A stretch of DNA of 64,000 nucleotides from Candidatus Altiarchaeota archaeon (GCA_038891095.1 JAWAEV010000001.1:196468-260467); one strand, 5' to 3'; counted from the first letter of the stretch, positions 1 to 64,000 are shown. Notes: a model not told the origin generated them from the sequence alone. Translations and numbers: made by a program.

Positions 1-191
1 CAAAAAAAGGAATTAAATTTTCAGGAGTTTATAAAGAAAGAAACTTGATGGAAATTTTTGAATTACCAACACATAATTTCTTTATTGGTTGTCAGTTTCA
101 TCCTGAATTTAAATCAAGACCTGAAACGCCAGCACCTCTTTTTGTTGGTTTAGTAAAGGGAGCAATTGATAGAAAGAAAATGTTAGCATAA
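1..191 (+). CDS. pyrG: CTP synthase, 3' end (partial)
   Basis: Manual translation of frame 3 gives ...MEIFELPTHNFFIGCQFHPEFKSRPETPAPLFVGLVKGA; QFHPEFKSRP is the CTP synthase glutaminase motif; TAA at 189-191. Confidence 0.93.
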   Translation, partial: KKGIKFSGVYKERNLMEIFELPTHNFFIGCQFHPEFKSRPETPAPLFVGLVKGAIDRKKMLA

Positions 192-316
192 GCGCTGAAG
201 ATTGATTGCTATGATAATAAAATTTCTTTTTATTCTTAGTAAATTTTTGATTTTTTTGGAATTTAAAGAATTTATATTGGAATATTCAAATAGATAAACT
301 CTAAAAAAGATCAAAA

Positions 317-1219
317 ATGCAGAAATTATGTCCTAAATGCGGGTATAGCAGAGTTTATAGCGACTATATAAAAGGTGAAACATATTGTGGTAAATGTGGT
401 TTTATCTTAGAGGATACCCTATTTGACTTTGGGCCAGAGTGGAGAGCATTTGATAAAGAGCAAATGGAGAAAAGAGAAAGAACTGGTGGCTTATTAAAAT
501 TTGCAAAATTAGGGAAAGGTTTAACAACTGAAATAGATAAATATGACCGCGATATAAAAGGTAGAGGCATTCCAGCAGAGAGAAAAGCAAAGCTTTATAG
601 AATGAGAAAATTGCATAAGAGAATGAGAACATCAACATCATTAGATAAAAATTTATCAGTAGCACTACCTGAGATAAATAGAATTGCTTCTCATCTTAAT
701 ATACCAACAAATATAAGAGAAGAGATTGCAATGCTTTATACAAAAGTCGCAAGTGAAGGTTTAGTTAGAGGAAGGTCAATAGAGAGCATGGTGGCTGCAG
801 TCATATTTTATGTCACAAGAAAAAATCAAATTCCAAAAACATTAGAAGAACTTGAGAAATTTTCAGGTGTTGATAAAAAAGACATAGGGAAGAGCTATAG
901 AAAAATTGTTCATGAACTAAAGCTGAAGATTCCTGTTGTTAGGCCAGCAGACCATGTGCCAAAATTAGCATCAGAACTTGGAGCTTCTGGAAGGACAATG
1001 TCAAAGGCAATTGAGATTATAGACTTTGCAACAAAGAAAGGGGCAATTGCAGGGAAAACTCCAAGAAGCGTTGCATTAGGAGCTATTTATTTAGCAGCAG
1101 AACTTATAGGCGAACAGGTAAAGAAAGTTAAATTTAAAGGTATTTCATCGCATACAATAAAGATAAGATATGAGGAGCTAAAAAGACTAATTGAGCAATA
1201 TCCTGGAGAAGTAAATTAA
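317..1219 (+). CDS. tfb: Transcription initiation factor IIB (divergent C-terminal repeat)
   Basis: Zn ribbon CPKC..CGKC, B-reader GPEWRAF, two cyclin repeats (LVRGRSIE). Confidence 0.93.
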   Translation: MQKLCPKCGYSRVYSDYIKGETYCGKCGFILEDTLFDFGPEWRAFDKEQMEKRERTGGLLKFAKLGKGLTTEIDKYDRDIKGRGIPAERKAKLYRMRKLHKRMRTSTSLDKNLSVALPEINRIASHLNIPTNIREEIAMLYTKVASEGLVRGRSIESMVAAVIFYVTRKNQIPKTLEELEKFSGVDKKDIGKSYRKIVHELKLKIPVVRPADHVPKLASELGASGRTMSKAIEIIDFATKKGAIAGKTPRSVALGAIYLAAELIGEQVKKVKFKGISSHTIKIRYEELKRLIEQYPGEVN

Positions 1220-1232
1220 TTTCTCTTTAGTT

Positions 1233-1952
1233 TTATAATTCTTGCTCAATAATTTTCTTGAATGTCTCATATGGTTGAGCTCCAACTAATTTAATTCCAT
1301 TTATAAAAAATGTCGGAGTTCCTGAAACTCCATAGCTTTGACCATCACTAAAATCTTTCTGAACTTCTTGGAAATATTTACCTGAATCTAAACACTCATC
1401 AAATTTTTTTGTGTCTAAGTCAAGTTTTTTTGCATATTCTTTTAATTTTGTTATTCCCCCGGAGGACCAATCACTTTGATTTCCATATAGAATATCATGA
1501 TATTGCCAAAATTTTCCTTGCTCATTTGCACATTCTGCTGCTTCAGCAGCTTTTTGAGCATATTGATGAAAGCTTAGAGGAAAATCCCGATATACAAATT
1601 TAACTTTACCTGTTTTTATGTAATCTCTATCTATTTGTGGCAGTGTTTGCTGAAAAAATCTAGCACAAAAAGGACATTGAAAATCAGAAAATTCAACTAT
1701 CGTCACTTTTGCATCTTTTTGGCCTTTCACAGGATCGTTATCTACACTAACTTGAATTCTCGAACCTTGTGAGGGTTGTTGTGCTATAACAGTTGTTGTA
1801 GTATAAGCAAAATTTTTTTCATTAAAATCAGCAATAGAGTTAATTTTCCCATATAAATTGAAACTTAGATATAAATTTGCTAAATTTAAAGCAAGCAAAA
1901 CTATCATTAAATACAATAAAAAATCCCTATTTCTAGCCTTTACTTTTTTCAT
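1233..1952 (-). CDS. Membrane-anchored DsbA/thioredoxin-fold oxidoreductase
   Basis: N-terminal TM, EFSDFQCPFC, GTPTFFING. Confidence 0.92.
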   Translation of the reverse strand: MKKVKARNRDFLLYLMIVLLALNLANLYLSFNLYGKINSIADFNEKNFAYTTTTVIAQQPSQGSRIQVSVDNDPVKGQKDAKVTIVEFSDFQCPFCARFFQQTLPQIDRDYIKTGKVKFVYRDFPLSFHQYAQKAAEAAECANEQGKFWQYHDILYGNQSDWSSGGITKLKEYAKKLDLDTKKFDECLDSGKYFQEVQKDFSDGQSYGVSGTPTFFINGIKLVGAQPYETFKKIIEQEL

Positions 1953-1998
1953 TCTTAAAACAATAAGTTATATTGCTTTTAATATAAAAAAGCGATCA

Positions 1999-3267
1999 TT
2001 ATTTTAAACCTAAACTTCTCTTAACTATTGCCTTTATCTCCTCTGGTGGATAGCCAATTCTTATCAATCTTGTTGTGCCCCTTATACCTTTACCTGAGAT
2101 GCGAGTTGTTATTAAGCCTAACATTTCTAACTCATTCAAATATTCAGAAAATTGCCTTGATGTTCTTGGCTGTCTATGAAGTAATTTACAATTTTCCTCA
2201 TAAGCTTCATAAACCTCGCCTGTGAATAAATCACCACTTTCTTTATATTCGCTTGGAAGTCTTTTATAAATTCCTCCCCTTGAGGTTAGAGAAGCAATTG
2301 AGTAAAGGACAATTTGTTGATGTTCAGGTAAGGTTGAGATTGCCTCTGACATTATGTCTTCCTCAACAGCGTCTTTTGCTTTTTCAACATATTCAAGTGT
2401 TATCCTCTCTTTATTATCTCTTTCAGCAAGCTCACCTGCTTTTTTTAGTAGTCTTAATGCATAACGAGCATCGCCATCTTGAGCTGCAAATGCAGAAATT
2501 TTTTCTATAACTCCTTCGGATATGACACCGCTTCTAAAGCTTGCATTTACCCTTTGTCTTAAAATTGTTCCAAGTTGCAATGCATTATATGGCTTAAAAA
2601 TTTTCTCTTCTTGACATAGGGTTGATTTAGTTCTTGGATCAAGATGATTCATAACTCTGATGTCATTACTCATACCTATAATTGAGACATGCCCTTTAGG
2701 CAGCTCATCATTAATTCTCGTTAAAATATAAATTAGGTCATTAAGTCCTTTAGCTACCATATCGATTTCATCTAAGACAAGTATTAAATTGAGGGAATTT
2801 GTCTTAACAACTTTATATAAACGGTCATATAAATTTGCAGGGTCCATGCCAGTGAGAGTTCTATCTTTCCTATCACCAAGCGGAGTGTTCTGCAATGGTG
2901 GTTTGTTGAGAGCATCGTCTTCTAAAGCACTTAACAATACCTGGTATTTTGAATTTCTTATCTTACAGTTCATATAAACTGACCTTACTAAAGCATTTTT
3001 AACATTTTTCTCCGGGTTATTTACAAATTCATCAAGTTTTCTAAGAACATATTTAACAACACATGTCTTCCCAGTTCCAGGTTTTCCATAAATAAACAAA
3101 TTGTCCGGCTTTTCATTTTTTAATACAGGTGCTATAATTCTCGTGATCTCTCTAACTTCATTCTCTCTATGTGGCAATTCTTCTGGAACATAATGTGATG
3201 ATAATGCCTCTTTATTAATAAAAATTTTACTTCCCTTTAGCTCTGTTTCGAATATATTGCTTGACAT
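1999..3267 (-). CDS. cdc6: Orc1/Cdc6 replication initiator
   Basis: LPHRE, Walker A GKPGTGKT, Walker B LDEID, GDAR sensor, C-terminal wHTH (LNELEMLGLI). Confidence 0.95.
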   Translation of the reverse strand: MSSNIFETELKGSKIFINKEALSSHYVPEELPHRENEVREITRIIAPVLKNEKPDNLFIYGKPGTGKTCVVKYVLRKLDEFVNNPEKNVKNALVRSVYMNCKIRNSKYQVLLSALEDDALNKPPLQNTPLGDRKDRTLTGMDPANLYDRLYKVVKTNSLNLILVLDEIDMVAKGLNDLIYILTRINDELPKGHVSIIGMSNDIRVMNHLDPRTKSTLCQEEKIFKPYNALQLGTILRQRVNASFRSGVISEGVIEKISAFAAQDGDARYALRLLKKAGELAERDNKERITLEYVEKAKDAVEEDIMSEAISTLPEHQQIVLYSIASLTSRGGIYKRLPSEYKESGDLFTGEVYEAYEENCKLLHRQPRTSRQFSEYLNELEMLGLITTRISGKGIRGTTRLIRIGYPPEEIKAIVKRSLGLK

Positions 3268-3373
3268 TTTAGCTGGAAAATTTTATATGTGAGAGTATAT
3301 ATTGAAATTAAAAATAAAAGAATAAAATAAAAGCAGTTATTTTTAATTCTGGATTAAGCATGCATTAAATCAT

Positions 3374-3793
3374 TTATGGAAGGTTAACTGCATAGAATTT
3401 AAAATATTTCAAAACTTTAAGATTTTTATCTAAAATTACAATAAGACTATCTCCGTTTGAGGTATATCTCACTTGATAAACATCAGCTTTTGGTAATTCA
3501 CCATATAATGCAGGAAATTCCTCAGCTAAAGAGGTTATATTCTTTGCATCTAATTTCACAACGCTAACATTGTAGTTTTTATTTTTTGTAAAATATTGAA
3601 CTGCTTGCTCTCTCATTGCAACTTTCAAAATTTTCTCTTCTGAGCTTTTGTCAATTTTTTCAGTTTGTGGGAGTAAATATAGAATAAGTAAAGCTAATAC
3701 TACAAAAAGAATGAAAATATAAAATTTTCTCAAGAAAAAAATATTTTTTGCTGCAGGAGTTCTTTTTATTTTTTGTAAACCCATTTTCTGCAA
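3374..3793 (-). CDS. Hypothetical membrane-anchored protein
   Basis: ORF with one N-terminal hydrophobic helix, overlapping the upstream gene. Confidence 0.6.
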   Translation of the reverse strand: MQKMGLQKIKRTPAAKNIFFLRKFYIFILFVVLALLILYLLPQTEKIDKSSEEKILKVAMREQAVQYFTKNKNYNVSVVKLDAKNITSLAEEFPALYGELPKADVYQVRYTSNGDSLIVILDKNLKVLKYFKFYAVNLP

Positions 3794-4194
3794 TAGAATT
3801 TAGGATAAATATTTAATTTCGAAAAAAGGCTTCCCAAAAGAACACCTATTGAATTAGCAAGAATATCAGAAAGTTCAGCATATCTTCCAGGAACAAAATA
3901 CTGATGTATTTCATCAGAAATTCCATAAAAAACTCCAAAAAGAATAGCAAATACAAAACTTTGGTTATGATAACCAATTGCTCTAAATCCAGGAACTAGT
4001 AAAATTCCGAGAATTGTAAATTCAATTATGTGCTCAATTATTGGTGCCTCTTTTTTTAAGCCAGTAATTGGTTGCGGTGGATATGGAACTGAAGAAAGAT
4101 AAAAAATCAAAGCCATATAAAGAAGAATTATTAACCATAAAAATTTTGGCCTTTTCTCAAGAGAAAGAAAAATTTTATTAAACACTTTCGGCAA
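3766..4194 (-). CDS. VanZ family membrane protein
   Basis: IFYLSS, H-x-x-EF, DEIHQYFVPGR..D..AN motifs. Confidence 0.88.
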   Translation of the reverse strand: MPKVFNKIFLSLEKRPKFLWLIILLYMALIFYLSSVPYPPQPITGLKKEAPIIEHIIEFTILGILLVPGFRAIGYHNQSFVFAILFGVFYGISDEIHQYFVPGRYAELSDILANSIGVLLGSLFSKLNIYPKFYCRKWVYKK

Positions 4195-4558
4195 TAAATT
4201 CTTTTAGAACATCCTCAACTGCTGTTGAAAATTTATTCTCTATGCGATATGCATGCGATAGTATAACATTCAATTGTTCTTCATGGATGTTCAAATTAAA
4301 TGCTCCATAATTTGAAATAAAAAGTTCCTTATCTTTGAACCACATTCTCAATCCTGACTGGCTGATGAATGGCGTTGAAGGTTTACTCTTAGCATAATAT
4401 TCAAAAATTACCCAAGGAATAGTTAACTTTTGTCTATCAGTATAGAGGGTTATAGCCCTTAATCTCTTCTTAAAATTTTCATCATAGTCGAAATGGAACT
4501 CCACATCAAAGTTTGAGCCATTTTCATTATAGCCCCTTCTAAACTTCAGATGTGCCAT
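4178..4558 (-). CDS. Hypothetical protein
   Basis: 126-aa ATG ORF overlapping the downstream gene; no motif recognised. Confidence 0.65.
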   Translation of the reverse strand: MAHLKFRRGYNENGSNFDVEFHFDYDENFKKRLRAITLYTDRQKLTIPWVIFEYYAKSKPSTPFISQSGLRMWFKDKELFISNYGAFNLNIHEEQLNVILSHAYRIENKFSTAVEDVLKEFIAESV

Positions 4559-4615
4559 TTTAACTTAAAAATTTTGTTGGATTAATTATTACAAATGGAG
4601 TATAAAAAGTCAAAA

Positions 4616-5911
4616 TTATTTTTTTGAATTTTCTATTAGGTCCTTTGCTTTTTTAATAATTTGCCTTAGATGTGATCTGTTTTTTCCTTCTGCTGTTATT
4701 CTTATGACTTTCTCTGTTCCAGAAGGCCTAATTAAAAACCATCCATTCTCCAGAGAAACTCTAACTCCATCAATGAATGAAACATCTTGAAATTCTTTTT
4801 TTGCAAGAATTCTAATTTTTTGCATAATTTCTTGCTTTTCTTTTTCTAAAACAGGAATTTTGATTCTTTCCATTGGATAATCCCCTATCTTAGATAGAAT
4901 TTCATAAAATTTTTCCTGATCTATCAAGTTTGATATTATTGCAGCTGTTAAAGGACCATCAGGTACACAATGAAACTCTGGAAATATAAATGCTCCAGAA
5001 GGCTCACCACCAAAATCTGCTTTTTCCTTTAAAACAGCATTTGCAACTGCAACATCTCCTACTGCTACTCTAATGACATAATTACAAACTTCCTCTATGC
5101 GCATAGAAGCATCAACTGTGGTTACAACTTTTTTCTTTCCATAAGACAAAACTGCTAATAAAGTATCCCATGGAATTAACTTGCCATCTTTGCTAATTGC
5201 AGCTGTGCGGTCAGCATCACCATCATGCACAAAACCAATATCAACATCTGCCTTTTTGACTTGCTTTAAAATTTCTTTTAAATTTTCTTCTGTTGGCTCT
5301 AGATCATGAGGAAATTTTCCATTTAAAGATGTGTTAACTGCAGTGACATCACATCCAAGTTCTGTTAGCAACTTTGGTGTTATAACACTGCCGGAGCCAT
5401 TTGCACAATCAATAAAAACCCTTAATTTATCTTTTAATCTTCCTATTTTTTTTAAGATAAAAGAAATGTGCTTTTCAGTATAATCTGCCTTTTCTATTTT
5501 GCCTTTTTCTCTTTTCTCAAATTGTTTCAGAAAAAAAATTTTCTCAATATCAGACTCTTGCTCTTTGCTATAAGCACCTTCCTTAGAGTAAAATTTAAAA
5601 CCATTATACTCTTCTGGGTTATGAGAAGCGGTTATCATAATCCCAGTGCCAAAATCTCTTGCTGCTAAAGCTAATGTTGGAGTTGTTGCTATTCCTAAAA
5701 GAACAACATCTTTGCCTGTTGAGGTTATCCCCTTGCAAAGTTCATTCTCAAGAATTTCAGAGCTTTCTCTTGTGTCTCTTGCAACTGCAATCTTGCTATC
5801 TCTTGAGTAAGTGCCAATAGCCTTTCCAAGATTTAGAAAAAAATTTTCAGGAAATTCAGAAATTTTTCTCCTAATTCCTGAAGTTCCAAAGAGTTTTTGA
5901 TATTGATCCAT
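4616..5911 (-). CDS. glmM: Phosphohexomutase (phosphoglucosamine/phosphomannomutase)
   Basis: LFGTSGIR, ITASHNP, DGDADR, GGEPSG, RPSGTE motifs. Confidence 0.88.
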   Translation of the reverse strand: MDQYQKLFGTSGIRRKISEFPENFFLNLGKAIGTYSRDSKIAVARDTRESSEILENELCKGITSTGKDVVLLGIATTPTLALAARDFGTGIMITASHNPEEYNGFKFYSKEGAYSKEQESDIEKIFFLKQFEKREKGKIEKADYTEKHISFILKKIGRLKDKLRVFIDCANGSGSVITPKLLTELGCDVTAVNTSLNGKFPHDLEPTEENLKEILKQVKKADVDIGFVHDGDADRTAAISKDGKLIPWDTLLAVLSYGKKKVVTTVDASMRIEEVCNYVIRVAVGDVAVANAVLKEKADFGGEPSGAFIFPEFHCVPDGPLTAAIISNLIDQEKFYEILSKIGDYPMERIKIPVLEKEKQEIMQKIRILAKKEFQDVSFIDGVRVSLENGWFLIRPSGTEKVIRITAEGKNRSHLRQIIKKAKDLIENSKK

Positions 5912-6052
5912 TATTTACCACTTGGTAAGCTATTCTTAAATTATGTGAGAAAAATTGCCAACTATAAAATGCTTGATAGCAACCCCATATATGCGCAATA
6001 CAGAATATAGCTTAAAAAAGGCTTCTAACTTATCTTATCACTTTTGCTGAAT

Positions 6053-8066
6053 TTTTCCACACTACTTAGTACTTCTCAAACACCTAAAAATATGCAAGTA
6101 TCAACATTATGGTATACCATGTTTCCACACTACTTAGTACTTCTCAAACCAACAGTATCGGCATGGGTGATAGACGAAAGTGTATTTAAGTTTCCACACT
6201 ACTTAGTACTTCTCAAACATGCACCATAAAATTTTACACCCAAGGGCCCATCTTTTGAGTTTCCACACTACTTAGTACTTCTCAAACAGGAGAATAGACA
6301 ATATAGAGGAAGGATTGGAAATAGTAAGTTTCCACACTACTTAGTACTTCTCAAACTCAGAGAAAAATTAAAATCAGTTAAAGGGAAAGAAGAGGGTTTC
6401 CACACTACTTAGTACTTCTCAAACATATGAATTAATAAGTATGACCTGGTGGAATATGATTTCTGTTTCCACACTACTTAGTACTTCTCAAACAGAGAAG
6501 AAGTTTAAAGACATAAAGATAAAGAAATTAAGAGTTTCCACACTACTTAGTACTTCTCAAACACAAATAACGAGAAGGTTAAAGCAAAATGGTTGGTATG
6601 GTTTCCACACTACTTAGTACTTCTCAAACTTCGAGAGAACGGGGATTATAATGCAGTGATAGAAGCGTGTTTCCACACTACTTAGTACTTCTCAAACTGG
6701 AGAGATGGATAAATGAAAAGTTAGAAGAGTGCAGAAGGTTTCCACACTACTTAGTACTTCTCAAACTGGAAAACCATCAGAGAGCTAAAAGATAAGTTAA
6801 GGGAGTTTCCACACTACTTAGTACTTCTCAAACTATGAAATATCAGATTTTAAAGAGACTGATGATGCGCTTCCAGTTTCCACACTACTTAGTACTTCTC
6901 AAACATGAATAAAGAATTTGGTAAGATTTATAATCTGACTGAAAAAGCGTTTCCACACTACTTAGTACTTCTCAAACTCTCCCCCATCGACGGTTTCTTT
7001 TCATTTTCTTCTTTATGTTTCCACACTACTTAGTACTTCTCAAACCTGCGTTGGCAATATGGAAAGCAGATCCAAGAAATTCAAGTTTCCACACTACTTA
7101 GTACTTCTCAAACTCTAAATGTGAGGTGAAATAAAATGGAATTTATATTATTAGTTTCCACACTACTTAGTACTTCTCAAACTAATAAAATAACAGACAC
7201 TGGAAGTTATCGCATTGGTATAGTTTCCACACTACTTAGTACTTCTCAAACCTATAGCGCAACGATCGAAGCCTACCGAAAGGTAGGCGGTTTCCACACT
7301 ACTTAGTACTTCTCAAACAACAATCTCTGGAGTTTTAAATAGGTCGGGTATCCCTGCGTTTCCACACTACTTAGTACTTCTCAAACTGGAAACGTGGATC
7401 AATAAAACGATAGAAAGAGCAAGAGTTTCCACACTACTTAGTACTTCTCAAACTCTCTTCCTCAGGAATTGCTAAACTCCAGAGCAATCTCTGGTTTCCA
7501 CACTACTTAGTACTTCTCAAACGAAATTAATTGAAAGTAAAAAGGAGGAGGTTATATTGATGTTTCCACACTACTTAGTACTTCTCAAACTAAAAGAGGC
7601 ACTGGATAAGAGAGCACGAGTGTTTCTGCTCGTTTCCACACTACTTAGTACTTCTCAAACGCAAGTAAGAGAACAAACGACATTCAAGAGTTAGAAAAAG
7701 TTTCCACACTACTTAGTACTTCTCAAACGAGAAGAGAGAAGCATTGAACACGAACGACGTGTTCAAGTTTCCACACTACTTAGTACTTCTCAAACGAGCA
7801 AGAAGCAATAAATACTGCTGACATTTATAATGGAGTTTCCACACTACTTAGTACTTCTCAAACACAAGGAACCCGAAAGTTTCTTGCAAGACGCTTTAAA
7901 AGCGTTTCCACACTACTTAGTACTTCTCAAACAAAAATGAAAAAAATGAAAGTATTGACTCTATTGTCGAGTTTCCACACTACTTAGTACTTCTCAAACA
8001 ATTTAAATAACATTAACAAATTTAGAAGTATAATTGAGTTTCCACACTACTTAGTACTTCTCAAAC
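6053..8066 (-). CRISPR. CRISPR array, 30 repeats of 29 bp (GTTTGAGAAGTACTAAGTAGTGTGGAAAC on the minus strand), 29 spacers of 38-44 bp
   Basis: Counted exact repeats GTTTCCACACTACTTAGTACTTCTCAAAC on +; the leftmost copy (6053) is degenerate (TTTTCC) and marks the trailer; AT-rich leader on the cas2 side; the minus-strand repeat ends in GAAAC. Confidence 0.99.
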
Positions 8067-8190
8067 CAAGAGGGATAATACTTTATATATACTTATTTTT
8101 TTGTTTTTAAAAGGATAAAACTCAGTCGATCTAAAAATTAAGCTTTATTTAAAAAGGTCGACAAGATAGTCTCGCTGTCTTACGGGTTTA
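8067..8190 (-). promoter_or_regulatory. CRISPR leader with TATA-like box and GTCGAYCT inverted repeat
   Basis: Minus-strand TATATAAAG close to the first repeat; GTCGATCT (8125-8132) and AGGTCGAC (8155-8162) form an inverted pair. Confidence 0.75.
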
Positions 8191-8193
8191 ATT

Positions 8194-8451
8194 TCACAGT
8201 ATTCTACTCATCTGCTTTGATACACCAATTTCTGTCCTTCTCAAGAATTTATCACTCTTTAGTGTATAGATTATGACTCTATCTTCTTCAGCCAGATTTT
8301 CTTCAAACCATTCAACTATTTCTTTAAATTGAAGTTTTGTTAATTTTCCTTCAAAGACAGAATTTTGTCTCCAATAGAGATATTGGTAAAGAAATTTATT
8401 TACTTTCACAACCCTTTCAACAGAAATGTCATAAACAATTATTGCGTACAT
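8194..8451 (-). CDS. cas2: CRISPR-associated Cas2
   Basis: IIVYDIS, QNSVFEG motifs; adjacent to array. Confidence 0.96.
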   Translation of the reverse strand: MYAIIVYDISVERVVKVNKFLYQYLYWRQNSVFEGKLTKLQFKEIVEWFEENLAEEDRVIIYTLKSDKFLRRTEIGVSKQMSRIL

Positions 8452-8457
8452 TTATTA

Positions 8458-9432
8458 TTACCACCACATCTTAAAACTTTTGTATTCCTTATTCCCAAGA
8501 ATATGATCAATCAACTTTTGACATTCTATCCTTATGATCTCAGTATAATTAACTTTCCTTCCAAGTCCTGGGTAGAAAATTGTTGTAGATAATTTTTTAT
8601 CAAAAGCTTCAATGAATATCTTTTTTCCTTTATTGTTGAGAAGGACTCCGCCTTCAACTTTTTCAAAGCAATCTTTATCAATTTCTTTTTTATTCACCAA
8701 AGAGAATATTGTTCTAGAAACAAACAATGGTTTAAAAATTTCTGCTATATCCAAAGCCAAAGAAAATCTTCTCTCTGAAGGCTCATGCAGAAAAGAAATC
8801 GCAGGATTTAAGTATGTACGATAAATTTCACCTAAACATTTTGTATAAAGTAAGGCATTCCCAAAGCTTATTAATGAATTGACTTCGTTGCTTGGCGGCC
8901 TTTTTTCTCGTTTTATAAGTTTAAATCCTCTCAGAATTTTGTCAAATGAGTTATAGTAGTTACTCCAAATTCTACCCTCTATTGACATCAGTTCAGGAAT
9001 GTTAGAGCATTTCTCTATATCTAAAGCTTCTATAACTTCAGTGTTTATATCTCTTCCTCTGTTTTTATAATACTCTAAATTTTTCAGGATATTATGTTTT
9101 ATTCCTCTCACTATTTCCTTCGCTATTTTTATTCTCTTTTCATTGTCAAGGTAATGTTCTGCTTGCTTTACAATAACATTCCCAGATATTAAAAATTCTC
9201 TTGGATATAAAGTTCCTTGATACCAGCCATACATGCTATAGAAATGTATGGGTATTTGTTTTTTCATTAAGTAACTTAAGCAGCCACTTTTTATTGTAAC
9301 TCTTGTGCAACATATTACTTCTGAAATGGAATTTATTGGCACTGCTTTTTTTCCTTCAAAATTTTGGAAGAATAAAGTACTTTTATTTCTGTATAAAATA
9401 CCTTCATTTAGCAAATATACTGTTTCTTTCAT
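8458..9432 (-). CDS. cas1: CRISPR-associated Cas1 (I-B-like, no RT or Cas4 fusion)
   Basis: IEGR, N-x-LISFGN, SFLHEP, LDIAEIFKP; ATG at 9432. Confidence 0.96.
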   Translation of the reverse strand: MKETVYLLNEGILYRNKSTLFFQNFEGKKAVPINSISEVICCTRVTIKSGCLSYLMKKQIPIHFYSMYGWYQGTLYPREFLISGNVIVKQAEHYLDNEKRIKIAKEIVRGIKHNILKNLEYYKNRGRDINTEVIEALDIEKCSNIPELMSIEGRIWSNYYNSFDKILRGFKLIKREKRPPSNEVNSLISFGNALLYTKCLGEIYRTYLNPAISFLHEPSERRFSLALDIAEIFKPLFVSRTIFSLVNKKEIDKDCFEKVEGGVLLNNKGKKIFIEAFDKKLSTTIFYPGLGRKVNYTEIIRIECQKLIDHILGNKEYKSFKMWW

Positions 9433-9537
9433 TGCTAACAATTATAAAAATTTCAAATATTTATATAATTGCCATAACTGTTAGCCTATATGACTAATAT
9501 TTAAAGGGTCTCTTTTTAAGCACTCATAAGTAATAAT

Positions 9538-9557
9538 TACCATAAATATTTTTGGTA
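9538..9557. promoter_or_regulatory. 20-bp near-perfect palindrome, candidate operator
   Basis: TACCATAAAT/ATTTTTGGTA (9 of 10 pairs), 3 bp before the ATG of the CARF-wHTH gene in the divergent cas1/csm promoter region. Confidence 0.5.
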
Positions 9558-9560
9558 GAT

Positions 9561-10199
9561 ATGACAATAATGTTCGTTCCTGTTGGCGAACAAATAAAAC
9601 CAATATACGAAGGCTTCAAATATGTTAAGAATGTTGACAAAGTTTATTTATTAGCTTCTAAAAAAACCATAGGATATGCCAGTGAAGTGAGCGAAAAGAT
9701 AGGTGAGATTTACAACACAGAAATTCTTGATGTTACTCCAGAAGAACTTGACAATGTTATCTGCAAACTAATAGAAGTTGCAGAAAAACATAAAAAAGAT
9801 AAAGTGGTTTCTAATGTAACAGGAGGGACAAAAATAATGTCTCTCTCATGTTATATTTTATGCTCATATCTTGGCGGTGATGCATTTTATATCTTCAAGA
9901 CTGATGAGGGTAAAATGAGATACATAGAAATGCCTGTTCTAAAGATAAAATTAAATTCAATTATAGAGGAAAAATCAACTCGAAGTAGAATATTGGAAAA
10001 GCTAATGGAGAGAGAGTATAGCTCTTTAACTTCATTAGCAAAAGAATTAAGAATAAAAAATTCGACTTTAAGTGCTTTGCTTGATGATCTAAGTGAGCAA
10101 GGTCTCATAAAACTAAAAAGAGAAGGGAGGAAATTAAAAATTGAAATTTCAAAAACAGGAAAGATAATTTACAAAATCAGAAAGTTCAAAAATGAATGA
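9561..10199 (+). CDS. csa3: CARF + winged-helix transcriptional regulator (Csa3-like)
   Basis: CARF motif NVTGGTKIM; C-terminal wHTH SLTSLAKEL..STLS..L..L.EQGLI; overlaps the cas10 start. Confidence 0.82.
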   Translation: MTIMFVPVGEQIKPIYEGFKYVKNVDKVYLLASKKTIGYASEVSEKIGEIYNTEILDVTPEELDNVICKLIEVAEKHKKDKVVSNVTGGTKIMSLSCYILCSYLGGDAFYIFKTDEGKMRYIEMPVLKIKLNSIIEEKSTRSRILEKLMEREYSSLTSLAKELRIKNSTLSALLDDLSEQGLIKLKREGRKLKIEISKTGKIIYKIRKFKNE

Positions 10200-12597
10200 T
10201 GAAGAGAGAATTTTAATTTTAGGAGCATTGTTGCATGATATCGGGAAATTTCTCGAAAGAGCAGGATTTACAGAAAAAATAGAGGACAATAATGTTAGTT
10301 ATAAGCATCCAATGATTGGAGCATATTTTCTAGATTATCTAAACTTAGGTGAAGATATTGTCAATTTAGTTCTATTCCATCATAACCCAGAGCATGCCCC
10401 AAAGAATATAAAAAATTTGAGTTATATCCTTCAATTATCTGATTGGTTAAGTAGTGGTGAGAGAAAAAAATCTGAGGAGGAGATAGATGAAGGTAGGAGA
10501 TTTCAATGTATGATTTCTGTATTTAATAGAGTAAAAATAGAAAAAAATAACTCTGATCTAAGATATGAGGAGTGCCATAAGTATAATACAGTACCATTAA
10601 AGTTTAATAATTTAATATTCCCAAAAAAAGAACCAGACATCATAGATTATAAATATCTTTTTGAAGGAATTAAAAACAAGAACAATCAGAATTATAAATT
10701 ATTTTTATCAAATTTCAGAAAGGACATAACAGAAAAAAATATAGAAGACCCTGTAGTCCTTTTATCGTTATTACAAAAATATTGGTGGTGTGTGCCAGCA
10801 CAGACATATTCAAAAGAGCTTGAAGGGGGTAAATATCTCCCAGATATCTCTCTATTTGATCATTCTAAAACAACGTGCTCAATTGCGTTATGTTTATATA
10901 AGCTAAATAAAACAGGGGTCATAAATGGGGATATATTAAAGGAATTACTGGAAAATCCTCCATGGAAAGAGAATAGAAATCCAGAAGTATGGGAGAGGAA
11001 ACTATTTAAGTTGATTTATGGGGATATATCTGGCATTCAGGATTTTATTTATACTATAAGAACATCTGGGGCCGCTAAATCACTTAAAGGTAGATCATTA
11101 GCATTGGTTCTATTACAAAGATTTATAGCTGAGCATATTTTGATGAAGCTTAATCTACAGCTAACAAATCTTATCTTCTCTGGTGGAGGACATTTCTATA
11201 TACTTGCACCACTTGACCTCTGCGGAGAGAATATAGAAGATATAAAAAGAGAGATTAATAAAAAATTGTTTGAAAAATTTGGGACAAAGTTATATCTAAC
11301 GCTTGGTTATGTCGAGTTATGCCCAGAGGATTTTATAGGCAAGAATTTTTCTAATAAATGGAAAGAGGTTGCGGAGGAGAATAATAAACAGAAAATAAGG
11401 AAATATAAAGAACTAGGTTATGAGGAGATATTCAAAGAATTTGATATCGGCGGAAAAAGCAAAATTTGTGGTATCTGCGGCAGTAATAGAGAGGTGAATT
11501 ATAAGGATGATGAGATAGACGTATGTTCAAATTGTCATTCATTTAGAAATGTTGTCAGCTATCTAAAAGAGGTTCAAAATGAAGGAAGATTCAATATTTC
11601 AAAGATAAAAAAGGAGTTACCTATAATTTCAGATTTTGATATACTTCTAAATGATAATGTTTATTTAACACCGGATAATTTACCTTTTTTTTCTATTCCT
11701 ATTGGAATTCCTCATGGGAGAGATGGTAAAATAAAAGAATTTAACGAACTTGCAGAAGATGCAGAGAATGACACTGGAACAAGAAAGATAGCGATACTTA
11801 AGATGGACGTCGATAATCTTGGAAAAATTTTTACTCAAGGATTAGGTGAGGATGCTACTATTTCAAGGATGAGCACTCTTAGTAACATGTTATCCTTATT
11901 CTTTGAGGGTTATCTTAACGAATTTATAAGAAGTAGATATTCTGACGATGTCTATCTTATATATTCAGGAGGTGATGATACTCTAATTGTTTGTAGATGG
12001 GACAAGATGATTTATCTTGCATATGATATATACAAGGAGTTTAGAGCGTATACATGCAATAATCCAGATATAACTATCAGTGCAGGAATTGTGATTGTTG
12101 ATCCTAAATACCCACTAAGAAAATCAGTTGATGTGGCCCATCATCTTTTAGATGAAATTGCTAAAGAAGGTGATAAAAATGCTGTTGGTATCTTTGGGCA
12201 TAGAGTAAAATGGCGTATAGAAAATGATGGGGGTTCTAATGAGTTTGAGAAAGTTATAGAAATTGAAAGAATCCTTGTTAAATCAATTAAATCTTCCGCA
12301 TCAAAGCAATTGATCCAAAGAGTTAAGTCCTCTATAATTGATCTTGAAAAAGGACTGAATGGTATGGAAGTAGATTTGAAATATTATTGGAGGTTGAAGT
12401 ACTATCTTCATAGGAATTATTATAACGAGAAAGAAAATTGTTGGAAAATCAAAGAGATTGAGGATTTAAAGAAAAAAATATACAATGATATTCTCGACAG
12501 AAATGTATTCAATAAAGATGTTGAGTGTAATCCTTGGTTAATACCAATTGCAGCAAGGATTGCTGAATTAAAAACAAGAAAGGAGGTGAGAAAATGA
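10192..12597 (+). CDS. cas10: Type III-A Cas10/Csm1 with HD nuclease and cyclase palm
   Basis: LLHDIGK HD motif, GDISGIQDFIY, Zn CGIC..CSNC, MDVDNLG, YSGGDD. Confidence 0.97.
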   Translation: MNDEERILILGALLHDIGKFLERAGFTEKIEDNNVSYKHPMIGAYFLDYLNLGEDIVNLVLFHHNPEHAPKNIKNLSYILQLSDWLSSGERKKSEEEIDEGRRFQCMISVFNRVKIEKNNSDLRYEECHKYNTVPLKFNNLIFPKKEPDIIDYKYLFEGIKNKNNQNYKLFLSNFRKDITEKNIEDPVVLLSLLQKYWWCVPAQTYSKELEGGKYLPDISLFDHSKTTCSIALCLYKLNKTGVINGDILKELLENPPWKENRNPEVWERKLFKLIYGDISGIQDFIYTIRTSGAAKSLKGRSLALVLLQRFIAEHILMKLNLQLTNLIFSGGGHFYILAPLDLCGENIEDIKREINKKLFEKFGTKLYLTLGYVELCPEDFIGKNFSNKWKEVAEENNKQKIRKYKELGYEEIFKEFDIGGKSKICGICGSNREVNYKDDEIDVCSNCHSFRNVVSYLKEVQNEGRFNISKIKKELPIISDFDILLNDNVYLTPDNLPFFSIPIGIPHGRDGKIKEFNELAEDAENDTGTRKIAILKMDVDNLGKIFTQGLGEDATISRMSTLSNMLSLFFEGYLNEFIRSRYSDDVYLIYSGGDDTLIVCRWDKMIYLAYDIYKEFRAYTCNNPDITISAGIVIVDPKYPLRKSVDVAHHLLDEIAKEGDKNAVGIFGHRVKWRIENDGGSNEFEKVIEIERILVKSIKSSASKQLIQRVKSSIIDLEKGLNGMEVDLKYYWRLKYYLHRNYYNEKENCWKIKEIEDLKKKIYNDILDRNVFNKDVECNPWLIPIAARIAELKTRKEVRK

Positions 12598-13010
12598 ATG
12601 GAGGAAAGTATGAGAAAAAGGATTTTAATGAAGAAGTACGTTCTTTACTTAATGATGAAGAGATAGATAAAATTTTAAACTTAAAAGACGAAAATGTCGA
12701 ATTGTTTGTAAAAAAGGCAGAAGAATGTGCAAAAGAATTTAAGTTCTCTGCATCTAAACTAAGAAGTTTCTATGATCCTATAAAAGGAATGAAAGAATAC
12801 CAGAAAATAAAACTTTATTTATTGAAACCAAAGATTGCTTATGCTGTTGGAAAAGAAGAGAGGGAGAAGAGATTAGAATTAAAAAAATTCCAAAAAACAA
12901 TGGAAAAACTAATCGAAAAGACTAATGAAAATAATTTCGAGAACTTTAAAAGTTTCTTTGAGGCAATTGTTGCTTATCATAAAATATATGGAGGTAAAAA
13001 ATGGAACTAA
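12594..13010 (+). CDS. csm2: Type III-A small subunit Csm2
   Basis: LRSFY, LKPKIAYAVG, FFEAIVAYHK. Confidence 0.95.
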   Translation: MNGGKYEKKDFNEEVRSLLNDEEIDKILNLKDENVELFVKKAEECAKEFKFSASKLRSFYDPIKGMKEYQKIKLYLLKPKIAYAVGKEEREKRLELKKFQKTMEKLIEKTNENNFENFKSFFEAIVAYHKIYGGKKWN

Positions 13011-13699
13011 TGGGAAAATTTTTCATACATGGGGATATCAAAACAATTACTGGATTACATATCGGTGGACAAAAAGAAACATTGGATATCGGAGGGGTAG
13101 ATAATCCAATAATTAGAGATGGAAAAGGTAGAATCTATATTCCTGGGAGTTCCCTAAAGGGAAAAATAAGATGCTTATTGGAGAGAAAATATAGTACAAA
13201 AAAAACAAAAAAAGAAGGTGATCCATGTGGATGTGGAGAATGCCCGATATGTAAAATATTTGGTCCGCACTCAGATGATGTCAAAGAGCCGTCAAGAATA
13301 ATTATTAGAGATAGCTATTTGCTAGATGATGCAAAAACAACAGAAATAAAGTCTGAAAATATTATAGATAGAATCTCAGGTAAGGCACTACATCCAAGAG
13401 ATACTGAGAGAGTTCCAACTGATTCTAGGTTCAAGTTTGAGGTCATATTTAATATCTATGATGAAAATGCAGATATAGAGTTGATAAAGAAGTTCATTGA
13501 AGGGATGGAATTACTTGAGGATGATTATCTTGGCGGTTCTGGTTCAAGAGGATATGGAAAAATTAAATTCGAGGACATATCACTATCTTACAAAAAAAAG
13601 GAGTACTACGAAGGAGATGAAACTAAAAAAATGAATATTCCAGATATAAAAGGAATAAAAGAACTTAGAGAGAAATTAAATGAACTTAAATTCTCTTGA
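13001..13699 (+). CDS. csm3: Type III-A backbone RNase Csm3
   Basis: TGLHIGG, catalytic GGVDNP, IPGSSLKGK, YLGGSGSRGYG. Confidence 0.96.
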   Translation: MELMGKFFIHGDIKTITGLHIGGQKETLDIGGVDNPIIRDGKGRIYIPGSSLKGKIRCLLERKYSTKKTKKEGDPCGCGECPICKIFGPHSDDVKEPSRIIIRDSYLLDDAKTTEIKSENIIDRISGKALHPRDTERVPTDSRFKFEVIFNIYDENADIELIKKFIEGMELLEDDYLGGSGSRGYGKIKFEDISLSYKKKEYYEGDETKKMNIPDIKGIKELREKLNELKFS

Positions 13700-13701
13700 A
13701 A

Positions 13702-14685
13702 ATGAAGATAGTAAAATTATTCCCTGCAGAAGATGGTAAATATCATTTTGGAGACCATATGTTAGAATCTACGTCACTAATATTCCACTCAGACTCTCTA
13801 TTTAGTGCAATTATAAATAACTACAGAAAATTATACCCCATTAATGTAAAAGAGGACGTAGAACATCTAAAGAACATAAAGATATCCTCGGTATTCCCAG
13901 CATATGATGATGTGTTATTTATTCCAAGACCGATAACAAAATTAAATTTTGGTAAAAAGATGGAAAACTATATTGAAAAGAAATCTAAAGATATTAAAAA
14001 TATAGAGTTTATATCTCTAAAAGCACTTAGAGACCATAATAATGGAACTTTGGATTTTAATATTGAAACTGTAATTGATAAAAAATTTCTTATTTCAAAA
14101 GATGAAGATAAAAGGGAGAATATTTTTTTTGAGATAACTGAAGAAAAGGTAGGAATAAATCGTACAAATAATAAAGCATCTGAAGGAAATTTATTTGTTA
14201 TTTCGTATGTAAAACCACAGGATAATACTTACTTCTATTTTTTCTTAGATGAAAAAGTAGAAAATGACATTAAAAAGAAACTTTATGCTTCAATTCGATT
14301 AATTGCTGACGAGGGACTTGGTGGTGAGAGAACTAGTGGTGCCGGTTTATTTGACGAAATTAAAATTGAGGATTATAATGGATTTGAAAATTATTATATT
14401 GATTCTAATTATAATATGTCACTTTCGCTAGTGTTTCCAAAAGATAAAACAGAATTTGAATGTGCTGAGACATATCAATTAGTTGAGAGGAAAGGATTTA
14501 TTTATTTTGCAAAAGGAAGTGGCTCAAGAAAAAAAGGTATATTAATGATTAAGGAAGGTAGCATCTTTAAAGAAAATATTGAAGGTAAGGTTATAGATGT
14601 GTCCCCAAATGATGAATGTACTATTTGTAAATTTGGTCGATTTTTTGGTATACCGATAAAATATATTGAAAATGATCCAAAATAG
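13702..14685 (+). CDS. csm4: Type III-A Csm4
   Basis: HFG, HSDSLFSA, ISSVFP, GLGGERTSGAG. Confidence 0.93.
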   Translation: MKIVKLFPAEDGKYHFGDHMLESTSLIFHSDSLFSAIINNYRKLYPINVKEDVEHLKNIKISSVFPAYDDVLFIPRPITKLNFGKKMENYIEKKSKDIKNIEFISLKALRDHNNGTLDFNIETVIDKKFLISKDEDKRENIFFEITEEKVGINRTNNKASEGNLFVISYVKPQDNTYFYFFLDEKVENDIKKKLYASIRLIADEGLGGERTSGAGLFDEIKIEDYNGFENYYIDSNYNMSLSLVFPKDKTEFECAETYQLVERKGFIYFAKGSGSRKKGILMIKEGSIFKENIEGKVIDVSPNDECTICKFGRFFGIPIKYIENDPK

Positions 14686-15721
14686 TTTGGAATTAATATG
14701 TGAAACTCCGGTACACATTGGGAATGGTAAAAAATATACATTTTTAGACTACTTCTTGGATGGTGGATTTATACATATAATTGACACTGAGAAGATATTT
14801 GATGACATAAATAAAATTGAAGTTATAGATGGGTTATGTAGAGATATAGAAAATAAAATCATAAATGGTCAAGCACAAATAGACATCAGAGAGTTCTTTG
14901 GCCAATATGGAATAGATCCATGGAGATACGTAATCAAAAAGATAAGAACAAATGTGAAACCATCAAGAAGAGTTCAGATATCTCAATTTATAAATCAGAA
15001 TGGAAATTGTTATATCCCTGGAAGTTCTATTAAAGGTGCAATAAGAACCGCATATCTATTCGATTACTATGACAAAGACATTGATAAATTAGTCAAAATT
15101 TTAGAGGATCAAAGAATACGAAATAAATACAAAAAACTTAATGAAGAAGCAATAGGTGGTATAGAGGAGGATATTTTTAGACATATCCAAGTAACGGACT
15201 CTAGTTATATTAATAAAAATAATTTTATCGTTATAGAAGCAAAAAGGTATAATAACATAAAGAAGCAATGGGGAAATCCTGTATATTTAGAAGTAATAGA
15301 CAAAGAAACACGTATTGAATTCAATGTAAAGATCGATGAAAGGTTTAAGAAATCAATTAATGATATTATGTCTTGGTGTAATAATTTATCTAAAATTATT
15401 GCGGAATACGAGATGAATAATAGATATAATAGCAATGACTTGAAAAAATATTATAAGTCTTTATATGATAACATTAAAGAAGACGGTGAGCATTTCTACT
15501 TGAATCTCGGATTTGGCGGTGGGCATATAACAAAAACAGTATATCTTCTATTATGGAAATACAAGAAAGATTTGAAATTAATAAGAGGTTTACTTAAAAT
15601 TGAAAAACTAATAAAGAAAAGTATGAGGGTAAACAATTTCTATGAATTTCCAAGAACGAGAGTTATCTTCAATAATCTCCCAATAGGTTGGGTAAAAATA
15701 AGTAAATTAAAGAATGTTTGA
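14672..15721 (+). CDS. csm5: Type III-A Csm5
   Basis: TPVHIGNG, YIPGSSIKGAIRTA, LGFGGG, PRTR...GWV. Confidence 0.93.
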   Translation: MIQNSLELICETPVHIGNGKKYTFLDYFLDGGFIHIIDTEKIFDDINKIEVIDGLCRDIENKIINGQAQIDIREFFGQYGIDPWRYVIKKIRTNVKPSRRVQISQFINQNGNCYIPGSSIKGAIRTAYLFDYYDKDIDKLVKILEDQRIRNKYKKLNEEAIGGIEEDIFRHIQVTDSSYINKNNFIVIEAKRYNNIKKQWGNPVYLEVIDKETRIEFNVKIDERFKKSINDIMSWCNNLSKIIAEYEMNNRYNSNDLKKYYKSLYDNIKEDGEHFYLNLGFGGGHITKTVYLLLWKYKKDLKLIRGLLKIEKLIKKSMRVNNFYEFPRTRVIFNNLPIGWVKISKLKNV

Positions 15722-15786
15722 AGAGAACACTAAATCAATAGAATTTACTCAGCAGGGAGAACCATTGGGCTGGATGAAATTTGAGA

Positions 15787-16089
15787 ATGAATAAAATAAA
15801 TGCAGTAGTTGAGAAACTTAAGGAATATGGAGCGGAGAAGATAATCCTGTTTGGATCAGCTGCAAAGAGAGAGATAGATGAATATAGCGACCTAGATTTT
15901 TTAATGATCAAAAAAACAAGGCTGAGATTTTTGAGAAGATTGATAGAAGTTGGAAAAATTTTGAGAGAATTCGGTAAGGTAGATGTATTTATATATACCC
16001 CTAAAGAATTTGAAAAGATGAAAGAAATGAGAAATCCCTTTATTGAGAGAGCTTTAAAGGAGGGGAAGGTTGTATATGAAAAGAAATAA
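15787..16089 (+). CDS. Minimal nucleotidyltransferase (MNT)
   Basis: ILFGS-x10-DLD motif; paired with the downstream HEPN gene. Confidence 0.9.
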   Translation: MNKINAVVEKLKEYGAEKIILFGSAAKREIDEYSDLDFLMIKKTRLRFLRRLIEVGKILREFGKVDVFIYTPKEFEKMKEMRNPFIERALKEGKVVYEKK

Positions 16090-16480
16090 AGAAGATGCTT
16101 TAAGATGGTTTGAGCAAGCGAAACATGATTTTAGAGTAGCTGAAAATAATCTTAAATCTGGATTTTATGCAGATGCCTGTTTCATGTGCGAACAAGCTGC
16201 TCAGAAGGCATTGAAGGCATATCTTATCTACAATGGGAGGAGGTATATATGGGAGCATTCAATTCAAGAGTTAGCTAGGTTATCTATGGAACATGAAAAG
16301 AAATTTAGAAAGGTTATAGATGCTGGAATAATCCTTGATAGATTTTATATCCCTACGAGATATCCGGATGCATTAGCTCCACCAGCTATACCTTATAAGT
16401 CATATAGAAAAGAGGATGCATTGGAAGCAATAAAGCTAACTGAAGAAATAATTAGACTGGTGGGTGAAAAACTAAAGTAA
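16076..16480 (+). CDS. HEPN domain protein (MNT-HEPN pair)
   Basis: W...A..D...A, CF.CEQAAQKALKA, HS, YIPTRYPD pattern of archaeal HEPN. Confidence 0.9.
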   Translation: MKRNKEDALRWFEQAKHDFRVAENNLKSGFYADACFMCEQAAQKALKAYLIYNGRRYIWEHSIQELARLSMEHEKKFRKVIDAGIILDRFYIPTRYPDALAPPAIPYKSYRKEDALEAIKLTEEIIRLVGEKLK

Positions 16481-16519
16481 AGGAAAAATAGAAGAGGAGA
16501 AAAATTATTTAATTAAGAA

Positions 16520-17827
16520 ATGAAAAAAGTTGCATTATTAATGACTGTTGGAACAGGAATTAAAGGTAGGGAAGAGGAGAGCAGAGATAGTCAAGGGCAC
16601 GGTATCGCTTTTGCTATAGAAAGATCAAATCCAGAAAAGATAGTTTTCTTTTGCACTAAGGAAAGTGAGAAAACTTTAGAGTATGTGTTAAGATATCTTA
16701 AAGATAATAAATTAAAGAAAATTTTTAATAGTTCAGAAAGAATTATGCTTAGAAGCTATTCTGATCCTATTCTTATAATAAGAGATATTAAACCAAAGTT
16801 TGAAGAGGCAAAAAGTAATAATGATAAAATAATTGTAGTTCCTACTTTTGGAACAAAAGCAATGACCTCAGTCATTTTCAACCTTGGAGTTTTATATAAG
16901 TCGGAGCTTTACTCTGTTGAAGGTGATCGCGGAGAGAATGGAATTGTCAAAAAAGGTACTGAAACTTGGCAAGAACAGAACGTATATCTGATTTTTGATA
17001 TGTTTTACTTTGATAAAGTAAAGGATTTTTTTAATAGAAATAACTTTGACGCATCATCTGAATATCTAAACAACATAATTTCAGATAAAATTGAGGAACT
17101 CAAAAAGAGCGAATTAAGAACTTTGATAGAAGGTTTTAGTTCTTGGGATAAATTTGATCATAAAAACGCATATATCAAATTGAAAGAATTAGAGAATGAA
17201 CTCAGGAAAAAGTTTGAGAGTAATATAGAATTTATTAAAGGGATATGTTCACTTGAGCATGAAATAAAAAATTTAGAGAAAAAAGGGAATAAAGATGAGA
17301 ATGTGAAACAAAAAAAGTGCAAATTAATTCAACTTTTGATGATAGATTTACTTGCTAATGCATCTCGCAGAATTTCTGAAGGAAGATATGATGATGCTGT
17401 TGCAAGACTCTACAGGTTGGTAGAGCTAATAGCTCAGTATAGGTTATATTCAAACTATAATCTCTCCACAAATGAATTTTTTGATGAGGTCTCAACATTG
17501 ATGGATCTATATAGGTATAGAGATAAATTTAATAATGAAGGTGAAATGGAAGAATATGTAGATAAGGAAGGCAAGTTAAAGATAGGACTAAAGAAATCTT
17601 ATTCTTTACTTGAAAAACTTGACGATGATATAGGTAAAAAATTTGTAGGAGACGAAGATATGAAAAAATTGTTGGGTATCAGAAATAACTCTATTTTAGC
17701 CCACGGTATAAACCCTGTGGACAAAAAAACTGCTGAAAATTTGTTATCTAAGGTAGAAAATATGATAAAAGGTATAATAGAAAACTACGAAAAATTGATA
17801 GAAGGAGCGAGATTTTCAAAACTTTAA
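16520..17827 (+). CDS. CARF-HEPN ancillary ribonuclease (TIGR02710/Csm6-like)
   Basis: MTVGT and TFGTKAM CARF motifs; YDDAVARLYRLVE; RNNSILAHG HEPN R-x-H motif. Confidence 0.88.
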   Translation: MKKVALLMTVGTGIKGREEESRDSQGHGIAFAIERSNPEKIVFFCTKESEKTLEYVLRYLKDNKLKKIFNSSERIMLRSYSDPILIIRDIKPKFEEAKSNNDKIIVVPTFGTKAMTSVIFNLGVLYKSELYSVEGDRGENGIVKKGTETWQEQNVYLIFDMFYFDKVKDFFNRNNFDASSEYLNNIISDKIEELKKSELRTLIEGFSSWDKFDHKNAYIKLKELENELRKKFESNIEFIKGICSLEHEIKNLEKKGNKDENVKQKKCKLIQLLMIDLLANASRRISEGRYDDAVARLYRLVELIAQYRLYSNYNLSTNEFFDEVSTLMDLYRYRDKFNNEGEMEEYVDKEGKLKIGLKKSYSLLEKLDDDIGKKFVGDEDMKKLLGIRNNSILAHGINPVDKKTAENLLSKVENMIKGIIENYEKLIEGARFSKL

Positions 17828-17846
17828 AATTTATCCATATTTAATT

Positions 17847-18560
17847 TTATCGTATCGGATTTATAAATCCGAAACCAAAAGAATTTTTCTCACCTAAACC
17901 ACAATCCATTATGAATTCGTAAAATTTTCTGTCTTCTCTTTTTATGTGAAACTTTTCTAAAAGAGACCAAACACTTCCTATAATTATAAACTTTCTATTA
18001 TTTTTTACATTTTCAATAGAAACTTCTTTTTTGAATTTTAATTTATCGAATATTCTCTCCTCAAGGGAATAATTGTCAGAATAAAATGCATTAAATTTTT
18101 TGACAGCGTTTTCCTCTAGTCTTTTAATAAAAAACTCTACGTTTCTATCCCTCTTAAAAGAGTAATAAAGATTTTTCTTGTTATCCTTATAAAGAACTAT
18201 AGGGCTTCCAGATATAAATCTGTTTTTCAATTTTAAATTCACTTCTTTGATATCTTTCACATAAATTTCGTGTGAGCCAAGTTTTAGGACCTCAGCACAC
18301 CTTAGAGACTCAGCTAATGCTTTAATAAAATTTTTGTTCGGTGATGATACCAAAAGCATTTTCGCTTCTTCGTTTTTAAAATCACTCACAGGGAAGATAT
18401 CAGAAAAGCAGAAGAATTTGAATTTTTTTGAGTCGTGAATTTTTGAGAAGTCGTTATCTTTTGTTTTTAGTAGAGAGTATATAAAGCCCTGAACCATGTG
18501 TTTGCTAATCTCCTCATAAGAAAAATCTTCAAGAGGTTCAAAGGTTATGATCAGTCTCAT
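17847..18560 (-). CDS. cas6: crRNA-processing endoribonuclease Cas6
   Basis: KFFCFS, C-terminal G-loop [11 protein letters not shown]. Confidence 0.94.
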
Positions 18561-19495
18561 TTTAGCAACATTATCCTTGCTAATAAAGCCTCAAGTTGAA
18601 TTCTTTCATTTGCGCCTTCAACAAGTGTAAAGTTTGCTTCTCCTATCAGATCTATAATGCGGACTTTTTTTTCATCTGGAATTTTTAAATTTAAAACTTC
18701 TCTGTTCATTTGTAATAAAATATCTTCGCCGGACATTCCATATTTAAGAATTAGTCTATCAAGCAAATTTCTTGCATCTAAAAATTTTCCTTCTAAGGCC
18801 AAATTTATTAAAGTTTGTATATCCTGTGGATGAGCTTGCGAAGCTATAGCATATACATTTTTCTCATCAACCTTACCAAGAGCTGCCGCTGACTGAAGTA
18901 AATTTATTGCAACTCTCATATCTCCTTCTGAGATATAGACTATAGCATCAATTCCCTCATCTGTGAAATGCACTTTCTCCTTTTCTAAAATTTCTTTAAG
19001 TCTTTTTTCAATTGCCTCTTTTGGAATTTTCTTAAATCTAAAAATAGCGCACCTTGATTGAATTGGCTCGATTATCTTTGATGAGTAATTACAACTTAAG
19101 ATAAATCTTGTCGTTTGAGAATAGCTCTCCATTGTTCTCCTAAGAGCATTCTGTGCTTCTGGTGTAAGAGCATCTGCTTCATCTAAGAAAATAATTTTAA
19201 AATCTCCTGCTAAAGGTTTAGTTCTCGCAAAGTCTTTTATTTTACCACGAACAACTTCGATGCCACGCTCATCACTTGCATTCAATTCAAGAAAATCATA
19301 TCTTATATCATGAAACAATTCCTTTGCAATACAAATTGCAGCAGTTGTTTTTCCAGAGCCTGCAGGACCAGCAAAAAGTAAATGTGGCAGAGATTTTTCT
19401 TTTACATATGCTTCAAGCCTTTCTACAATTGCTTCTTGACCTACAATCTCTTTCAGCCTTTGAGGCCTGTATTTTTCAGTCCAAGGCAATTCCAT
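18557..19495 (-). CDS. rfcS: Replication factor C small subunit
   Basis: [32 protein letters not shown]; no intein. Confidence 0.97.
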
Positions 19496-19581
19496 TTTTA
19501 CATTAATGAAATTTAAAAATACATTACTAAGTTATTAGAGTTTATATGTTATAAATTCAGAACTGGATTAAAATTTTGAAA

Positions 19582-22500
19582 ATGTCATATGTAGATCTAC
19601 CAAAACTTGAGGATGAAGTGCAAAAATATTGGAATTCACAAAAAATCTTTGAAGAGGTTTGTAATTCAAGAAAAGGAAAAAAGAAATTTTATTTTTTACA
19701 AGGGCCGCCTTTCACATCAGGAAAGGCACATATAGGACATGCATGGAATCACGCTTTGAAGGATTTTGTGCTTAGATACAAAACAATGCAAGGTTATGAT
19801 GTGTTTAGAAGAGCTGGTTGGGATATGCATGGATTACCAATTGAAGTTAAAGTTGAAGAAGAAGTTTTAAAAAGTAAAAGCAAGAAAGATATTGAGAAAT
19901 TTGGTATAGAAAATTTTGTTTCTGAATGTAAAAAATTTGCAATTAGAAATATGCAGTCAATGACTTCTCAACTTAAGAGATTAGGGGCATGGCTTGATTG
20001 GGATAACCCTTACATGACATTAAACAAAGACTATATTGAAAGTGTTTGGTTTGGAATTAAAAAAGCCCATGAAAAAAATTTACTTTATGAAGACATTCAA
20101 GTTATTCATTGGTGTCCAAGATGTGAAACTGCTCTTGCTGGTTATGAAGCCAAAGACCAATATGAAGAGATTGAAGATTTTTCAATTTATGTAAAAGTTC
20201 AACTTAAAGGAAAGGAAGAGAAAATTTTAATTTGGACAACTACACCATGGACATTACCTGCAAATGTTGCAATTGCTCTGCACCCTGAATTTACTTATGT
20301 GAGAGTTAAATTCAAAGGAGAAATTTTAATTTTAGTAAAAGAAATGCTTGAGAAAGCTCTTGGGGAAGATGCAGAGTATGAAATTTTGAGTGAGATGTCT
20401 GGGCAGGAATTAGATGGATTACAATATGTGCAAATTTTAGATATTCCAATACAAAAAGGAGTTGATCATAGGATAGTAATGGCTCCAAATTTAGTTAATC
20501 TTGAAGAAGGCACTGGTTGTGTTCATATTGCTCCTGGTCATGGTGAAGAAGACTTTGAAGTTGGAAAAATTTACAATTTGCAAGTACTTTCACCTGTTGA
20601 CGAACAAGGGCGTCTTACTGCAGAGCCATATAAAGGAATTAACATAAGGGATGCTAATACTCTCATCATAGAAGATTTAAAAAAGAATGGAACTCTTTTA
20701 AAAGAGGAAAAAATTTATCATAGATATCCACATTGCTGGCGCTGCAAATCTCCTTTGATATTGAGAACAACAAAGCAATGGTTTTTAAGAGTTTCAAGAT
20801 TAGTTGATAGCTTAATTGAGAAAAACAAGGAAATTTCTTGGGTGCCAAAGCACATAGGCTCTGGAAGATTTGAAAATTGGCTTATGAATGCAAAAGACTG
20901 GTGCATTTCAAGGCAAAGATATTGGAACACTCCTTTGCCAATATGGCGCTGTGAATGTGGAAAAATTGAAGTTATTGGTAGCATTAAAGAACTTTCCGAG
21001 AAATCAATAGAAAAGATTGATATTGAAAATTTAGATCTTCATAGGCCTTCAATAGATAAAGTAAAGTTAAGATGTCCTTCTTGCAATAAAGAGATGTTTA
21101 GAGTTAAAGATGTTCTTGATGTTTGGATTGACTCAGGTAGTGCTTCATGGGCTTGTTTAGCTTATCCAAAAGATAAAAAACTCTTTGAGGAGTTATTCCC
21201 AGCCGATTTCATAACAGAAGGCTCTGATCAAACAAGGGGCTGGTTTTACTCACTTTTAGTTTCATCAGTTATAGCATTTGATAGAGTGCCGTATAAGAGA
21301 GTTCTCTATCATGGATTTACCCTTGATGCTGAAGGTAGAAAAATGTCAAAGTCTCTTGGAAATGTGATTGATCCTGATGAGATAATAAAGGAATATGGTG
21401 CTGATATACTTAGATTCTATACTCTCTGGGCAACTGTTCCATGGGAGGATTTAAAATTTTCCTTAAAGGGAGTAGCGACCATTGAAAAAATTTTTAACAT
21501 TCTTCTAAATTCTTTCGAATTCGCAATTAGGTATATGGAGCTTGATAAATTTGAATTTTCAAGTAGCTATAAACCAAAATTGGAAGTTGAAGATAGATGG
21601 ATACTCTCAAGATTTAACTCCTTGATAGAGAAAGTTACAGACTCAATGGAGAATCTATATCCACATGAGGTTACAAGAGAGCTAGCAAACTTTATTGTTT
21701 TTGAACTTAGTAGAATTTATATAAAACTCATTAGAGAGCGTGTGTGGACAGAAAAGGATAAAGAAACAAAAATTGCTGCATATTATACTCTTTATGAAAT
21801 TTTTACTGGATTATCAAAATTGTTGGCTCCAATAGCACCACATATATCAGAGTTTATTTACAGAGAAATGACAAATGAAAAAAGTGTTCATTTAACAAAT
21901 TGGCCAGTTTCGAAAAAGGAAGAGATAGATAAAGAACTTGAAAATGAGATGGAAACTGCAAAGGAGATTATGGAAGCCGTAAAATCTGCAAGACAGAAGG
22001 CAAAAATAAAGTTGAGATGGCCTATAGCAAGGATAGTACTTTCACTTAAGAAAGATTCAAAAATTAAAAATGTAAAAGGAATAATTTTGAGATCTTGTAA
22101 TGCTAAGAGAATTGAAGAAAAAACTTTAGAAGAGGAAGTTGTAGCAAAACCGAATTTTTCTTTCATAGGTCCAAAATTCAAAGATAAAAGTAAACTTATA
22201 GCAGAAGAACTTAAAAAATTAGATGGTAAAAAAATAAAGAAAGAAATTGAAACAAAGGGTAAAGTGAAAATTTTGAATTTCACTCTTGAAAAAAATGACC
22301 TAATTTTTGAAACAAAAATGCCCTCTGATCTAATTGCTGAAGAATTTTCAAAAGGAGTTGTCTATATAGATTCAAAAATTTCAGATGAATTGTATTCTGA
22401 GGCAATGGCAAGGGAAGTTATACGCAGAGTGCAAGAGATGAGAAAAGAATTAAACTTGAATGAATTACAAAAGGTTGATATTTCAATAGAATGCGATAAT

Positions 22501-22641
22501 GAATTTACTAAGTTTATAGGGGAGAATAAAAGCTTTATAGAAAGAGAAACAAGAGCTTTAATAACTGAGAAAAAATTTGATGGCTTTTCTAAGAATTGGA
22601 AAATTGAAGGTAAGGATTTGCGTATAACAATAAAAATATAA
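19582..22641 (+). CDS. ileS: Isoleucine-tRNA ligase
   Basis: HIGH, GWDMHGLP, WTTTPWTLP, DWCISRQR, DQTRGWF, KMSKS. Confidence 0.97.
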   Translation: MSYVDLPKLEDEVQKYWNSQKIFEEVCNSRKGKKKFYFLQGPPFTSGKAHIGHAWNHALKDFVLRYKTMQGYDVFRRAGWDMHGLPIEVKVEEEVLKSKSKKDIEKFGIENFVSECKKFAIRNMQSMTSQLKRLGAWLDWDNPYMTLNKDYIESVWFGIKKAHEKNLLYEDIQVIHWCPRCETALAGYEAKDQYEEIEDFSIYVKVQLKGKEEKILIWTTTPWTLPANVAIALHPEFTYVRVKFKGEILILVKEMLEKALGEDAEYEILSEMSGQELDGLQYVQILDIPIQKGVDHRIVMAPNLVNLEEGTGCVHIAPGHGEEDFEVGKIYNLQVLSPVDEQGRLTAEPYKGINIRDANTLIIEDLKKNGTLLKEEKIYHRYPHCWRCKSPLILRTTKQWFLRVSRLVDSLIEKNKEISWVPKHIGSGRFENWLMNAKDWCISRQRYWNTPLPIWRCECGKIEVIGSIKELSEKSIEKIDIENLDLHRPSIDKVKLRCPSCNKEMFRVKDVLDVWIDSGSASWACLAYPKDKKLFEELFPADFITEGSDQTRGWFYSLLVSSVIAFDRVPYKRVLYHGFTLDAEGRKMSKSLGNVIDPDEIIKEYGADILRFYTLWATVPWEDLKFSLKGVATIEKIFNILLNSFEFAIRYMELDKFEFSSSYKPKLEVEDRWILSRFNSLIEKVTDSMENLYPHEVTRELANFIVFELSRIYIKLIRERVWTEKDKETKIAAYYTLYEIFTGLSKLLAPIAPHISEFIYREMTNEKSVHLTNWPVSKKEEIDKELENEMETAKEIMEAVKSARQKAKIKLRWPIARIVLSLKKDSKIKNVKGIILRSCNAKRIEEKTLEEEVVAKPNFSFIGPKFKDKSKLIAEELKKLDGKKIKKEIETKGKVKILNFTLEKNDLIFETKMPSDLIAEEFSKGVVYIDSKISDELYSEAMAREVIRRVQEMRKELNLNELQKVDISIECDNEFTKFIGENKSFIERETRALITEKKFDGFSKNWKIEGKDLRITIKI

Positions 22642-22713
22642 TGCATGAGCTAATTGGATTTTTTATTCTTTGAATTTAATATATACTCATACCAAAAATC
22701 AAAGTTTAGAAAA

Positions 22714-23013
22714 ATGAAAGGTTCTCATGGTATGCGAAGAAGAACAAGAAATTTGAAAGTAAATCCAAGAGATAGAGGTAAAATAAATATAAAGAGATAT
22801 TTAAAGAAATTTAATGAGGGCGATACTGTAGCAATTGATATTGATCCAAGATATCAAGCAATTCCATACCCAAAATTTCAAGGTAGATCAGGAAAAGTTG
22901 TTGGAAAGCAAGGCAGAGCTTATTATGTTTTGATAAAAGATGGTAGAAAGGAAAAGAAAATTCTTGTTACTCCGGAACATTTAACTTCCCTTGAATATAA
23001 AAATAAAAAATAA
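22714..23013 (+). CDS. rpl21e: 50S ribosomal protein L21e
   Basis: SHGMRRRTR, P..KFQGRSGKV; conserved rpl21e-rpoF-DUF655 order. Confidence 0.94.
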   Translation: MKGSHGMRRRTRNLKVNPRDRGKINIKRYLKKFNEGDTVAIDIDPRYQAIPYPKFQGRSGKVVGKQGRAYYVLIKDGRKEKKILVTPEHLTSLEYKNKK

Positions 23014-23023
23014 TATATGAAAA

Positions 23024-23368
23024 ATGGAAGTTCTAAAAGAGAGAAATGTTTCATTGCCTGAAGTAAAAAGCATATTAGAAAAGAAAAAGAAAGAATATGC
23101 TGAAAAAAACCAAGAATTAATATATGAGCAAAAAAGAGCTTTAGAGCATGCAAGAAAATATGCAAAGTTGAGCCATAAAGATGCTGAAGAACTAATGAAG
23201 AAACTTGCAAATTTAGAAATAAAATTAACTGAAGAGCAAATAGTTAAGATTATAGATATAATGCCAAAAACTGTTGATGATATCCGCGCTATATTTGCAA
23301 AGGAGAGATTCAAGTATGAGGAATCTAAGATAAAAGAAATTTTAGATCTAATTGATCAGTACAGATGA
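23024..23368 (+). CDS. rpoF: RNA polymerase subunit F (Rpo4)
   Basis: YEQKRALEH, KIIDIMP..DDIRAIF; synteny. Confidence 0.92.
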   Translation: MEVLKERNVSLPEVKSILEKKKKEYAEKNQELIYEQKRALEHARKYAKLSHKDAEELMKKLANLEIKLTEEQIVKIIDIMPKTVDDIRAIFAKERFKYEESKIKEILDLIDQYR

Positions 23369-23410
23369 TCCAAAAAGGTTACTTTCTTCTAAATTTTTGA
23401 TTACTCTCAA

Positions 23411-24013
23411 ATGGACAAAGAAATAAAAAAGGATGAATATGTGAGGATTTTGGATTTTATGCCAAAAGGGAGAGCAGATATGCCACCACATAGAAGAGAG
23501 CCAATAGCACAATCAATAGGTGAAAAATACTTCTCATTGCTAGAGATAATTCCAAGAAGAGGTATGAGTTTTGAAATTGGTGAAAGAGTTTACATTGGTG
23601 AGGGTACTCGTGATAAAGTTGACCATATAGAGCGTAGGATAAAATATGAGCAATTAACACCAATGAGCAAGTCTGAACTACCACATATTCTTGAAAAAAT
23701 TGTTAGAGAAAATGAGAAAAATTATGTTGATTTTTACAATACAGTAGGAATTATTACAACAAGGCAACACAAATTAGAGCTTTTACCAAGAATTGGAAAG
23801 AGACATAGACAAGAAATTCTGAATGAGAGAGAAACAGAGCCATTTAAAAGTTTTGAGGATATGCAAAAAAGAATTAGAAATCTTCCAGATCCTGCAAAAA
23901 TCATTGCTGAGAGGATAATTGATGAGTTGAAAGGTAATGAAAAATACTACTTATTTGTTCCTCCAAGGGAATATGAGCAAAAGAAAAAATTTGCAAAACC
24001 ACTAGTTGATTAA
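23411..24013 (+). CDS. DUF655 RNA-binding protein
   Basis: ILDFMP.G, H.LELLP.IGK, PFKSFED; synteny after rpoF. Confidence 0.9.
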   Translation: MDKEIKKDEYVRILDFMPKGRADMPPHRREPIAQSIGEKYFSLLEIIPRRGMSFEIGERVYIGEGTRDKVDHIERRIKYEQLTPMSKSELPHILEKIVRENEKNYVDFYNTVGIITTRQHKLELLPRIGKRHRQEILNERETEPFKSFEDMQKRIRNLPDPAKIIAERIIDELKGNEKYYLFVPPREYEQKKKFAKPLVD

Positions 24014-24119
24014 TTTGCTGAGTAAAATTCAAAAATTTTAATATATATGTAGGAAATACAAAATATTAAGGAGTGATTTTTATTGTAAAGAGGCTAACAA
24101 GGGTAAAGAGGTGATTTAA

Positions 24120-24449
24120 ATGGATGAGCTAATGGGTGAAGAAGAAAAAGAGGTGAAAAAGGAAAAAAAAGTGAAAACTGAAAAAGACAGCAATGTTGTC
24201 TTTATAGGAAAAAAAGGGATAATGAGTTATGTGTTGGCTGTTGTTACACAATTTAACAACGGCGAGAAGGAGGTAGTTATTAAAGCTCGTGGAAGAGCTA
24301 TCTCCAGAGCAGTTGATGTCGCAGAGATTGTAAGACAGAGGTTTGTTAAAGATGTTGAAACAAAGAATATAAGTATTGCAACAGAGGAAATTGAAAGCCA
24401 AGAAGGTCCAGTGAAGGTCTCTGCTATAGAGATAACATTGGCAAAATAG
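24120..24449 (+). CDS. albA: Chromatin protein Alba with charged N-terminal extension
   Basis: [31 protein letters not shown]; RBS GAGGTGA upstream. Confidence 0.95.
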
Positions 24450-24461
24450 AATTTAAGATCT

Positions 24462-24500
24462 GTAGTATTAAAACTACTTCTTTTTTTATTTTTATTATTT
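24462..24500 (+). terminator. Putative terminator after alba
   Basis: GTAGT-ATTAAA-ACTAC short hairpin followed by a long T-rich tract. Confidence 0.4.
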
Positions 24501-24531
24501 CTATCCTAATTTTCTTTCTAATTAAATTAGA

Positions 24532-25017
24532 ATGGCATTACCAATATGCTCAATTTGTGCAAAATCAGGAGTGCTATGCAGTGCATGCGAAGCTAAATTA
24601 CAAAATGGTACAATTTCTGCATTAGATGTTGAGCTATCCAGAATTTTATATAAGATAGGTGAGGATATAGAATTCGAGAGGGCAATTGAAACTGAAAATT
24701 TTGTTATAATACTTACAAAGACAGAATATGTAGGAAAGACAATTGGCAAGGGAGGCGAGAATATAAAAATACTTTCAAAGAAGCTGAAAAAGCCTGTCAG
24801 AGTTATTGGCAGTGAAAATTTAGAGAAGATGATATATGACTTCGTCTTTCCTGCAAAAATTTTGGGCATAAGTTTAATCTACAAAGCAGATGGCTCAAAA
24901 AAATATAAAGTAAGAATAGCAAAGAACGATAAGAAAAAATTAAGGATGAGCGTAAGTGAGATCCATAATATTATAGCTTCGATAACAAAGACTGATGTTG
25001 AAATAGTTTTTGAGTAG
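24532..25017 (+). CDS. Zn-finger/KH NusA-like protein
   Basis: PICSIC..LCSAC, KH motif IGKGGENIK. Confidence 0.8.
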   Translation: MALPICSICAKSGVLCSACEAKLQNGTISALDVELSRILYKIGEDIEFERAIETENFVIILTKTEYVGKTIGKGGENIKILSKKLKKPVRVIGSENLEKMIYDFVFPAKILGISLIYKADGSKKYKVRIAKNDKKKLRMSVSEIHNIIASITKTDVEIVFE

Positions 25018-25018
25018 A

Positions 25019-26314
25019 ATGAGGACAAACTACACTTCTGAGATAAATGAAAATTTTGATGGAAAAAAAGTAATCCTCTGTGGTTGGGCCCATGAAATTA
25101 GAAATTTAGGAAAGGTAAAATTTTTGATTCTTCGTGATAGAGATGGTTTTTTGCAAATAACTGCAAAAAAGGAAATTTGCAATGAAAAAATTTTGGATTT
25201 AATAGATAAAATTAGTAGAGAGTCTGTCATTAGAGTTGAGGGTATTGTAAAAAGAAATGCACAAGCTCCTAAGGGTGTAGAACTAATTCCTGAGAAAATT
25301 GAAGTTATTTCATTAGCTGAAACCCCGCTGCCATTAGATGTAACTAAGAAAGTTGATGCTGACATTGATACAAGACTTGATAACAGATTTTTGGATTTAA
25401 GAAAGCTTGAAGTTGCAGCAATTTTTAAATTGCGTGCAAAAATTTTGAATGCTGCAAGAAATTTTCTAATTAGGAATAAATTCATTGAAATTTACACACC
25501 AAAAATCATAACTGCTGCTGCTGAAGGTGGCACAGAACTTTTTCCAGTTTCATACTTTGATAAAGATGCATTTCTTGCACAATCACCTCAGCTTTATAAG
25601 CAAACAATGATGGCAACTGGCTTTGATAGAGTTTTTGAGATTACACCATATTTTAGAGCAGAAGAGCATGATACAAGAAGACATCTAAATGAGATTACTG
25701 CAATTGATATTGAGATGGCTTTTATAAATAGCGAAGAAGAAGTTATGAAAATTCTTGAGGGCATGACAATAGAGATTTTAAATGAGGCTTCAAGATCAGA
25801 AGAGTTAAAATTTTTAAAGAAAAAAGTAAATGTGCCAAAGAAGATTATTAAAATAGAATATGACACTGCCTTGGAATATCTTTCAGAAAAAGGAAAGAAA
25901 ATTCCATGGGGTGAAGACCTTGATAGAGAGGCAGAAAAAATTCTTGGGGAGATAGTAAAAGAGAGATTTGATCAGGAAATTTACTTTTTAGTTCATTATC
26001 CTCTAAAAGCAAAGCCATTTTATACGATGCCACTTAAAGAAAAATACTCAAGATCTTTTGACTTGGAATATAAAGGTGTTGAAATTGCTTCAGGTGGTCA
26101 GAGAATTCATCAGTATGAATTGTTAAAAGAGAGAATCAAAGAGAAGGGACTAAAACCTGAAAATTTTGAATTTTATCTAAAAGTTTTCAGATATGGAATG
26201 CCACCCCATGGAGGTTTTGGTTTTGGAATTGATAGAGTTATGATGCAAATTCTTGACCTTGGAATTAGGGAGGTTGTTTTATTTCCAAGAGACAGAAATA
26301 GACTAACACCTTAA
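25019..26314 (+). CDS. aspS: Aspartate-tRNA ligase, probably non-discriminating Asp/Asn
   Basis: OB fold GWAH, TRLDNRFLDLR, LAQSPQLYKQ, FRAE, GMPPHGGFG. Confidence 0.95.
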   Translation: MRTNYTSEINENFDGKKVILCGWAHEIRNLGKVKFLILRDRDGFLQITAKKEICNEKILDLIDKISRESVIRVEGIVKRNAQAPKGVELIPEKIEVISLAETPLPLDVTKKVDADIDTRLDNRFLDLRKLEVAAIFKLRAKILNAARNFLIRNKFIEIYTPKIITAAAEGGTELFPVSYFDKDAFLAQSPQLYKQTMMATGFDRVFEITPYFRAEEHDTRRHLNEITAIDIEMAFINSEEEVMKILEGMTIEILNEASRSEELKFLKKKVNVPKKIIKIEYDTALEYLSEKGKKIPWGEDLDREAEKILGEIVKERFDQEIYFLVHYPLKAKPFYTMPLKEKYSRSFDLEYKGVEIASGGQRIHQYELLKERIKEKGLKPENFEFYLKVFRYGMPPHGGFGFGIDRVMMQILDLGIREVVLFPRDRNRLTP

Positions 26315-26315
26315 A

Positions 26316-27257
26316 ATGGAAACTTGCTTAGTTAGTGGAGGAGCTGGCTTTATAGGTTCATGGCTTTGTGAATCCCTTTTAAAAGATTTTAGAGTTATAT
26401 GCATTGATGATCTTTCATCAGGTAATGAAAAAAACATCTCAACTTTGAAAAAGGATAAAAATTTTAAATTTTTTAAGCATGACATAATAAAAAAATTAAA
26501 AATTTCAGGGAAAATTAACTATGTTTTTCACTTAGCATCAAGAGCTTCACCTATGGATTATCAGACATATCCAATACATACAATGCTCACAAATTCTTTT
26601 GGAACTTACAATATGTTAAATCTTGCAAAAGAAAAAAAAGCAAGATTTCTTTTTTCTTCAACATCAGAAGTTTATGGTGATCCAGTAGAGCATCCTCAGA
26701 AAGAAAGTTACTGGGGAAATGTAAATCCTATTGGCATAAGAGCATGTTATGATGAATCAAAAAGATTTTCTGAAGCATTAACGATGACATTTATGAGAGA
26801 ATTTTCAGTTAATGTTAGAATTGTTAGAATATTTAACACTTACGGCCCAAGAATGAAAGAAGATGATGGTAGGGTTATTTCAAATTTTATAACACAAGCT
26901 TTAAAAGGAAAAGAGATAACTGTTTATGGTAATGGCTCACAAACAAGAAGTTTCTGTTATATATCTGATATGGTTGAAGGAATTACAAAAGCGATGTTCT
27001 CAGATAAAGCTTCTGGCGAGGTTATAAATTTGGGCAACCCAAATGAATTTAAAATTTTAGAACTTGCAAAGTTAGTAAGAAAATTAACAAATTCTCGCTC
27101 TAAGATAATTTTTAGAGATTTACCTGAGGATGATCCAAAAAGAAGATGTCCAAATATCGATAAAGCAAAAAGATTGCTGAACTGGAAACCAAAAGTTTCC
27201 TTAGAAAAAGGCTTAAAGAAAACAATCCAATATTTTAAGAATGAGTTTAATATGTAA
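26316..27257 (+). CDS. UDP-glucuronate decarboxylase family SDR
   Basis: GGAGFIGS, STSEVYGDP, YWGNVNPIG, YDESKR, QTRSFCY, DDPKRRCP. Confidence 0.92.
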   Translation: METCLVSGGAGFIGSWLCESLLKDFRVICIDDLSSGNEKNISTLKKDKNFKFFKHDIIKKLKISGKINYVFHLASRASPMDYQTYPIHTMLTNSFGTYNMLNLAKEKKARFLFSSTSEVYGDPVEHPQKESYWGNVNPIGIRACYDESKRFSEALTMTFMREFSVNVRIVRIFNTYGPRMKEDDGRVISNFITQALKGKEITVYGNGSQTRSFCYISDMVEGITKAMFSDKASGEVINLGNPNEFKILELAKLVRKLTNSRSKIIFRDLPEDDPKRRCPNIDKAKRLLNWKPKVSLEKGLKKTIQYFKNEFNM

Positions 27258-27523
27258 TGAATTATAAGATGTGTGCTAAAAGAACTAAAACGATTGGATT
27301 TTTAGGCAAATATAGAACTCGTGTTGGGCAAAGGCTTAGAGCTTATCTTATGAAAATTGAAACTGCAAAAAGAGAGAGCACTTGCCCAAATTGTGGTAGG
27401 AATGTAAAAAGAAAAAGTAAAGGCATTTGGCTTTGTAAAAAATGCGGTTTAGAGTTTACTGGTGGAGCACACTCTGTGAAGGAAGTAAAAGTTAAAGAAG
27501 AATTAACATCAGAAAAAATTTAA
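27257..27523 (+). CDS. rpl37ae: 50S ribosomal protein L37Ae
   Basis: GKYRTRVG, CPNC...GIWLCKKC..FTGGA. Confidence 0.9.
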   Translation: MNYKMCAKRTKTIGFLGKYRTRVGQRLRAYLMKIETAKRESTCPNCGRNVKRKSKGIWLCKKCGLEFTGGAHSVKEVKVKEELTSEKI

Positions 27524-27524
27524 A

Positions 27525-27677
27525 ATGGGCTACATCTGTATTGAATGCGGGGCTGAATTTGAATATGATGAGATTTTAAAGCATAAGTTAAAATGTATCA
27601 GTTGCAAAGAGAAAAGATCCAATATATGGATTAAAAAAAGGCCATCAGAGATAAAGAAAACTGTGATTGCAAGATAG
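27525..27677 (+). CDS. rpoP: RNA polymerase subunit P (Rpo12), below the ORF-track cutoff
   Basis: Manual translation MGYICIECGAEFEYDEILKHKLKCISCKEKRSNIWIKKRPSEIKKTVIAR; Zn ribbon plus KKRP; conserved position after rpl37Ae. Confidence 0.88.
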   Translation: MGYICIECGAEFEYDEILKHKLKCISCKEKRSNIWIKKRPSEIKKTVIAR

Positions 27678-27695
27678 GATTCTTCTTAAAAATTT

Positions 27696-27845
27696 CGGAC
27701 CCGCCGGGATTTGAACCCGGGTCAAGGGATAACTCCGAATCACTATAATGTTTCTTTCTTTAGGATGAAACACTTTCTTTCTTTTTTAAAGAAAGAAAGG
27801 GTTCTCCGAAGTCCCTTAGGATAATCCGAACTACCCCACGGGCCC
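27696..27845 (-). tRNA. tRNA-Arg(UCG) with a 75-nt intron (27731-27805) at position 37/38
   Basis: Acceptor GGGCCCG/CGGGTCC plus G73; anticodon stem AGGGA/TCCCT with CT-TCG-G^A; T arm CCGGG-TTCAAAT-CCCGG; bulge-helix-bulge with CTTC/GGAG central helix. Confidence 0.93.
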
Positions 27846-27904
27846 TCATTCTTATTTTTTTGATATCCTATTATTATCTTAGTAATTCTAAAACAAAAGT
27901 AGAA

Positions 27905-28528
27905 ATGAGAATGCAAATTTTCGACATTCATATACATTCAAATTACTCTGATGGTGTTAACTCTCCAGAAGAGATTGTGAGGTATGCAAAAAAAATTGGC
28001 TTAAGTGGAATAGCAATCACTGATCATAATGAGATTAGAGGTAGCTTAAAAGCGATGAAATTTCAAGACAAAAATTTTAATGTCATTCCTGGAATTGAGA
28101 TATCAGCAATAGAAGGCCATATTTTAGCTCTTTATGTTAAAGAGAAAATAAGTGCTTTGCTTTCTGCAGAAGAAACAATTGAAATTATCCATAAACTTGG
28201 TGGAATTGCAATTGCTGCCCATCCATATGATTTTTTTAGAGGAGGAGTTAGAGATTTAATTTTTAAGCTAAAATTTGATGCAATTGAAATTGAAAATGGG
28301 CATACTCTATACAGCACAAAAAAACCATCAGAGATAAAGAAATCAAATTTGCCATTAGTTGGTGGTTCTGATGCTCATTCTCTTGATGAGATAGGTAGTG
28401 TTTCAATTTTAGTTCCTGAAAATGAAAATTTAGTAGATGCTATAAAGAATAATTCAGTAGAAATTCTCTCCAAAAGAAGCAAAATAAAAACAATTGGAAA
28501 TTTTTTAAAGCGAAGGATTAGATCTTAG
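27905..28528 (+). CDS. PHP domain phosphoesterase
   Basis: DIHIHS..SDG, ITDHN, GIE, AHP, GGSDAH. Confidence 0.92.
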   Translation: MRMQIFDIHIHSNYSDGVNSPEEIVRYAKKIGLSGIAITDHNEIRGSLKAMKFQDKNFNVIPGIEISAIEGHILALYVKEKISALLSAEETIEIIHKLGGIAIAAHPYDFFRGGVRDLIFKLKFDAIEIENGHTLYSTKKPSEIKKSNLPLVGGSDAHSLDEIGSVSILVPENENLVDAIKNNSVEILSKRSKIKTIGNFLKRRIRS

Positions 28529-29383
28529 CTTTAGAATTAATTTATCAGCTCTGTAAGAACTTCTTGTTAATGGTGATGCTAAAACATACTCAAAGCCAAT
28601 TTTATAAGCAACTTTTTCTAACTCTTTAAATTCTTTTAATGTATAAAATTTTTCAACTCTTGCATGCTTTTCTGATGGCGGGATATATTGCCCTATGGTT
28701 AAGAAATCTACTCCTGCTTGTTTTATATCTTTTATTGTTTTGAGAATATCTTCTTTATTTTCACCAAGACCAAGCATAAGACCTGATTTCGTTTTTATTC
28801 CAGGAGAAATTTCCTTTATTTTTCTTAGCAAATTTATTGAAGTAGTATAACTGCTATTTGGCTTTATTTTTTTATGTAATCTCCTGACTATATCAATATT
28901 ATGCCCAAGAACATCTGGATTTGCTTTTACGATTTTTTCTAACGCTTTGTAATTTCCATTTAAATCAGAAATTAGCAATTCAATTTTACAATTTGGTGAG
29001 CTCTTTCTTATTTCTTTAACAACATTAACAAAAACTGAAGCTCCACTATCCTTGAGATCATCTCTTGTAACACATGTTATTACCACGTAGCTTAAATTTA
29101 ATTTTTTTACTATATTCGCAACTTTTTTTGGTTCATCTCTATCAATTCTCTTAGTAATTCCTTTTTTTACATAGCAGAATTTACAACTCCTCGTACAAAT
29201 ATTCCCGAGAATGAGAAAGGTTGCAACTCCATGGGAGAGGCATTCAAAACGATTTGGACAAAGAGCTTCATAGCAGATTGTGTGGAGATTTAAATCAGCA
29301 ATATCCTTAGAAATTTTTTCTATTCTTAATCTTTCTATCTTAGATGGCTTATAAATTTTTATCCAACTTGGATAAATTTGCAT
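28505..29383 (-). CDS. lipA: Lipoyl synthase
   Basis: Cx4Cx5C auxiliary cluster, radical SAM CTRSCKFC, C-terminal RSSY. Confidence 0.95.
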   Translation of the reverse strand: MQIYPSWIKIYKPSKIERLRIEKISKDIADLNLHTICYEALCPNRFECLSHGVATFLILGNICTRSCKFCYVKKGITKRIDRDEPKKVANIVKKLNLSYVVITCVTRDDLKDSGASVFVNVVKEIRKSSPNCKIELLISDLNGNYKALEKIVKANPDVLGHNIDIVRRLHKKIKPNSSYTTSINLLRKIKEISPGIKTKSGLMLGLGENKEDILKTIKDIKQAGVDFLTIGQYIPPSEKHARVEKFYTLKEFKELEKVAYKIGFEYVLASPLTRSSYRADKLILKLRSNPSL

Positions 29384-29445
29384 TTTTTCAATTTTAAGGT
29401 ATATATAGGTGTTTTTGCTAATTTAATAAAAAGAGGTGAGATAAT

Positions 29446-29967
29446 ATGCCATTTATAGATAACATAAAAAGGTCTGTTGCAGCATTGTTTTTTAATGAAA
29501 AATTGATTGTTGAAATTTCAAATGATGAAAAAGCCACAAATTATGGATTTTTAACTTTAGTTATTGCAGGAATTGCATCAGCAATAGCAACATTGGATCC
29601 TATTGGTTTAATTATCTACCCAATCTCAATAATTATTAGTTTTTTCGTAGGATATTCAATTTATCATTTAATAGCTAAATTTTTACTTGGGGGGCAAGCA
29701 ACAGGAGTGCAATATTTCAGAGCTTTGAGCAATGTTTTTGTTGTCTACTGGTTTACATTCATTCCTATTATTGGAATATTTTTGCAGTTTATAGCAGGAT
29801 TATGGATATTAGCATTGAATATATTCATCTTGAATAAGGTACATAAATTATCAATGGTGAAAGCAGTCCTCTTAGGATTACTACCTATAATAGTACTTGT
29901 GTTGATAGTAGTGCTATTCTCAGGAATTTTCCTGTATATGCTCGGATCAAAAGCATTGTTAAGTTGA
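29446..29967 (+). CDS. Yip1-like multi-pass membrane protein
   Basis: About 5 TM helices, H.IAK.LLGG and IPIIG patterns; RBS GAGGTGA. Confidence 0.65.
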   Translation: MPFIDNIKRSVAALFFNEKLIVEISNDEKATNYGFLTLVIAGIASAIATLDPIGLIIYPISIIISFFVGYSIYHLIAKFLLGGQATGVQYFRALSNVFVVYWFTFIPIIGIFLQFIAGLWILALNIFILNKVHKLSMVKAVLLGLLPIIVLVLIVVLFSGIFLYMLGSKALLS

Positions 29968-30035
29968 ACTCGGCACGCATTCATTAAATAAAGAAAATTT
30001 ATTTTTTGTTTTTTATAAATTCAAAAAAAGTAGAG

Positions 30036-30818
30036 TTAGGGAGCATAGTTAAAATTTTCTAAGGTATCATTTCTTAGCATTTCCCTTATTCTTTCTCTAT
30101 GCATTTTTATCAATCTTAATCTTTCTCCTATTTGAGATTTTATTGTTGATTTTCTATCCTGCAAATAATTTCTTATCTGTTCTTTTAATGCTCTCTTCTC
30201 CTCAACTGTTCCATTTTTTGCAATCTCAAGTATCATGTTCTTGAAATTTCTATTCATGTACCTTATCTGACTTGTGAAATTAAAATTCTCTTTGGAGAGG
30301 TTTCTGAGACAAAACATAACATCTTCATCAGATGCATTTGCTTTTAATTGTGCAATTTTTTCATTCCTTATTCTTGCAAGTTCTCTCAGTGCTACCTGAA
30401 ACATTGCTCTTCTTGTTAAATTCCCTTCATTTGATAAATTTAAGCGATTTCTTATATCTTCCTTTAAAGCGTTTATCTGCCTATTAAAAGCAACTGCAAA
30501 ATCATCAACTTCACCATGATAACCAATCTCCCTTAGAGAAAGTTTCATATTCTGAAATTCAAGTCTTCTTGCTTGATTTAATGCTGAGATTAATTGTCCC
30601 TCTATTGTTGAATTATCAACTTTTTTTTCAATTTTTTCATATCTATTCCTATGTTTTTCTTCTAATCTTTCTAATATTTCTGTCCTATTTTGGGTTAAGC
30701 TACCCTTAATTTGTGAGTTTCTCTCTATATTTCTTTGATTATCGCCCGAGACTCCAAAAACTGCAAATAAAAGAAAACCTATAACTAAAATTGCAAAAAT
30801 TATTTTTTTGTTTTTCAT
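30036..30818 (-). CDS. Secreted helical hypothetical protein
   Basis: Signal peptide followed by Arg/Glu/Asn-rich helical sequence with N-x-S/T sequons. Confidence 0.7.
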   Translation of the reverse strand: MKNKKIIFAILVIGFLLFAVFGVSGDNQRNIERNSQIKGSLTQNRTEILERLEEKHRNRYEKIEKKVDNSTIEGQLISALNQARRLEFQNMKLSLREIGYHGEVDDFAVAFNRQINALKEDIRNRLNLSNEGNLTRRAMFQVALRELARIRNEKIAQLKANASDEDVMFCLRNLSKENFNFTSQIRYMNRNFKNMILEIAKNGTVEEKRALKEQIRNYLQDRKSTIKSQIGERLRLIKMHRERIREMLRNDTLENFNYAP

Positions 30819-30830
30819 TTTTAGTTTTAT

Positions 30831-31304
30831 TTAGATTTGTATTAGTTGATCTACATTTTCAGATGGATCTTCAGTGTTAATTATCTTGCATGTATTTTTA
30901 ACATAAAGCTTATAATTATTCCAAGCATTTTTTCTTGCGTTTTTTAAATCTAAATGCGCTTTCTTCCAAGAAACTTTGAAATTTTCCCATGCTTTTCGTA
31001 TAGCTGTCTTTCTCGCTACAGGATCATTAATTTCCCACGCCGCTTTTAGAGAATCCTTTCTAACTTTTAAAGCATTTTGTATGTCATTGCTAAATTTCTC
31101 AAAAGCAGTTATTATTGCAGAATCTCTTGTTTCAATTGCATTTTGCATACAAGTACTGTTAAAAGACCATGTTTTATTTAATTTATATTTATATAACAGC
31201 GGAGTTTTTCCAAATGGTCCTACAGCAGCAGTGGCATTAAAACTAATCATAGCAATTGCAACAAAAACAACAAAACCCAAAAAAATTTTCTCCATTGCTT
31301 TCAT
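30831..31304 (-). CDS. Secreted helical hypothetical protein
   Basis: Signal peptide, repeated A-W helical segments, Cys pair; RBS GAGGTGA at 31311-31317 favours ATG 31304. Confidence 0.72.
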   Translation of the reverse strand: MKAMEKIFLGFVVFVAIAMISFNATAAVGPFGKTPLLYKYKLNKTWSFNSTCMQNAIETRDSAIITAFEKFSNDIQNALKVRKDSLKAAWEINDPVARKTAIRKAWENFKVSWKKAHLDLKNARKNAWNNYKLYVKNTCKIINTEDPSENVDQLIQI

Positions 31305-31332
31305 TTTCAATCACCTCATAAAAAAACAGGAA

Positions 31333-31390
31333 TGAACAACTTAAAAATACTGCTATGAACAAGTTGTTCAATAGATGAACAAGTAGTGAC
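31333..31390. promoter_or_regulatory. Cluster of TGAACAA operator-like sites around a TATA box
   Basis: Palindrome TGAACAAGTTGTTCA at 31356-31370, extra TGAACAA copies at 31333 and 31376, minus-strand TTTTTAA near 31341-31347. Confidence 0.6.
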
Positions 31391-31391
31391 C

Positions 31392-31673
31392 TTAAGGAAT
31401 AACTTGTATCTTTGACAGTCCTAATTTTTCTAAAATCACAAATCCAAAAATAGCTGCCAATACCAATTTTATAATTATAAACAAGACGATCGCCACTATT
31501 ATGCCCAAAGCCAACCCAAACCCAAATTTTAATCCAGAGCGTACAGAAAATTCATGTTTAATGATTATCAACTTATGTTCTATTCTGATTTTTTCTTCTG
31601 CTTCTTTGAGTTCTTTTTCTGTTAGTAGCTTAGGTCGAAAGTAATATGCTAATGATAACAGAATGATTGCCAA
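31392..31673 (-). CDS. Small membrane protein (start uncertain)
   Basis: Hydrophobic ORF with GLKFGFG TM segment. Confidence 0.5.
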   Translation of the reverse strand: MAIILLSLAYYFRPKLLTEKELKEAEEKIRIEHKLIIIKHEFSVRSGLKFGFGLALGIIVAIVLFIIIKLVLAAIFGFVILEKLGLSKIQVIP

Positions 31674-31770
31674 AGCTACTAAATATAAAATTAGAATTAT
31701 AGTATCCGTCCTTCTTTTATTTTATTTTAGAAAATGAATTTAAATTATTCTTTTTTTAAAGCTTAACTAA

Positions 31771-32691
31771 CTATAACGCCTTAAACCATTCACTAAGCTC
31801 AACTTCATGGGTCCATTCGCTTTTATCAACCTGGAGAATATTCTTTCTCTCTAAATTATTTATTGCAACTGATAAACTTGACTTTGGGATTCCAGAAATT
31901 TTTTCTAACTCATTTCTTAGCATTTTACCATTATGCTCAAGTAGAACGGTAATAATTTTAATTTCATTGCCTGAAAGGGTTTTCATAACATTTCTTTTAC
32001 CTTTGCTTAGAATTATTCCATGATCGTTACCATTTTCGATTTTTTTTGGGTTACTCCTTTTTTTAAATTTTGAATAAGAAATAAATGCAACAATTAATAT
32101 CACCAGGATTGCTATTATGTAGATTACTTCTTCTCTGATCTCTTGTTTTTCCCCAGTAGAAACTTTAGTAGTTAGAAATGTTGTAGTCACTATGGTTTTC
32201 ATTGGGGCTTCTAGAAATTTATAACTAAGGGAAATTTTTTTATTCTCTCCAAAATTTTTTAGTTCCCAATAAACATCAACTGAATTTTCAAGATTTTTTA
32301 TCATCGCTTTGGGTGAAGTCTCTATTATTGCAACATTTTTTGGGAGAGATAATGTAATTTCTGCTGTTCTTAGTGTTGGAATTTCCATTTCAAAATCCCA
32401 AGTGTCTCCTTTTTTTGAAGTTAAAATTGAGCTATAGTAAGCTATAAAAGCAGAATCATCAGCTAATAGAATGTCAATACCATTCTCTGCTTGTAAATAA
32501 AGTGCATTCTCAACTATAAGAGACCCAACATCTAAAGGCAAGGGTATGTTAACTGTTCCATTTCCATCAAGTGCTATTACTACGAAAGAATTCCCATTTT
32601 CAGCAACAGTTATATCGTAAATTCCAGAAATTGCACTTGAATTTGAAATTACAATTAAAATTAAAAATAGTGGTAAGAATCTTGTTTTCAT
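31771..32691 (-). CDS. Membrane-anchored wHTH transcriptional regulator (extracellular beta domain, TM, wHTH)
   Basis: Signal peptide, Thr-rich linker, TM, then LS.NE..I...L...G...RNEL....IPKSSLS...NLERKNI. Confidence 0.78.
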   Translation of the reverse strand: MKTRFLPLFLILIVISNSSAISGIYDITVAENGNSFVVIALDGNGTVNIPLPLDVGSLIVENALYLQAENGIDILLADDSAFIAYYSSILTSKKGDTWDFEMEIPTLRTAEITLSLPKNVAIIETSPKAMIKNLENSVDVYWELKNFGENKKISLSYKFLEAPMKTIVTTTFLTTKVSTGEKQEIREEVIYIIAILVILIVAFISYSKFKKRSNPKKIENGNDHGIILSKGKRNVMKTLSGNEIKIITVLLEHNGKMLRNELEKISGIPKSSLSVAINNLERKNILQVDKSEWTHEVELSEWFKAL

Positions 32692-33077
32692 TTTTCTTTG
32701 AAAAATTTTTTTGCTTTCTCAGAATCCATTAGCTCTGAAACTTCTTCTTTTTTTAAAATTTTTATTTTTGCAATCCAACCTTTTCCATAAGGATCATTAT
32801 TAAGAATTGTTGGATCATCAAGCAAATTTTCATTTACTTCTATAATCTCGCAGCTTAAGGGTATCTTTAATTGACCAGCCCATTTTACTGCCTCTATCAT
32901 GGAGTATGTTTCACCTTTTTTAAATTTTTTTCCTTTTTTTGGTAGCTCAATGTATGCAATCTCCTTTGCTTTTTTTACAGCAAATTCAGTAATACCAATA
33001 ACTGCAAATTCACCTTGGATTTTAACCCAATTATTCTCGCTGTCATAAAGCAAATCCTCTGGAAAATTATATTCCAT
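32688..33077 (-). CDS. gcvH: Glycine cleavage H / lipoyl carrier protein
   Basis: FPEDLLY..E..WV, GITEFA, lipoyl Lys in IEAVK, NNDPYGKGW. Confidence 0.92.
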   Translation of the reverse strand: MEYNFPEDLLYDSENNWVKIQGEFAVIGITEFAVKKAKEIAYIELPKKGKKFKKGETYSMIEAVKWAGQLKIPLSCEIIEVNENLLDDPTILNNDPYGKGWIAKIKILKKEEVSELMDSEKAKKFFKEK

Positions 33078-33125
33078 TTTTAGATTCTGTATGATTAAAT
33101 TGAGAATATAAAAATAAAATATGTG

Positions 33126-33920
33126 CTACTTTCGCATATTGCTCCTCCTAAGAGTAAAATATAAGATGTAGACTATATAGATAGACATTATAAAAATCAA
33201 AATCAATTTTGCTAATGCAAAAGATGAGCAGGTTATGCAATAGTTTTCTTTTGTCTGTAGTGTCGTTGTTGTCTCAATAGAGAATATTTCAGATTTTTCT
33301 TTTGAAATCTTAGTACACTCATTTTTAATGCATATAATACTAAAATTTTTTGCAAGTTCATTACAGAAATCTGAGCATTCTCCTGTTTCTTCAAAATAAA
33401 TTTTATTTCCATAAAAACACTCATCTTCTTCTTTTCTTTTTCCACAAATACAATCATAATCTTCTTCACAAAATTTTTCATTTATCGTCCTTATTGTTGT
33501 TTTTGTTGTAGATGTTTTCTTTGTGGTTGTTATTTTTGTTTCTACAAAAGGAAATACAGTAAAATTAACTTTCTCAGTAGCATTTCCAAAATTTGCAATT
33601 AATGAGTAATCTCCAATTTCAATTGGTTTAAAATAGAAATCTCTCTCGAAATTTTCACTTATTGGAAATGCATTTGCGCAGCTGTAGCATTGTCCTGGTG
33701 ATGGTTTAGCTATAAAAGTTTTAACTAACTTGAAGTTATTTTTTTCGATTTTGTATAGATATAAAGCTCCGCCAATTGGTTTTGAAGTATAAACTCCGAG
33801 ATGAATTTTTATTTCTTCTCCAAACTTCAGCTCTGTTGCATTCACTGATAAAAAAATTTTTGTTGCTGATGCATTTGCTATTATGATAAAAAACATGCAA
33901 AAGAAAGTTATGTATCTCAT
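33126..33920 (-). CDS. Secreted/membrane Cys-rich surface protein
   Basis: Signal peptide, Thr-rich linkers, C..D.DC.CG..C Cys cluster, C-terminal TM. Confidence 0.65.
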   Translation of the reverse strand: MRYITFFCMFFIIIANASATKIFLSVNATELKFGEEIKIHLGVYTSKPIGGALYLYKIEKNNFKLVKTFIAKPSPGQCYSCANAFPISENFERDFYFKPIEIGDYSLIANFGNATEKVNFTVFPFVETKITTTKKTSTTKTTIRTINEKFCEEDYDCICGKRKEEDECFYGNKIYFEETGECSDFCNELAKNFSIICIKNECTKISKEKSEIFSIETTTTLQTKENYCITCSSFALAKLILIFIMSIYIVYILYFTLRRSNMRK

Positions 33921-33923
33921 TAT

Positions 33924-36077
33924 TTAAATTTGCAAATTTAATGGGATAGAGATTAAATTCCAACCGTCTCTCAATTGAATTGTAAATTCTCTTTTTTCAG
34001 TTTCACTACCAATGCAATAAATGCTTAGATGAGAAACATTTGCCCAGATATAGTTCTCATAGCTATTAACGCCTATGCCATAAACCCAATCCCAGGTATC
34101 ATTAAGTAGCATCCATTCAGGAGTTGTCTCGTTGTACCAGTAAAAGCCCAAAGATGATTCGTTTATTCCTTTAGAATTAACTTCTTCATCTGTATAGAAA
34201 ATTTTTATCATTATTGCTTTTAAAGAGTTCTGCAAGTTTTGACTTATATTTATTTCAATGTATTTTCCAAGTTCCAATGCAGAAAAGACAGTATTTGTCG
34301 GGTTATAGCTATAGTATTTTATAGTTATCTCTGCATTTGTTACATTTTCAAATGTTAAAATTTCAAGAGTTGTGTTTGTTTCATTTTTTGCATCTATAAC
34401 TGATGTTACATTTGCAGTTATGTTAATAATTGTGTTGTATCTATACTTTGGATTAACATTCAAATATCCACAAGACATATTATGGAAATTTCCATAAGTG
34501 TCATTCACAAAAGAAAAAATTTCAGTATAATTTCCAAGCATGCTGCTCGTATCTATGTAAGTCCAATATGTAGAGGAGGTATTTTCTATTAAATTTAAAA
34601 TTGAACCATCTAAAGTCCACCAAATTAAGCTAAAAGGATAAGTTCCTTTGCTTATGTTAGAACTCAATCGAACAACTGCTCCTTGCTCAACATCTGTTTG
34701 GTTAAGCCAACACGCTGTAATATTTGGTAGTTTAGTTAAGCTAAATATAGCTGCTAAAACATTTATCCTTGAAAAATTTAAACCATTATCCAGATCAGTG
34801 ATATTCTTACCAGTTGCTTTCAGGTAATATTCAATTTCATCAGGTGTTATATCTGGTTTATATTGCCTTAGCAAAGCAGCTGCTCCAGCAACATGGGGAG
34901 TAGCCATTGAAGTACCGCTCATAGATTGATAACCATAATCAACAACTGTAGAGAATATACTTTGCCCAGGTGCTAATAAATCAAGATTCTCGCCAGTGTT
35001 TGTGAATGAAGAGATAACATCTCCCTTAGTAGTAGAGCCAACTGATGTTACATTAGGAGAGCATGCAGGATATGAAATTCCATTTGAATATCCATTATTC
35101 CCAGAAGCAACTGAAACAAAAATTCCTAAGGAATGTGCCACATTTATTACTGAATCCATATAAGTAGGACAATTTGATGATGTATATTGTCCATCATCAC
35201 CTAAACTCATAGTTATAACAGAAATATTATATTTACTATAATTGCTATTACACCAATCTATAGCGGCAATAATATCTGAGTCACTACAATAACCAGAAGC
35301 ATTACATACTTTTAATGCTAAAAGTTTAGCATCTGGTGCAACTCCTCTTAAAAGACCATTTGCAGCAACAATTCCAGCAACATGTGTGCCATGATCATTG
35401 TCGTCCATTGGATCATTATCACTATTTACAAAATCATATCCTGAAATAACTTTGGAACAATTTCCATTTAAAAATTGTTCCTGAGTGCAGTTTCCTAAGT
35501 CTTGATGCCTGTAATCTATACCAGTATCTATAACGCAAACTGTTTGACCTTTGCCTGTGATATTCTCATTATTAACTTTAATTTTCCAAACATCAGTTGC
35601 ATTAATCAGAGGTACGCTCTCATCTAGCAATATTTTTAATTTCCTATCAAAATAAATTGCCTCTATATCCGGATCTTTTTTTAATTTCTCTATGACCTCT
35701 CCTTTTAGGCTACCAGAAATTGAATTTATTGTTTTATAGAGATATTTAACTTTAAAATCATTAGGTGAATTTAATTTCAAATTAGATAGAAATTTTTCCT
35801 GATTTTTCCTTATAGAATATTGTAGAGTTGTTAAATTTTTATATTGTGGAGCAAGAGTAACACTATTTTGCATATCATTCCTTAGCAAAATAATGACAGG
35901 CACTTCATCTTTTTCATTTAATTGTCTTAAAATTTCTACATCTATTTTAGGAAAATTTTGTTCTGCAGTTATTTCTGCTTTTTGAGTTGTCAAATATAAT
36001 TGAGATGAATAATCAGCAATTGACAGCTTTAAAATAAATGCACTTAAAAAAATTAGGAACACTATTTTTTTTCGCAT
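33924..36077 (-). CDS. Secreted S8 subtilisin-like serine protease
   Basis: VIDTG, HGTHVAG, SGTSMATPHVAG triad; pro-domain; C-terminal surface domains ending in GWNLISIP. Confidence 0.95.
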   Translation of the reverse strand: MRKKIVFLIFLSAFILKLSIADYSSQLYLTTQKAEITAEQNFPKIDVEILRQLNEKDEVPVIILLRNDMQNSVTLAPQYKNLTTLQYSIRKNQEKFLSNLKLNSPNDFKVKYLYKTINSISGSLKGEVIEKLKKDPDIEAIYFDRKLKILLDESVPLINATDVWKIKVNNENITGKGQTVCVIDTGIDYRHQDLGNCTQEQFLNGNCSKVISGYDFVNSDNDPMDDNDHGTHVAGIVAANGLLRGVAPDAKLLALKVCNASGYCSDSDIIAAIDWCNSNYSKYNISVITMSLGDDGQYTSSNCPTYMDSVINVAHSLGIFVSVASGNNGYSNGISYPACSPNVTSVGSTTKGDVISSFTNTGENLDLLAPGQSIFSTVVDYGYQSMSGTSMATPHVAGAAALLRQYKPDITPDEIEYYLKATGKNITDLDNGLNFSRINVLAAIFSLTKLPNITACWLNQTDVEQGAVVRLSSNISKGTYPFSLIWWTLDGSILNLIENTSSTYWTYIDTSSMLGNYTEIFSFVNDTYGNFHNMSCGYLNVNPKYRYNTIINITANVTSVIDAKNETNTTLEILTFENVTNAEITIKYYSYNPTNTVFSALELGKYIEINISQNLQNSLKAIMIKIFYTDEEVNSKGINESSLGFYWYNETTPEWMLLNDTWDWVYGIGVNSYENYIWANVSHLSIYCIGSETEKREFTIQLRDGWNLISIPLNLQI

Positions 36078-36113
36078 TTTTTATTTAAGAATAGGTATGT
36101 AATTTTAAATATT

Positions 36114-36941
36114 ATGTCAAATATTTTTCATGATATAAAATCGCTTAGAATTCAAGGCGCAACTAATATTGCTTTAGCATCTCTCAAATACTTAAAAAAA
36201 TTTTCAGACAAAAAAGGTTTTGGAAAAAAATTTGATATTGAAACTGAAAAACTGCTAAGACTTAGACCAACTGCTGTTGTTCTTTATAATGTTATTAATG
36301 AGCTAAAAAAAGAAAAATCAAATGAGAAAATTTCTCAGCTAATACAAGAACTTGAGAATGCAAAAGAGAGAATAGCAAAGAATGGTGCCCCTTTGATAAA
36401 AAATGGATTTCAAGTGCATACACATTGCCATTCAACTCATGCTTTAGCTGTAATAAAAGAGGCAGCACTACAAGGAAAGAGATTTTCAGTTATAGTTGAC
36501 ATTACCGAACCAAGATTACAAGGGGTAAAAACAGCAAAGGAATTAGCAAAGATGGAAAATATAAAAGTTATATTAATAGCAGATAATGCCGCAGGACTTG
36601 CACTTTCACCACCTTTCTTTCCAATAGATGATTTAGTTATCGTAGGAGCAGATGCAATTCGCAAAGAAGGAGTTGTTAATAAAATCGGAACTTACCTTTT
36701 AGCTGTTGCAGCAAAAGAGCAAAAGATTCCATTTTATGTTGCAACAACAACATTCGCTATAGATAAAAGAAGAAAATTTAAAATTGAAGAAAGACCAGCA
36801 TCTGAAATTTATAAAAAAATTCCAGGCGTTGAGATAAGGAATCCCGCATTTGATATAACCCCTTTAAAGTATATCACGGGATTTATAACTGAGAAAGGTA
36901 TTTTCTCATCAGAAGAATTTAGGAGAGATTTCATATATTAA
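36114..36941 (+). CDS. Ribose-1,5-bisphosphate isomerase (eIF-2B family)
   Basis: IQGA, RPT, THCHS with catalytic Cys, GAD, NKIGT, NPAFDITP. Confidence 0.8.
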   Translation: MSNIFHDIKSLRIQGATNIALASLKYLKKFSDKKGFGKKFDIETEKLLRLRPTAVVLYNVINELKKEKSNEKISQLIQELENAKERIAKNGAPLIKNGFQVHTHCHSTHALAVIKEAALQGKRFSVIVDITEPRLQGVKTAKELAKMENIKVILIADNAAGLALSPPFFPIDDLVIVGADAIRKEGVVNKIGTYLLAVAAKEQKIPFYVATTTFAIDKRRKFKIEERPASEIYKKIPGVEIRNPAFDITPLKYITGFITEKGIFSSEEFRRDFIY

Positions 36942-37507
36942 ATTTTCTCATAAAGGCCAATTAATTCAGCTTTTGCAAGAATATGGCCTTGCATTGCTTT
37001 CTCTAAATCAGATTTTTTTGAATTTTCTTTTATGTTTAGGATAGTGTCTAATGCATATAACTTAAAGAAATATCTATGAACTCCAGATGGAGGACATGGA
37101 CCACCGTAACTATTTTTTTTCCAGCTATTCTGCCCTTGTATTGCATTTTTAGGGATTTCCCCTTCTAAAATTTCCTTTGTTTCTGGAGGGATATTCCAAA
37201 TTATCCAATGGTCCCATGTGCCAAGGGGAGCATCAGGATCATCCATAATTAATGCCAAACTTTTTGCTTCTTTCGGAATTTCTGAAAATTCTAATGGAGG
37301 ATTTATATCTTGCCCTTGACAAGTGTACTTTATTGGAATTTTTCCATTTTGCTCAAATGCAGAACTTTTTATTTTCATTTTAACTTTATCTTCTTTAGCT
37401 ACATCAAAAGAAATTTTTTCTTCTTTTTGCTCTTTAATACAACAACTTAAGATTAAGAAAGAAAATAAAAAAAGAATAACTAATAATTTTATTTTTTTAC
37501 TTTCCAT
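36938..37507 (-). CDS. YbhB/YbcL (PEBP) family protein
   Basis: DDPDAP, HWIIWNIP, YGGPCPP, HRY.F.LYALD. Confidence 0.93.
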   Translation of the reverse strand: MESKKIKLLVILFLFSFLILSCCIKEQKEEKISFDVAKEDKVKMKIKSSAFEQNGKIPIKYTCQGQDINPPLEFSEIPKEAKSLALIMDDPDAPLGTWDHWIIWNIPPETKEILEGEIPKNAIQGQNSWKKNSYGGPCPPSGVHRYFFKLYALDTILNIKENSKKSDLEKAMQGHILAKAELIGLYEKI

Positions 37508-38418
37508 TTCTCATTTAAAAATTTATTTACTTCCTTAAAAGTAGGATATTTCTCACTTCCATAGCCTAAGGTTGAGAGAGCAGCAGCTGCATTTGCAAAA
37601 TTTCCAATTTTTTCAAGAGACCATTTTTTGAAATGTCCAAAAACAAATGCAGCATCAAAGACATCTCCAGCTCCTGTAGTATCAACTGGTCTAACTTTAA
37701 ATACCGGAATGAAAATTCTTTCATTTTTTGTTGCTATATAGCTTCCTTTCTTTCCTAATTTTAGTGCAATAATCTTTGGCCCAAAGGAAAGTAATTTATT
37801 GCAAATCTTTTCTTTTGTGTTTTCATTTGCTATTTTTTGTCCTTCTCTAAAATTTGGAAAGAAAATGTCAACTCTGCTTAAAATTTTTCTTAACAGCTTT
37901 ATGTCTTTTTCTGACCAACCTTTTGGGTCCCAACCTGTGTCAAATGTTGTTATCATACCTTTTGAATGAGCATAATTTAATATCTTAAAAGTATTTTTTC
38001 TCAAGCCCTGGAGAAAGAAAGAAGCAATATGTAAGTAATAACCTTGTATATCTTTAAAATTTATATTCTCTATAGAAAACTTGGAATTTGCGCCTGTATA
38101 GGTTAGAAAGGCCCTCGTGTTATCATAAAAAGGTATTGCTATTGTTGAAGCAGTTTTTTCATCTCTTGAAATTTTTAAATCAACCTTGGTAAGGGAATTT
38201 AAAACAAATTTGCTGAAGATATCATTCCCAACTTTGCCAATTAGCCTCGTTTTTAGTCCAAGAATTGAAAGAGCCTTTGCAAAATTTGCAGCACAACCGC
38301 CTGATGTTAATGTTATATTTTTTATTAACAGTTGTGCATCTCTCTCCGGAAAATCTCTTAGTTTAGAGGTTATAATATCAAGATTAATGTCACCTATTGC
38401 AGTTGCATAGATTCTCAT
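37489..38418 (-). CDS. PfkB family carbohydrate kinase
   Basis: GGCAAN, GKVGND.F, DTTGAGD. Confidence 0.92.
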   Translation of the reverse strand: MRIYATAIGDINLDIITSKLRDFPERDAQLLIKNITLTSGGCAANFAKALSILGLKTRLIGKVGNDIFSKFVLNSLTKVDLKISRDEKTASTIAIPFYDNTRAFLTYTGANSKFSIENINFKDIQGYYLHIASFFLQGLRKNTFKILNYAHSKGMITTFDTGWDPKGWSEKDIKLLRKILSRVDIFFPNFREGQKIANENTKEKICNKLLSFGPKIIALKLGKKGSYIATKNERIFIPVFKVRPVDTTGAGDVFDAAFVFGHFKKWSLEKIGNFANAAAALSTLGYGSEKYPTFKEVNKFLNEKWKVKK

Positions 38419-39059
38419 CTTTTAAGTTTTAAATTCACAAGAACATGGTCTTTATCATATGGTTTTAAATCTATTATCTGCAGAACTTGAAACTTGCTTT
38501 TTAATTTATCTATTTCCTGATTGAAAATTTTTTTTGGTTCTTGAATTGAGTTTATGCTCCGAGCTTTTATTGCAAGCATTGCATATTCTGGCATAAAATA
38601 TTCGGAATTCTTAAGAAGAATTTCTGCTTGATTCTTTTGAGAGATATCCTGATAAAGTAGATCAACCAAAGAGACAAAAGTATATTGCTCTGGTTTATTT
38701 GCATCTGCGAAAATTGGAACCATATTCTTTCTTTTTTCACAAATTTGAACTAGTTCTTGCATCATCCTACTTGAAAATTCAACACAAAAAACAAAGCCTT
38801 TTGTTATGTCTGCTATATGGCTTGCTGTTGTGCCAGAGGATGCTCCAAGATAAAGGACATTTGTCCTTTTAGAAATTGGAAAAAATTTTAAACCATTTAA
38901 AATTCCTGCAGCGAGTTTACTTCTGTAAGGATCCCAAACTCTAAATTCTTTGCCATTCTTTCTCAACAGCTTTTCACCATAAACTCTAAAGCCAACTAAG
39001 GAATTTTCAGTTGCTATTTCTGAATTTAACCTAAAAACTCCTGGAAATATCTCCTTCAT
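38415..39059 (-). CDS. flpA: Fibrillarin rRNA/tRNA 2'-O-methyltransferase
   Basis: WDPYRSKLAA, VLYLGASSGTTASH, VEFS. Confidence 0.96.
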   Translation of the reverse strand: MKEIFPGVFRLNSEIATENSLVGFRVYGEKLLRKNGKEFRVWDPYRSKLAAGILNGLKFFPISKRTNVLYLGASSGTTASHIADITKGFVFCVEFSSRMMQELVQICEKRKNMVPIFADANKPEQYTFVSLVDLLYQDISQKNQAEILLKNSEYFMPEYAMLAIKARSINSIQEPKKIFNQEIDKLKSKFQVLQIIDLKPYDKDHVLVNLKLKR

Positions 39060-39108
39060 TTTCTTCTGTTCTATTATAAATTTAGTATTAACTGATTTAT
39101 CTTATAAA

Positions 39109-40086
39109 ATGTTCTTATTACCAAAAATTCCAGAACATAAAGAGCTGATAAACATTGCATTCAGAAAAGGTAGGCTCGCTGCAAATTCAATAAAAGGTAG
39201 TAAAAAACCAAAGTCAAAGGAAGTTAGAGCTAGGATTGCAGAGGAAGAGAGGATAAAAACCATAAGTAATTTTTTACAATCAAAATTTGAATGTATCTTG
39301 CAAAAATTTCCAAGATATGAAAAATTACCAAGGTTCTATCAACGCCTTTTAGATTTGAAAATTAGCAAAGATGATTATAAGAGAACACTTGGTGCTTTGA
39401 AGTGGTGCTCAAAAATTGTGAGAAATTTAGAAAAGGAAAAAATTTCTGAGATAAAAAAGGGGAAAAATTTAAATGCAAGTAGGGAGTTTCTTGGTAGAGT
39501 CTCATCTGTTTTAAAACAAATTTCTGATGACCTAAAAAATTTGAATGAAATGCGAAAATTAATTGAAAATTTTCCTGTTGTTGAGGATATTGAAACATTA
39601 GTTATTGCAGGTTATGCAAATGTTGGAAAGTCAACCTTCCTGAGAAATTTAACTGGTTCAAAAGTTAAAGTTGCACCCTATCCTTTCACAACAAAAGATA
39701 TTTTAGTGGCATATAAAAATTTTAAGTATGAAAAATATCAGATAATTGATACTCCTGGTCTACTTGATAGGCCTATTGAGAAGAGAAATAAAATTGAAAT
39801 GCAAGCAATTTTAGCTTTAGAAGAATTAGCTAATAAAGTACTCTTTATTTTTGATCCAACAATTGAAATAGAAAAACAAATTTCTCTTTATGGAAATGTG
39901 AAAAAAATTTTAAAGAATGTAGAAATTCTTGCAGTTATTAATAAGAAGGATATTTCTGAGCGAGATGAAATTGAAAAATTTAAAAATAGGTTGAAAAATT
40001 TTGACATTTCAATACTTGACGATATCTCTGCAAATAATAAAAAAGATTGTGAAAGAATTTTTATGAAAATTTTTGAGTTAAATTGA
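39109..40086 (+). CDS. NOG1 family GTPase
   Basis: GYANVGKS, PYPFTTK, DTPGLLDRP, NKKD. Confidence 0.93.
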   Translation: MFLLPKIPEHKELINIAFRKGRLAANSIKGSKKPKSKEVRARIAEEERIKTISNFLQSKFECILQKFPRYEKLPRFYQRLLDLKISKDDYKRTLGALKWCSKIVRNLEKEKISEIKKGKNLNASREFLGRVSSVLKQISDDLKNLNEMRKLIENFPVVEDIETLVIAGYANVGKSTFLRNLTGSKVKVAPYPFTTKDILVAYKNFKYEKYQIIDTPGLLDRPIEKRNKIEMQAILALEELANKVLFIFDPTIEIEKQISLYGNVKKILKNVEILAVINKKDISERDEIEKFKNRLKNFDISILDDISANNKKDCERIFMKIFELN

Positions 40087-40088
40087 AT

Positions 40089-41375
40089 ATGACAAGGGTT
40101 AGCATTCTTACATATGGTTGTTCGATGAACAAAGCAGACTCTGAAATAATTTCAGGAATGCTTAAAAGGCAAGGTATTCGAATAGTAAATGACTCGGAGA
40201 TAGTTATTGTGAATACATGCGCAGTTAAAACACCAACAGAGAGGAAAATTTTGAAAAAGTTAAGAGAGCTTGAGAAATCTAAAAAGAAGGTTATTGTTGT
40301 TGGTTGTCTACCTATAGCACAACCAGAAATATCAGAAAAGTTCAAAAAATTTTCATTCATTGGAGCAAATTTTTCTGATATTCCAATAGCAATAAATTAT
40401 GCTATTAAAGGAAAAAAATTTGTAGAAATTTCAAATGAAAGAGAAATTGAATTTGAAACTAAGCTCAGAAGCAACAAGTTTGTTGAGATAACACCAATAG
40501 CACAAGGATGCTTAGGTAGTTGTTCATATTGCATAACAAAAATTTCTCGAGGAAAATTAAAGTCAATTCCAGAGGAAAAAATTTTGAAGCATATTGAAAA
40601 TGCACTAAAAGAGAATGTAAAGGAAATTTGGCTTACTGCTCAGGATACTGGAGCTTACGGATTTGACATTGGCACAAATTTACCAAATTTAGTTAGAGAA
40701 ATAACTAAGCTAAATGGGAAATTCTTTATTCGCATAGGAATGATGAATCCCGAAAATGCAAAGAAAATTTTAGACGAACTAATTGAAATTTATAAAAGTG
40801 AAAAAGTCTACAAATTTTTTCACTTGCCAGTGCAATCAGGCGACGATGAAATTCTTGAGAAAATGCAAAGAAACTATACTGTTGAAGATTTCAAAAAAAT
40901 TTTATATAAATTAAGAGAAGAAATTCCTGAGATTACAATTTCGACTGATATAATAGTTGGCTTTCCTACTGAAAGTGAAGAACAATTTCAAAATACTTTA
41001 AAGTTGATAGGGGAGATTAAACCAGATGTTCTTAACATTTCAAGATTTTGGCCAAGACCAAAAACCATGGCAGCTAAAATGACACAATTACCTGGAAGAG
41101 AAACAAAAAGAAGATCAAGAATTGCTACTGAGCTTTTCAAAAAAATTGGTTTAGAAAGAAACAAAAGATGGATTTCATGGCAAGGTGAAGCTCTAATTTC
41201 TGAGTATGATAAAAAAACAAACACTTATACAGCAAGAAATTTTGCTTATAAACCAATAATTTTGAAGTCAAGGGAAAATTTACTTGGAGAATTTGTTAGA
41301 GTAAAGGTAAAGGAAGCAACATGCTATGATTTAAGAGCTGAAGTTCTAAGAGCTACTACCAATGCCAATAAGTGA
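40089..41375 (+). CDS. mtaB: tRNA t6A methylthiotransferase (archaeal MtaB-type)
   Basis: TYGCSMN, NTCAVK, GCLGSCSYC radical SAM, R.GMMNP, TRAM tail. Confidence 0.88.
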   Translation: MTRVSILTYGCSMNKADSEIISGMLKRQGIRIVNDSEIVIVNTCAVKTPTERKILKKLRELEKSKKKVIVVGCLPIAQPEISEKFKKFSFIGANFSDIPIAINYAIKGKKFVEISNEREIEFETKLRSNKFVEITPIAQGCLGSCSYCITKISRGKLKSIPEEKILKHIENALKENVKEIWLTAQDTGAYGFDIGTNLPNLVREITKLNGKFFIRIGMMNPENAKKILDELIEIYKSEKVYKFFHLPVQSGDDEILEKMQRNYTVEDFKKILYKLREEIPEITISTDIIVGFPTESEEQFQNTLKLIGEIKPDVLNISRFWPRPKTMAAKMTQLPGRETKRRSRIATELFKKIGLERNKRWISWQGEALISEYDKKTNTYTARNFAYKPIILKSRENLLGEFVRVKVKEATCYDLRAEVLRATTNANK

Positions 41376-41702
41376 AACTCCAAGAATTATCAAAGCAATG
41401 CCAAGCCACTTTTCTTTGCTCATTTTCTCATTTAGGAATTTTACAGAAAGAAAACAAACGATAACATAACCCAAAGAAACAACAGGATATAAAACAGAAA
41501 GTTCTCCACCTTTAAGTGCATTTACATAAAAAATAACTGAGATTCCATAGAGAATTGCACCTTTTATCAATTCAAAATTTTTTAGGATATCAAAAAATTT
41601 TCTTGAGAGTTTTTCTGAACCAATTTTAAAGTACAAAGATGCAAATGCTCCTAATAGTATTGCTATGAACAAATATGTTAATGTTGACAAAATTTCAACC
41701 AT
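41346..41702 (-). CDS. Small EamA/SMR transporter (ArnE/F-like flippase subunit)
   Basis: 4 TM helices, ALKGGELSVLYP. Confidence 0.75.
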   Translation of the reverse strand: MVEILSTLTYLFIAILLGAFASLYFKIGSEKLSRKFFDILKNFELIKGAILYGISVIFYVNALKGGELSVLYPVVSLGYVIVCFLSVKFLNEKMSKEKWLGIALIILGVSLIGIGSSS

Positions 41703-42051
41703 TTTGACTTCCTTTAGCAATAAATGAAACTCCTAAAATTATGAGAAGAATCCCGAACCATTTAATTGCATTCATTTCATCTGAAGGAAAAAAATATGGA
41801 GAGGCTAAAGATACCCAAACATAACTTAATGAGTAAATTGGATAGAGAATTGAAAGCTCACCATATTTTAAAGCTATTATAAGCAAAATTGCTCCAAAAA
41901 TATAAAAGGAAACGCCTATGATAAATTCTGTATTTAAAAAAAATGGTGATAAAAATAAACTCCTTGATGAAAATTTAAATAGAATTTGTCCAGCAGCAGT
42001 AAACAATGTGCTAAAAAATACAATTGCAATTGCAAGAGGTTTAGTTTTCAT
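41695..42051 (-). CDS. Small EamA/SMR transporter (ArnE/F-like flippase subunit)
   Basis: 4 TM helices, GQILFK, ALKYGELSILYP; paralog of the neighbour. Confidence 0.75.
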   Translation of the reverse strand: MKTKPLAIAIVFFSTLFTAAGQILFKFSSRSLFLSPFFLNTEFIIGVSFYIFGAILLIIALKYGELSILYPIYSLSYVWVSLASPYFFPSDEMNAIKWFGILLIILGVSFIAKGSQNG

Positions 42052-42108
42052 TTTAATGTAAAGGTATATGTCTTTGATGTTTTTATATAGCAACAACCAG
42101 ATGGAGTG

Positions 42109-42828
42109 CTAATTCCTTAAAAAATTAAATCTTATTTTTAATGCTATTAAAATGAACCTCATTATATCAAGGGGGGATAATTTCGATTTACCCTTATAGC
42201 GATCTCTGAAAACTATTGGAACCTCAGAAATTTTAAAGCCTTCTCTTTTAACTCTCGCTAAAATTTCCAGCTGGAATTCATAACCAGAAGACTCTATCTT
42301 TTCAAGTTTAATCCTATCAAAAATTCTTCTGTGATATGCTCTATAACCAGAGGATATATCACTGAGATCGATTCCTGCTATATATCTTCCAAAAAAATTT
42401 CCTGTAATAGAAATGAACTTTCTCAGCTTGCTTTTTGTGGCAAATCTACCATGATTAATTCTTCGTGAGCCTATTACCATGTCATATCCGGAATTAATTT
42501 TTTCTAAAAATTTTGGAATATCTTCAGGCTTATGAGAAAGGTCTGCATCCATTTGAAATATAATATCAGCATTACTTTTAATTGCATTTTTAAAGCCTTC
42601 AATATATGCTGAACCAAGCCCAAGTTTTCTTTTTCTTTCAATAAGAATTACTGAAAATTTATTTTGCAATTTTTTAACTTCTTTTGCAGTTCCATCATCT
42701 GAGGAGTCATCAATAACAATAACTTCGCCATTAATCTTTTCTTTATTAAAAATTTTGAAAATCTTTTGAATTAACAATTTTATATTTTCTCTTTCGTTAT
42801 ATGTTGGCACTACTACTGCAATTTTCAT
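42109..42828 (-). CDS. GT2 polyprenol-phosphate sugar synthase (DPM1-like)
   Basis: PTYNERENI, DDSSDDGT, GLGSAY, MDADLSH. Confidence 0.9.
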   Translation of the reverse strand: MKIAVVVPTYNERENIKLLIQKIFKIFNKEKINGEVIVIDDSSDDGTAKEVKKLQNKFSVILIERKRKLGLGSAYIEGFKNAIKSNADIIFQMDADLSHKPEDIPKFLEKINSGYDMVIGSRRINHGRFATKSKLRKFISITGNFFGRYIAGIDLSDISSGYRAYHRRIFDRIKLEKIESSGYEFQLEILARVKREGFKISEVPIVFRDRYKGKSKLSPLDIMRFILIALKIRFNFLRN

Positions 42829-42872
42829 AATATTAAATCATAATGCTAATATGTTAAAAACATCTTAAAATA

Positions 42873-43553
42873 ATGGAAAATTCAATTTCTGTTATATTGC
42901 CAGCATATAATGAAGAAAAAAATATAAGAAAGGCTGTTGAAAATGCAATTTCTGCACTTGAAAAAATTTCAAAAGATTATGAAGTTATAGTTGTGGATGA
43001 TGGCAGTAAAGATAAAACTGGAAAAATTGCTGACTCTCTTAAGAGTGAAAAAGTTAAGGTGATACACCATGAGAAAAATATGGGCTATGCATCTGCTCTA
43101 AAAACAGGATTTAAAAATGCAGAAAAGGAGCTAATTTTCTTTACAGATGCGGACAATCAATTTGATTTAAATGAATTGAAAAAATTTGTTCCATTAAGTA
43201 AGTACTATGATGTTGTAATTGGCTATAGACTTAATAGGAATGACCCATTGCACAGATTAATAATTTCAAGATGCTATAATTTTCTTATAAGAGCTTTATT
43301 TGGTATTAAAGTTAGGGACATTGACTGTGCATTTAAACTTTTCAGAAAAGAGATTATAAAACATATAGAGATAAAACACAAGGGATGGCTTATAAACACT
43401 GAATTAATGGTAAAAATATTAAAAAAGGGTTATAAATTTAAAGAAGTTCCGGTAATGCATTATCCAAGAACTGAGGGCAAAACAACTGTAAGCTTTAAGA
43501 GCATAATTGAAACTTTTTTTGGACTTATAAGACTTAAAATTGAGTTAATATGA
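42873..43553 (+). CDS. GT2 glycosyltransferase (polyprenol-phosphate type)
   Basis: LPAYNEE, DDGSKD, TDADNQF, DIDCAFK. Confidence 0.9.
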   Translation: MENSISVILPAYNEEKNIRKAVENAISALEKISKDYEVIVVDDGSKDKTGKIADSLKSEKVKVIHHEKNMGYASALKTGFKNAEKELIFFTDADNQFDLNELKKFVPLSKYYDVVIGYRLNRNDPLHRLIISRCYNFLIRALFGIKVRDIDCAFKLFRKEIIKHIEIKHKGWLINTELMVKILKKGYKFKEVPVMHYPRTEGKTTVSFKSIIETFFGLIRLKIELI

Positions 43554-44857
43554 AAATTGCTATTATTGGATCAGGGATAACTGGTCTAACCTCTGGTTAT
43601 AGACTTGTAAAAAAAGGTGCTTCAGTTAAAATTTTTGAAAAAGAAGAAGAAATTGGTGGCTTATTAAGCTCATTTAAATTTCAAAATTTTTATTTGGAGA
43701 GGTATTATCATCACTTCTTTAAGTGCGATTCTGAACTTATAAAGCTAATTGAAGAACTTGGGCTTAAAAGTAAAGTTATATGGAAAGAAACAAAAATGGG
43801 TTTTTTTGTTGATAATGAGGTTTATCCATTTAGTACTCCCTTTGAGCTTTTGAAATTTAAACCAATTTCTTTTTTTGATAGAATAAAATTTGGATTGACA
43901 ATTTTATACTTGCAGAGGAAAAAAACATGGGAAGATCTTGAAAATATTACAGCAAAAGAATGGTTGGAAAAATTTTCTGGAAAAAAAACATATGAACTAC
44001 TATGGAAACCATTACTAAAAATTAAATTTGGTAGCAAATTTGCTGAAAAAATATCTGCTGCATGGATCTGGGGTAGAGTTAATCCAAGAGCAAAATCAAG
44101 ATCTAAAGGCCTTATGAAAGAAGAACTTGGTTATTTGAAAGGAGGTTTTAAATTTTTCTTAGAGAAAATTGAGAATGAAATAGAAAAAGAAAATGGTGAA
44201 ATATTGAAAAACAAAGAAGTGAAAAAAATTGAATTTAAGAAAGATAAAGTGAGAGTTTTTTCAGGGGGTAATGAATATGAATTTGATAAAGTTATTTTTA
44301 CAGCACCTAATCCAGTACTATTAAACTTAACTAAATTAGAAAAAAAATTTAAAGAGAAATTACAGAAGGTAAAGTATCAAAGTGTTATATGCGCAACATT
44401 CTTATTGAGAGAAAGTTTAAGCGATATCTACTGGCTTAACATTTCTGATGAGAAAATCCCATTTGGAGGAGTTATAGAACATACAAATTTTATTCCTAAG
44501 GAAAATTACAATAACTTTTCTGTTGTTTATGTTTTCAATTATATTCAAAAAGAAAGCAGACTTTATAACCTAACAGATGATAGAATAGCTAAAATTTATA
44601 AAAAAGGGTTAAAGAAAATTTTTCCAAATTTTAATGAAAAAATTATTGAGAATGTTTTTATCCATAGGAATGAATATGCAACCCCGATATATGTGAAGAA
44701 TTACTCAAAAATTAAACCAAATTTTTCTACTCCAATAAAAAATTTATTCTTAGCAAATACCTCTATGATTTATCCGTTTGATAGAAATGTTAACAATTCT
44801 GTAAAATTAGGAAATGAAATTGCTGAAATTTGTTTTAATAGTAAATGTCATTCCTGA
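43550..44857 (+). CDS. FAD-dependent oxidoreductase (amine oxidase/HemY-like fold)
   Basis: IIGSGITGL..G, E..IGGL, ERYYHH; coupled to the GT2 gene. Confidence 0.82.
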   Translation: MKIAIIGSGITGLTSGYRLVKKGASVKIFEKEEEIGGLLSSFKFQNFYLERYYHHFFKCDSELIKLIEELGLKSKVIWKETKMGFFVDNEVYPFSTPFELLKFKPISFFDRIKFGLTILYLQRKKTWEDLENITAKEWLEKFSGKKTYELLWKPLLKIKFGSKFAEKISAAWIWGRVNPRAKSRSKGLMKEELGYLKGGFKFFLEKIENEIEKENGEILKNKEVKKIEFKKDKVRVFSGGNEYEFDKVIFTAPNPVLLNLTKLEKKFKEKLQKVKYQSVICATFLLRESLSDIYWLNISDEKIPFGGVIEHTNFIPKENYNNFSVVYVFNYIQKESRLYNLTDDRIAKIYKKGLKKIFPNFNEKIIENVFIHRNEYATPIYVKNYSKIKPNFSTPIKNLFLANTSMIYPFDRNVNNSVKLGNEIAEICFNSKCHS

Positions 44858-46829
44858 AATAAACTGCTAAATTTACAGTAGGCCTTAAGAGATATTTTTT
44901 CATAACATAACCTTCTCTACTCTCTAAAACTTGACCATCATTTTCTGAGAGAATTATTATTGGAGCATTAAAGCGTTCAATTTTATTACCAATCTCAAAG
45001 TCTCCATTTGGAATCAAATTTTCAGTTTTTCCTTTTTCTCTAAGAACTAAATCATCAAAGAAAATTTCTCCTTTTGCTTTTCCCCAATTTGCTAAAACGC
45101 ATGAAATCCAAACAGCGTTCTCATCTTCTGGCAGGAAAAATTCAAATTTTACTTCTGTCCAATTATTTGTTCCTAAGAGGGGATAATTCTCCTTAATTAT
45201 AAATCCCGGCGGGGCTTCACCTTTATCGCTCCTTATATGAATTTGGGCTACTTTTTCAACTTCACCAACTTTAGAAATGTTATTTGTTTTTATCCAACCA
45301 CTAAATTCATAATATTTACCACCATCAACTGGAACTCTTTGCCAGAAATTTGCATTTGCTCCTGTAAGAGAAGAAATTTTCATACTTTTACTGCCACTCT
45401 TTTTCTCAGAAGATGTCCATGAAATCACAGCATCGCCTTCCCAGTTGAAGCCCAACCAATTTTCTGGAACATTTACTTTTTCATTATAAAAACGAACATT
45501 TTTATAATCTCTCAAATACCATGAAAGCGGATACTCTGTCTGAGGAATTGAAATATCAATTTCTATCATTTTTCCTTGAGGAGCTCTCTCAGAGATTCTT
45601 TCAATTTCTTTTAACAATTGCTTAATATCGTCAACCGTCTGAACAAAAACCATTTTGTTCTCTGGCTCATTGTTATAGTTTACAAAATTTGTAATGATTG
45701 AATTTTGGAGTATATAAATAGAAGAAAGAAGTAAGACTAAGTATGTAATTATGAAAAAGTAAATTTTCGCTTTCTTTCTAAATTTATCAATCTTCTCAGA
45801 AAGAAAATCAAAGAAAATCCCGGATGTTAAAATTAGTGGGAATGAGATATTAACAACCATATTTGACATTTTGTATGGTATGTAATGATAAATTGCTATT
45901 GATGTTAATGCAAAGTAAGCGAAAAATCTATGCACTGGCTTCCTTGTAAATATTGTTAAAAAAATTCCCAAAACTCCGAAAATTAATATTGGTAATTCAA
46001 ACTGCATCAAAATTTCAAAATAAAATGTTAATGGTTTATAATAACCTTGACCTGTCTCAATTCTATGAATCCAGTTTGTTATTGGCTTTTTAATTGCTAC
46101 TTCAAGATTATTAAAATTTCTGAAAAAAGAGGTAAAGAGTAAAGTGAATATGAAAATGAAAATTATAATGCAAGAAAAAATTGTCTCTAAATTTTTCTTT
46201 TTTGATATTTCTAAAATTTTATTGTTTGCTTTTCTTTTGTTTTTTATTAGAAGATAGAGAAATTCAAGGAGGAGATAGGAAAAGAAAATAGCAAAAGTTA
46301 TGTAGGCGCTTTCCTTCACAGTAAAGAGAAATGATAAACTTGCTGCTGTTGAATAAGCATAAATTTTTTTCTTTTTTCTAATAAAGAGGAGAAATGAAAC
46401 AATTGTCGCAAATGTAAAGAAAATGAAATAAGAGTCATGTAATGCAAATCTCGAAAAGTATACTAATGATGGTGAAATTGCAAGAAATGCCGAAACTGCA
46501 AGAAAAGAAACTCTTGAGAACTCCTTCCTTATTGGATACATTAAAAAAATTGAAAAAACTCCAAAAATTGCTTCTGTTATTCTAAGGGTGATGTCATTAA
46601 TTCCAAAAAGGAAAAAGATTAACGCAGTTATATGAAAAAGGAAAGGTCCATGAAAATCAGGATTATAGTCATAAATTCCACCACGAAGAATATTTAAAAT
46701 ACCGTGAGCATAACCACCGCCCTCATCAAAGTGTGCAGGCCTTAGGTCAAGTTGATAAATCCTAAGAAATGCTCCAATAAATAAAATAGTAAAAAATAAA
46801 ATCTTTTCTGTTCTCTCACTAAATTCCAT
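44835..46829 (-). CDS. GT-C membrane protein (TIGR03663/Agl23-like) with inserted carbohydrate-binding module
   Basis: LR..L..RP.HFDEG, Y.YNP.FHGP, YFSRF..HD, KES, YPLSWYLR. Confidence 0.75.
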   Translation of the reverse strand: MEFSERTEKILFFTILFIGAFLRIYQLDLRPAHFDEGGGYAHGILNILRGGIYDYNPDFHGPFLFHITALIFFLFGINDITLRITEAIFGVFSIFLMYPIRKEFSRVSFLAVSAFLAISPSLVYFSRFALHDSYFIFFTFATIVSFLLFIRKKKKIYAYSTAASLSFLFTVKESAYITFAIFFSYLLLEFLYLLIKNKRKANNKILEISKKKNLETIFSCIIIFIFIFTLLFTSFFRNFNNLEVAIKKPITNWIHRIETGQGYYKPLTFYFEILMQFELPILIFGVLGIFLTIFTRKPVHRFFAYFALTSIAIYHYIPYKMSNMVVNISFPLILTSGIFFDFLSEKIDKFRKKAKIYFFIITYLVLLLSSIYILQNSIITNFVNYNNEPENKMVFVQTVDDIKQLLKEIERISERAPQGKMIEIDISIPQTEYPLSWYLRDYKNVRFYNEKVNVPENWLGFNWEGDAVISWTSSEKKSGSKSMKISSLTGANANFWQRVPVDGGKYYEFSGWIKTNNISKVGEVEKVAQIHIRSDKGEAPPGFIIKENYPLLGTNNWTEVKFEFFLPEDENAVWISCVLANWGKAKGEIFFDDLVLREKGKTENLIPNGDFEIGNKIERFNAPIIILSENDGQVLESREGYVMKKYLLRPTVNLAVYFRNDIYY

Positions 46830-49518
46830 TTTTCACTTTGTAAATTTTTGTTTCTATTGTATTATAAACTAAATCTGAAAATTCTAAAAATTTATCAAAA
46901 TTCTCAAGATAGTATTTTTCTCTTTCAAGATTTCCGGCATAAATATAAGAAATATTATACTTTTTTATTAAAGTTAAAATTTCTGTCATGTTTATTTCTT
47001 CTCCCTTCTCATTCTCTTTAACTTTATAGATTGAAATTTCATCAAAGAAAATCTCCCCTTTTGCCTTTCCCCAATTTGCTAAAACGCATGAGATCCAAAC
47101 TGAATTCTCTTGCTCAGGCAAAAAGAATGGAATTTCAACTTTTGTCCAGTAATTAGTTCCGAGCATAGGTACTGACTCAGATATAATATTGCCAGGGGCA
47201 TTATTAAGATCTTCTCTAACATGAATTTGTGCAACTTTTTCAACATCGCCAACTTTAGCAATGTTATTTGTTTTTATCCATGCTTCTAAGATATAACTAT
47301 TGCCCCCTTCAAGATAAATTTTCTGCCAGAAATTTGCATTTGCTCCTACAACTGAGGAAATCTTTATTGCAGTCATCTTTCCTTGTGAGATACCCTCCTC
47401 ATTTCTTGTCAAGAGAGCATCGCCTTCCCACTTTAATTCCTGCCAAGAGTCTGGAATTGAAATTTTTCCAGTTTTTGAGTAACTTCTGTATGAATAAATT
47501 TTGTTCACATCCTGTTTTCTCTTTGAAATTTCTTGTAATTGACTTGGCCTCCATTGTCTTTCATGCCCTTCCCAGCCAAGTAATGTTGGTAGTCCAGTAT
47601 TTGCTGAAACGCAAGATTCCCATCTGAAAGAGTCACCTGGTGCTTCCAAAATTATAGGATTTCCTCTAACATTTTTATTTAACCATTCAATAGCATAAAA
47701 ATCACAGAATTTCATTTGTTTAAGGTATTCCTTTCCATTTAAAGTTGCTATCTTGCCAAAAAATTCAAAATTATTCTTTACTTTTGTATATGTTGCAAGC
47801 GGTAAAAATAAAAGTGAGGAAAAAAGAAGAATTGCAAAAATTCCAAGCCAAATATACTTCTGGAAATTTAAATTTTTTAGAAAATTTTCTTTTAAGTATG
47901 AAAGAGCGTATGCTGCTGACAATGCCATTAAAATCCATATCTGCATTCCTATTTTAAAAACCGTGTTAACTCTTTCAAGACTACCTGTGAAAGCATCATC
48001 AATAAAGAAAAACTCAATTGCAAGAGCTAAAGAAAATGCAAAAATTGCAAGAATTAAAGAGAAAATTTTTTCCTTGTTCTCAAAATTTCTCAAAGTTAAG
48101 ATAAAAGAAAAAAGAGATAAGAAAATTAAAATTAATAAGAGAAAGATAAGGGCAAATGAGCTATGAAAGAAAAATGTCAATGTAGCTACCCCAAAAAATA
48201 TACTGAATATAAAAAGTTCTTTTATTGAAAATCCAAGAAAACTAAATTTATATTTAATATCAAAAATGAGAAAACTCAGAAGGATATAAATAAACAAGCC
48301 ATAGATTATAAGAAAATATTGCAACTCTGTTCTTTCTTTAACTATTGCTATTGGCCTTGCAGGGCTAAAACTAAGATAGTAAGGTAAGAAAAAGATAAAA
48401 GAAAACGCTATAATGGCTGAGGAAATAAAAATTGAATTTTTCAAAAATTCAAAATTTTTTCTTCTCTTTTTTTCTAAAGTTAAAAATTGCTGTGTTGCTA
48501 TTGAAAAAATTCCCAAAAGCAAGTAAGTTGGAAAATCCCATGAGTTAACAAATGAAAGGGCACCTAATGAAATTGAAAAAATTGAAAATGACAAAATTTT
48601 CTCCTCTGCTGTAATTCCGAATAAATTGAAATTTTTTCCCTTTGACAAGAAAAAGTTCAGAGTTAGCAATATCACAGCAATTGTAAATGGAATTGCAATG
48701 ACATGTGGATGTAAATCACCATGTAGAAAACTCCAATATGGAAATTCATTTATTGTTCCTGGGATTATGTAATGGGCTGAAGGCCAATAGTCAAAAGGCA
48801 AAATTTTTTCTTCAAGAAAAATTTGTATTATCGCTCTGAAATTTCCAACTATGCCAACAAGAAATAAGCCGAAAAAACCATATTTTATTTTTTTTGTTAG
48901 ATTATAAATCACACTAAATGATAGCAAGAGTGTCAATGAAAACAAAGTTGCTAATGCTAAATTAAAAGTTATTCCAGAATCTATCAAAGAAATTTTTGTC
49001 AAAGTTGCTATCATAAGGTAGCCAAAATAATAATACTGCAAGGGATAACCAGTAAACCACGGGTCGTTCAATGGAAATTTTTCAGTTCTTAATAAACCAT
49101 TTAGAATCATAAAATCCTGATATTTCTCTGCATCAAGAATTGAATTATCGTAATAACGAACAACTGTGAAAAACAAAAATGCCAAAAGGAAAATCAACTC
49201 ATAAGTCAGGAGAAGTTTTTTATTCTTTTTAAAAAATGCAAAAATTTCTAAAATATTTTTATTAAAAAAATAAATTGAAAGTAATGTTATGAAGAACAGT
49301 GATGTAAGTATAGTTACTATATTGTATAGAATAATTCCTTGACTAATGCTAACTGAAATCCATGTCAAATAGGTCACAAAAAGAATTGAAATTATTTTCG
49401 AGAGAGCATAACCTCTATCATGGAGATTTTTCGAAATTGTGAAGATTAATGGAAATGTTACCACGCCCAAAATTTCTAAAATGAAAAACCATATTGTAAC
49501 TGCTATGAAGTCGGACAT
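46819..49518 (-). CDS. DUF2298 (YYY) GT-C membrane protein with inserted carbohydrate-binding module
   Basis: EK..DF, DPWF.G...YYYFG, INEFP.WSFL.GDLHPH, NSWDFP, NTVFK, TGLPT.LGW.GHE. Confidence 0.82.
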   Translation of the reverse strand: MSDFIAVTIWFFILEILGVVTFPLIFTISKNLHDRGYALSKIISILFVTYLTWISVSISQGIILYNIVTILTSLFFITLLSIYFFNKNILEIFAFFKKNKKLLLTYELIFLLAFLFFTVVRYYDNSILDAEKYQDFMILNGLLRTEKFPLNDPWFTGYPLQYYYFGYLMIATLTKISLIDSGITFNLALATLFSLTLLLSFSVIYNLTKKIKYGFFGLFLVGIVGNFRAIIQIFLEEKILPFDYWPSAHYIIPGTINEFPYWSFLHGDLHPHVIAIPFTIAVILLTLNFFLSKGKNFNLFGITAEEKILSFSIFSISLGALSFVNSWDFPTYLLLGIFSIATQQFLTLEKKRRKNFEFLKNSIFISSAIIAFSFIFFLPYYLSFSPARPIAIVKERTELQYFLIIYGLFIYILLSFLIFDIKYKFSFLGFSIKELFIFSIFFGVATLTFFFHSSFALIFLLLILIFLSLFSFILTLRNFENKEKIFSLILAIFAFSLALAIEFFFIDDAFTGSLERVNTVFKIGMQIWILMALSAAYALSYLKENFLKNLNFQKYIWLGIFAILLFSSLLFLPLATYTKVKNNFEFFGKIATLNGKEYLKQMKFCDFYAIEWLNKNVRGNPIILEAPGDSFRWESCVSANTGLPTLLGWEGHERQWRPSQLQEISKRKQDVNKIYSYRSYSKTGKISIPDSWQELKWEGDALLTRNEEGISQGKMTAIKISSVVGANANFWQKIYLEGGNSYILEAWIKTNNIAKVGDVEKVAQIHVREDLNNAPGNIISESVPMLGTNYWTKVEIPFFLPEQENSVWISCVLANWGKAKGEIFFDEISIYKVKENEKGEEINMTEILTLIKKYNISYIYAGNLEREKYYLENFDKFLEFSDLVYNTIETKIYKVKNGI

Positions 49519-49606
49519 TTTTAGTAAGTATTTATCTTAATGTATAAAAAAAATAGTATTATAAAGACAAATTTACATTTGGATTTATATTTGGCTCACA
49601 TAAATT

Positions 49607-51574
49607 ATGAAAAGCAATAAGAAAAAATATGTTGTACTCCTTTTTGTTTTAACGCTCTATATTTTTGCACGCCTTATTGTTTTGTTTGGTTCAAGTTCAG
49701 ATAAACTATATTTCTGGGAGGAATGCCATAGGGGAACTATAGCAAAAGAGATAATTGAAGGCCAGATTTTCAATCTATTTGAATATCAATGGACTCCATA
49801 TGAGGGTGGTTCTCTCTTAGAGGGAATTTTAGCTGTTCCTTTCTTCTTAATCTTGGGTCAAACTGGTTTTTCACTAAAGTTAGTTGCTCTTGTTTTTTCA
49901 ATTGGTACATTAATAGTAACCTATTCGTTTCTCTATAAATTTTTCAATTTGAAATCAGCAGCTATTGCATCCTTACTACTGATTTTTTCCCCGCAGTATT
50001 ATACAGTAAGCACGCTCATAACACAGGGCAATTACGTTGAATCCATGTTTTTCAGTCTTTGTATTATGTATCTCTTTTACCAGATATTTTTTGATAAGAA
50101 AATCAGCTACAAATACTTCGCACTATTTGGTTTTTTATGTGGATTTGCTCTCTGGTTTCACTATATAAATCTGGTTATGATTACTCTCTGTATTCTCTTT
50201 TGGTTTATCTTTGACAAAATATTTTTCCTAAGAAAAAAGTTTCTTGTTTTTATTATTTTCTTCGCCATTGGTTTTAGTCCATTCATCTACTACGGAGCAA
50301 CTCACGAGTTTAAAAATTTAGATATGTTCAAACAGGGTATAACTGATCAAGGCATTAATCTAGAGAAAGTTACACAAGCATCTAAAAAATTTGAAAAGAT
50401 TGTTGTTCATGGTATCGTTGATTCACTATACTTTCCAAATTTTTTCTTTATAAATGGGAGATTCGTTTCACATTTTTACTACATGATATTCTTAGTTTCT
50501 GTTGGCTTTGTTTTTTGGATAAATAAAAAGTCTATAGTCCAAATTCTTTTGAGTTTGATACCTTTAAAGAGATTCCAAATTCTACCACAGAATGTTAGAA
50601 AAGAGTTATTCGTTCTTTCGTACTTTGTTTTATATATCTTAATTTACAGTTATAGCAGGTATGAATATTGCTGTCCCTATCGCGTTGATATTTTAGAGTG
50701 GGTTCCAGTGCATAAATATAAACTCCTGCTTTATCCTTTCATGTTTATCTTGCTTGCGATATTCACAGCAAAACTATATGAAAGCAAAATAGCATCCTAT
50801 AAAGTTCTGTCAGTTACGGTTTTGCTATCGTTTCTAGCAATTGGTTTTTACAGCAACTTGAGTCTTATTTCAATTGAAAAGCTAAGCAGTGCATATTATG
50901 TTAGACATGAAACATATGAACCTTATTGCTATGGAGGTTACGAGTATAGATTTTGGGGTGAAAACTGGAATTGGGAGCAGTCATGCAGTGACTTAAAGTA
51001 TGAGTATGAAAATTGTGCTATGATGGATGAAGAAAACCAAGTTTATTGCAATGAGGTAGTTACATGGGTTTTGAACTGGAGATGTAATTTCAATGCACTT
51101 CAAAAATTCCAAGAATGCAGAAACTCAAAAGAATGGAAAACTTCTTGCTTCAAAAATTTTGCCATGATTATTGGCTGGAGACATGGCTTAGAGCTAGATG
51201 AAGGTGTAAAAGTGTGTGGTAAGTTCGTTCCAGAGTACAGGGACTCTTGCTATCTTGGACTTGGATGGATTCAAGGATGGTTAAATTTAAAAAATCCGGA
51301 ACTTGCTCTAAAAGACATTAGTGGGACAGACAAAAGATCTGAAGAATTTTACAGAAGAGGAGTTGCAAATTTCTTAGGTTGGCGATATAAAACAGTTGAG
51401 AAATGCAAAAATTTGGATGCCAGTATAGTTGAGTATTGCCACGATGGCTTAAGCGAGAACTTTGCAGAAAATATTCCGAAATTGCTGTACATAGACCACG
51501 AAATATGCTACAAAATTCCTGAGGAATATCGGGACACTTGTCTTGAGTACAACAATCGAATTTTCACAAGATGA
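49607..51574 (+). CDS. GT-C/PMT-like membrane glycosyltransferase with Cys-rich C-terminal domain
   Basis: Many TM helices, WEE acidic loop after TM1, C-terminal repeated C..G.G.W helices. Confidence 0.6.
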   Translation: MKSNKKKYVVLLFVLTLYIFARLIVLFGSSSDKLYFWEECHRGTIAKEIIEGQIFNLFEYQWTPYEGGSLLEGILAVPFFLILGQTGFSLKLVALVFSIGTLIVTYSFLYKFFNLKSAAIASLLLIFSPQYYTVSTLITQGNYVESMFFSLCIMYLFYQIFFDKKISYKYFALFGFLCGFALWFHYINLVMITLCILFWFIFDKIFFLRKKFLVFIIFFAIGFSPFIYYGATHEFKNLDMFKQGITDQGINLEKVTQASKKFEKIVVHGIVDSLYFPNFFFINGRFVSHFYYMIFLVSVGFVFWINKKSIVQILLSLIPLKRFQILPQNVRKELFVLSYFVLYILIYSYSRYEYCCPYRVDILEWVPVHKYKLLLYPFMFILLAIFTAKLYESKIASYKVLSVTVLLSFLAIGFYSNLSLISIEKLSSAYYVRHETYEPYCYGGYEYRFWGENWNWEQSCSDLKYEYENCAMMDEENQVYCNEVVTWVLNWRCNFNALQKFQECRNSKEWKTSCFKNFAMIIGWRHGLELDEGVKVCGKFVPEYRDSCYLGLGWIQGWLNLKNPELALKDISGTDKRSEEFYRRGVANFLGWRYKTVEKCKNLDASIVEYCHDGLSENFAENIPKLLYIDHEICYKIPEEYRDTCLEYNNRIFTR

Positions 51575-52131
51575 AAAAAAGAAAGAAACTCAGACGGTTT
51601 AGTATAGAGACGTTACTTGCTGTCTTAATTTTAGTTTTGTCGATTTACCAAATTTGGTTGTTCTTTAAACCAGATTTGGAATTTGGTGAATGGAAGTACT
51701 GCATCGGGGAGAGAAGTGATTGTTATCCGGAAACAATCAATAACGCACATTGGATGCTTATCGAATTGCCATTCAGTAGGTATTATGTAGGCGATAAATT
51801 GTTTTTCAGAGGAACACTAATTGTTCCTGAAACGAATTATGCAAAATTCACTTTTTTTGTTGATGACTGCATCGAAAGAATTTATGTTAATGAACAAGAG
51901 GCTTTTTATTATCCATATTGTAGCTCATGCACTCACTGCAATGGAGTAGAAATTGACCTGTCAAGATTTGTGAAGCTTGGAAAGAATACAATTGCAATTG
52001 AGGTAAAAAATTTTAAAAACACGAGTACAGGTTTTGATGTAAAAAAAATTGAAGAAATATCGGGCTTGTGGGTGATAATAGCAATACTGATAGGAGTGCT
52101 TATGGCTATGAAACTTAGGAAGAAGAAATAA
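51571..52131 (+). CDS. Small two-TM protein with beta-sandwich (sugar-binding-like) domain
   Basis: VDD....YVN and G.N.IAIEV.N pattern, Cys cluster. Confidence 0.55.
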   Translation: MKKRKKLRRFSIETLLAVLILVLSIYQIWLFFKPDLEFGEWKYCIGERSDCYPETINNAHWMLIELPFSRYYVGDKLFFRGTLIVPETNYAKFTFFVDDCIERIYVNEQEAFYYPYCSSCTHCNGVEIDLSRFVKLGKNTIAIEVKNFKNTSTGFDVKKIEEISGLWVIIAILIGVLMAMKLRKKK

Positions 52132-54526
52132 CTCTATAAATCTGCACATCTTCATTATCATAAATCTTCTCATAAAATTCCGGAAATTTATCAAATTTTT
52201 CAAGACCTTCCTCTGAATATTCTTTTTTCTCAATTTTGTCTCCATGAATGAAAACTCCTTCATAATTTTTTTCTAGCTCGCCGATATAAATGTAGCTAAC
52301 ATTATATTTTCTTATTAAATTTAATGCCCTCTCGTTGTCTGTAGTATTGTAAATTTCATCAACTTCTTTAGAAATTTTTTCAATATTTTCGCGGGAAATA
52401 GCTAGATGTAATTCCATGTGATCTGACCATCCGAGCACAGTTGGCAATCCAGTAAAAACAGAAACTCGGGAAGTGTATTGATAATCCCTTCCTGGGACTT
52501 CTAAGACTATAGGGCTTCCTTTAATATTTTCATTCAACCATTTTATTGCTTCGAAATCTGCTTTATGTTCTCTCTCAAGCCAATCAGCTCCATTCAAAGT
52601 TAAAAATTCTCTCCCATAAGACGCTTTGAAAGAATTTGTTCTTTGAATTGTTGTCAATATTGGAAAAATTGCATATGAAAAAAATAGGAAACATACTATG
52701 AACAAAATTGCTAGATATTTCAAAGATAAAATTTTTTTTCCAAAATATGAGAGAATAAAAGCAGAAGAAATTCCCCAAAAAATGTAGATCTCACCATAGA
52801 TTTTATTCATGAAAACATAGCGACCTTCAACATTAATAACCTCTGTTATTAATGCTGTTAATGCACCAAAAAGAATTAATAAAAGTATAAATTTTACTTC
52901 AACCGAATTCTCTCTCAACAAAAAGAAAATTGAACTTGACACAATTGGAATTAAAATAGATAGTAATTGAAAATCATAGAGTAACGAATTGATAGAGAGT
53001 AGGACATTTATTGGATTATAAAACTGTTCAATTCTTGGAAAGAAACTCATGAAAACCGAAAAAACTAATGAAAGATATAGAAAAAGAGAAATTGAAAAAA
53101 GCACTTTCATTAATTTGCTTTCTTTTGCAAAAGAAGTATAAAAAAGATGTAATATAAAAGTAAAAATTAGAAAAACTTGTAATGAGAATATCAGCAAGAA
53201 ATGGTATAGAGAAGTCTTGAAAACTTCTATACGAATAGAATTTGCCGTACCACTATTAAGTAATGGATTTTTTTCATGTGGAAGGAGCTCAATAAATTCT
53301 CTAACTCTCACATCTTGGATATGTTGTAGAAGCTGAAACACTACTGGCGCATATAAAAGTAAACTAAAAATGACAATAAGAAAGGATATTAAAAAGGCCT
53401 GCAATACCATTGATAATCTTCTCCCTTCTGGGATATTCAACTCATGAAAAATAAAAGTTAAGAGAACCCAAAACGCTAAAAAAGGGAAATCGTATATGTT
53501 CGTTGGAAAAATAAAGCCGAGAATAAGACACAAAGAAAAAATATTAAGAATTTTTTCAAAAAAATTCTCTCCAAAAATTTTAAAACCAGAAAATTCAGAA
53601 GCGAAAATTTTAAGTAAGAAAATTAGTAACAAAATCCTCAAGGGAATTGCAAAAAAATGGCCATGTAAATCACCCCAAACAAAAGTCCAATATGGCATTT
53701 CATGTATAGCCCAAGGTATGATCCTTGAGGGGTGCCACCAATTGTAATCTCTTGCCTTCTGGAAGAAATCTCCATACACTGGAGGTTCATAAAATTTTAC
53801 ATAAACATTAAAATCCGGAAAAAAATAGTTCAACACCTGAAGAAAAGAAAAAAAATTCCCTGTAAAAGAAATTAGAAAGACAGCAATTATAGCACAAAAA
53901 GATTTTTTTGTTAAATTATATGATAAAGAAAAAGTAAGTAAGCATGTCAGAGCCATAATTGTTGCTAATGACAAATTGTATGAAAAAATTCCAGAAATTC
54001 CAGAGAATTTTGAAAGTACTCCGATCATTAAATGTCCAAAATAATAATAGTTCTCTAAGGAAACTTGAGAAAACCATGTATGCATTGGCGGTAATTTATC
54101 TGTTCTTATTATTGAGTTTAGATATGCTAAATCATAAAAAGTCTCACCACCCTTGATATCTGGAAAATATGACCTTATGAAAATAAATAGAAAAAATGAT
54201 GCTAAGAATACTACCTCACATTTAAATGCAATATCTTTGAATTCTTTTGAAATGAAAATTTGGAATAACCTGTGTCTTATTAGAATAAATGCAGATAATA
54301 AAAAAACAAGGGAGAATGATATTAAGATAGTATAAAAATTGAATGGGAGTAATTGAAATCTTGCAATAATGTAAGAGAGGTATGTAATCAGAATTATGCT
54401 AAATAATTTTGATGCTCCATAACCCTTATCATGGAGTTTATAAAACAAAAAAGTTGAAATTGGTAGAGTAACAAAACTTAGAACTTCTATAAGGAACAAC
54501 CATAATAGGATTAGTCCATATTCCAT
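52115..54526 (-). CDS. DUF2298 (YYY) GT-C membrane protein, second paralog
   Basis: NYYYFGH, HEMP.WTF.WGDLHGH, TGLPTVLGW. Confidence 0.82.
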   Translation of the reverse strand: MEYGLILLWLFLIEVLSFVTLPISTFLFYKLHDKGYGASKLFSIILITYLSYIIARFQLLPFNFYTILISFSLVFLLSAFILIRHRLFQIFISKEFKDIAFKCEVVFLASFFLFIFIRSYFPDIKGGETFYDLAYLNSIIRTDKLPPMHTWFSQVSLENYYYFGHLMIGVLSKFSGISGIFSYNLSLATIMALTCLLTFSLSYNLTKKSFCAIIAVFLISFTGNFFSFLQVLNYFFPDFNVYVKFYEPPVYGDFFQKARDYNWWHPSRIIPWAIHEMPYWTFVWGDLHGHFFAIPLRILLLIFLLKIFASEFSGFKIFGENFFEKILNIFSLCLILGFIFPTNIYDFPFLAFWVLLTFIFHELNIPEGRRLSMVLQAFLISFLIVIFSLLLYAPVVFQLLQHIQDVRVREFIELLPHEKNPLLNSGTANSIRIEVFKTSLYHFLLIFSLQVFLIFTFILHLFYTSFAKESKLMKVLFSISLFLYLSLVFSVFMSFFPRIEQFYNPINVLLSINSLLYDFQLLSILIPIVSSSIFFLLRENSVEVKFILLLILFGALTALITEVINVEGRYVFMNKIYGEIYIFWGISSAFILSYFGKKILSLKYLAILFIVCFLFFSYAIFPILTTIQRTNSFKASYGREFLTLNGADWLEREHKADFEAIKWLNENIKGSPIVLEVPGRDYQYTSRVSVFTGLPTVLGWSDHMELHLAISRENIEKISKEVDEIYNTTDNERALNLIRKYNVSYIYIGELEKNYEGVFIHGDKIEKKEYSEEGLEKFDKFPEFYEKIYDNEDVQIYRVISSS

Positions 54527-56733
54527 TCTTTTAATTTAGAAGAGAAAATTCTCTTCTCAGTATTTTTTAGAGGAGTTATATAAAAAACTAAAATTAAAAC
54601 TCCAATATAAGAGCATAAAGTTCCAAACCAATCAATTAATGTTCTTCCATAGTAAAGAACCACTTCTTCTTTCTCTGGGAATATTAGCATAAAAACAGGC
54701 GATGCCATATAAATTTTTTTTGCTCCTGAAACTTGCCAATTCGGGAAATATGAGATTTTTATCCATAGTGGTTTATTAATGCAAGAAGTTTTTATAGTAA
54801 CTTTCTCATTTTCAATTTTCTCCTGAATAGAACAATTTTCTTTTATTTCAATTTTTGGTATTTGGGAAAAATTGCCGTTAAAATTTTCAATTATATATTT
54901 AAAATTTTTTCTATCTTCTTCTGTTATATCTCTTGAAAAAACGACTGGCACTTCTATAGTATCAATATTCTTAAACCACTCATATGAAAGCTTTCTCCAA
55001 TTTTTTGTTTTTATTAGAACTGGCTCATATTTTGGCAGAACAACATAATTTCCTTGATGATTCATTAGCTCGTAAACTTCATATGTGTCAGGACCATAAA
55101 CCATTTTAAATTCTTTATCATCTCTGAGAGTTTTTTTGAATTCTGAAGTTGTTGCTATTAGATACTTAACATTAAAGAGAGCTAAATGTTTTTTTGCGTT
55201 TTCTAAGTTATATGATAAACAACCATTTGTTAAAAGGTATAAAGGACAAGGGCACTTACCAGGTAATGTGTACTCACATTCCATTGAATAAATTATTGGG
55301 TTATTAACACCACCTTGAAATTGTGTCCCTATTAAAGTTGGCTTTGAAAATACTGGCAATGCTTCCATTGCTCTTGATGAGCCTATCCCAGAATTATGCT
55401 GTGAATCTTCATATTCAAATTCAACTCTCCCAGGACCAGCTGTTGATAAAAATTCATTCATTCTTTGGAATGACTTCCATGATTGCTTAGCTTCAAAACC
55501 AGAATAATTCCATTGGATCCATGAGTGTATGTAGGTGACATTTGAGCTGACATAAATCCATACAGCAAGAAAAACTATTAAAGGCAGTAAAAATTTTGCT
55601 TTTGCAATTTTAGTTATTGGATAGAAACCAACAACGCTAAGAATGAAAAGTAAAATATAAATATATGGTAAAAATTTTACAACCATGAAATGGGAAAACA
55701 AATTTGAAAAGAAGGGTATTTCCAAAGTCGCAAGAATTGATGATGAGAAAAAGTATATATAAGCAATTAAGAGTGAAAATGTAAAGAAGTTAATTCTATC
55801 ATCCCCTCTTGTGATTCCAATATAAATCCCAAATAGCCCTAAAGCATAAAAAAGATACATTGACTTTGGGAATAGCATCTTCTCTATAACTTCTGGAATT
55901 TTTTCTATTAGCAGCCATTTATGTGGAGTTGAATATTCACTCTTAAAAACCATTGGAAAGAAATAAAAACCTGAGAGCATGAAAGCAAGAATGTAAAGAA
56001 AGATTAATTTTTTTAAATTTTTAAAAAATTCGTTTTTTGATTTTACAGACAATAAAAAGAATAGAGAACAAACAGCTGAAAAAACTGTTGTTATACCATG
56101 ACTCAAAACTATTAATGCAAAAACTACTGCTGGAGTAATAACACTTTTTCCCTCTTTAATGCTTCTCCAAAGTAGCCCAAAGAATAGAACCATAAGAGAA
56201 ATGCTAAAACCATAAGAGAACTCGCCCGCTAATGTCGATGGTATATTACCACCCCACATTGAATAATGCTCCAAAAAAAGATAAGGTAAAGTTATGATAG
56301 CTCCAAAAATTGGAATAGGAAAGCTAAATTTCATTAATCTTAGAGAAAAAAAGGTAAATAGAGGTAAGGTAAAAACCCCCAGCATTGTTACAATTTTGAA
56401 TGATACATAAAGCGGAATTATGTATGACAGCAAAGCAGAAATCACAAAAACCAAAGGAAAGTAAAATTGAAACATTGGAAACCCAGCAAACCATCCTGGA
56501 GCCCAACCAATAATTTTTCCATTTGGGATAAGATAAGTTGAGGCATAATGTGTCATGTAATAATAACCAACCATATCGCCACCAGTTGTGGTTTTGTTTG
56601 CAAACATTAAACTGGGTTTATAATAGCTAAGTAAAAAAATCCAGATAGCGATCATTATAAAAAAATTTACAAATTCATGAAGATAGGAAATTTCTTCATT
56701 TTCTTTTTTTCTGGCTTCCTTTCTTTTTTCCAT
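54511..56733 (-). CDS. PTPS-related/YfhO-like GT-C membrane protein
   Basis: TTGGDM, GW.PGWFAGFP.FQFYFP, GGNI.STLAGEFSY, KISYFPNW. Confidence 0.75.
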   Translation of the reverse strand: MEKRKEARKKENEEISYLHEFVNFFIMIAIWIFLLSYYKPSLMFANKTTTGGDMVGYYYMTHYASTYLIPNGKIIGWAPGWFAGFPMFQFYFPLVFVISALLSYIIPLYVSFKIVTMLGVFTLPLFTFFSLRLMKFSFPIPIFGAIITLPYLFLEHYSMWGGNIPSTLAGEFSYGFSISLMVLFFGLLWRSIKEGKSVITPAVVFALIVLSHGITTVFSAVCSLFFLLSVKSKNEFFKNLKKLIFLYILAFMLSGFYFFPMVFKSEYSTPHKWLLIEKIPEVIEKMLFPKSMYLFYALGLFGIYIGITRGDDRINFFTFSLLIAYIYFFSSSILATLEIPFFSNLFSHFMVVKFLPYIYILLFILSVVGFYPITKIAKAKFLLPLIVFLAVWIYVSSNVTYIHSWIQWNYSGFEAKQSWKSFQRMNEFLSTAGPGRVEFEYEDSQHNSGIGSSRAMEALPVFSKPTLIGTQFQGGVNNPIIYSMECEYTLPGKCPCPLYLLTNGCLSYNLENAKKHLALFNVKYLIATTSEFKKTLRDDKEFKMVYGPDTYEVYELMNHQGNYVVLPKYEPVLIKTKNWRKLSYEWFKNIDTIEVPVVFSRDITEEDRKNFKYIIENFNGNFSQIPKIEIKENCSIQEKIENEKVTIKTSCINKPLWIKISYFPNWQVSGAKKIYMASPVFMLIFPEKEEVVLYYGRTLIDWFGTLCSYIGVLILVFYITPLKNTEKRIFSSKLKEWNMD

Positions 56734-57565
56734 TTTCTTTTTTAAATTGATATAACACAAAAAGTGCTATTAAAATTACTAATATAGCTCCAGGAATAGA
56801 AATAAAATTGGATATCTTCGAGATTTGTAGAAACTCAAAATCTTTTTCTTTTTTCTCAACAACTTTCACAACTCCTGAGGATAGAGATGAAAAATGCATT
56901 GAATCTTCATACTCAACCGCTGCAAAAACAACATAAGTGCTTCCAGGCAATGCTCCAAAAGATGAAATTTTGAATGTTTGCTCTTTTTCTTCTTTTGGAT
57001 TAATGAAAATTTCTGCTTCCTCAACATCTGCTTTCAATTCCTTTGGAAGAAAGAGTCTAACTTTAGTATTATGTCCCCTTGCATCAGTATTCCTTATCTT
57101 TAGTTTTAATTCTTTCTCTTCATCCAAAGAAATTTCTATCTTTTCGATCATACTGAAAATTTTTGAGATTGCTCTTTCTCTTAGGAAGAGTGATGTTCCT
57201 GATACTGAAGAAAAACCATAACCATTTGCATCTTTATATTCTGTTAAGAGGATTACAGGATACTCACCAGGAAGAACTGCATTTTGTATTCTTAAATTTA
57301 TATTCCCATTATATGGCACATTCGGAGCTAAATCTCCTAAAAAAAACGCATCTGAATTAAAACCATCAATTTGCATTAGAGAAATTACTACATCATAGGC
57401 AGTTTCATCACCAAAATTTGTAATTTTCACTGAGATATCTGTTTCATTACCATGAACTAAATTCTCGGTTAAAATTTGTGTTGAGAGGGATATAAAACTT
57501 GCATTTGCTGAGAAAGTTATAGCAAGACTGCTTAAAATCAAAATAAATATCTTAAATTTTATCAT
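56696..57565 (-). CDS. Secreted Ig-like (CARDB/S-layer-type) protein with C-terminal TM
   Basis: Signal peptide, N.GDE.A, PGEY..Y.D.NG, two beta domains, TM plus basic tail. Confidence 0.65.
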   Translation of the reverse strand: MIKFKIFILILSSLAITFSANASFISLSTQILTENLVHGNETDISVKITNFGDETAYDVVISLMQIDGFNSDAFFLGDLAPNVPYNGNINLRIQNAVLPGEYPVILLTEYKDANGYGFSSVSGTSLFLRERAISKIFSMIEKIEISLDEEKELKLKIRNTDARGHNTKVRLFLPKELKADVEEAEIFINPKEEKEQTFKISSFGALPGSTYVVFAAVEYEDSMHFSSLSSGVVKVVEKKEKDFEFLQISKISNFISIPGAILVILIALFVLYQFKKENGKKKGSQKKRK

Positions 57566-57600
57566 TTTTTAAGATATATTACAAGGAAACTAAAAATATT

Positions 57601-58662
57601 ATGATGAATCATAAAGGTTATTTCTACACTGCAATAACTGCTGCATTAATATTAATATCACTATTAATTATATTTTTTTATTCACAAACAACTGAGTTAG
57701 AGATTGAGAGTATGCAAAAGAGAATTTCAACAGATAGCTTACATTACTTTGTTGAAAATTTGAAAGTTGACTATCAAAATGCTTTAGAAATTTCAGGAAA
57801 CAGAGCCATAACTGTTCTCATTGGAAGAATTTTAAATTCATCTGAAAATTTTGCTGAATATGAAATGCATCAATGCAATTTCTTTAAATACAAAACAAAA
57901 GGTTCACAATCTGCAATTTCTGAATTAATGCTTTGCGGCACATTAAATGGTGAGAAAGTTAGCGAAATGGATAATATAACACTTCTAAATTGGACTCAAA
58001 GAATGAGTAGAATTAATGACATCACGATAGAGAATTTAACAATAGAGGACATTTCTATTGCAATGCGAAATTCATGGGATATTGTAATAGCATCTTCAGT
58101 TTATCTCTCAGCAAGAGATAAGGCAAATATCTCAAATTTTAATGGAATTTTAAATGTTGCACAGGAAATTTCAGTTGAAGGTTTTGAAGATCCATTATAT
58201 TATATAAAAACGAATGATTCTGATCTCATAAGAAAATTTAAGAAATGTGACAACTTTACAACTGTAAATGGTACTATAATAAACACATGGATCTCTGAAA
58301 AATGCTATCACTCAAGTAATGATAGTTATAATGCATCAAGTTTCTTTGATCGTTTAGATGGAAAGCTAAATTTATCTGAGAAATATGCAACTCAAAGTAA
58401 AATTTACTTTGGAAATTATGAAATTGGAATTGAATCATTTGTAAATCTTACTGAATTTTTTAGGCATAACCTAAGCTTAAATTTCAAAGATAACAAGACA
58501 TATGAAACATGGATTGATTATTTATATTGGCAAGGGATTGAAGGTAATTGTAGAGTTAACTTCACAATAAATTACGCAATAAATGAAACGCACAATATAA
58601 CCTTTAGTATAGACCAAGCGCATGCTGTAAAGTATAACATTTCTGATGCAAATTGCCTTTGA
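57601..58662 (+). CDS. Pilin-like protein with class III signal peptide
   Basis: HKG|YFYT followed by a hydrophobic helix; first gene of the pilus cluster. Confidence 0.6.
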   Translation: MMNHKGYFYTAITAALILISLLIIFFYSQTTELEIESMQKRISTDSLHYFVENLKVDYQNALEISGNRAITVLIGRILNSSENFAEYEMHQCNFFKYKTKGSQSAISELMLCGTLNGEKVSEMDNITLLNWTQRMSRINDITIENLTIEDISIAMRNSWDIVIASSVYLSARDKANISNFNGILNVAQEISVEGFEDPLYYIKTNDSDLIRKFKKCDNFTTVNGTIINTWISEKCYHSSNDSYNASSFFDRLDGKLNLSEKYATQSKIYFGNYEIGIESFVNLTEFFRHNLSLNFKDNKTYETWIDYLYWQGIEGNCRVNFTINYAINETHNITFSIDQAHAVKYNISDANCL

Positions 58663-58715
58663 GATATGAAGGTATTTATAGTAATTTTGAGAATAGTTTA
58701 TTGATAGCTAATAAT

Positions 58716-60305
58716 ATGGCAAATGCTACAACAGACGAAAAAGAATTAAAGGATGTTATAGAGAGAAAACAAGTTGGAGAAACAACTCAAAAGGAGAATC
58801 CAGAGGATAAAAGAAATGAAATTGAGAGATATAAAATTTACTTAGATGACCTTTCACTTGAAGTTAAAATTGTTGATGCTGATGACTATGTTCTCCACTA
58901 TGAGATTTCCCTACCGAAGATAGATTATGTAACAAAGGCTCTTTTAGATGAAGTAAAAAGAAGCTTGATTGGGGAGATTGAAGTTGAAACAAGAACTGTT
59001 CTCGACCCTGAAAAATTTAAAGAGTTAAAGCTTAGAATTCTTGACAAATCAAAAGAAAAATTAAAGCATGTTCTGAAAAAATTGTCTGAAGATGAGATTA
59101 TACTTTTGAGCAGAGTTCTTGTGAATGATATGTTGGGCCTTGGAGAAATTGAGTATTTGATCGCTGATCCTAAACTTGAAGAGATTGTTGTAAATTCAAG
59201 TAAAGAAGTTATATGGGTTTATCATAAAACAAGAGGCTGGCTAAAAACAAATTTACAAATTCCCTCAGAGGAGCAGATTGCAAATTATTCAGCTAGGGTT
59301 GCGAGAGAAGTTGGTAGGGAAATTACAAACTTGGAACCTTTGCTTGATGCACATCTTATTACAGGTGATAGATTCAATGCTACTCTATTCCCAATTTCAA
59401 CTTCTGGCAATACAATAACGATAAGGCGCTTCTCAAGAGTTCCATGGACAATAATACATTTAATTTCCCCAGAGATTAGAACTATAAGCATTGAAGCAGC
59501 AGCTTTTTTATGGCTTGCGATAGAGTATGAATTGAGCATATTAATAACTGGTGGCACAGCATCTGGTAAAACAGTCATGCTGAATGCTCTCCTTCCATTC
59601 ATGCCTGCTAACCAAAGGATTATAACGATGGAGGATACAAGAGAGTTAAACTTACCTAAGTATATGCATTGGGTGCCTTTAACAACAAGGCCTCCAACTC
59701 CAAGAGGCGAAGGTGAAGTTTCATTACTTGAGCTAATGCAAAATTCACTGAGAATGAGACCTGATAGGATAATAGTTGGTGAAGTCAGAGCAAAAGAAGA
59801 AACTGAAGTAATGTTTGAAGCAATGCACACTGGGCATTCATGCTATGGAACATTTCACGCTCTTAATGCTCAGGAAGTTATAGATAGAATAACATCTCCT
59901 CCAATGAATATTCCACCAATTGTTACAAGTTCATTGCACTTAATTGTTACACAACACTTGAATAGAAGATCCGGCATTAGAAGGACATTGGAAATTGTTG
60001 AACTTATAAAGCCAGAAAGTGGCGAACTACCTGAATTAAATTTACTTTATCGTTATAATCCAAGAAATGACAAAGTAGAGAAAGTAAATGCGAGTGAACG
60101 TGTCAGGGAAGAACTTGAGTTGTTCACAGGGATGAGTGAAAGTGAAATGCTACTTGACATTGAAGGAAAGAAAAAAGTTCTTGAATGGCTCTTAAGAAAA
60201 AATATAAAGGAAGTTGATGATGTTGGTAAGATTATAACTCAGTATTATGTTGATAAGGAAGCATTTTTAGATATTGTCGAACATGATAAAGATTTGGGTA
60301 TTTAG
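58716..60305 (+). CDS. Type IV pilus assembly ATPase (VirB11/CpaF/FlaI family)
   Basis: GGTASGKT, EDTREL, LRMRPDRIIVGEVR, HTGH..GTFHA. Confidence 0.94.
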   Translation: MANATTDEKELKDVIERKQVGETTQKENPEDKRNEIERYKIYLDDLSLEVKIVDADDYVLHYEISLPKIDYVTKALLDEVKRSLIGEIEVETRTVLDPEKFKELKLRILDKSKEKLKHVLKKLSEDEIILLSRVLVNDMLGLGEIEYLIADPKLEEIVVNSSKEVIWVYHKTRGWLKTNLQIPSEEQIANYSARVAREVGREITNLEPLLDAHLITGDRFNATLFPISTSGNTITIRRFSRVPWTIIHLISPEIRTISIEAAAFLWLAIEYELSILITGGTASGKTVMLNALLPFMPANQRIITMEDTRELNLPKYMHWVPLTTRPPTPRGEGEVSLLELMQNSLRMRPDRIIVGEVRAKEETEVMFEAMHTGHSCYGTFHALNAQEVIDRITSPPMNIPPIVTSSLHLIVTQHLNRRSGIRRTLEIVELIKPESGELPELNLLYRYNPRNDKVEKVNASERVREELELFTGMSESEMLLDIEGKKKVLEWLLRKNIKEVDDVGKIITQYYVDKEAFLDIVEHDKDLGI

Positions 60306-60313
60306 AAATTAAA

Positions 60314-61180
60314 ATGCCTTCTATTTTCGAATCAGAAAGATTAAATGCATCGGCAGCTCCTTTAAAACCTGCTGCTCAGCAATTGTCTTTACTTTTTCCT
60401 AATTTGGAGTGGACATTAAAGAAGGCTAATTATAATGTTGATCCAATAACATATCTTGCAATAACAATTTTTATAACAACTATCGCATTCTCCTTAGCTT
60501 TTATAATAACAACTACTTCCCTTATATTAAATCAGAAATTTATTGAAACTTACACTGGCATTTTTCTTTCTGGAATTATTGCAATGCTTGTCTTTACCTA
60601 TTTTATGCTTGTTCCAAAAATGAGAATTCTGAGGAGAGCGAGACTTATTGACAAACACCTTGAGTATATGCTTAGAGACATGGAAATTCAGCTTACTGGA
60701 GGAACTCCACTATTTGATACTTTTGGGAATATTGCTAAAGGTGGATATGGTGAATGCTCTATAATCTGTTCTAACATAGTAAAAGAGGTAAATTCAGGTA
60801 GATCTATAACTCGTGTACTTGATGAATTTGGTTTGCTTTCACCTTCAGAATACTTAAGAAGGGCATTATGGCAAATTGTAAATGCAATAAAAACAGGCTC
60901 AAATGTTACCTTGGCATTGAAAGCAATTTCAGAAGATATTCGCCAAGAAAAAGAAAATAGAATAAAAATGTATGGTCAAGAGCTAAATTTATGGGCATTG
61001 ATATATATGATGGTTGTTATTATAATGCCATCAATGGGTGTTACATTACTTGTTATACTATCAAGTTTCATTGGGGGTAGGATGATAAATGAAAATCTCT
61101 TCTATTTGATACTTTTTGCTGTTTTTCTTTTTCAATTTGCATTTATCTCAATAATTAGAAGCAAAAGACCATCTGTATAA
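60314..61180 (+). CDS. Type II secretion F / TadB-C platform protein
   Basis: TM pattern, GGYGECS, follows the ATPase. Confidence 0.85.
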   Translation: MPSIFESERLNASAAPLKPAAQQLSLLFPNLEWTLKKANYNVDPITYLAITIFITTIAFSLAFIITTTSLILNQKFIETYTGIFLSGIIAMLVFTYFMLVPKMRILRRARLIDKHLEYMLRDMEIQLTGGTPLFDTFGNIAKGGYGECSIICSNIVKEVNSGRSITRVLDEFGLLSPSEYLRRALWQIVNAIKTGSNVTLALKAISEDIRQEKENRIKMYGQELNLWALIYMMVVIIMPSMGVTLLVILSSFIGGRMINENLFYLILFAVFLFQFAFISIIRSKRPSV

Positions 61181-61185
61181 CTAGA

Positions 61186-62367
61186 ATGGAGAAAAAAAGT
61201 TCACCAATTAGGAACTTAATGAAAAAATTTGGGAATTTATTTTGGAATTTTTTTCTTAGCAGAGTTGCTAGTGTCACCTCTTATATACTTATCATCATCG
61301 GCAATTTTGTTTTAAGAATTCTTACAATTTTATACAATATTTTAAAAACTCCTGGAAGGATTTTTGTTAGTATTGTAAAACCAGTACATCAGAAGTTAGG
61401 CTCATACTTCCCTTTTAATTTGAGAGATAAATTAGCAAAACAACTTGTATATGCAGGATTTGTAAGATCGCCGGAAGAGATTTTAGGAGTAACTTCAATG
61501 TATGCTATTCTATTGCCAATTGTTGTTTCATTAGTTTTAGTAACATTTGGTATTGAAAGCAATATCGTTTTAATTTCAGCAGCAATAGCATTTATTTTTG
61601 TTTGGGGTGCGTTAATAATGCTTATGATACTTCTCGTTGAAAGAAGAACTTCAAGTATTGAAGAAGTTCTACCTGATGTTCTTTCTATGATAGCACAAAA
61701 TATGATTGCAGGAATGACACCTTATAATGCATTATGGGTTGCTGCAAGACCTGAATTTGGTCCTTTAGCTTCTGAAATACAAACTGTAGCAAGAGACACA
61801 TTGGCAGGTATGCCACTTGAAGATGCACTAATAGCAATGACTTCTCGCGTAAAATCAGAAAAACTTGAGAGAGCAGTAAAACTTATGATTCAAGGAATGC
61901 GCTCTGGTGGCGACCTACCAACAGTTCTTCAGGAAATAGCAAATGATATAAGAAATGAGCAAAATTTATTCAAAAGAATGAGAGCAGAAACAACTGCACA
62001 AGCTATGTTCATAATATTTGCAATTGTAATTGGAGCTCCACTCTTATTTGCAGCTTCTTTGCAATTCGTTACCGTTTTCTCTGGGATTTATAAGAAGGTT
62101 GAAGCTGGCGGCTTGACGCAATATGCACAAACAGGAATGTTAACATTACAGCCAATAGCAATAGATAGAAATTTCTTTTATTGGTATGCAATTTCTGTTC
62201 TTGTTTTATCAAGCTTTTTTGGAGCATTATTAGTTGGCTTAATAAGAAGCGGTAAACTCTCAACTGGAATTACATTAATTCCTTTGCTAATTGCCTCTTC
62301 TGTTATAATATTTTTAGCTTTGAATTATGCACTTAGTTCTTTCTTTGGAGGAATGATATCAATTTGA
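61186..62367 (+). CDS. Type II secretion F / TadC platform protein
   Basis: LPD.L..IA....AGMTP, RPEFGPL..EI, SGG.L. Confidence 0.88.
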   Translation: MEKKSSPIRNLMKKFGNLFWNFFLSRVASVTSYILIIIGNFVLRILTILYNILKTPGRIFVSIVKPVHQKLGSYFPFNLRDKLAKQLVYAGFVRSPEEILGVTSMYAILLPIVVSLVLVTFGIESNIVLISAAIAFIFVWGALIMLMILLVERRTSSIEEVLPDVLSMIAQNMIAGMTPYNALWVAARPEFGPLASEIQTVARDTLAGMPLEDALIAMTSRVKSEKLERAVKLMIQGMRSGGDLPTVLQEIANDIRNEQNLFKRMRAETTAQAMFIIFAIVIGAPLLFAASLQFVTVFSGIYKKVEAGGLTQYAQTGMLTLQPIAIDRNFFYWYAISVLVLSSFFGALLVGLIRSGKLSTGITLIPLLIASSVIIFLALNYALSSFFGGMISI

Positions 62368-62382
62368 TAAAAAATAGATATG

Positions 62383-63114
62383 TTAACTCCTTGAATTTTT
62401 CAATATAACTGATGAAATTCTCTCAATTTCCTCTTCTTTTAGATTGTATGGAGTAACAGAAGATAAGATAAAATCACTTAGCTCATAAATTTTTAAAATT
62501 TTAACTGTCGGATTTTTCACTTGGATTTTAGCTCTTTCGTTTGTGAATATAAGTATGCTTTCTATCCATATATGTGGCGCCTCTTTTTTGAAAATTTCTT
62601 CTTTATGTTTTAGTAAAAAATCTTTAAGAACTTTTGCATTTCTTTTCACTTGAGCGCTTGGCGATCCAGCCCAAAGTAGGTATTTTGTGCCACTTTTGCT
62701 TATTTTATACCTTTGCCATTTATCTCCATCACACTTTATTTCTCCGCCATAATGTTTTGCTTCAATAACAAAAATTCCATTTGGACCTAAAACAATATGG
62801 TCAGTGTCTCCCCTATTAGGCGGTATAACAACATTTGAAATTAGCATATAGTTATCAGGCAACTTTTTAAGTTCATTAATAATCAACTCCTCTGAAGATT
62901 CGGAACTTTTCCAAGTTAGATATTTTTGATATGTATAAACTCCAAGGAAATATGAGAGAATTATGAGGATTGTGCCAATTGTCGCATATGGAAAAATATT
63001 TATTATAAGAAGCATAAAACCAAGAAGCAATAATGCTAAAAAAAGGAAAACTCTACTTCTAACTAATTGTATATTTCTCCAGACATAACCTGCATTTTTT
63101 TTAAGAATTTTCAT
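62383..63114 (-). CDS. Membrane-anchored NERD nuclease-domain protein
   Basis: Two N-terminal TM helices, E..., DHIVLGPNGIFVIEAKH, SP.AQ. Confidence 0.85.
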   Translation of the reverse strand: MKILKKNAGYVWRNIQLVRSRVFLFLALLLLGFMLLIINIFPYATIGTILIILSYFLGVYTYQKYLTWKSSESSEELIINELKKLPDNYMLISNVVIPPNRGDTDHIVLGPNGIFVIEAKHYGGEIKCDGDKWQRYKISKSGTKYLLWAGSPSAQVKRNAKVLKDFLLKHKEEIFKKEAPHIWIESILIFTNERAKIQVKNPTVKILKIYELSDFILSSVTPYNLKEEEIERISSVILKNSRS

Positions 63115-63183
63115 CTATTTGAGTTTATTAAAATTAGGGAAAGAAAGATATTTATAGCTAAAAGAATAAATGAATTTAAAGAA

Positions 63184-63657
63184 ATGAAAATTTTAAATAA
63201 AAAATCACAAGCAGCGGTTGAGTATTTACAAACTTATGGATGGGTCATGATAATAATTGCAATTATTGGTGTTGCACTTTGGTATTTAGGAGTTTTCTCG
63301 AATAGACAAGAGGTGAATATTGCAACAGGATTTAGCAAGATTAAAGTTCCTGAAGCAACAATTCAGTACAGAGCTAATATTGCAGGAAATGCATTAAATT
63401 TTACTATTGTAAATGGTGTTGGTGATTTCATTAGAATTTCTTCGATGATAGCAAAGGGGGATTGCAACGGAGCTATAAGCTATGGTATTGAAGGTTTAGA
63501 AGCAGGCGAAGCAAGAAATGTTGGTGCACAAAATTGCAATAGCCTTTACAGAGGTGAAAATTTTGAAGTTGCAGTTAATATAACATACTCAACAAAACTT
63601 GGCTCACAAAGGATAACTCGCACAGAGTATGGAATTATAAGAGGTGTTGCTGAATAA
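63184..63657 (+). CDS. Archaeal type IV pilin (class III signal peptide)
   Basis: KKSQ|AAVEYLQTYGW followed by a hydrophobic helix. Confidence 0.85.
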   Translation: MKILNKKSQAAVEYLQTYGWVMIIIAIIGVALWYLGVFSNRQEVNIATGFSKIKVPEATIQYRANIAGNALNFTIVNGVGDFIRISSMIAKGDCNGAISYGIEGLEAGEARNVGAQNCNSLYRGENFEVAVNITYSTKLGSQRITRTEYGIIRGVAE

Positions 63658-63664
63658 AAATAAA

Positions 63665-64000
63665 ATGATTTTGCTAAGAAATAAAAAATCTCAAGCAGCA
63701 GTTGAATACTTGCAAACATATGGTTGGGCAATTTTAGTAGTGCTTTTAATTGCAATTGCAATTTGGCAAATGGGAATTCTAACAAGATCTAAAGTGAATA
63801 CTGCTTCAGGATTTACAGTAATACAAGTTATTCCGCAAAGTATAAAATACACTGCAAGCGGAAACAGATATAACAATTTCACTTTCACAATAATGAATGC
63901 GGGCAACATGAGAGTTAAGAATATTTACACAATGAATGTAAGTGGCGATTGTTCTAAAATTTTCCTTGATTATACTTTCTATCCTTATCCCAATGAAGAT
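63665..64000 (+). CDS. Second type IV pilin paralog (partial, runs off the window)
   Basis: Manual translation MILLRNKKSQAAVEYLQTYGWAILVVLLIAIAIWQMGIL...; open to the window end. Confidence 0.85.
   Translation, partial: MILLRNKKSQAAVEYLQTYGWAILVVLLIAIAIWQMGILTRSKVNTASGFTVIQVIPQSIKYTASGNRYNNFTFTIMNAGNMRVKNIYTMNVSGDCSKIFLDYTFYPYPNED

Follow-up and report, generated by a model that had tools for sequence, protein, structure and literature searches.

The window analyzed here, a 64,000-nucleotide stretch of a Candidatus Altiarchaeota archaeon genome (GCA_038891095.1, JAWAEV010000001.1:196468-260467), carries an ordinary, complete type III-A (Csm) CRISPR-Cas system of an uncultivated hot-spring archaeon (Table 1). 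TFIIB, Orc1/Cdc6 and RFC are encoded in the window, as in an archaeal host, and the MAG to which it belongs has 958,546 bases at 31% GC with a completeness of 93.65%; its phylum is represented by only 61 species genomes in the collection. The sequencing runs that contain the array are all labelled as hot-spring metagenomes, and one of them (run X2) has a single 154-nt piece of it; an RNA run (X3) gave 0 contigs.

Within the csm operon, csm2, csm3, csm4 and csm5 match TIGR01870, TIGR02582, TIGR01903 and TIGR01899, each above its cut-off, and Cas1 matches Cas1 families only in a profile search. A nucleotidyltransferase-like gene pair is located between csm2-5 and the gene for a TIGR02710-family CARF protein, which is likely to be a cyclic-oligoadenylate sensor/effector. 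The 93.65%-complete host genome has no RVT_1 reverse transcriptase and no Cas3 above the cut-off (the best cas3_core match scores 66.3 bits against 102.45), and a crude repeat screen of it revealed no second CRISPR array; the other matches of that screen are 3-4 copies of different repeats, judged from k-mers alone to be non-CRISPR tandem repeats. On the plus strand the repeat reads GTTTCCACACTACTTAGTACTTCTCAAAC, and all 30 copies are identical with the exception of the leftmost, which has T for G at its first plus-strand base. A TATA-like run on the minus strand of the leader (TATATATAAAG), 15-25 nt upstream of the first repeat, is a putative promoter.

Table 1. Positions of the array, individual spacers and cas genes, counted from the first base of the window
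Feature	Position	Strand	Remarks
CRISPR array	6053..8067	-	30 repeats of 29 nt, 29 spacers of 38-44 nt
S9	6630..6668	+	possible staggered homologue of S18: 16/23 nt, 5/7 aa
S10	6698..6737	+	homologue of S20: same start base, 25/38 nt, 7/12 aa
S18	7252..7289	+	7-bp stem, GAAA loop (MFE -13.7); possible homologue of S9
S19	7319..7357	+	5' end overlapped by S21; found on a source-run contig
S20	7387..7424	+	homologue of S10
S21	7454..7493	+	3' end overlaps 5' end of S19
S23	7591..7631	+	9-bp stem including two G-U pairs on + (MFE -11.0); chain link unverified
S24	7661..7699	+	earlier placement after S19 not supported
S25	7729..7766	+	homologue of S26, one-codon indel; perfect 9-bp stem (MFE -10.4)
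S26	7796..7834	+	homologue of S25; A/T stem of 6 bp in a similar position
S27	7864..7903	+	8-bp stem including one G-U pair (MFE -8.5); chain link unverified
leader	8068..8193	-	AT-rich, 126 nt, between cas2 and first repeat; read from sequence
cas2	8194..8451	-	TIGR01573, 50.7 bits (cut-off 24.5)
cas1	8458..9441	-	Cas1b class, 327 aa, without reverse-transcriptase part; TIGR03641, 443 bits
Csa3-like CARF + HTH regulator	9552..10199	+	TIGR01884, 47.6 bits, below cut-off 60.2
csm operon	10192..15721	+	cas10/csm1, csm2, csm3, csm4, csm5; profile matches
cas10/csm1	10192-12597	+	TIGR02578, 583 bits; HD at aa 15, GGDD at aa 593
TIGR02710-family CARF protein	16520..17827	+	186.7 bits (cut-off 83.9)
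cas6	17847..18560	-	TIGR01877, 121.9 bits

Array orientation and strand bias of the spacers

We infer that the array is transcribed from right to left, from the minus strand and starting at the leader beside cas2, because it shares strand and direction with cas1, cas2 and the leader, and because its degenerate copy of the repeat is the leftmost one, farthest from the leader. Read on the minus strand, the repeat has GGAAAC at its end, much as well-studied archaeal repeats have GAAAC/G-type ends. Rfam CRISPR-DR matches below threshold (24 bits, gathering score 35) fall on the plus strand, and argue weakly against an array that is read from the minus strand.

The plus strand is purine-rich (a fraction above 0.5) in 25 of the 29 spacers, with a mean of 0.627 (two-sided binomial, ~1e-4); in a comparison set of host CDS sense 39-mers the mean is 0.564 and 74% are above 0.5. 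S21 and S19 are not purine-rich on this strand, at 0.40 and 0.49 respectively. Two other spacers, S16 and S22, carry on the plus strand a start codon preceded by a Shine-Dalgarno-like run. Stop-free frames, of which there are 40 on the plus and 50 on the minus strand of the spacers, do not tell the strands apart. Most likely, the plus strand of the spacers corresponds to the sense strand of the targets, such that the crRNAs would be antisense to mRNA-like strands, as type III interference requires.

Homologous pairs of spacers

The original prediction had numbered and translated the spacers on the plus strand and chained the peptides into one short ORF, and its array, numbering, coordinates and translations are all correct. 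When the spacers are compared with shuffled and host-CDS control sets, three of the relationships on which that chain was built (S10/S20, S25/S26, and S21 running into S19) exceed the controls, and the fourth, S9/S18, taken alone does not. The ungapped BLOSUM62 score is 37 for S10 (ERWINEKLEECR) against S20 (ETWINKTIERAR), and 34 for S25 against S26, which have 21 of 35 nt in common and differ by one codon plus conservative changes. A best pair scoring at least 37 was attained in 0/150 shuffled sets and 1/150 sets of host-CDS fragments, and a second-best pair of at least 34 in 0/150 of either. S10/S20 and S25/S26 are thus real homologous peptide pairs beyond chance, and the members of each pair begin at the same base. 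Because S25 and S26 are adjacent in the array, two paralogous copies in one invader fit as well as two variants.

The S9/S18 pair scores 25, and with 1.3-2.0 such pairs expected per control set this relationship alone is at chance level. We noticed after the fact that S9 and S10, which are older, parallel S18 and S20, which are later, in their order in the array, and this parallel gives the S9/S18 relationship some support. At the DNA level no single pair exceeds the controls (the S10 to S20 overlap is attained in 14% of host-CDS sets), but the top two to five DNA overlaps are jointly raised, to a level attained in 1-4.5% of host-CDS sets.

The S21-S19 junction and natural flanks

The proposal that S21 runs into S19 is borne out. 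The overlap is 9 nt exact (10/11) and in frame, and by itself it is attained in 43/1000 shuffled and 129/1000 host-CDS sets; the two spacers also have an 11-nt reverse-complement match, and the overlap together with such a match in one pair occurs in 0/300 shuffled and 2/300 host-CDS sets. The merged 68 nt form a perfect 11-bp stem with a 4-nt loop (z -2.8), the join extending a stem of 5 bp. Because the 'HTH-like' peptide read from S21 and S19 lies on this perfect 11-bp palindrome, in two spacers that are not purine-rich, it may have been read from sequence that is structured and possibly non-coding. About 32 codons are estimated to be open here, which at the composition of S21 and S19 we estimate not to be strong evidence of coding.

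Contigs from the source run (run X1) were assembled with k=31, passing through the 29-nt repeats, and their depths and joints are excluded from interpretation. One of these contigs contains S19 and extends past 7357 as a 255-nt loose end of non-repeat sequence, of which 30 letters were printed; by manual count these agree with S24 at 7 of 30 positions, and S24 had been predicted to follow S19. A manual reading also finds that the printed flank adds a 10-bp inverted repeat. A second X1 contig likewise extends beyond S2. The three flanks that are known (that of S21 from S19, and those of S19 and S2 from the contigs) have no trinucleotide in common, and two of them share GACAT one base apart.

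The remaining links of the proposed chain fared no better than S19 to S24. S24 to S20/S10, S10 to S9, and S25/S26 to S21, as well as the extensions by S11, S23 and S27, amount to adjacency or to weak overlaps of 2-8 nt, and an ORF with the segments in the proposed order was found in none of the collections searched.

Hairpin-forming spacers

Five of the 29 spacers have a predicted MFE at or below -7.5 kcal/mol (S18 -13.7, S23 -11.0, S25 -10.4, S27 -8.5 and S21 -7.6 kcal/mol), compared with 1.26 expected from per-spacer shuffles, and at least five were attained in 4/1000 shuffle sets; the excess rests on these five spacers, and the threshold was chosen after seeing the data. All five are within S18-S27. 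Stems of at least 5 bp are present in 10 spacers against 4.9 expected, a number attained in 1/300 shuffle sets. Judged from the spacers, protospacers are enriched in hairpin-forming DNA. The best homologous pair, S10/S20, is without a hairpin (MFE 0 and -0.6). No spacer matched an Rfam family over threshold, although the spacers are short for such a search.

Extent of clustering and size of the target space

Three or four groups (S21+S19, S10 with S20, S25 with S26, and perhaps S9 with S18) together take in six to eight of the 29 spacers, with the members of each group derived from one stretch, or a homologous stretch, of no more than 70 nt. The prediction had placed 9-12 spacers on about 300 nt. 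Random sampling of twelve 39-mers from 300 nt would yield about 14 pairs overlapping by at least 9 nt, and four or fewer pairs occurred in 0/4000 simulations; at most four are seen here. With random sampling, the 3-4 observed pairs fit a target of ~1-3 kb if 12 spacers are related, and of 3-10 kb if 20-29 are, and for a 30-kb target and n=29 spacers the probability of at least three pairs is 0.048; overlaps between very diverged variants are invisible to such a pair count. The data fit spacers drawn from a restricted target space of a few kb, and near head-to-tail tiling of one 300-nt gene is unlikely under random sampling. The idea that few targets were sampled repeatedly therefore survives in the form of a restricted target space, with three robust pairs and one weak pair, and its assignment to one ~300-nt gene does not.

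Searches for the invader

None of the collections searched yielded a protospacer. A blastn-short search for protospacers in the host genome gave nothing longer than 27 nt at 85%. The whole array, compared in distant mode with 50,697 phage and 72,556 plasmid records, gave best E values of 0.6 and 0.5, which are noise, and a DNA search of the 61 genomes of the host phylum returned repeat-like matches only, in two genomes (G003 and G025). The short related array in G003 has no related spacers. Exact S19, S21, S24, S2 and S25 sequences each had 0 matches in IMG/VR viral contigs, and 26 nt of S19 had 0 matches in JGI metagenome contigs. A degenerate, gapped pattern of S10/S20 followed by S9/S18 had 0 matches in viral contigs; its one match in GTDB genome contigs is not an open frame and is a chance occurrence.

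Several further candidates were rejected. Back-translated S19 matched 11 metagenome loci, all of which represent a single conserved stretch in which the match is off-frame; their flanks do not resemble S21, and none of them matches another spacer. The S25/S26 motif matched one viral locus, with no other spacer match there, and the S10/S20 motif matched one viral locus where it is not in an open frame; both are attributed to chance. With one mismatch the S10/S20 motif also matched the tyrosyl-tRNA synthetase of a relative (G036), a source that we reject because 31 of 31 TyrRS sequences in the phylum keep a W that is absent from S10/S20, and the adjacent residues are unlike S24 and S9. Two large protein libraries were searched with window translations that read through spacer-repeat-spacer as queries. 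The first of these searches gave 1 and 30 word candidates, none of which scored, and later searches gave 2 and 10 matches, of which the 10 sequences inspected (P0011 not among them) are spurious ORFs across CRISPR arrays.

Proposed explanation and alternatives

We favor the view, at odds somewhat better than even (roughly 55%), that the array is a natural archaeal case of known type III-A adaptation, in which diverged relatives within an invader family supplied spacers again. Cas1-Cas2, acting without a reverse transcriptase, would have taken spacers from invader DNA, and the most likely cause of the clustering would be hot-spot acquisition of the kind seen with the Streptococcus thermophilus III-A system, favoring promoter-proximal, transcribed and partially palindromic DNA, with selection for crRNAs that pair with transcripts acting on top of it. 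In separate episodes, the same sites would have been sampled anew from diverged relatives within a single invader family, with S9 and S10 being older, S18-S21 later and S24-S27 latest, and such resampling would shrink the effective target space to a few kb. The locus, the spacer pairs, the purine bias and the hairpin excess are directly observed; in this explanation we infer the array orientation, the hot-spot mechanism, the episodes and the identity of the invader. Considerations against the hot-spot component include that S10 and S20 are hairpin-free, and that the published hot-spot biology is bacterial and not that of an archaeal Cas1b. Selection of one dominant early transcript, as was originally suggested, is one viable mechanism, and by analogy an acquisition bias for promoter-proximal, hairpin-forming DNA would be an equally good one.

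The conservative changes within the homologous pairs (L/I, V/I, F/Y) fit protein-coding paralogues, and the pairs could correspond to copies of a repeated gene or domain inside one invader instead of diverged variants; S25 and S26, acquired consecutively as array neighbors and yet so different, are in keeping with this. We nonetheless consider paralogy improbable, as S9 and S18, like S10 and S20, lie 9-10 spacers from each other in parallel blocks, and two infection episodes fit better. Also improbable is a target of S18-S27 that is transcribed, dense in hairpins and for the most part non-coding, located on a small replicon; it might be a small structured RNA or, in a rolling-circle plasmid, the single-strand origin or the leader that controls replication, and the peptides would be artefacts of picking the only open frame. 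The S21+S19 stem, the inverted repeat in the S19 flank, the 7-9-bp stems in S18, S23, S25 and S27, and the purine content of S21 and S19 are all as such a segment would have them; in S9 and S18 stops (TAA/TAG) are aligned in another frame and are followed in S18 by the hairpin; and III-A adaptation is known to over-sample regions of this type (PMC8860593). S10/S20 and S25/S26, however, each have one common open frame with conservative amino acid changes, which argues for coding; the lack of an Rfam family for any spacer is also unfavorable, although the spacers are too short for this to have much weight.

That 9-12 spacers tile ~300 nt of a single ~100-aa HTH-type ORF, either because the invader is tiny or because one early transcript is dominant, now appears distinctly unlikely, and the same is true of the order S25/26, S21, S19, S24, S20/S10, S9, S18 that forms part of this joint reading. 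Parts of it are sound, since S21 does run into S19 and S10/S20 and S25/S26 are real homologous pairs, and the parallel placement of S9, S10 and S18, S20 is as expected for two nearby sites in an invader; a small cro-like gene is moreover a natural III-A hot spot in S. thermophilus (PMC13575424). The natural contig with S19 nevertheless continues unlike S24 and the other junctions between groups are without overlap, the simulations never gave so few pairs from 300 nt, a coding sequence would be an odd place for five or six perfect or near-perfect hairpins within ~300 nt, and the gapped S10/S20-S9/S18 pattern is absent from viral contigs and has just its one non-open chance match in genome contigs. 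It is highly improbable that all of the spacer relationships are random likenesses among A/G-rich short sequences encoding K/E-rich peptides. No single pair beats the controls at the DNA level, the 9-nt overlap alone is found in 4-13% of control sets and S9/S18 is at noise level, as chance would have it, but the protein-level pairs were matched in none of the 150 + 150 control sets, and neither the joint S21/S19 event nor the jointly raised top DNA overlaps are readily reproduced by controls.

Comparison with known systems

The system resembles other type III-A systems in having Cas10 with HD and GGDD motifs, Csm2-5, Cas6, CARF proteins, Cas1-Cas2, and a leader and array downstream of cas2. 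It differs in having an archaeal host, whose genome is ~1 Mb in size, and in that Cas1 is of the I-B class, with no type I effector found in a search for Cas3. As described by Zhang et al. 2021 (PMC8860593), S. thermophilus III-A Cas1-Cas2 acquires spacers without a PAM or orientation preference and over-samples partially palindromic, hairpin-forming DNA and 5' leader regions, including single-strand origins, oriT, attenuator leaders and promoter regions. Noble-Molnar et al. 2026 (PMC13575424) describe a transcription-dependent hot spot at a small cro-like gene, immediately downstream of the promoter for early phage transcription, that is visible in natural spacers too, and report no sign of priming for III-A in S. 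thermophilus. The array studied here is similar in its excess of hairpin spacers, its resampled short stretches, its coverage of gene starts (S16, S22) and its crRNAs that would be complementary to sense strands, and differs in that it is one natural array viewed through its spacers alone, from an archaeal, thermophilic host, in which S10 and S20 are hairpin-free.

In Thermus thermophilus, protective type III spacers acquire a strong strand bias through selection, and most are from an early region that constitutes a hot spot (Artamonova et al. 2020, PMC7515739). Both systems lack a reverse transcriptase and have retained spacers with a strong strand bias, and the spacers are of comparable length (38-44 nt here and 35-42 bp there); re-use of identical spacers between replicates is described there as low (Jaccard <2%), whereas here two pairs have a common start base in homologous sites. 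Type I primed adaptation likewise produces clusters of spacers from a single region; this system differs from it in having no Cas3 above cut-off, and for III-A in S. thermophilus priming was not seen (PMC13575424). It differs from RT-Cas1 acquisition from RNA in that no reverse transcriptase is fused to or beside Cas1. By analogy, the array appears to share three signatures with the published type III work, namely sense bias, restricted and re-used sites, and an excess of hairpins.

A narrower proposal, which we regard as tentative and improbable, is that a single transcribed segment, a few hundred nt long and dense in hairpins, in a small unsequenced hot-spring archaeal replicon, was the source of most of the ten spacers S18-S27 and was resampled from diverged variants. 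The segment might be the origin or the control leader of a rolling-circle plasmid, or a small element of structured RNA. If true, this would be a natural archaeal III-A hot spot for structured DNA, and part of the sequence of a new element could be read from its spacers alone.

The literature searched contained no natural archaeal array with hot-spot behavior of this type. Translations of spacers chained through their open frames are unreliable evidence for a gene. With its sense-biased spacers, resampled homologous sites and hairpin excess, the array is a small, testable case, and natural archaeal examples would show that laboratory findings from two bacteria, in which type III spacers come to represent a narrow, transcribed and often hairpin-forming portion of the invader, hold generally.

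The array and its genomic setting

The source sequencing run, a hot-spring metagenome, contains a 35-letter insert lying between repeats (window 7526 / 6736) that is absent from the 29 spacers of the type III-A array, and so the population includes one or more variant arrays that differ in a spacer. A crude k-mer screen of the host genome (G000) also picked out short tandem repeats, each present in 3-4 copies, with periods of 66-93 nt; judged by k-mers alone, these do not resemble CRISPR arrays.

Between csm5 and the CARF gene lie a nucleotidyltransferase-like ORF, for which matches to MntA and HalB are weak and under cut-offs, and an overlapping 136-aa ORF without a family; together these may constitute a toxin-antitoxin-like or accessory pair. 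An orc1/cdc6 gene some 3 kb away from the array raises the possibility that the CRISPR locus lies close to a replication origin.

Features in and around the array and in the host genome
Feature	Position	Strand	Observation
S3	6219-6258	+	first bases exactly ATG
S13	6905-6948	+	first bases exactly ATG
S16	7114-7153	+	Shine-Dalgarno-like run and start codon
S22	7523-7561	+	Shine-Dalgarno-like run and start codon
S28	7933-7970	+	resembles N-terminal MKKMKVLTLLS
S9, aligned segment	6646-6668		Leu-stop, TTA TAA
S18, aligned segment	7252-7274		Leu-stop, CTA TAG
orc1/cdc6	1999-3267
Overlapping ORFs	15781-16480
Tandem repeat	G000 contig C4, ~18.3 kb		crude k-mer screen
Tandem repeat	G000 contig C8, ~2.6 kb		crude k-mer screen
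Tandem repeat	G000 contig C11, ~0.1 kb		crude k-mer screen
Tandem repeat	G000 contig C12, ~12.9 kb		crude k-mer screen

Possible gene ends among the spacers

In contigs of the source run, the non-repeat flanks of both S2 (window 6189) and S19 (window 7357) contain GACAT, starting 2 bases past the end of S2 and 3 bases past that of S19, and the third known flank, that of S21, lacks it. The shared GACAT could reflect either chance or a flank motif.

The homologous S10 and S20 peptides resemble, across 7-8 residues, a motif common to tyrosyl-tRNA synthetases of the host phylum (E-x-W-I-[ND]-x-x-x-E-Y-W; for example at 1269-2246 of L030, a locus on contig C78 of the relative G036), a likeness we consider coincidental since the spacers lack the invariant W. 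The possible pair S9 and S18 has aligned Leu-stop codons in a frame other than that in which the original prediction chained spacers into one ORF, followed in S18 by a 7-bp GAAA hairpin, and instead of internal coding sequence the pair could therefore represent a gene end with a terminator-like hairpin.

Gene 5' ends may be enriched among the spacers, as suggested by the sequences of S3, S13, S16, S22 and S28. Such an excess would be similar to the published hot spots of Streptococcus thermophilus type III-A adaptation (PMC8860593; PMC13575424).

Follow-up and report, generated by a model that had tools for sequence, protein, structure and literature searches.

The type I-C CRISPR array of Legionella pneumophila contains two pairs of spacers that are directed against overlapping regions of LME-1 (Rao et al. 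2016, PMC5071653). That report reads identical or overlapping spacers within one array as the trace of repeated invasion by related elements. In the pairs it describes, the older members are imperfect and the newer ones perfect.

For type III systems, the spacers of Thermus thermophilus are described as strongly biased towards strands complementary to transcripts, and as able to cluster in a narrow, early region of the phage, and both are put down to selection (Artamonova et al. 2020, PMC7515739). In Candidatus Altiarchaeum, type III systems that include Csm have been reported, with direct repeats that are conserved across sites (Rahlff et al. 2021, PMC8324899).

The locus described here belongs to a Candidatus Altiarchaeota archaeon (GCA_038891095.1). 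The window, by which we mean the whole stretch of DNA that was analysed, is 64,000 nucleotides long (JAWAEV010000001.1:196468-260467), and positions are counted from its first letter. An earlier note had proposed that three pairs of spacers in one array are homologous, and that they record divergent variants of the same target. For two of these pairs, the joint resemblance at the peptide level exceeds what is expected by chance; for the third it does not. Whether the two pairs indeed stem from diverged relatives of one mobile element is weighed below, and we give that reading about an even chance.

The array and its repeats

The array runs from 6053 to 8066, and the part that the earlier note singled out (6630-7834) is its middle. 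Parsing it into repeats and spacers yields 30 copies of a 29-nt direct repeat, with 29 unique spacers of 38-44 nt in between. Short identical direct repeats at regular spacing, separated by different sequences of similar length, are what defines a CRISPR array, and this is what is found. The repeat copies are identical in 29 of the 30 cases, and the one mismatch is in the copy at 6053. Rfam CRISPR-DR models match the array below threshold only (24.2 bits, with a gathering score of 35), and for that reason the match was left out of the argument on orientation. The numbering S9-S26 used in the earlier note is the numbering that follows from the 29-nt parse, so it is retained.

The genome consists of 958,546 bases in 15 contigs, at 31% G+C, and this is the sole array with the 29-nt repeat in it. 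Among 61 genomes of the phylum, the same repeat is found with 3-6 mismatches at L005 (G001:C192), L002 (G027:C17), L003 and L004. The array in G001 has 20 copies. Since such variants extend to further genera, and to a second group at class level, the repeat family is conserved across the phylum. The flank of the G027 array has no synteny with the present locus. In the literature searched, the repeat was not found in either orientation.

The cas and csm genes

Between the stop codon of cas2 and the first intact repeat there is an AT-rich stretch of 127 nt on the minus strand (8067-8193), which is the probable leader. Roughly 14-25 nt from the repeat, it has a TATA-like run on the minus strand, a putative promoter.

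The adaptation genes cas2 (8194-8451, minus strand; PF09827, E 2.1e-16; TIGR01573, 50.7 bits) and cas1 (8458-9441, minus strand; PF01867, E 1.5e-83; TIGR03641, 443 bits, cut-off 304) adjoin the array, and both exceed curated cut-offs. The cas1 is of the type I-B kind (Cas1b), although the sole effector genes found are those of type III-A. Then follows a gene on the plus strand for a Csa3-like regulator with CARF and winged-helix parts (9552-10199). It has CARF and HTH matches in Pfam, and its 47.6 bits against TIGR01884 are below the cut-off of 60.2. This gene excepted, the cas and csm calls at the locus are above curated cut-offs.

The effector operon, csm1(cas10)-csm2-csm3-csm4-csm5, occupies 10192-15721 on the plus strand. 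Its TIGR02578 match scores 583 bits (cut-off 170), and TIGR01870, TIGR02582, TIGR01903 and TIGR01899 are all above their cut-offs too. According to Pfam, Cas10 has HD and palm (palm2) domains. Since the profiles for Csm1 through Csm5 all exceed their curated cut-offs, the effector is assigned to type III-A (Csm) on its gene content. Further along the plus strand, at 16520-17827, there is a gene for a csm6-type CARF/HEPN accessory ribonuclease (PF09670, PF22205; TIGR02710, 186.7 bits), and at 17847-18560 on the minus strand there is cas6, for the endoribonuclease that cuts repeats (PF01881; TIGR01877, 121.9 bits). A minimal nucleotidyltransferase/HEPN gene pair is found between csm5 and csm6 (15781-16480). 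The gene that adjoins cas6 is that of a replication factor C small subunit, which marks the host as an archaeon.

In primed adaptation, new spacers gather around an older protospacer that matches in part, and dedicated type I machinery (Cas3) is involved. No Cas3 core scores above the cut-off anywhere in the genome, the best match reaching 66.3 bits where 102.45 is needed; the genome is 93.65% complete, which leaves absence unproven. There are two open reading frames with a Cas4 domain, on contigs C3 and C8, both away from the cas locus.

Polarity and coding sense

The orientation of the array can be argued on several grounds. The repeat at 6053 is the degenerate one. The cas1 and cas2 genes are oriented, from the right, toward the 8067 end of the array, where the AT-rich, TATA-like stretch is also located. 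In addition, the most degenerate repeat of the related array in G027 is also found at this end. Together these support a trailer at the low coordinates (6053) and a leader at 8067-8193. The spacers S9-S11 would then be older than S18-S27, as had been proposed. Given a leader on that side, the array is probably transcribed from the minus strand. No match to the array was found in the RNA run X3, which has no bearing on its expression.

On the plus strand, 25 of the 29 spacers (6082-8037) are purine-rich (binomial p = 1e-4). The mean purine content of the spacers is 0.63, compared to 0.56 for the sense strands of host open reading frames, and 74% of 39-mers taken from those sense strands are purine-rich. 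Because the spacers share this richness with host sense 39-mers, the data fit a picture in which nearly all spacers look like coding sense on the plus strand, with crRNAs that would be antisense to mRNAs. Interference by type III systems needs crRNAs that are antisense to mRNA. The strand bias thus fits selection for guides complementary to transcripts, as would be expected of a type III system.

Two spacers, S16 (7114-7153) and S22 (7523-7561), have on the plus strand a purine run that resembles a ribosome-binding site, with a start codon after it. Both apparently extend across the starts of genes, which agrees with the plus strand being sense.

The spacer pairs

All spacer coordinates here are on the plus strand. 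S10 (6698-6737) and S20 (7387-7424) align at offset 0 and agree at 25 of 38 nt. S9 (6630-6668) and S18 (7252-7289) are identical at 16 of 23 nt, at offset 16. For S25 (7729-7766) and S26 (7796-7834) the count is 21 of 35 nt, at offset 3. The counts given in the earlier note for the first two pairs are correct, and so is its placement of S10 and S20 in the same register. It had estimated the identity between variants at about 65-70%; a range of 60-70% is right.

S10 and S20 each have one stop-free frame on the plus strand. The frame is the same in both, and it is also the frame of the alignment. The first 3 nt of S25 and S26 are identical, and if a one-codon indel is allowed for in the alignment, these two also start at the same codon (offset 0).

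As peptides, all 406 pairs of spacers were compared with BLOSUM62, ungapped. The pair S10/S20 ranks first, with 6 of 12 residues identical and a score of 37, and S25/S26 ranks second, with 5 of 11 residues identical and a score of 34. The peptide readings given earlier for these pairs hold. S9/S18 ranks fifth, and its score of 25 is at background level, given that the mean top score of the null sets is 27.9. Among the best 12 pairs listed, there is no third spacer with the motif of either good pair.

The differences within the pairs had been described as synonymous or conservative in many cases. The first half of this does not stand: only 2 of the 8 differing codons are synonymous in S10/S20, and again 2 of 8 in S25/S26. 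Several replacements are conservative, chiefly in S25/S26, and that half can be kept. Spread over codon positions 1, 2 and 3, the differences number 4, 4 and 5 in S10/S20, and 5, 3 and 6 in S25/S26, so there is no excess at the third position.

The older member of its pair, S10, is ten spacers away from the newer one, S20. S25 and S26 are neighbours, with S26 on the leader side, and both are recent. The proposal of an older and a recent episode of acquisition therefore fits S10/S20, and does not fit S25/S26.

Because the internal repeats are 100% identical, decay within the array can be ruled out, and mutation in place would not explain 13-14 differences. The members of a pair would have to be separate captures from related sequences, or else their resemblance is chance.

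Resemblance and chance

At the nucleotide level S10/S20 is the top pair. Of 200 shuffles, 9.5% yield a score as high as this, as do 12.5% of 400 sets built from fragments of host open reading frames. A match at offset 0 with at least 25 identities occurs in 1% of those 400 sets. S1/S28 (23/35) and S5/S22 (18/26), pairs that no one would take for homologues, have nucleotide scores above that of S9/S18, and S25/S26 comes seventh. The evidence for the pairs at this level is weak.

The peptide level is sharper. In 543 sets of host open reading frame fragments, the top score is at least 37 in 3.3%, and the second score is at least 34 in none. For 301 sets of host fragments matched for purine content, these figures are 5.3% and one set, and for 311 sets of codon-shuffled spacers 1.0% and none. 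The two pairs together are thus supported as more alike than chance gives.

Taken one at a time, the pairs fare differently. Shuffling of residues gives single-pair p values of 2.5e-4 for S10/S20, 5e-5 for S25/S26 and 6.5e-4 for S9/S18. Multiplied by the 3654 comparisons of pairs and frames, these become 0.91, 0.18 and 2.4, and none survives alone. Since the single-pair values fail full correction, the case rests on the two pairs jointly. The homology of S9 and S18 is rejected as a chance resemblance: the peptide score is below the mean top score of the null sets, and the corrected value is 2.4.

Search for protospacers

A blastn search with the whole array against phages returned 4 weak matches only (E 0.6), to Staphylococcus and Yersinia phages, and a search against plasmids returned none. 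Against the 61 genomes of the phylum, the array matched the related repeats, and otherwise produced short matches at chance level only. No self-targets were found in the host genome.

Codon-aware degenerate patterns were also used. The pattern for S10 and S20 combined has 0 matches in viral contigs and 0 in metagenome contigs. In species genomes it has 2 matches, in metagenome-assembled genomes of Clostridium and Lutibacter, and these were dismissed as chance: a stop codon interrupts the frame in one of them, and the other mixes both variants with other residues. The pattern for S25 and S26 combined has 0 matches in viral contigs. Its 4 matches in metagenome contigs are identical to either spacer at only 19-24 of 35 positions, and were likewise discarded as chance. 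Merged exact patterns for S9 or S18, and for S27 or S24, have 0 matches in viral contigs, and the same goes for exact patterns of S19 and S2.

The support for the pairs mapping to homologous sites in elements is statistical in nature. Because no protospacer was recovered, orthologous variants are not distinguishable from paralogues or from repeats within one element.

Sequencing runs

The runs that match the array, X1 and X2, are labelled as hot springs metagenome. In run X1 there are contigs that match S2 and S19 to the exact edge of the spacer (6189 and 7357), and that then run on into DNA that is not repeat, with a median continuation of 255 letters. Neither S2 nor S19 has a match in the host genome. 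Since the contigs run on in this way and the host genome has no match, non-array DNA with the sequences of S2 and S19 is present in the same sample, and these are candidate protospacer contigs. The two 30-letter continuations, past S2 and S19, have one 6-nt word in common, at distances of 2 and 3 nt from the edge, perhaps by chance and perhaps as a flank motif.

S13 (6905-6948) is unusually long at 44 nt, and begins with a start codon. A contig of run X1 agrees with its first 24 nt and diverges at 6928, which may point to a variant target or to a variant array.

The summed contig depth in run X1 is 81-133 over S1-S3 (6104-6334), compared to 12-15 on the flanks of the array. Either spacers at the trailer end are common to more strains, or non-array DNA that matches them is abundant.

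At a joint of 6736 with 7526 in run X1, there is a stretch of 35 letters between two repeats that is absent from the 29 spacers. Because of this stretch, we conclude that the sample also contains variants of the array with other spacers. Where X1 contigs join distant spacers, the joints were not taken for real rearrangements, as the word length of the assembler exceeds the 29-nt repeat. Run X2 contains the S21-S22 stretch at 100% identity.

Interpretation

The explanation that we prefer is that the two members of a pair stem from independent captures, made at one and the same site of a protein-coding gene in two diverged relatives of a mobile element. These relatives would share some 45-50% of residues and 60-66% of nucleotides at the captured sites. 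The machinery that serves the array consists of a type III-A (Csm) effector, Cas6, Csm6 and Cas1-Cas2 of the I-B type. A crRNA read from the minus strand would be antisense to the mRNA of the invader, and binding of the transcript by the Csm complex would set off the defence. Given what type III pairing needs, 13-14 mismatches would leave no cross-recognition. A guide that differs this much would fail on the other variant, so that each variant would come to have a spacer of its own. The array, the cas genes, the resemblances with their statistics and the strand skew are observed, and we infer the direction of transcription, the coding sense, the homology of the targets and the lack of cross-recognition.

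The shared register deserves separate attention. If captures fall freely over a target space of 2 kb, the probability that two pairs are both within 3 nt is 0.42. For 5 kb this is 0.11, for 10 kb 0.033, and for 20 kb 0.009. Because the agreement is improbable for a large target space, it points to a small usable one, for instance expressed genes that add up to a few kb, comparable to the narrow early region selected in Thermus (PMC7515739), or else to a site at which capture is preferred. Part of the agreement is ascertainment, as only near-full overlaps are detectable. An overlap of 20 nt, like that of S9/S18, is indistinguishable from noise.

Captures from diverged relatives are not the only way to arrive at such pairs. 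Both members could come from a single element with paralogous genes or internal repeat units, in which case no diversity of invaders is recorded. S25 and S26 are adjacent (prior for a random pair, 0.07), as would fit two captures during one infection, and a peptide identity of 45-50% with differences spread evenly over codon positions is as typical of old paralogues as it is of orthologues. However, S10 and S20 are ten spacers apart and would not have been captured together, and the best 12 pairs listed hold no further spacer with either motif. Paralogous sites would also need the same small target space, or the same site preference, to fall into one register by chance. We consider a single element unlikely on balance. 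The resemblances could also be nothing but chance among short, purine-rich, coding-like sequences whose targets are unrelated. The nucleotide shuffles and null sets, the corrected values of all three pairs, and S9/S18 in particular, which is clearly at chance level, speak for this. Against this, peptide scores of 37 and 34 were found together in just one null set over all three kinds, the offset-0 match of 25 nt is rare, and both good pairs align in open frames at nearly the same register. These make chance quite improbable as the whole story.

The register could also reflect a more active process, in which an old, mismatched crRNA (of S10 or S25) bound the diverged transcript or the gene behind it, and steered Cas1-Cas2 to the same site again. 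This would amount to priming in a type III form, or 'spacer updating'. Both pairs agree in register exactly or to within one codon, which is unlikely for free sampling of at least 10 kb, and priming by older, imperfect spacers has been proposed for the overlapping type I-C pairs (PMC5071653). But with 13-14 mismatches over 35-38 nt, hardly enough base pairing remains for any guidance, and the Thermus report, where it deals with bias in type III adaptation, ascribes it to selection and not to a targeting mechanism (PMC7515739). Furthermore, there are only two pairs, and their agreement is inflated by the ascertainment noted above. We therefore deem such steering extremely unlikely. Slightly broader is the idea that a III-A system with Cas1-Cas2 of the I-B type recaptures one exact site of diverged invader variants, be it through a signal in the sequence or at DNA ends, or through an in-register 'update' by an old mismatched guide. 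This is very doubtful as well. If it were true, site-directed or guide-directed adaptation would be a mode that is undescribed for type III systems.

Should the pairs indeed record diverged relatives, then the array amounts to a short record, ordered in time, of how an archaeon of a hot-spring community met a diverse family of invaders. Immunity would have been renewed at the same gene site, and not rescued by tolerance of mismatches. This would bear on the natural reach of type III tolerance, and on the size of the useful target space. At present the value of the pairs is mostly that of a pointer, in a sample that also has non-array DNA matching at least 2 other spacers.

Comparison with known systems

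Overlapping spacers against related invaders are already documented, and the array described here would be a further example. As in Legionella, there are two pairs of spacers in one array, of which older and newer members differ (PMC5071653). There, the targeted element is known, a few bases (mismatches in PAM or seed) set the variants apart, and the system is a DNA-targeting type I-C with priming, according to the same report. In the present array, 34-40% of positions differ between the members, and the effector is an RNA-guided type III-A.

With Thermus thermophilus the locus shares a Cas1-Cas2 without reverse transcriptase, and the clustered captures reported there make overlaps likely (PMC7515739). 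That work concerns a bacterium infected in the laboratory with phages that are known, whereas here we have an uncultured archaeon, and a strand bias that is read from purine skew. Nearer by, genomes of Altiarchaeum are reported to carry type I-B effector genes (PMC8324899); the present genome has a Cas1 of the I-B type, and no Cas3 above the cut-off. What is distinctive here is how deeply the members of a pair diverge, and that the system around them is type III-A.
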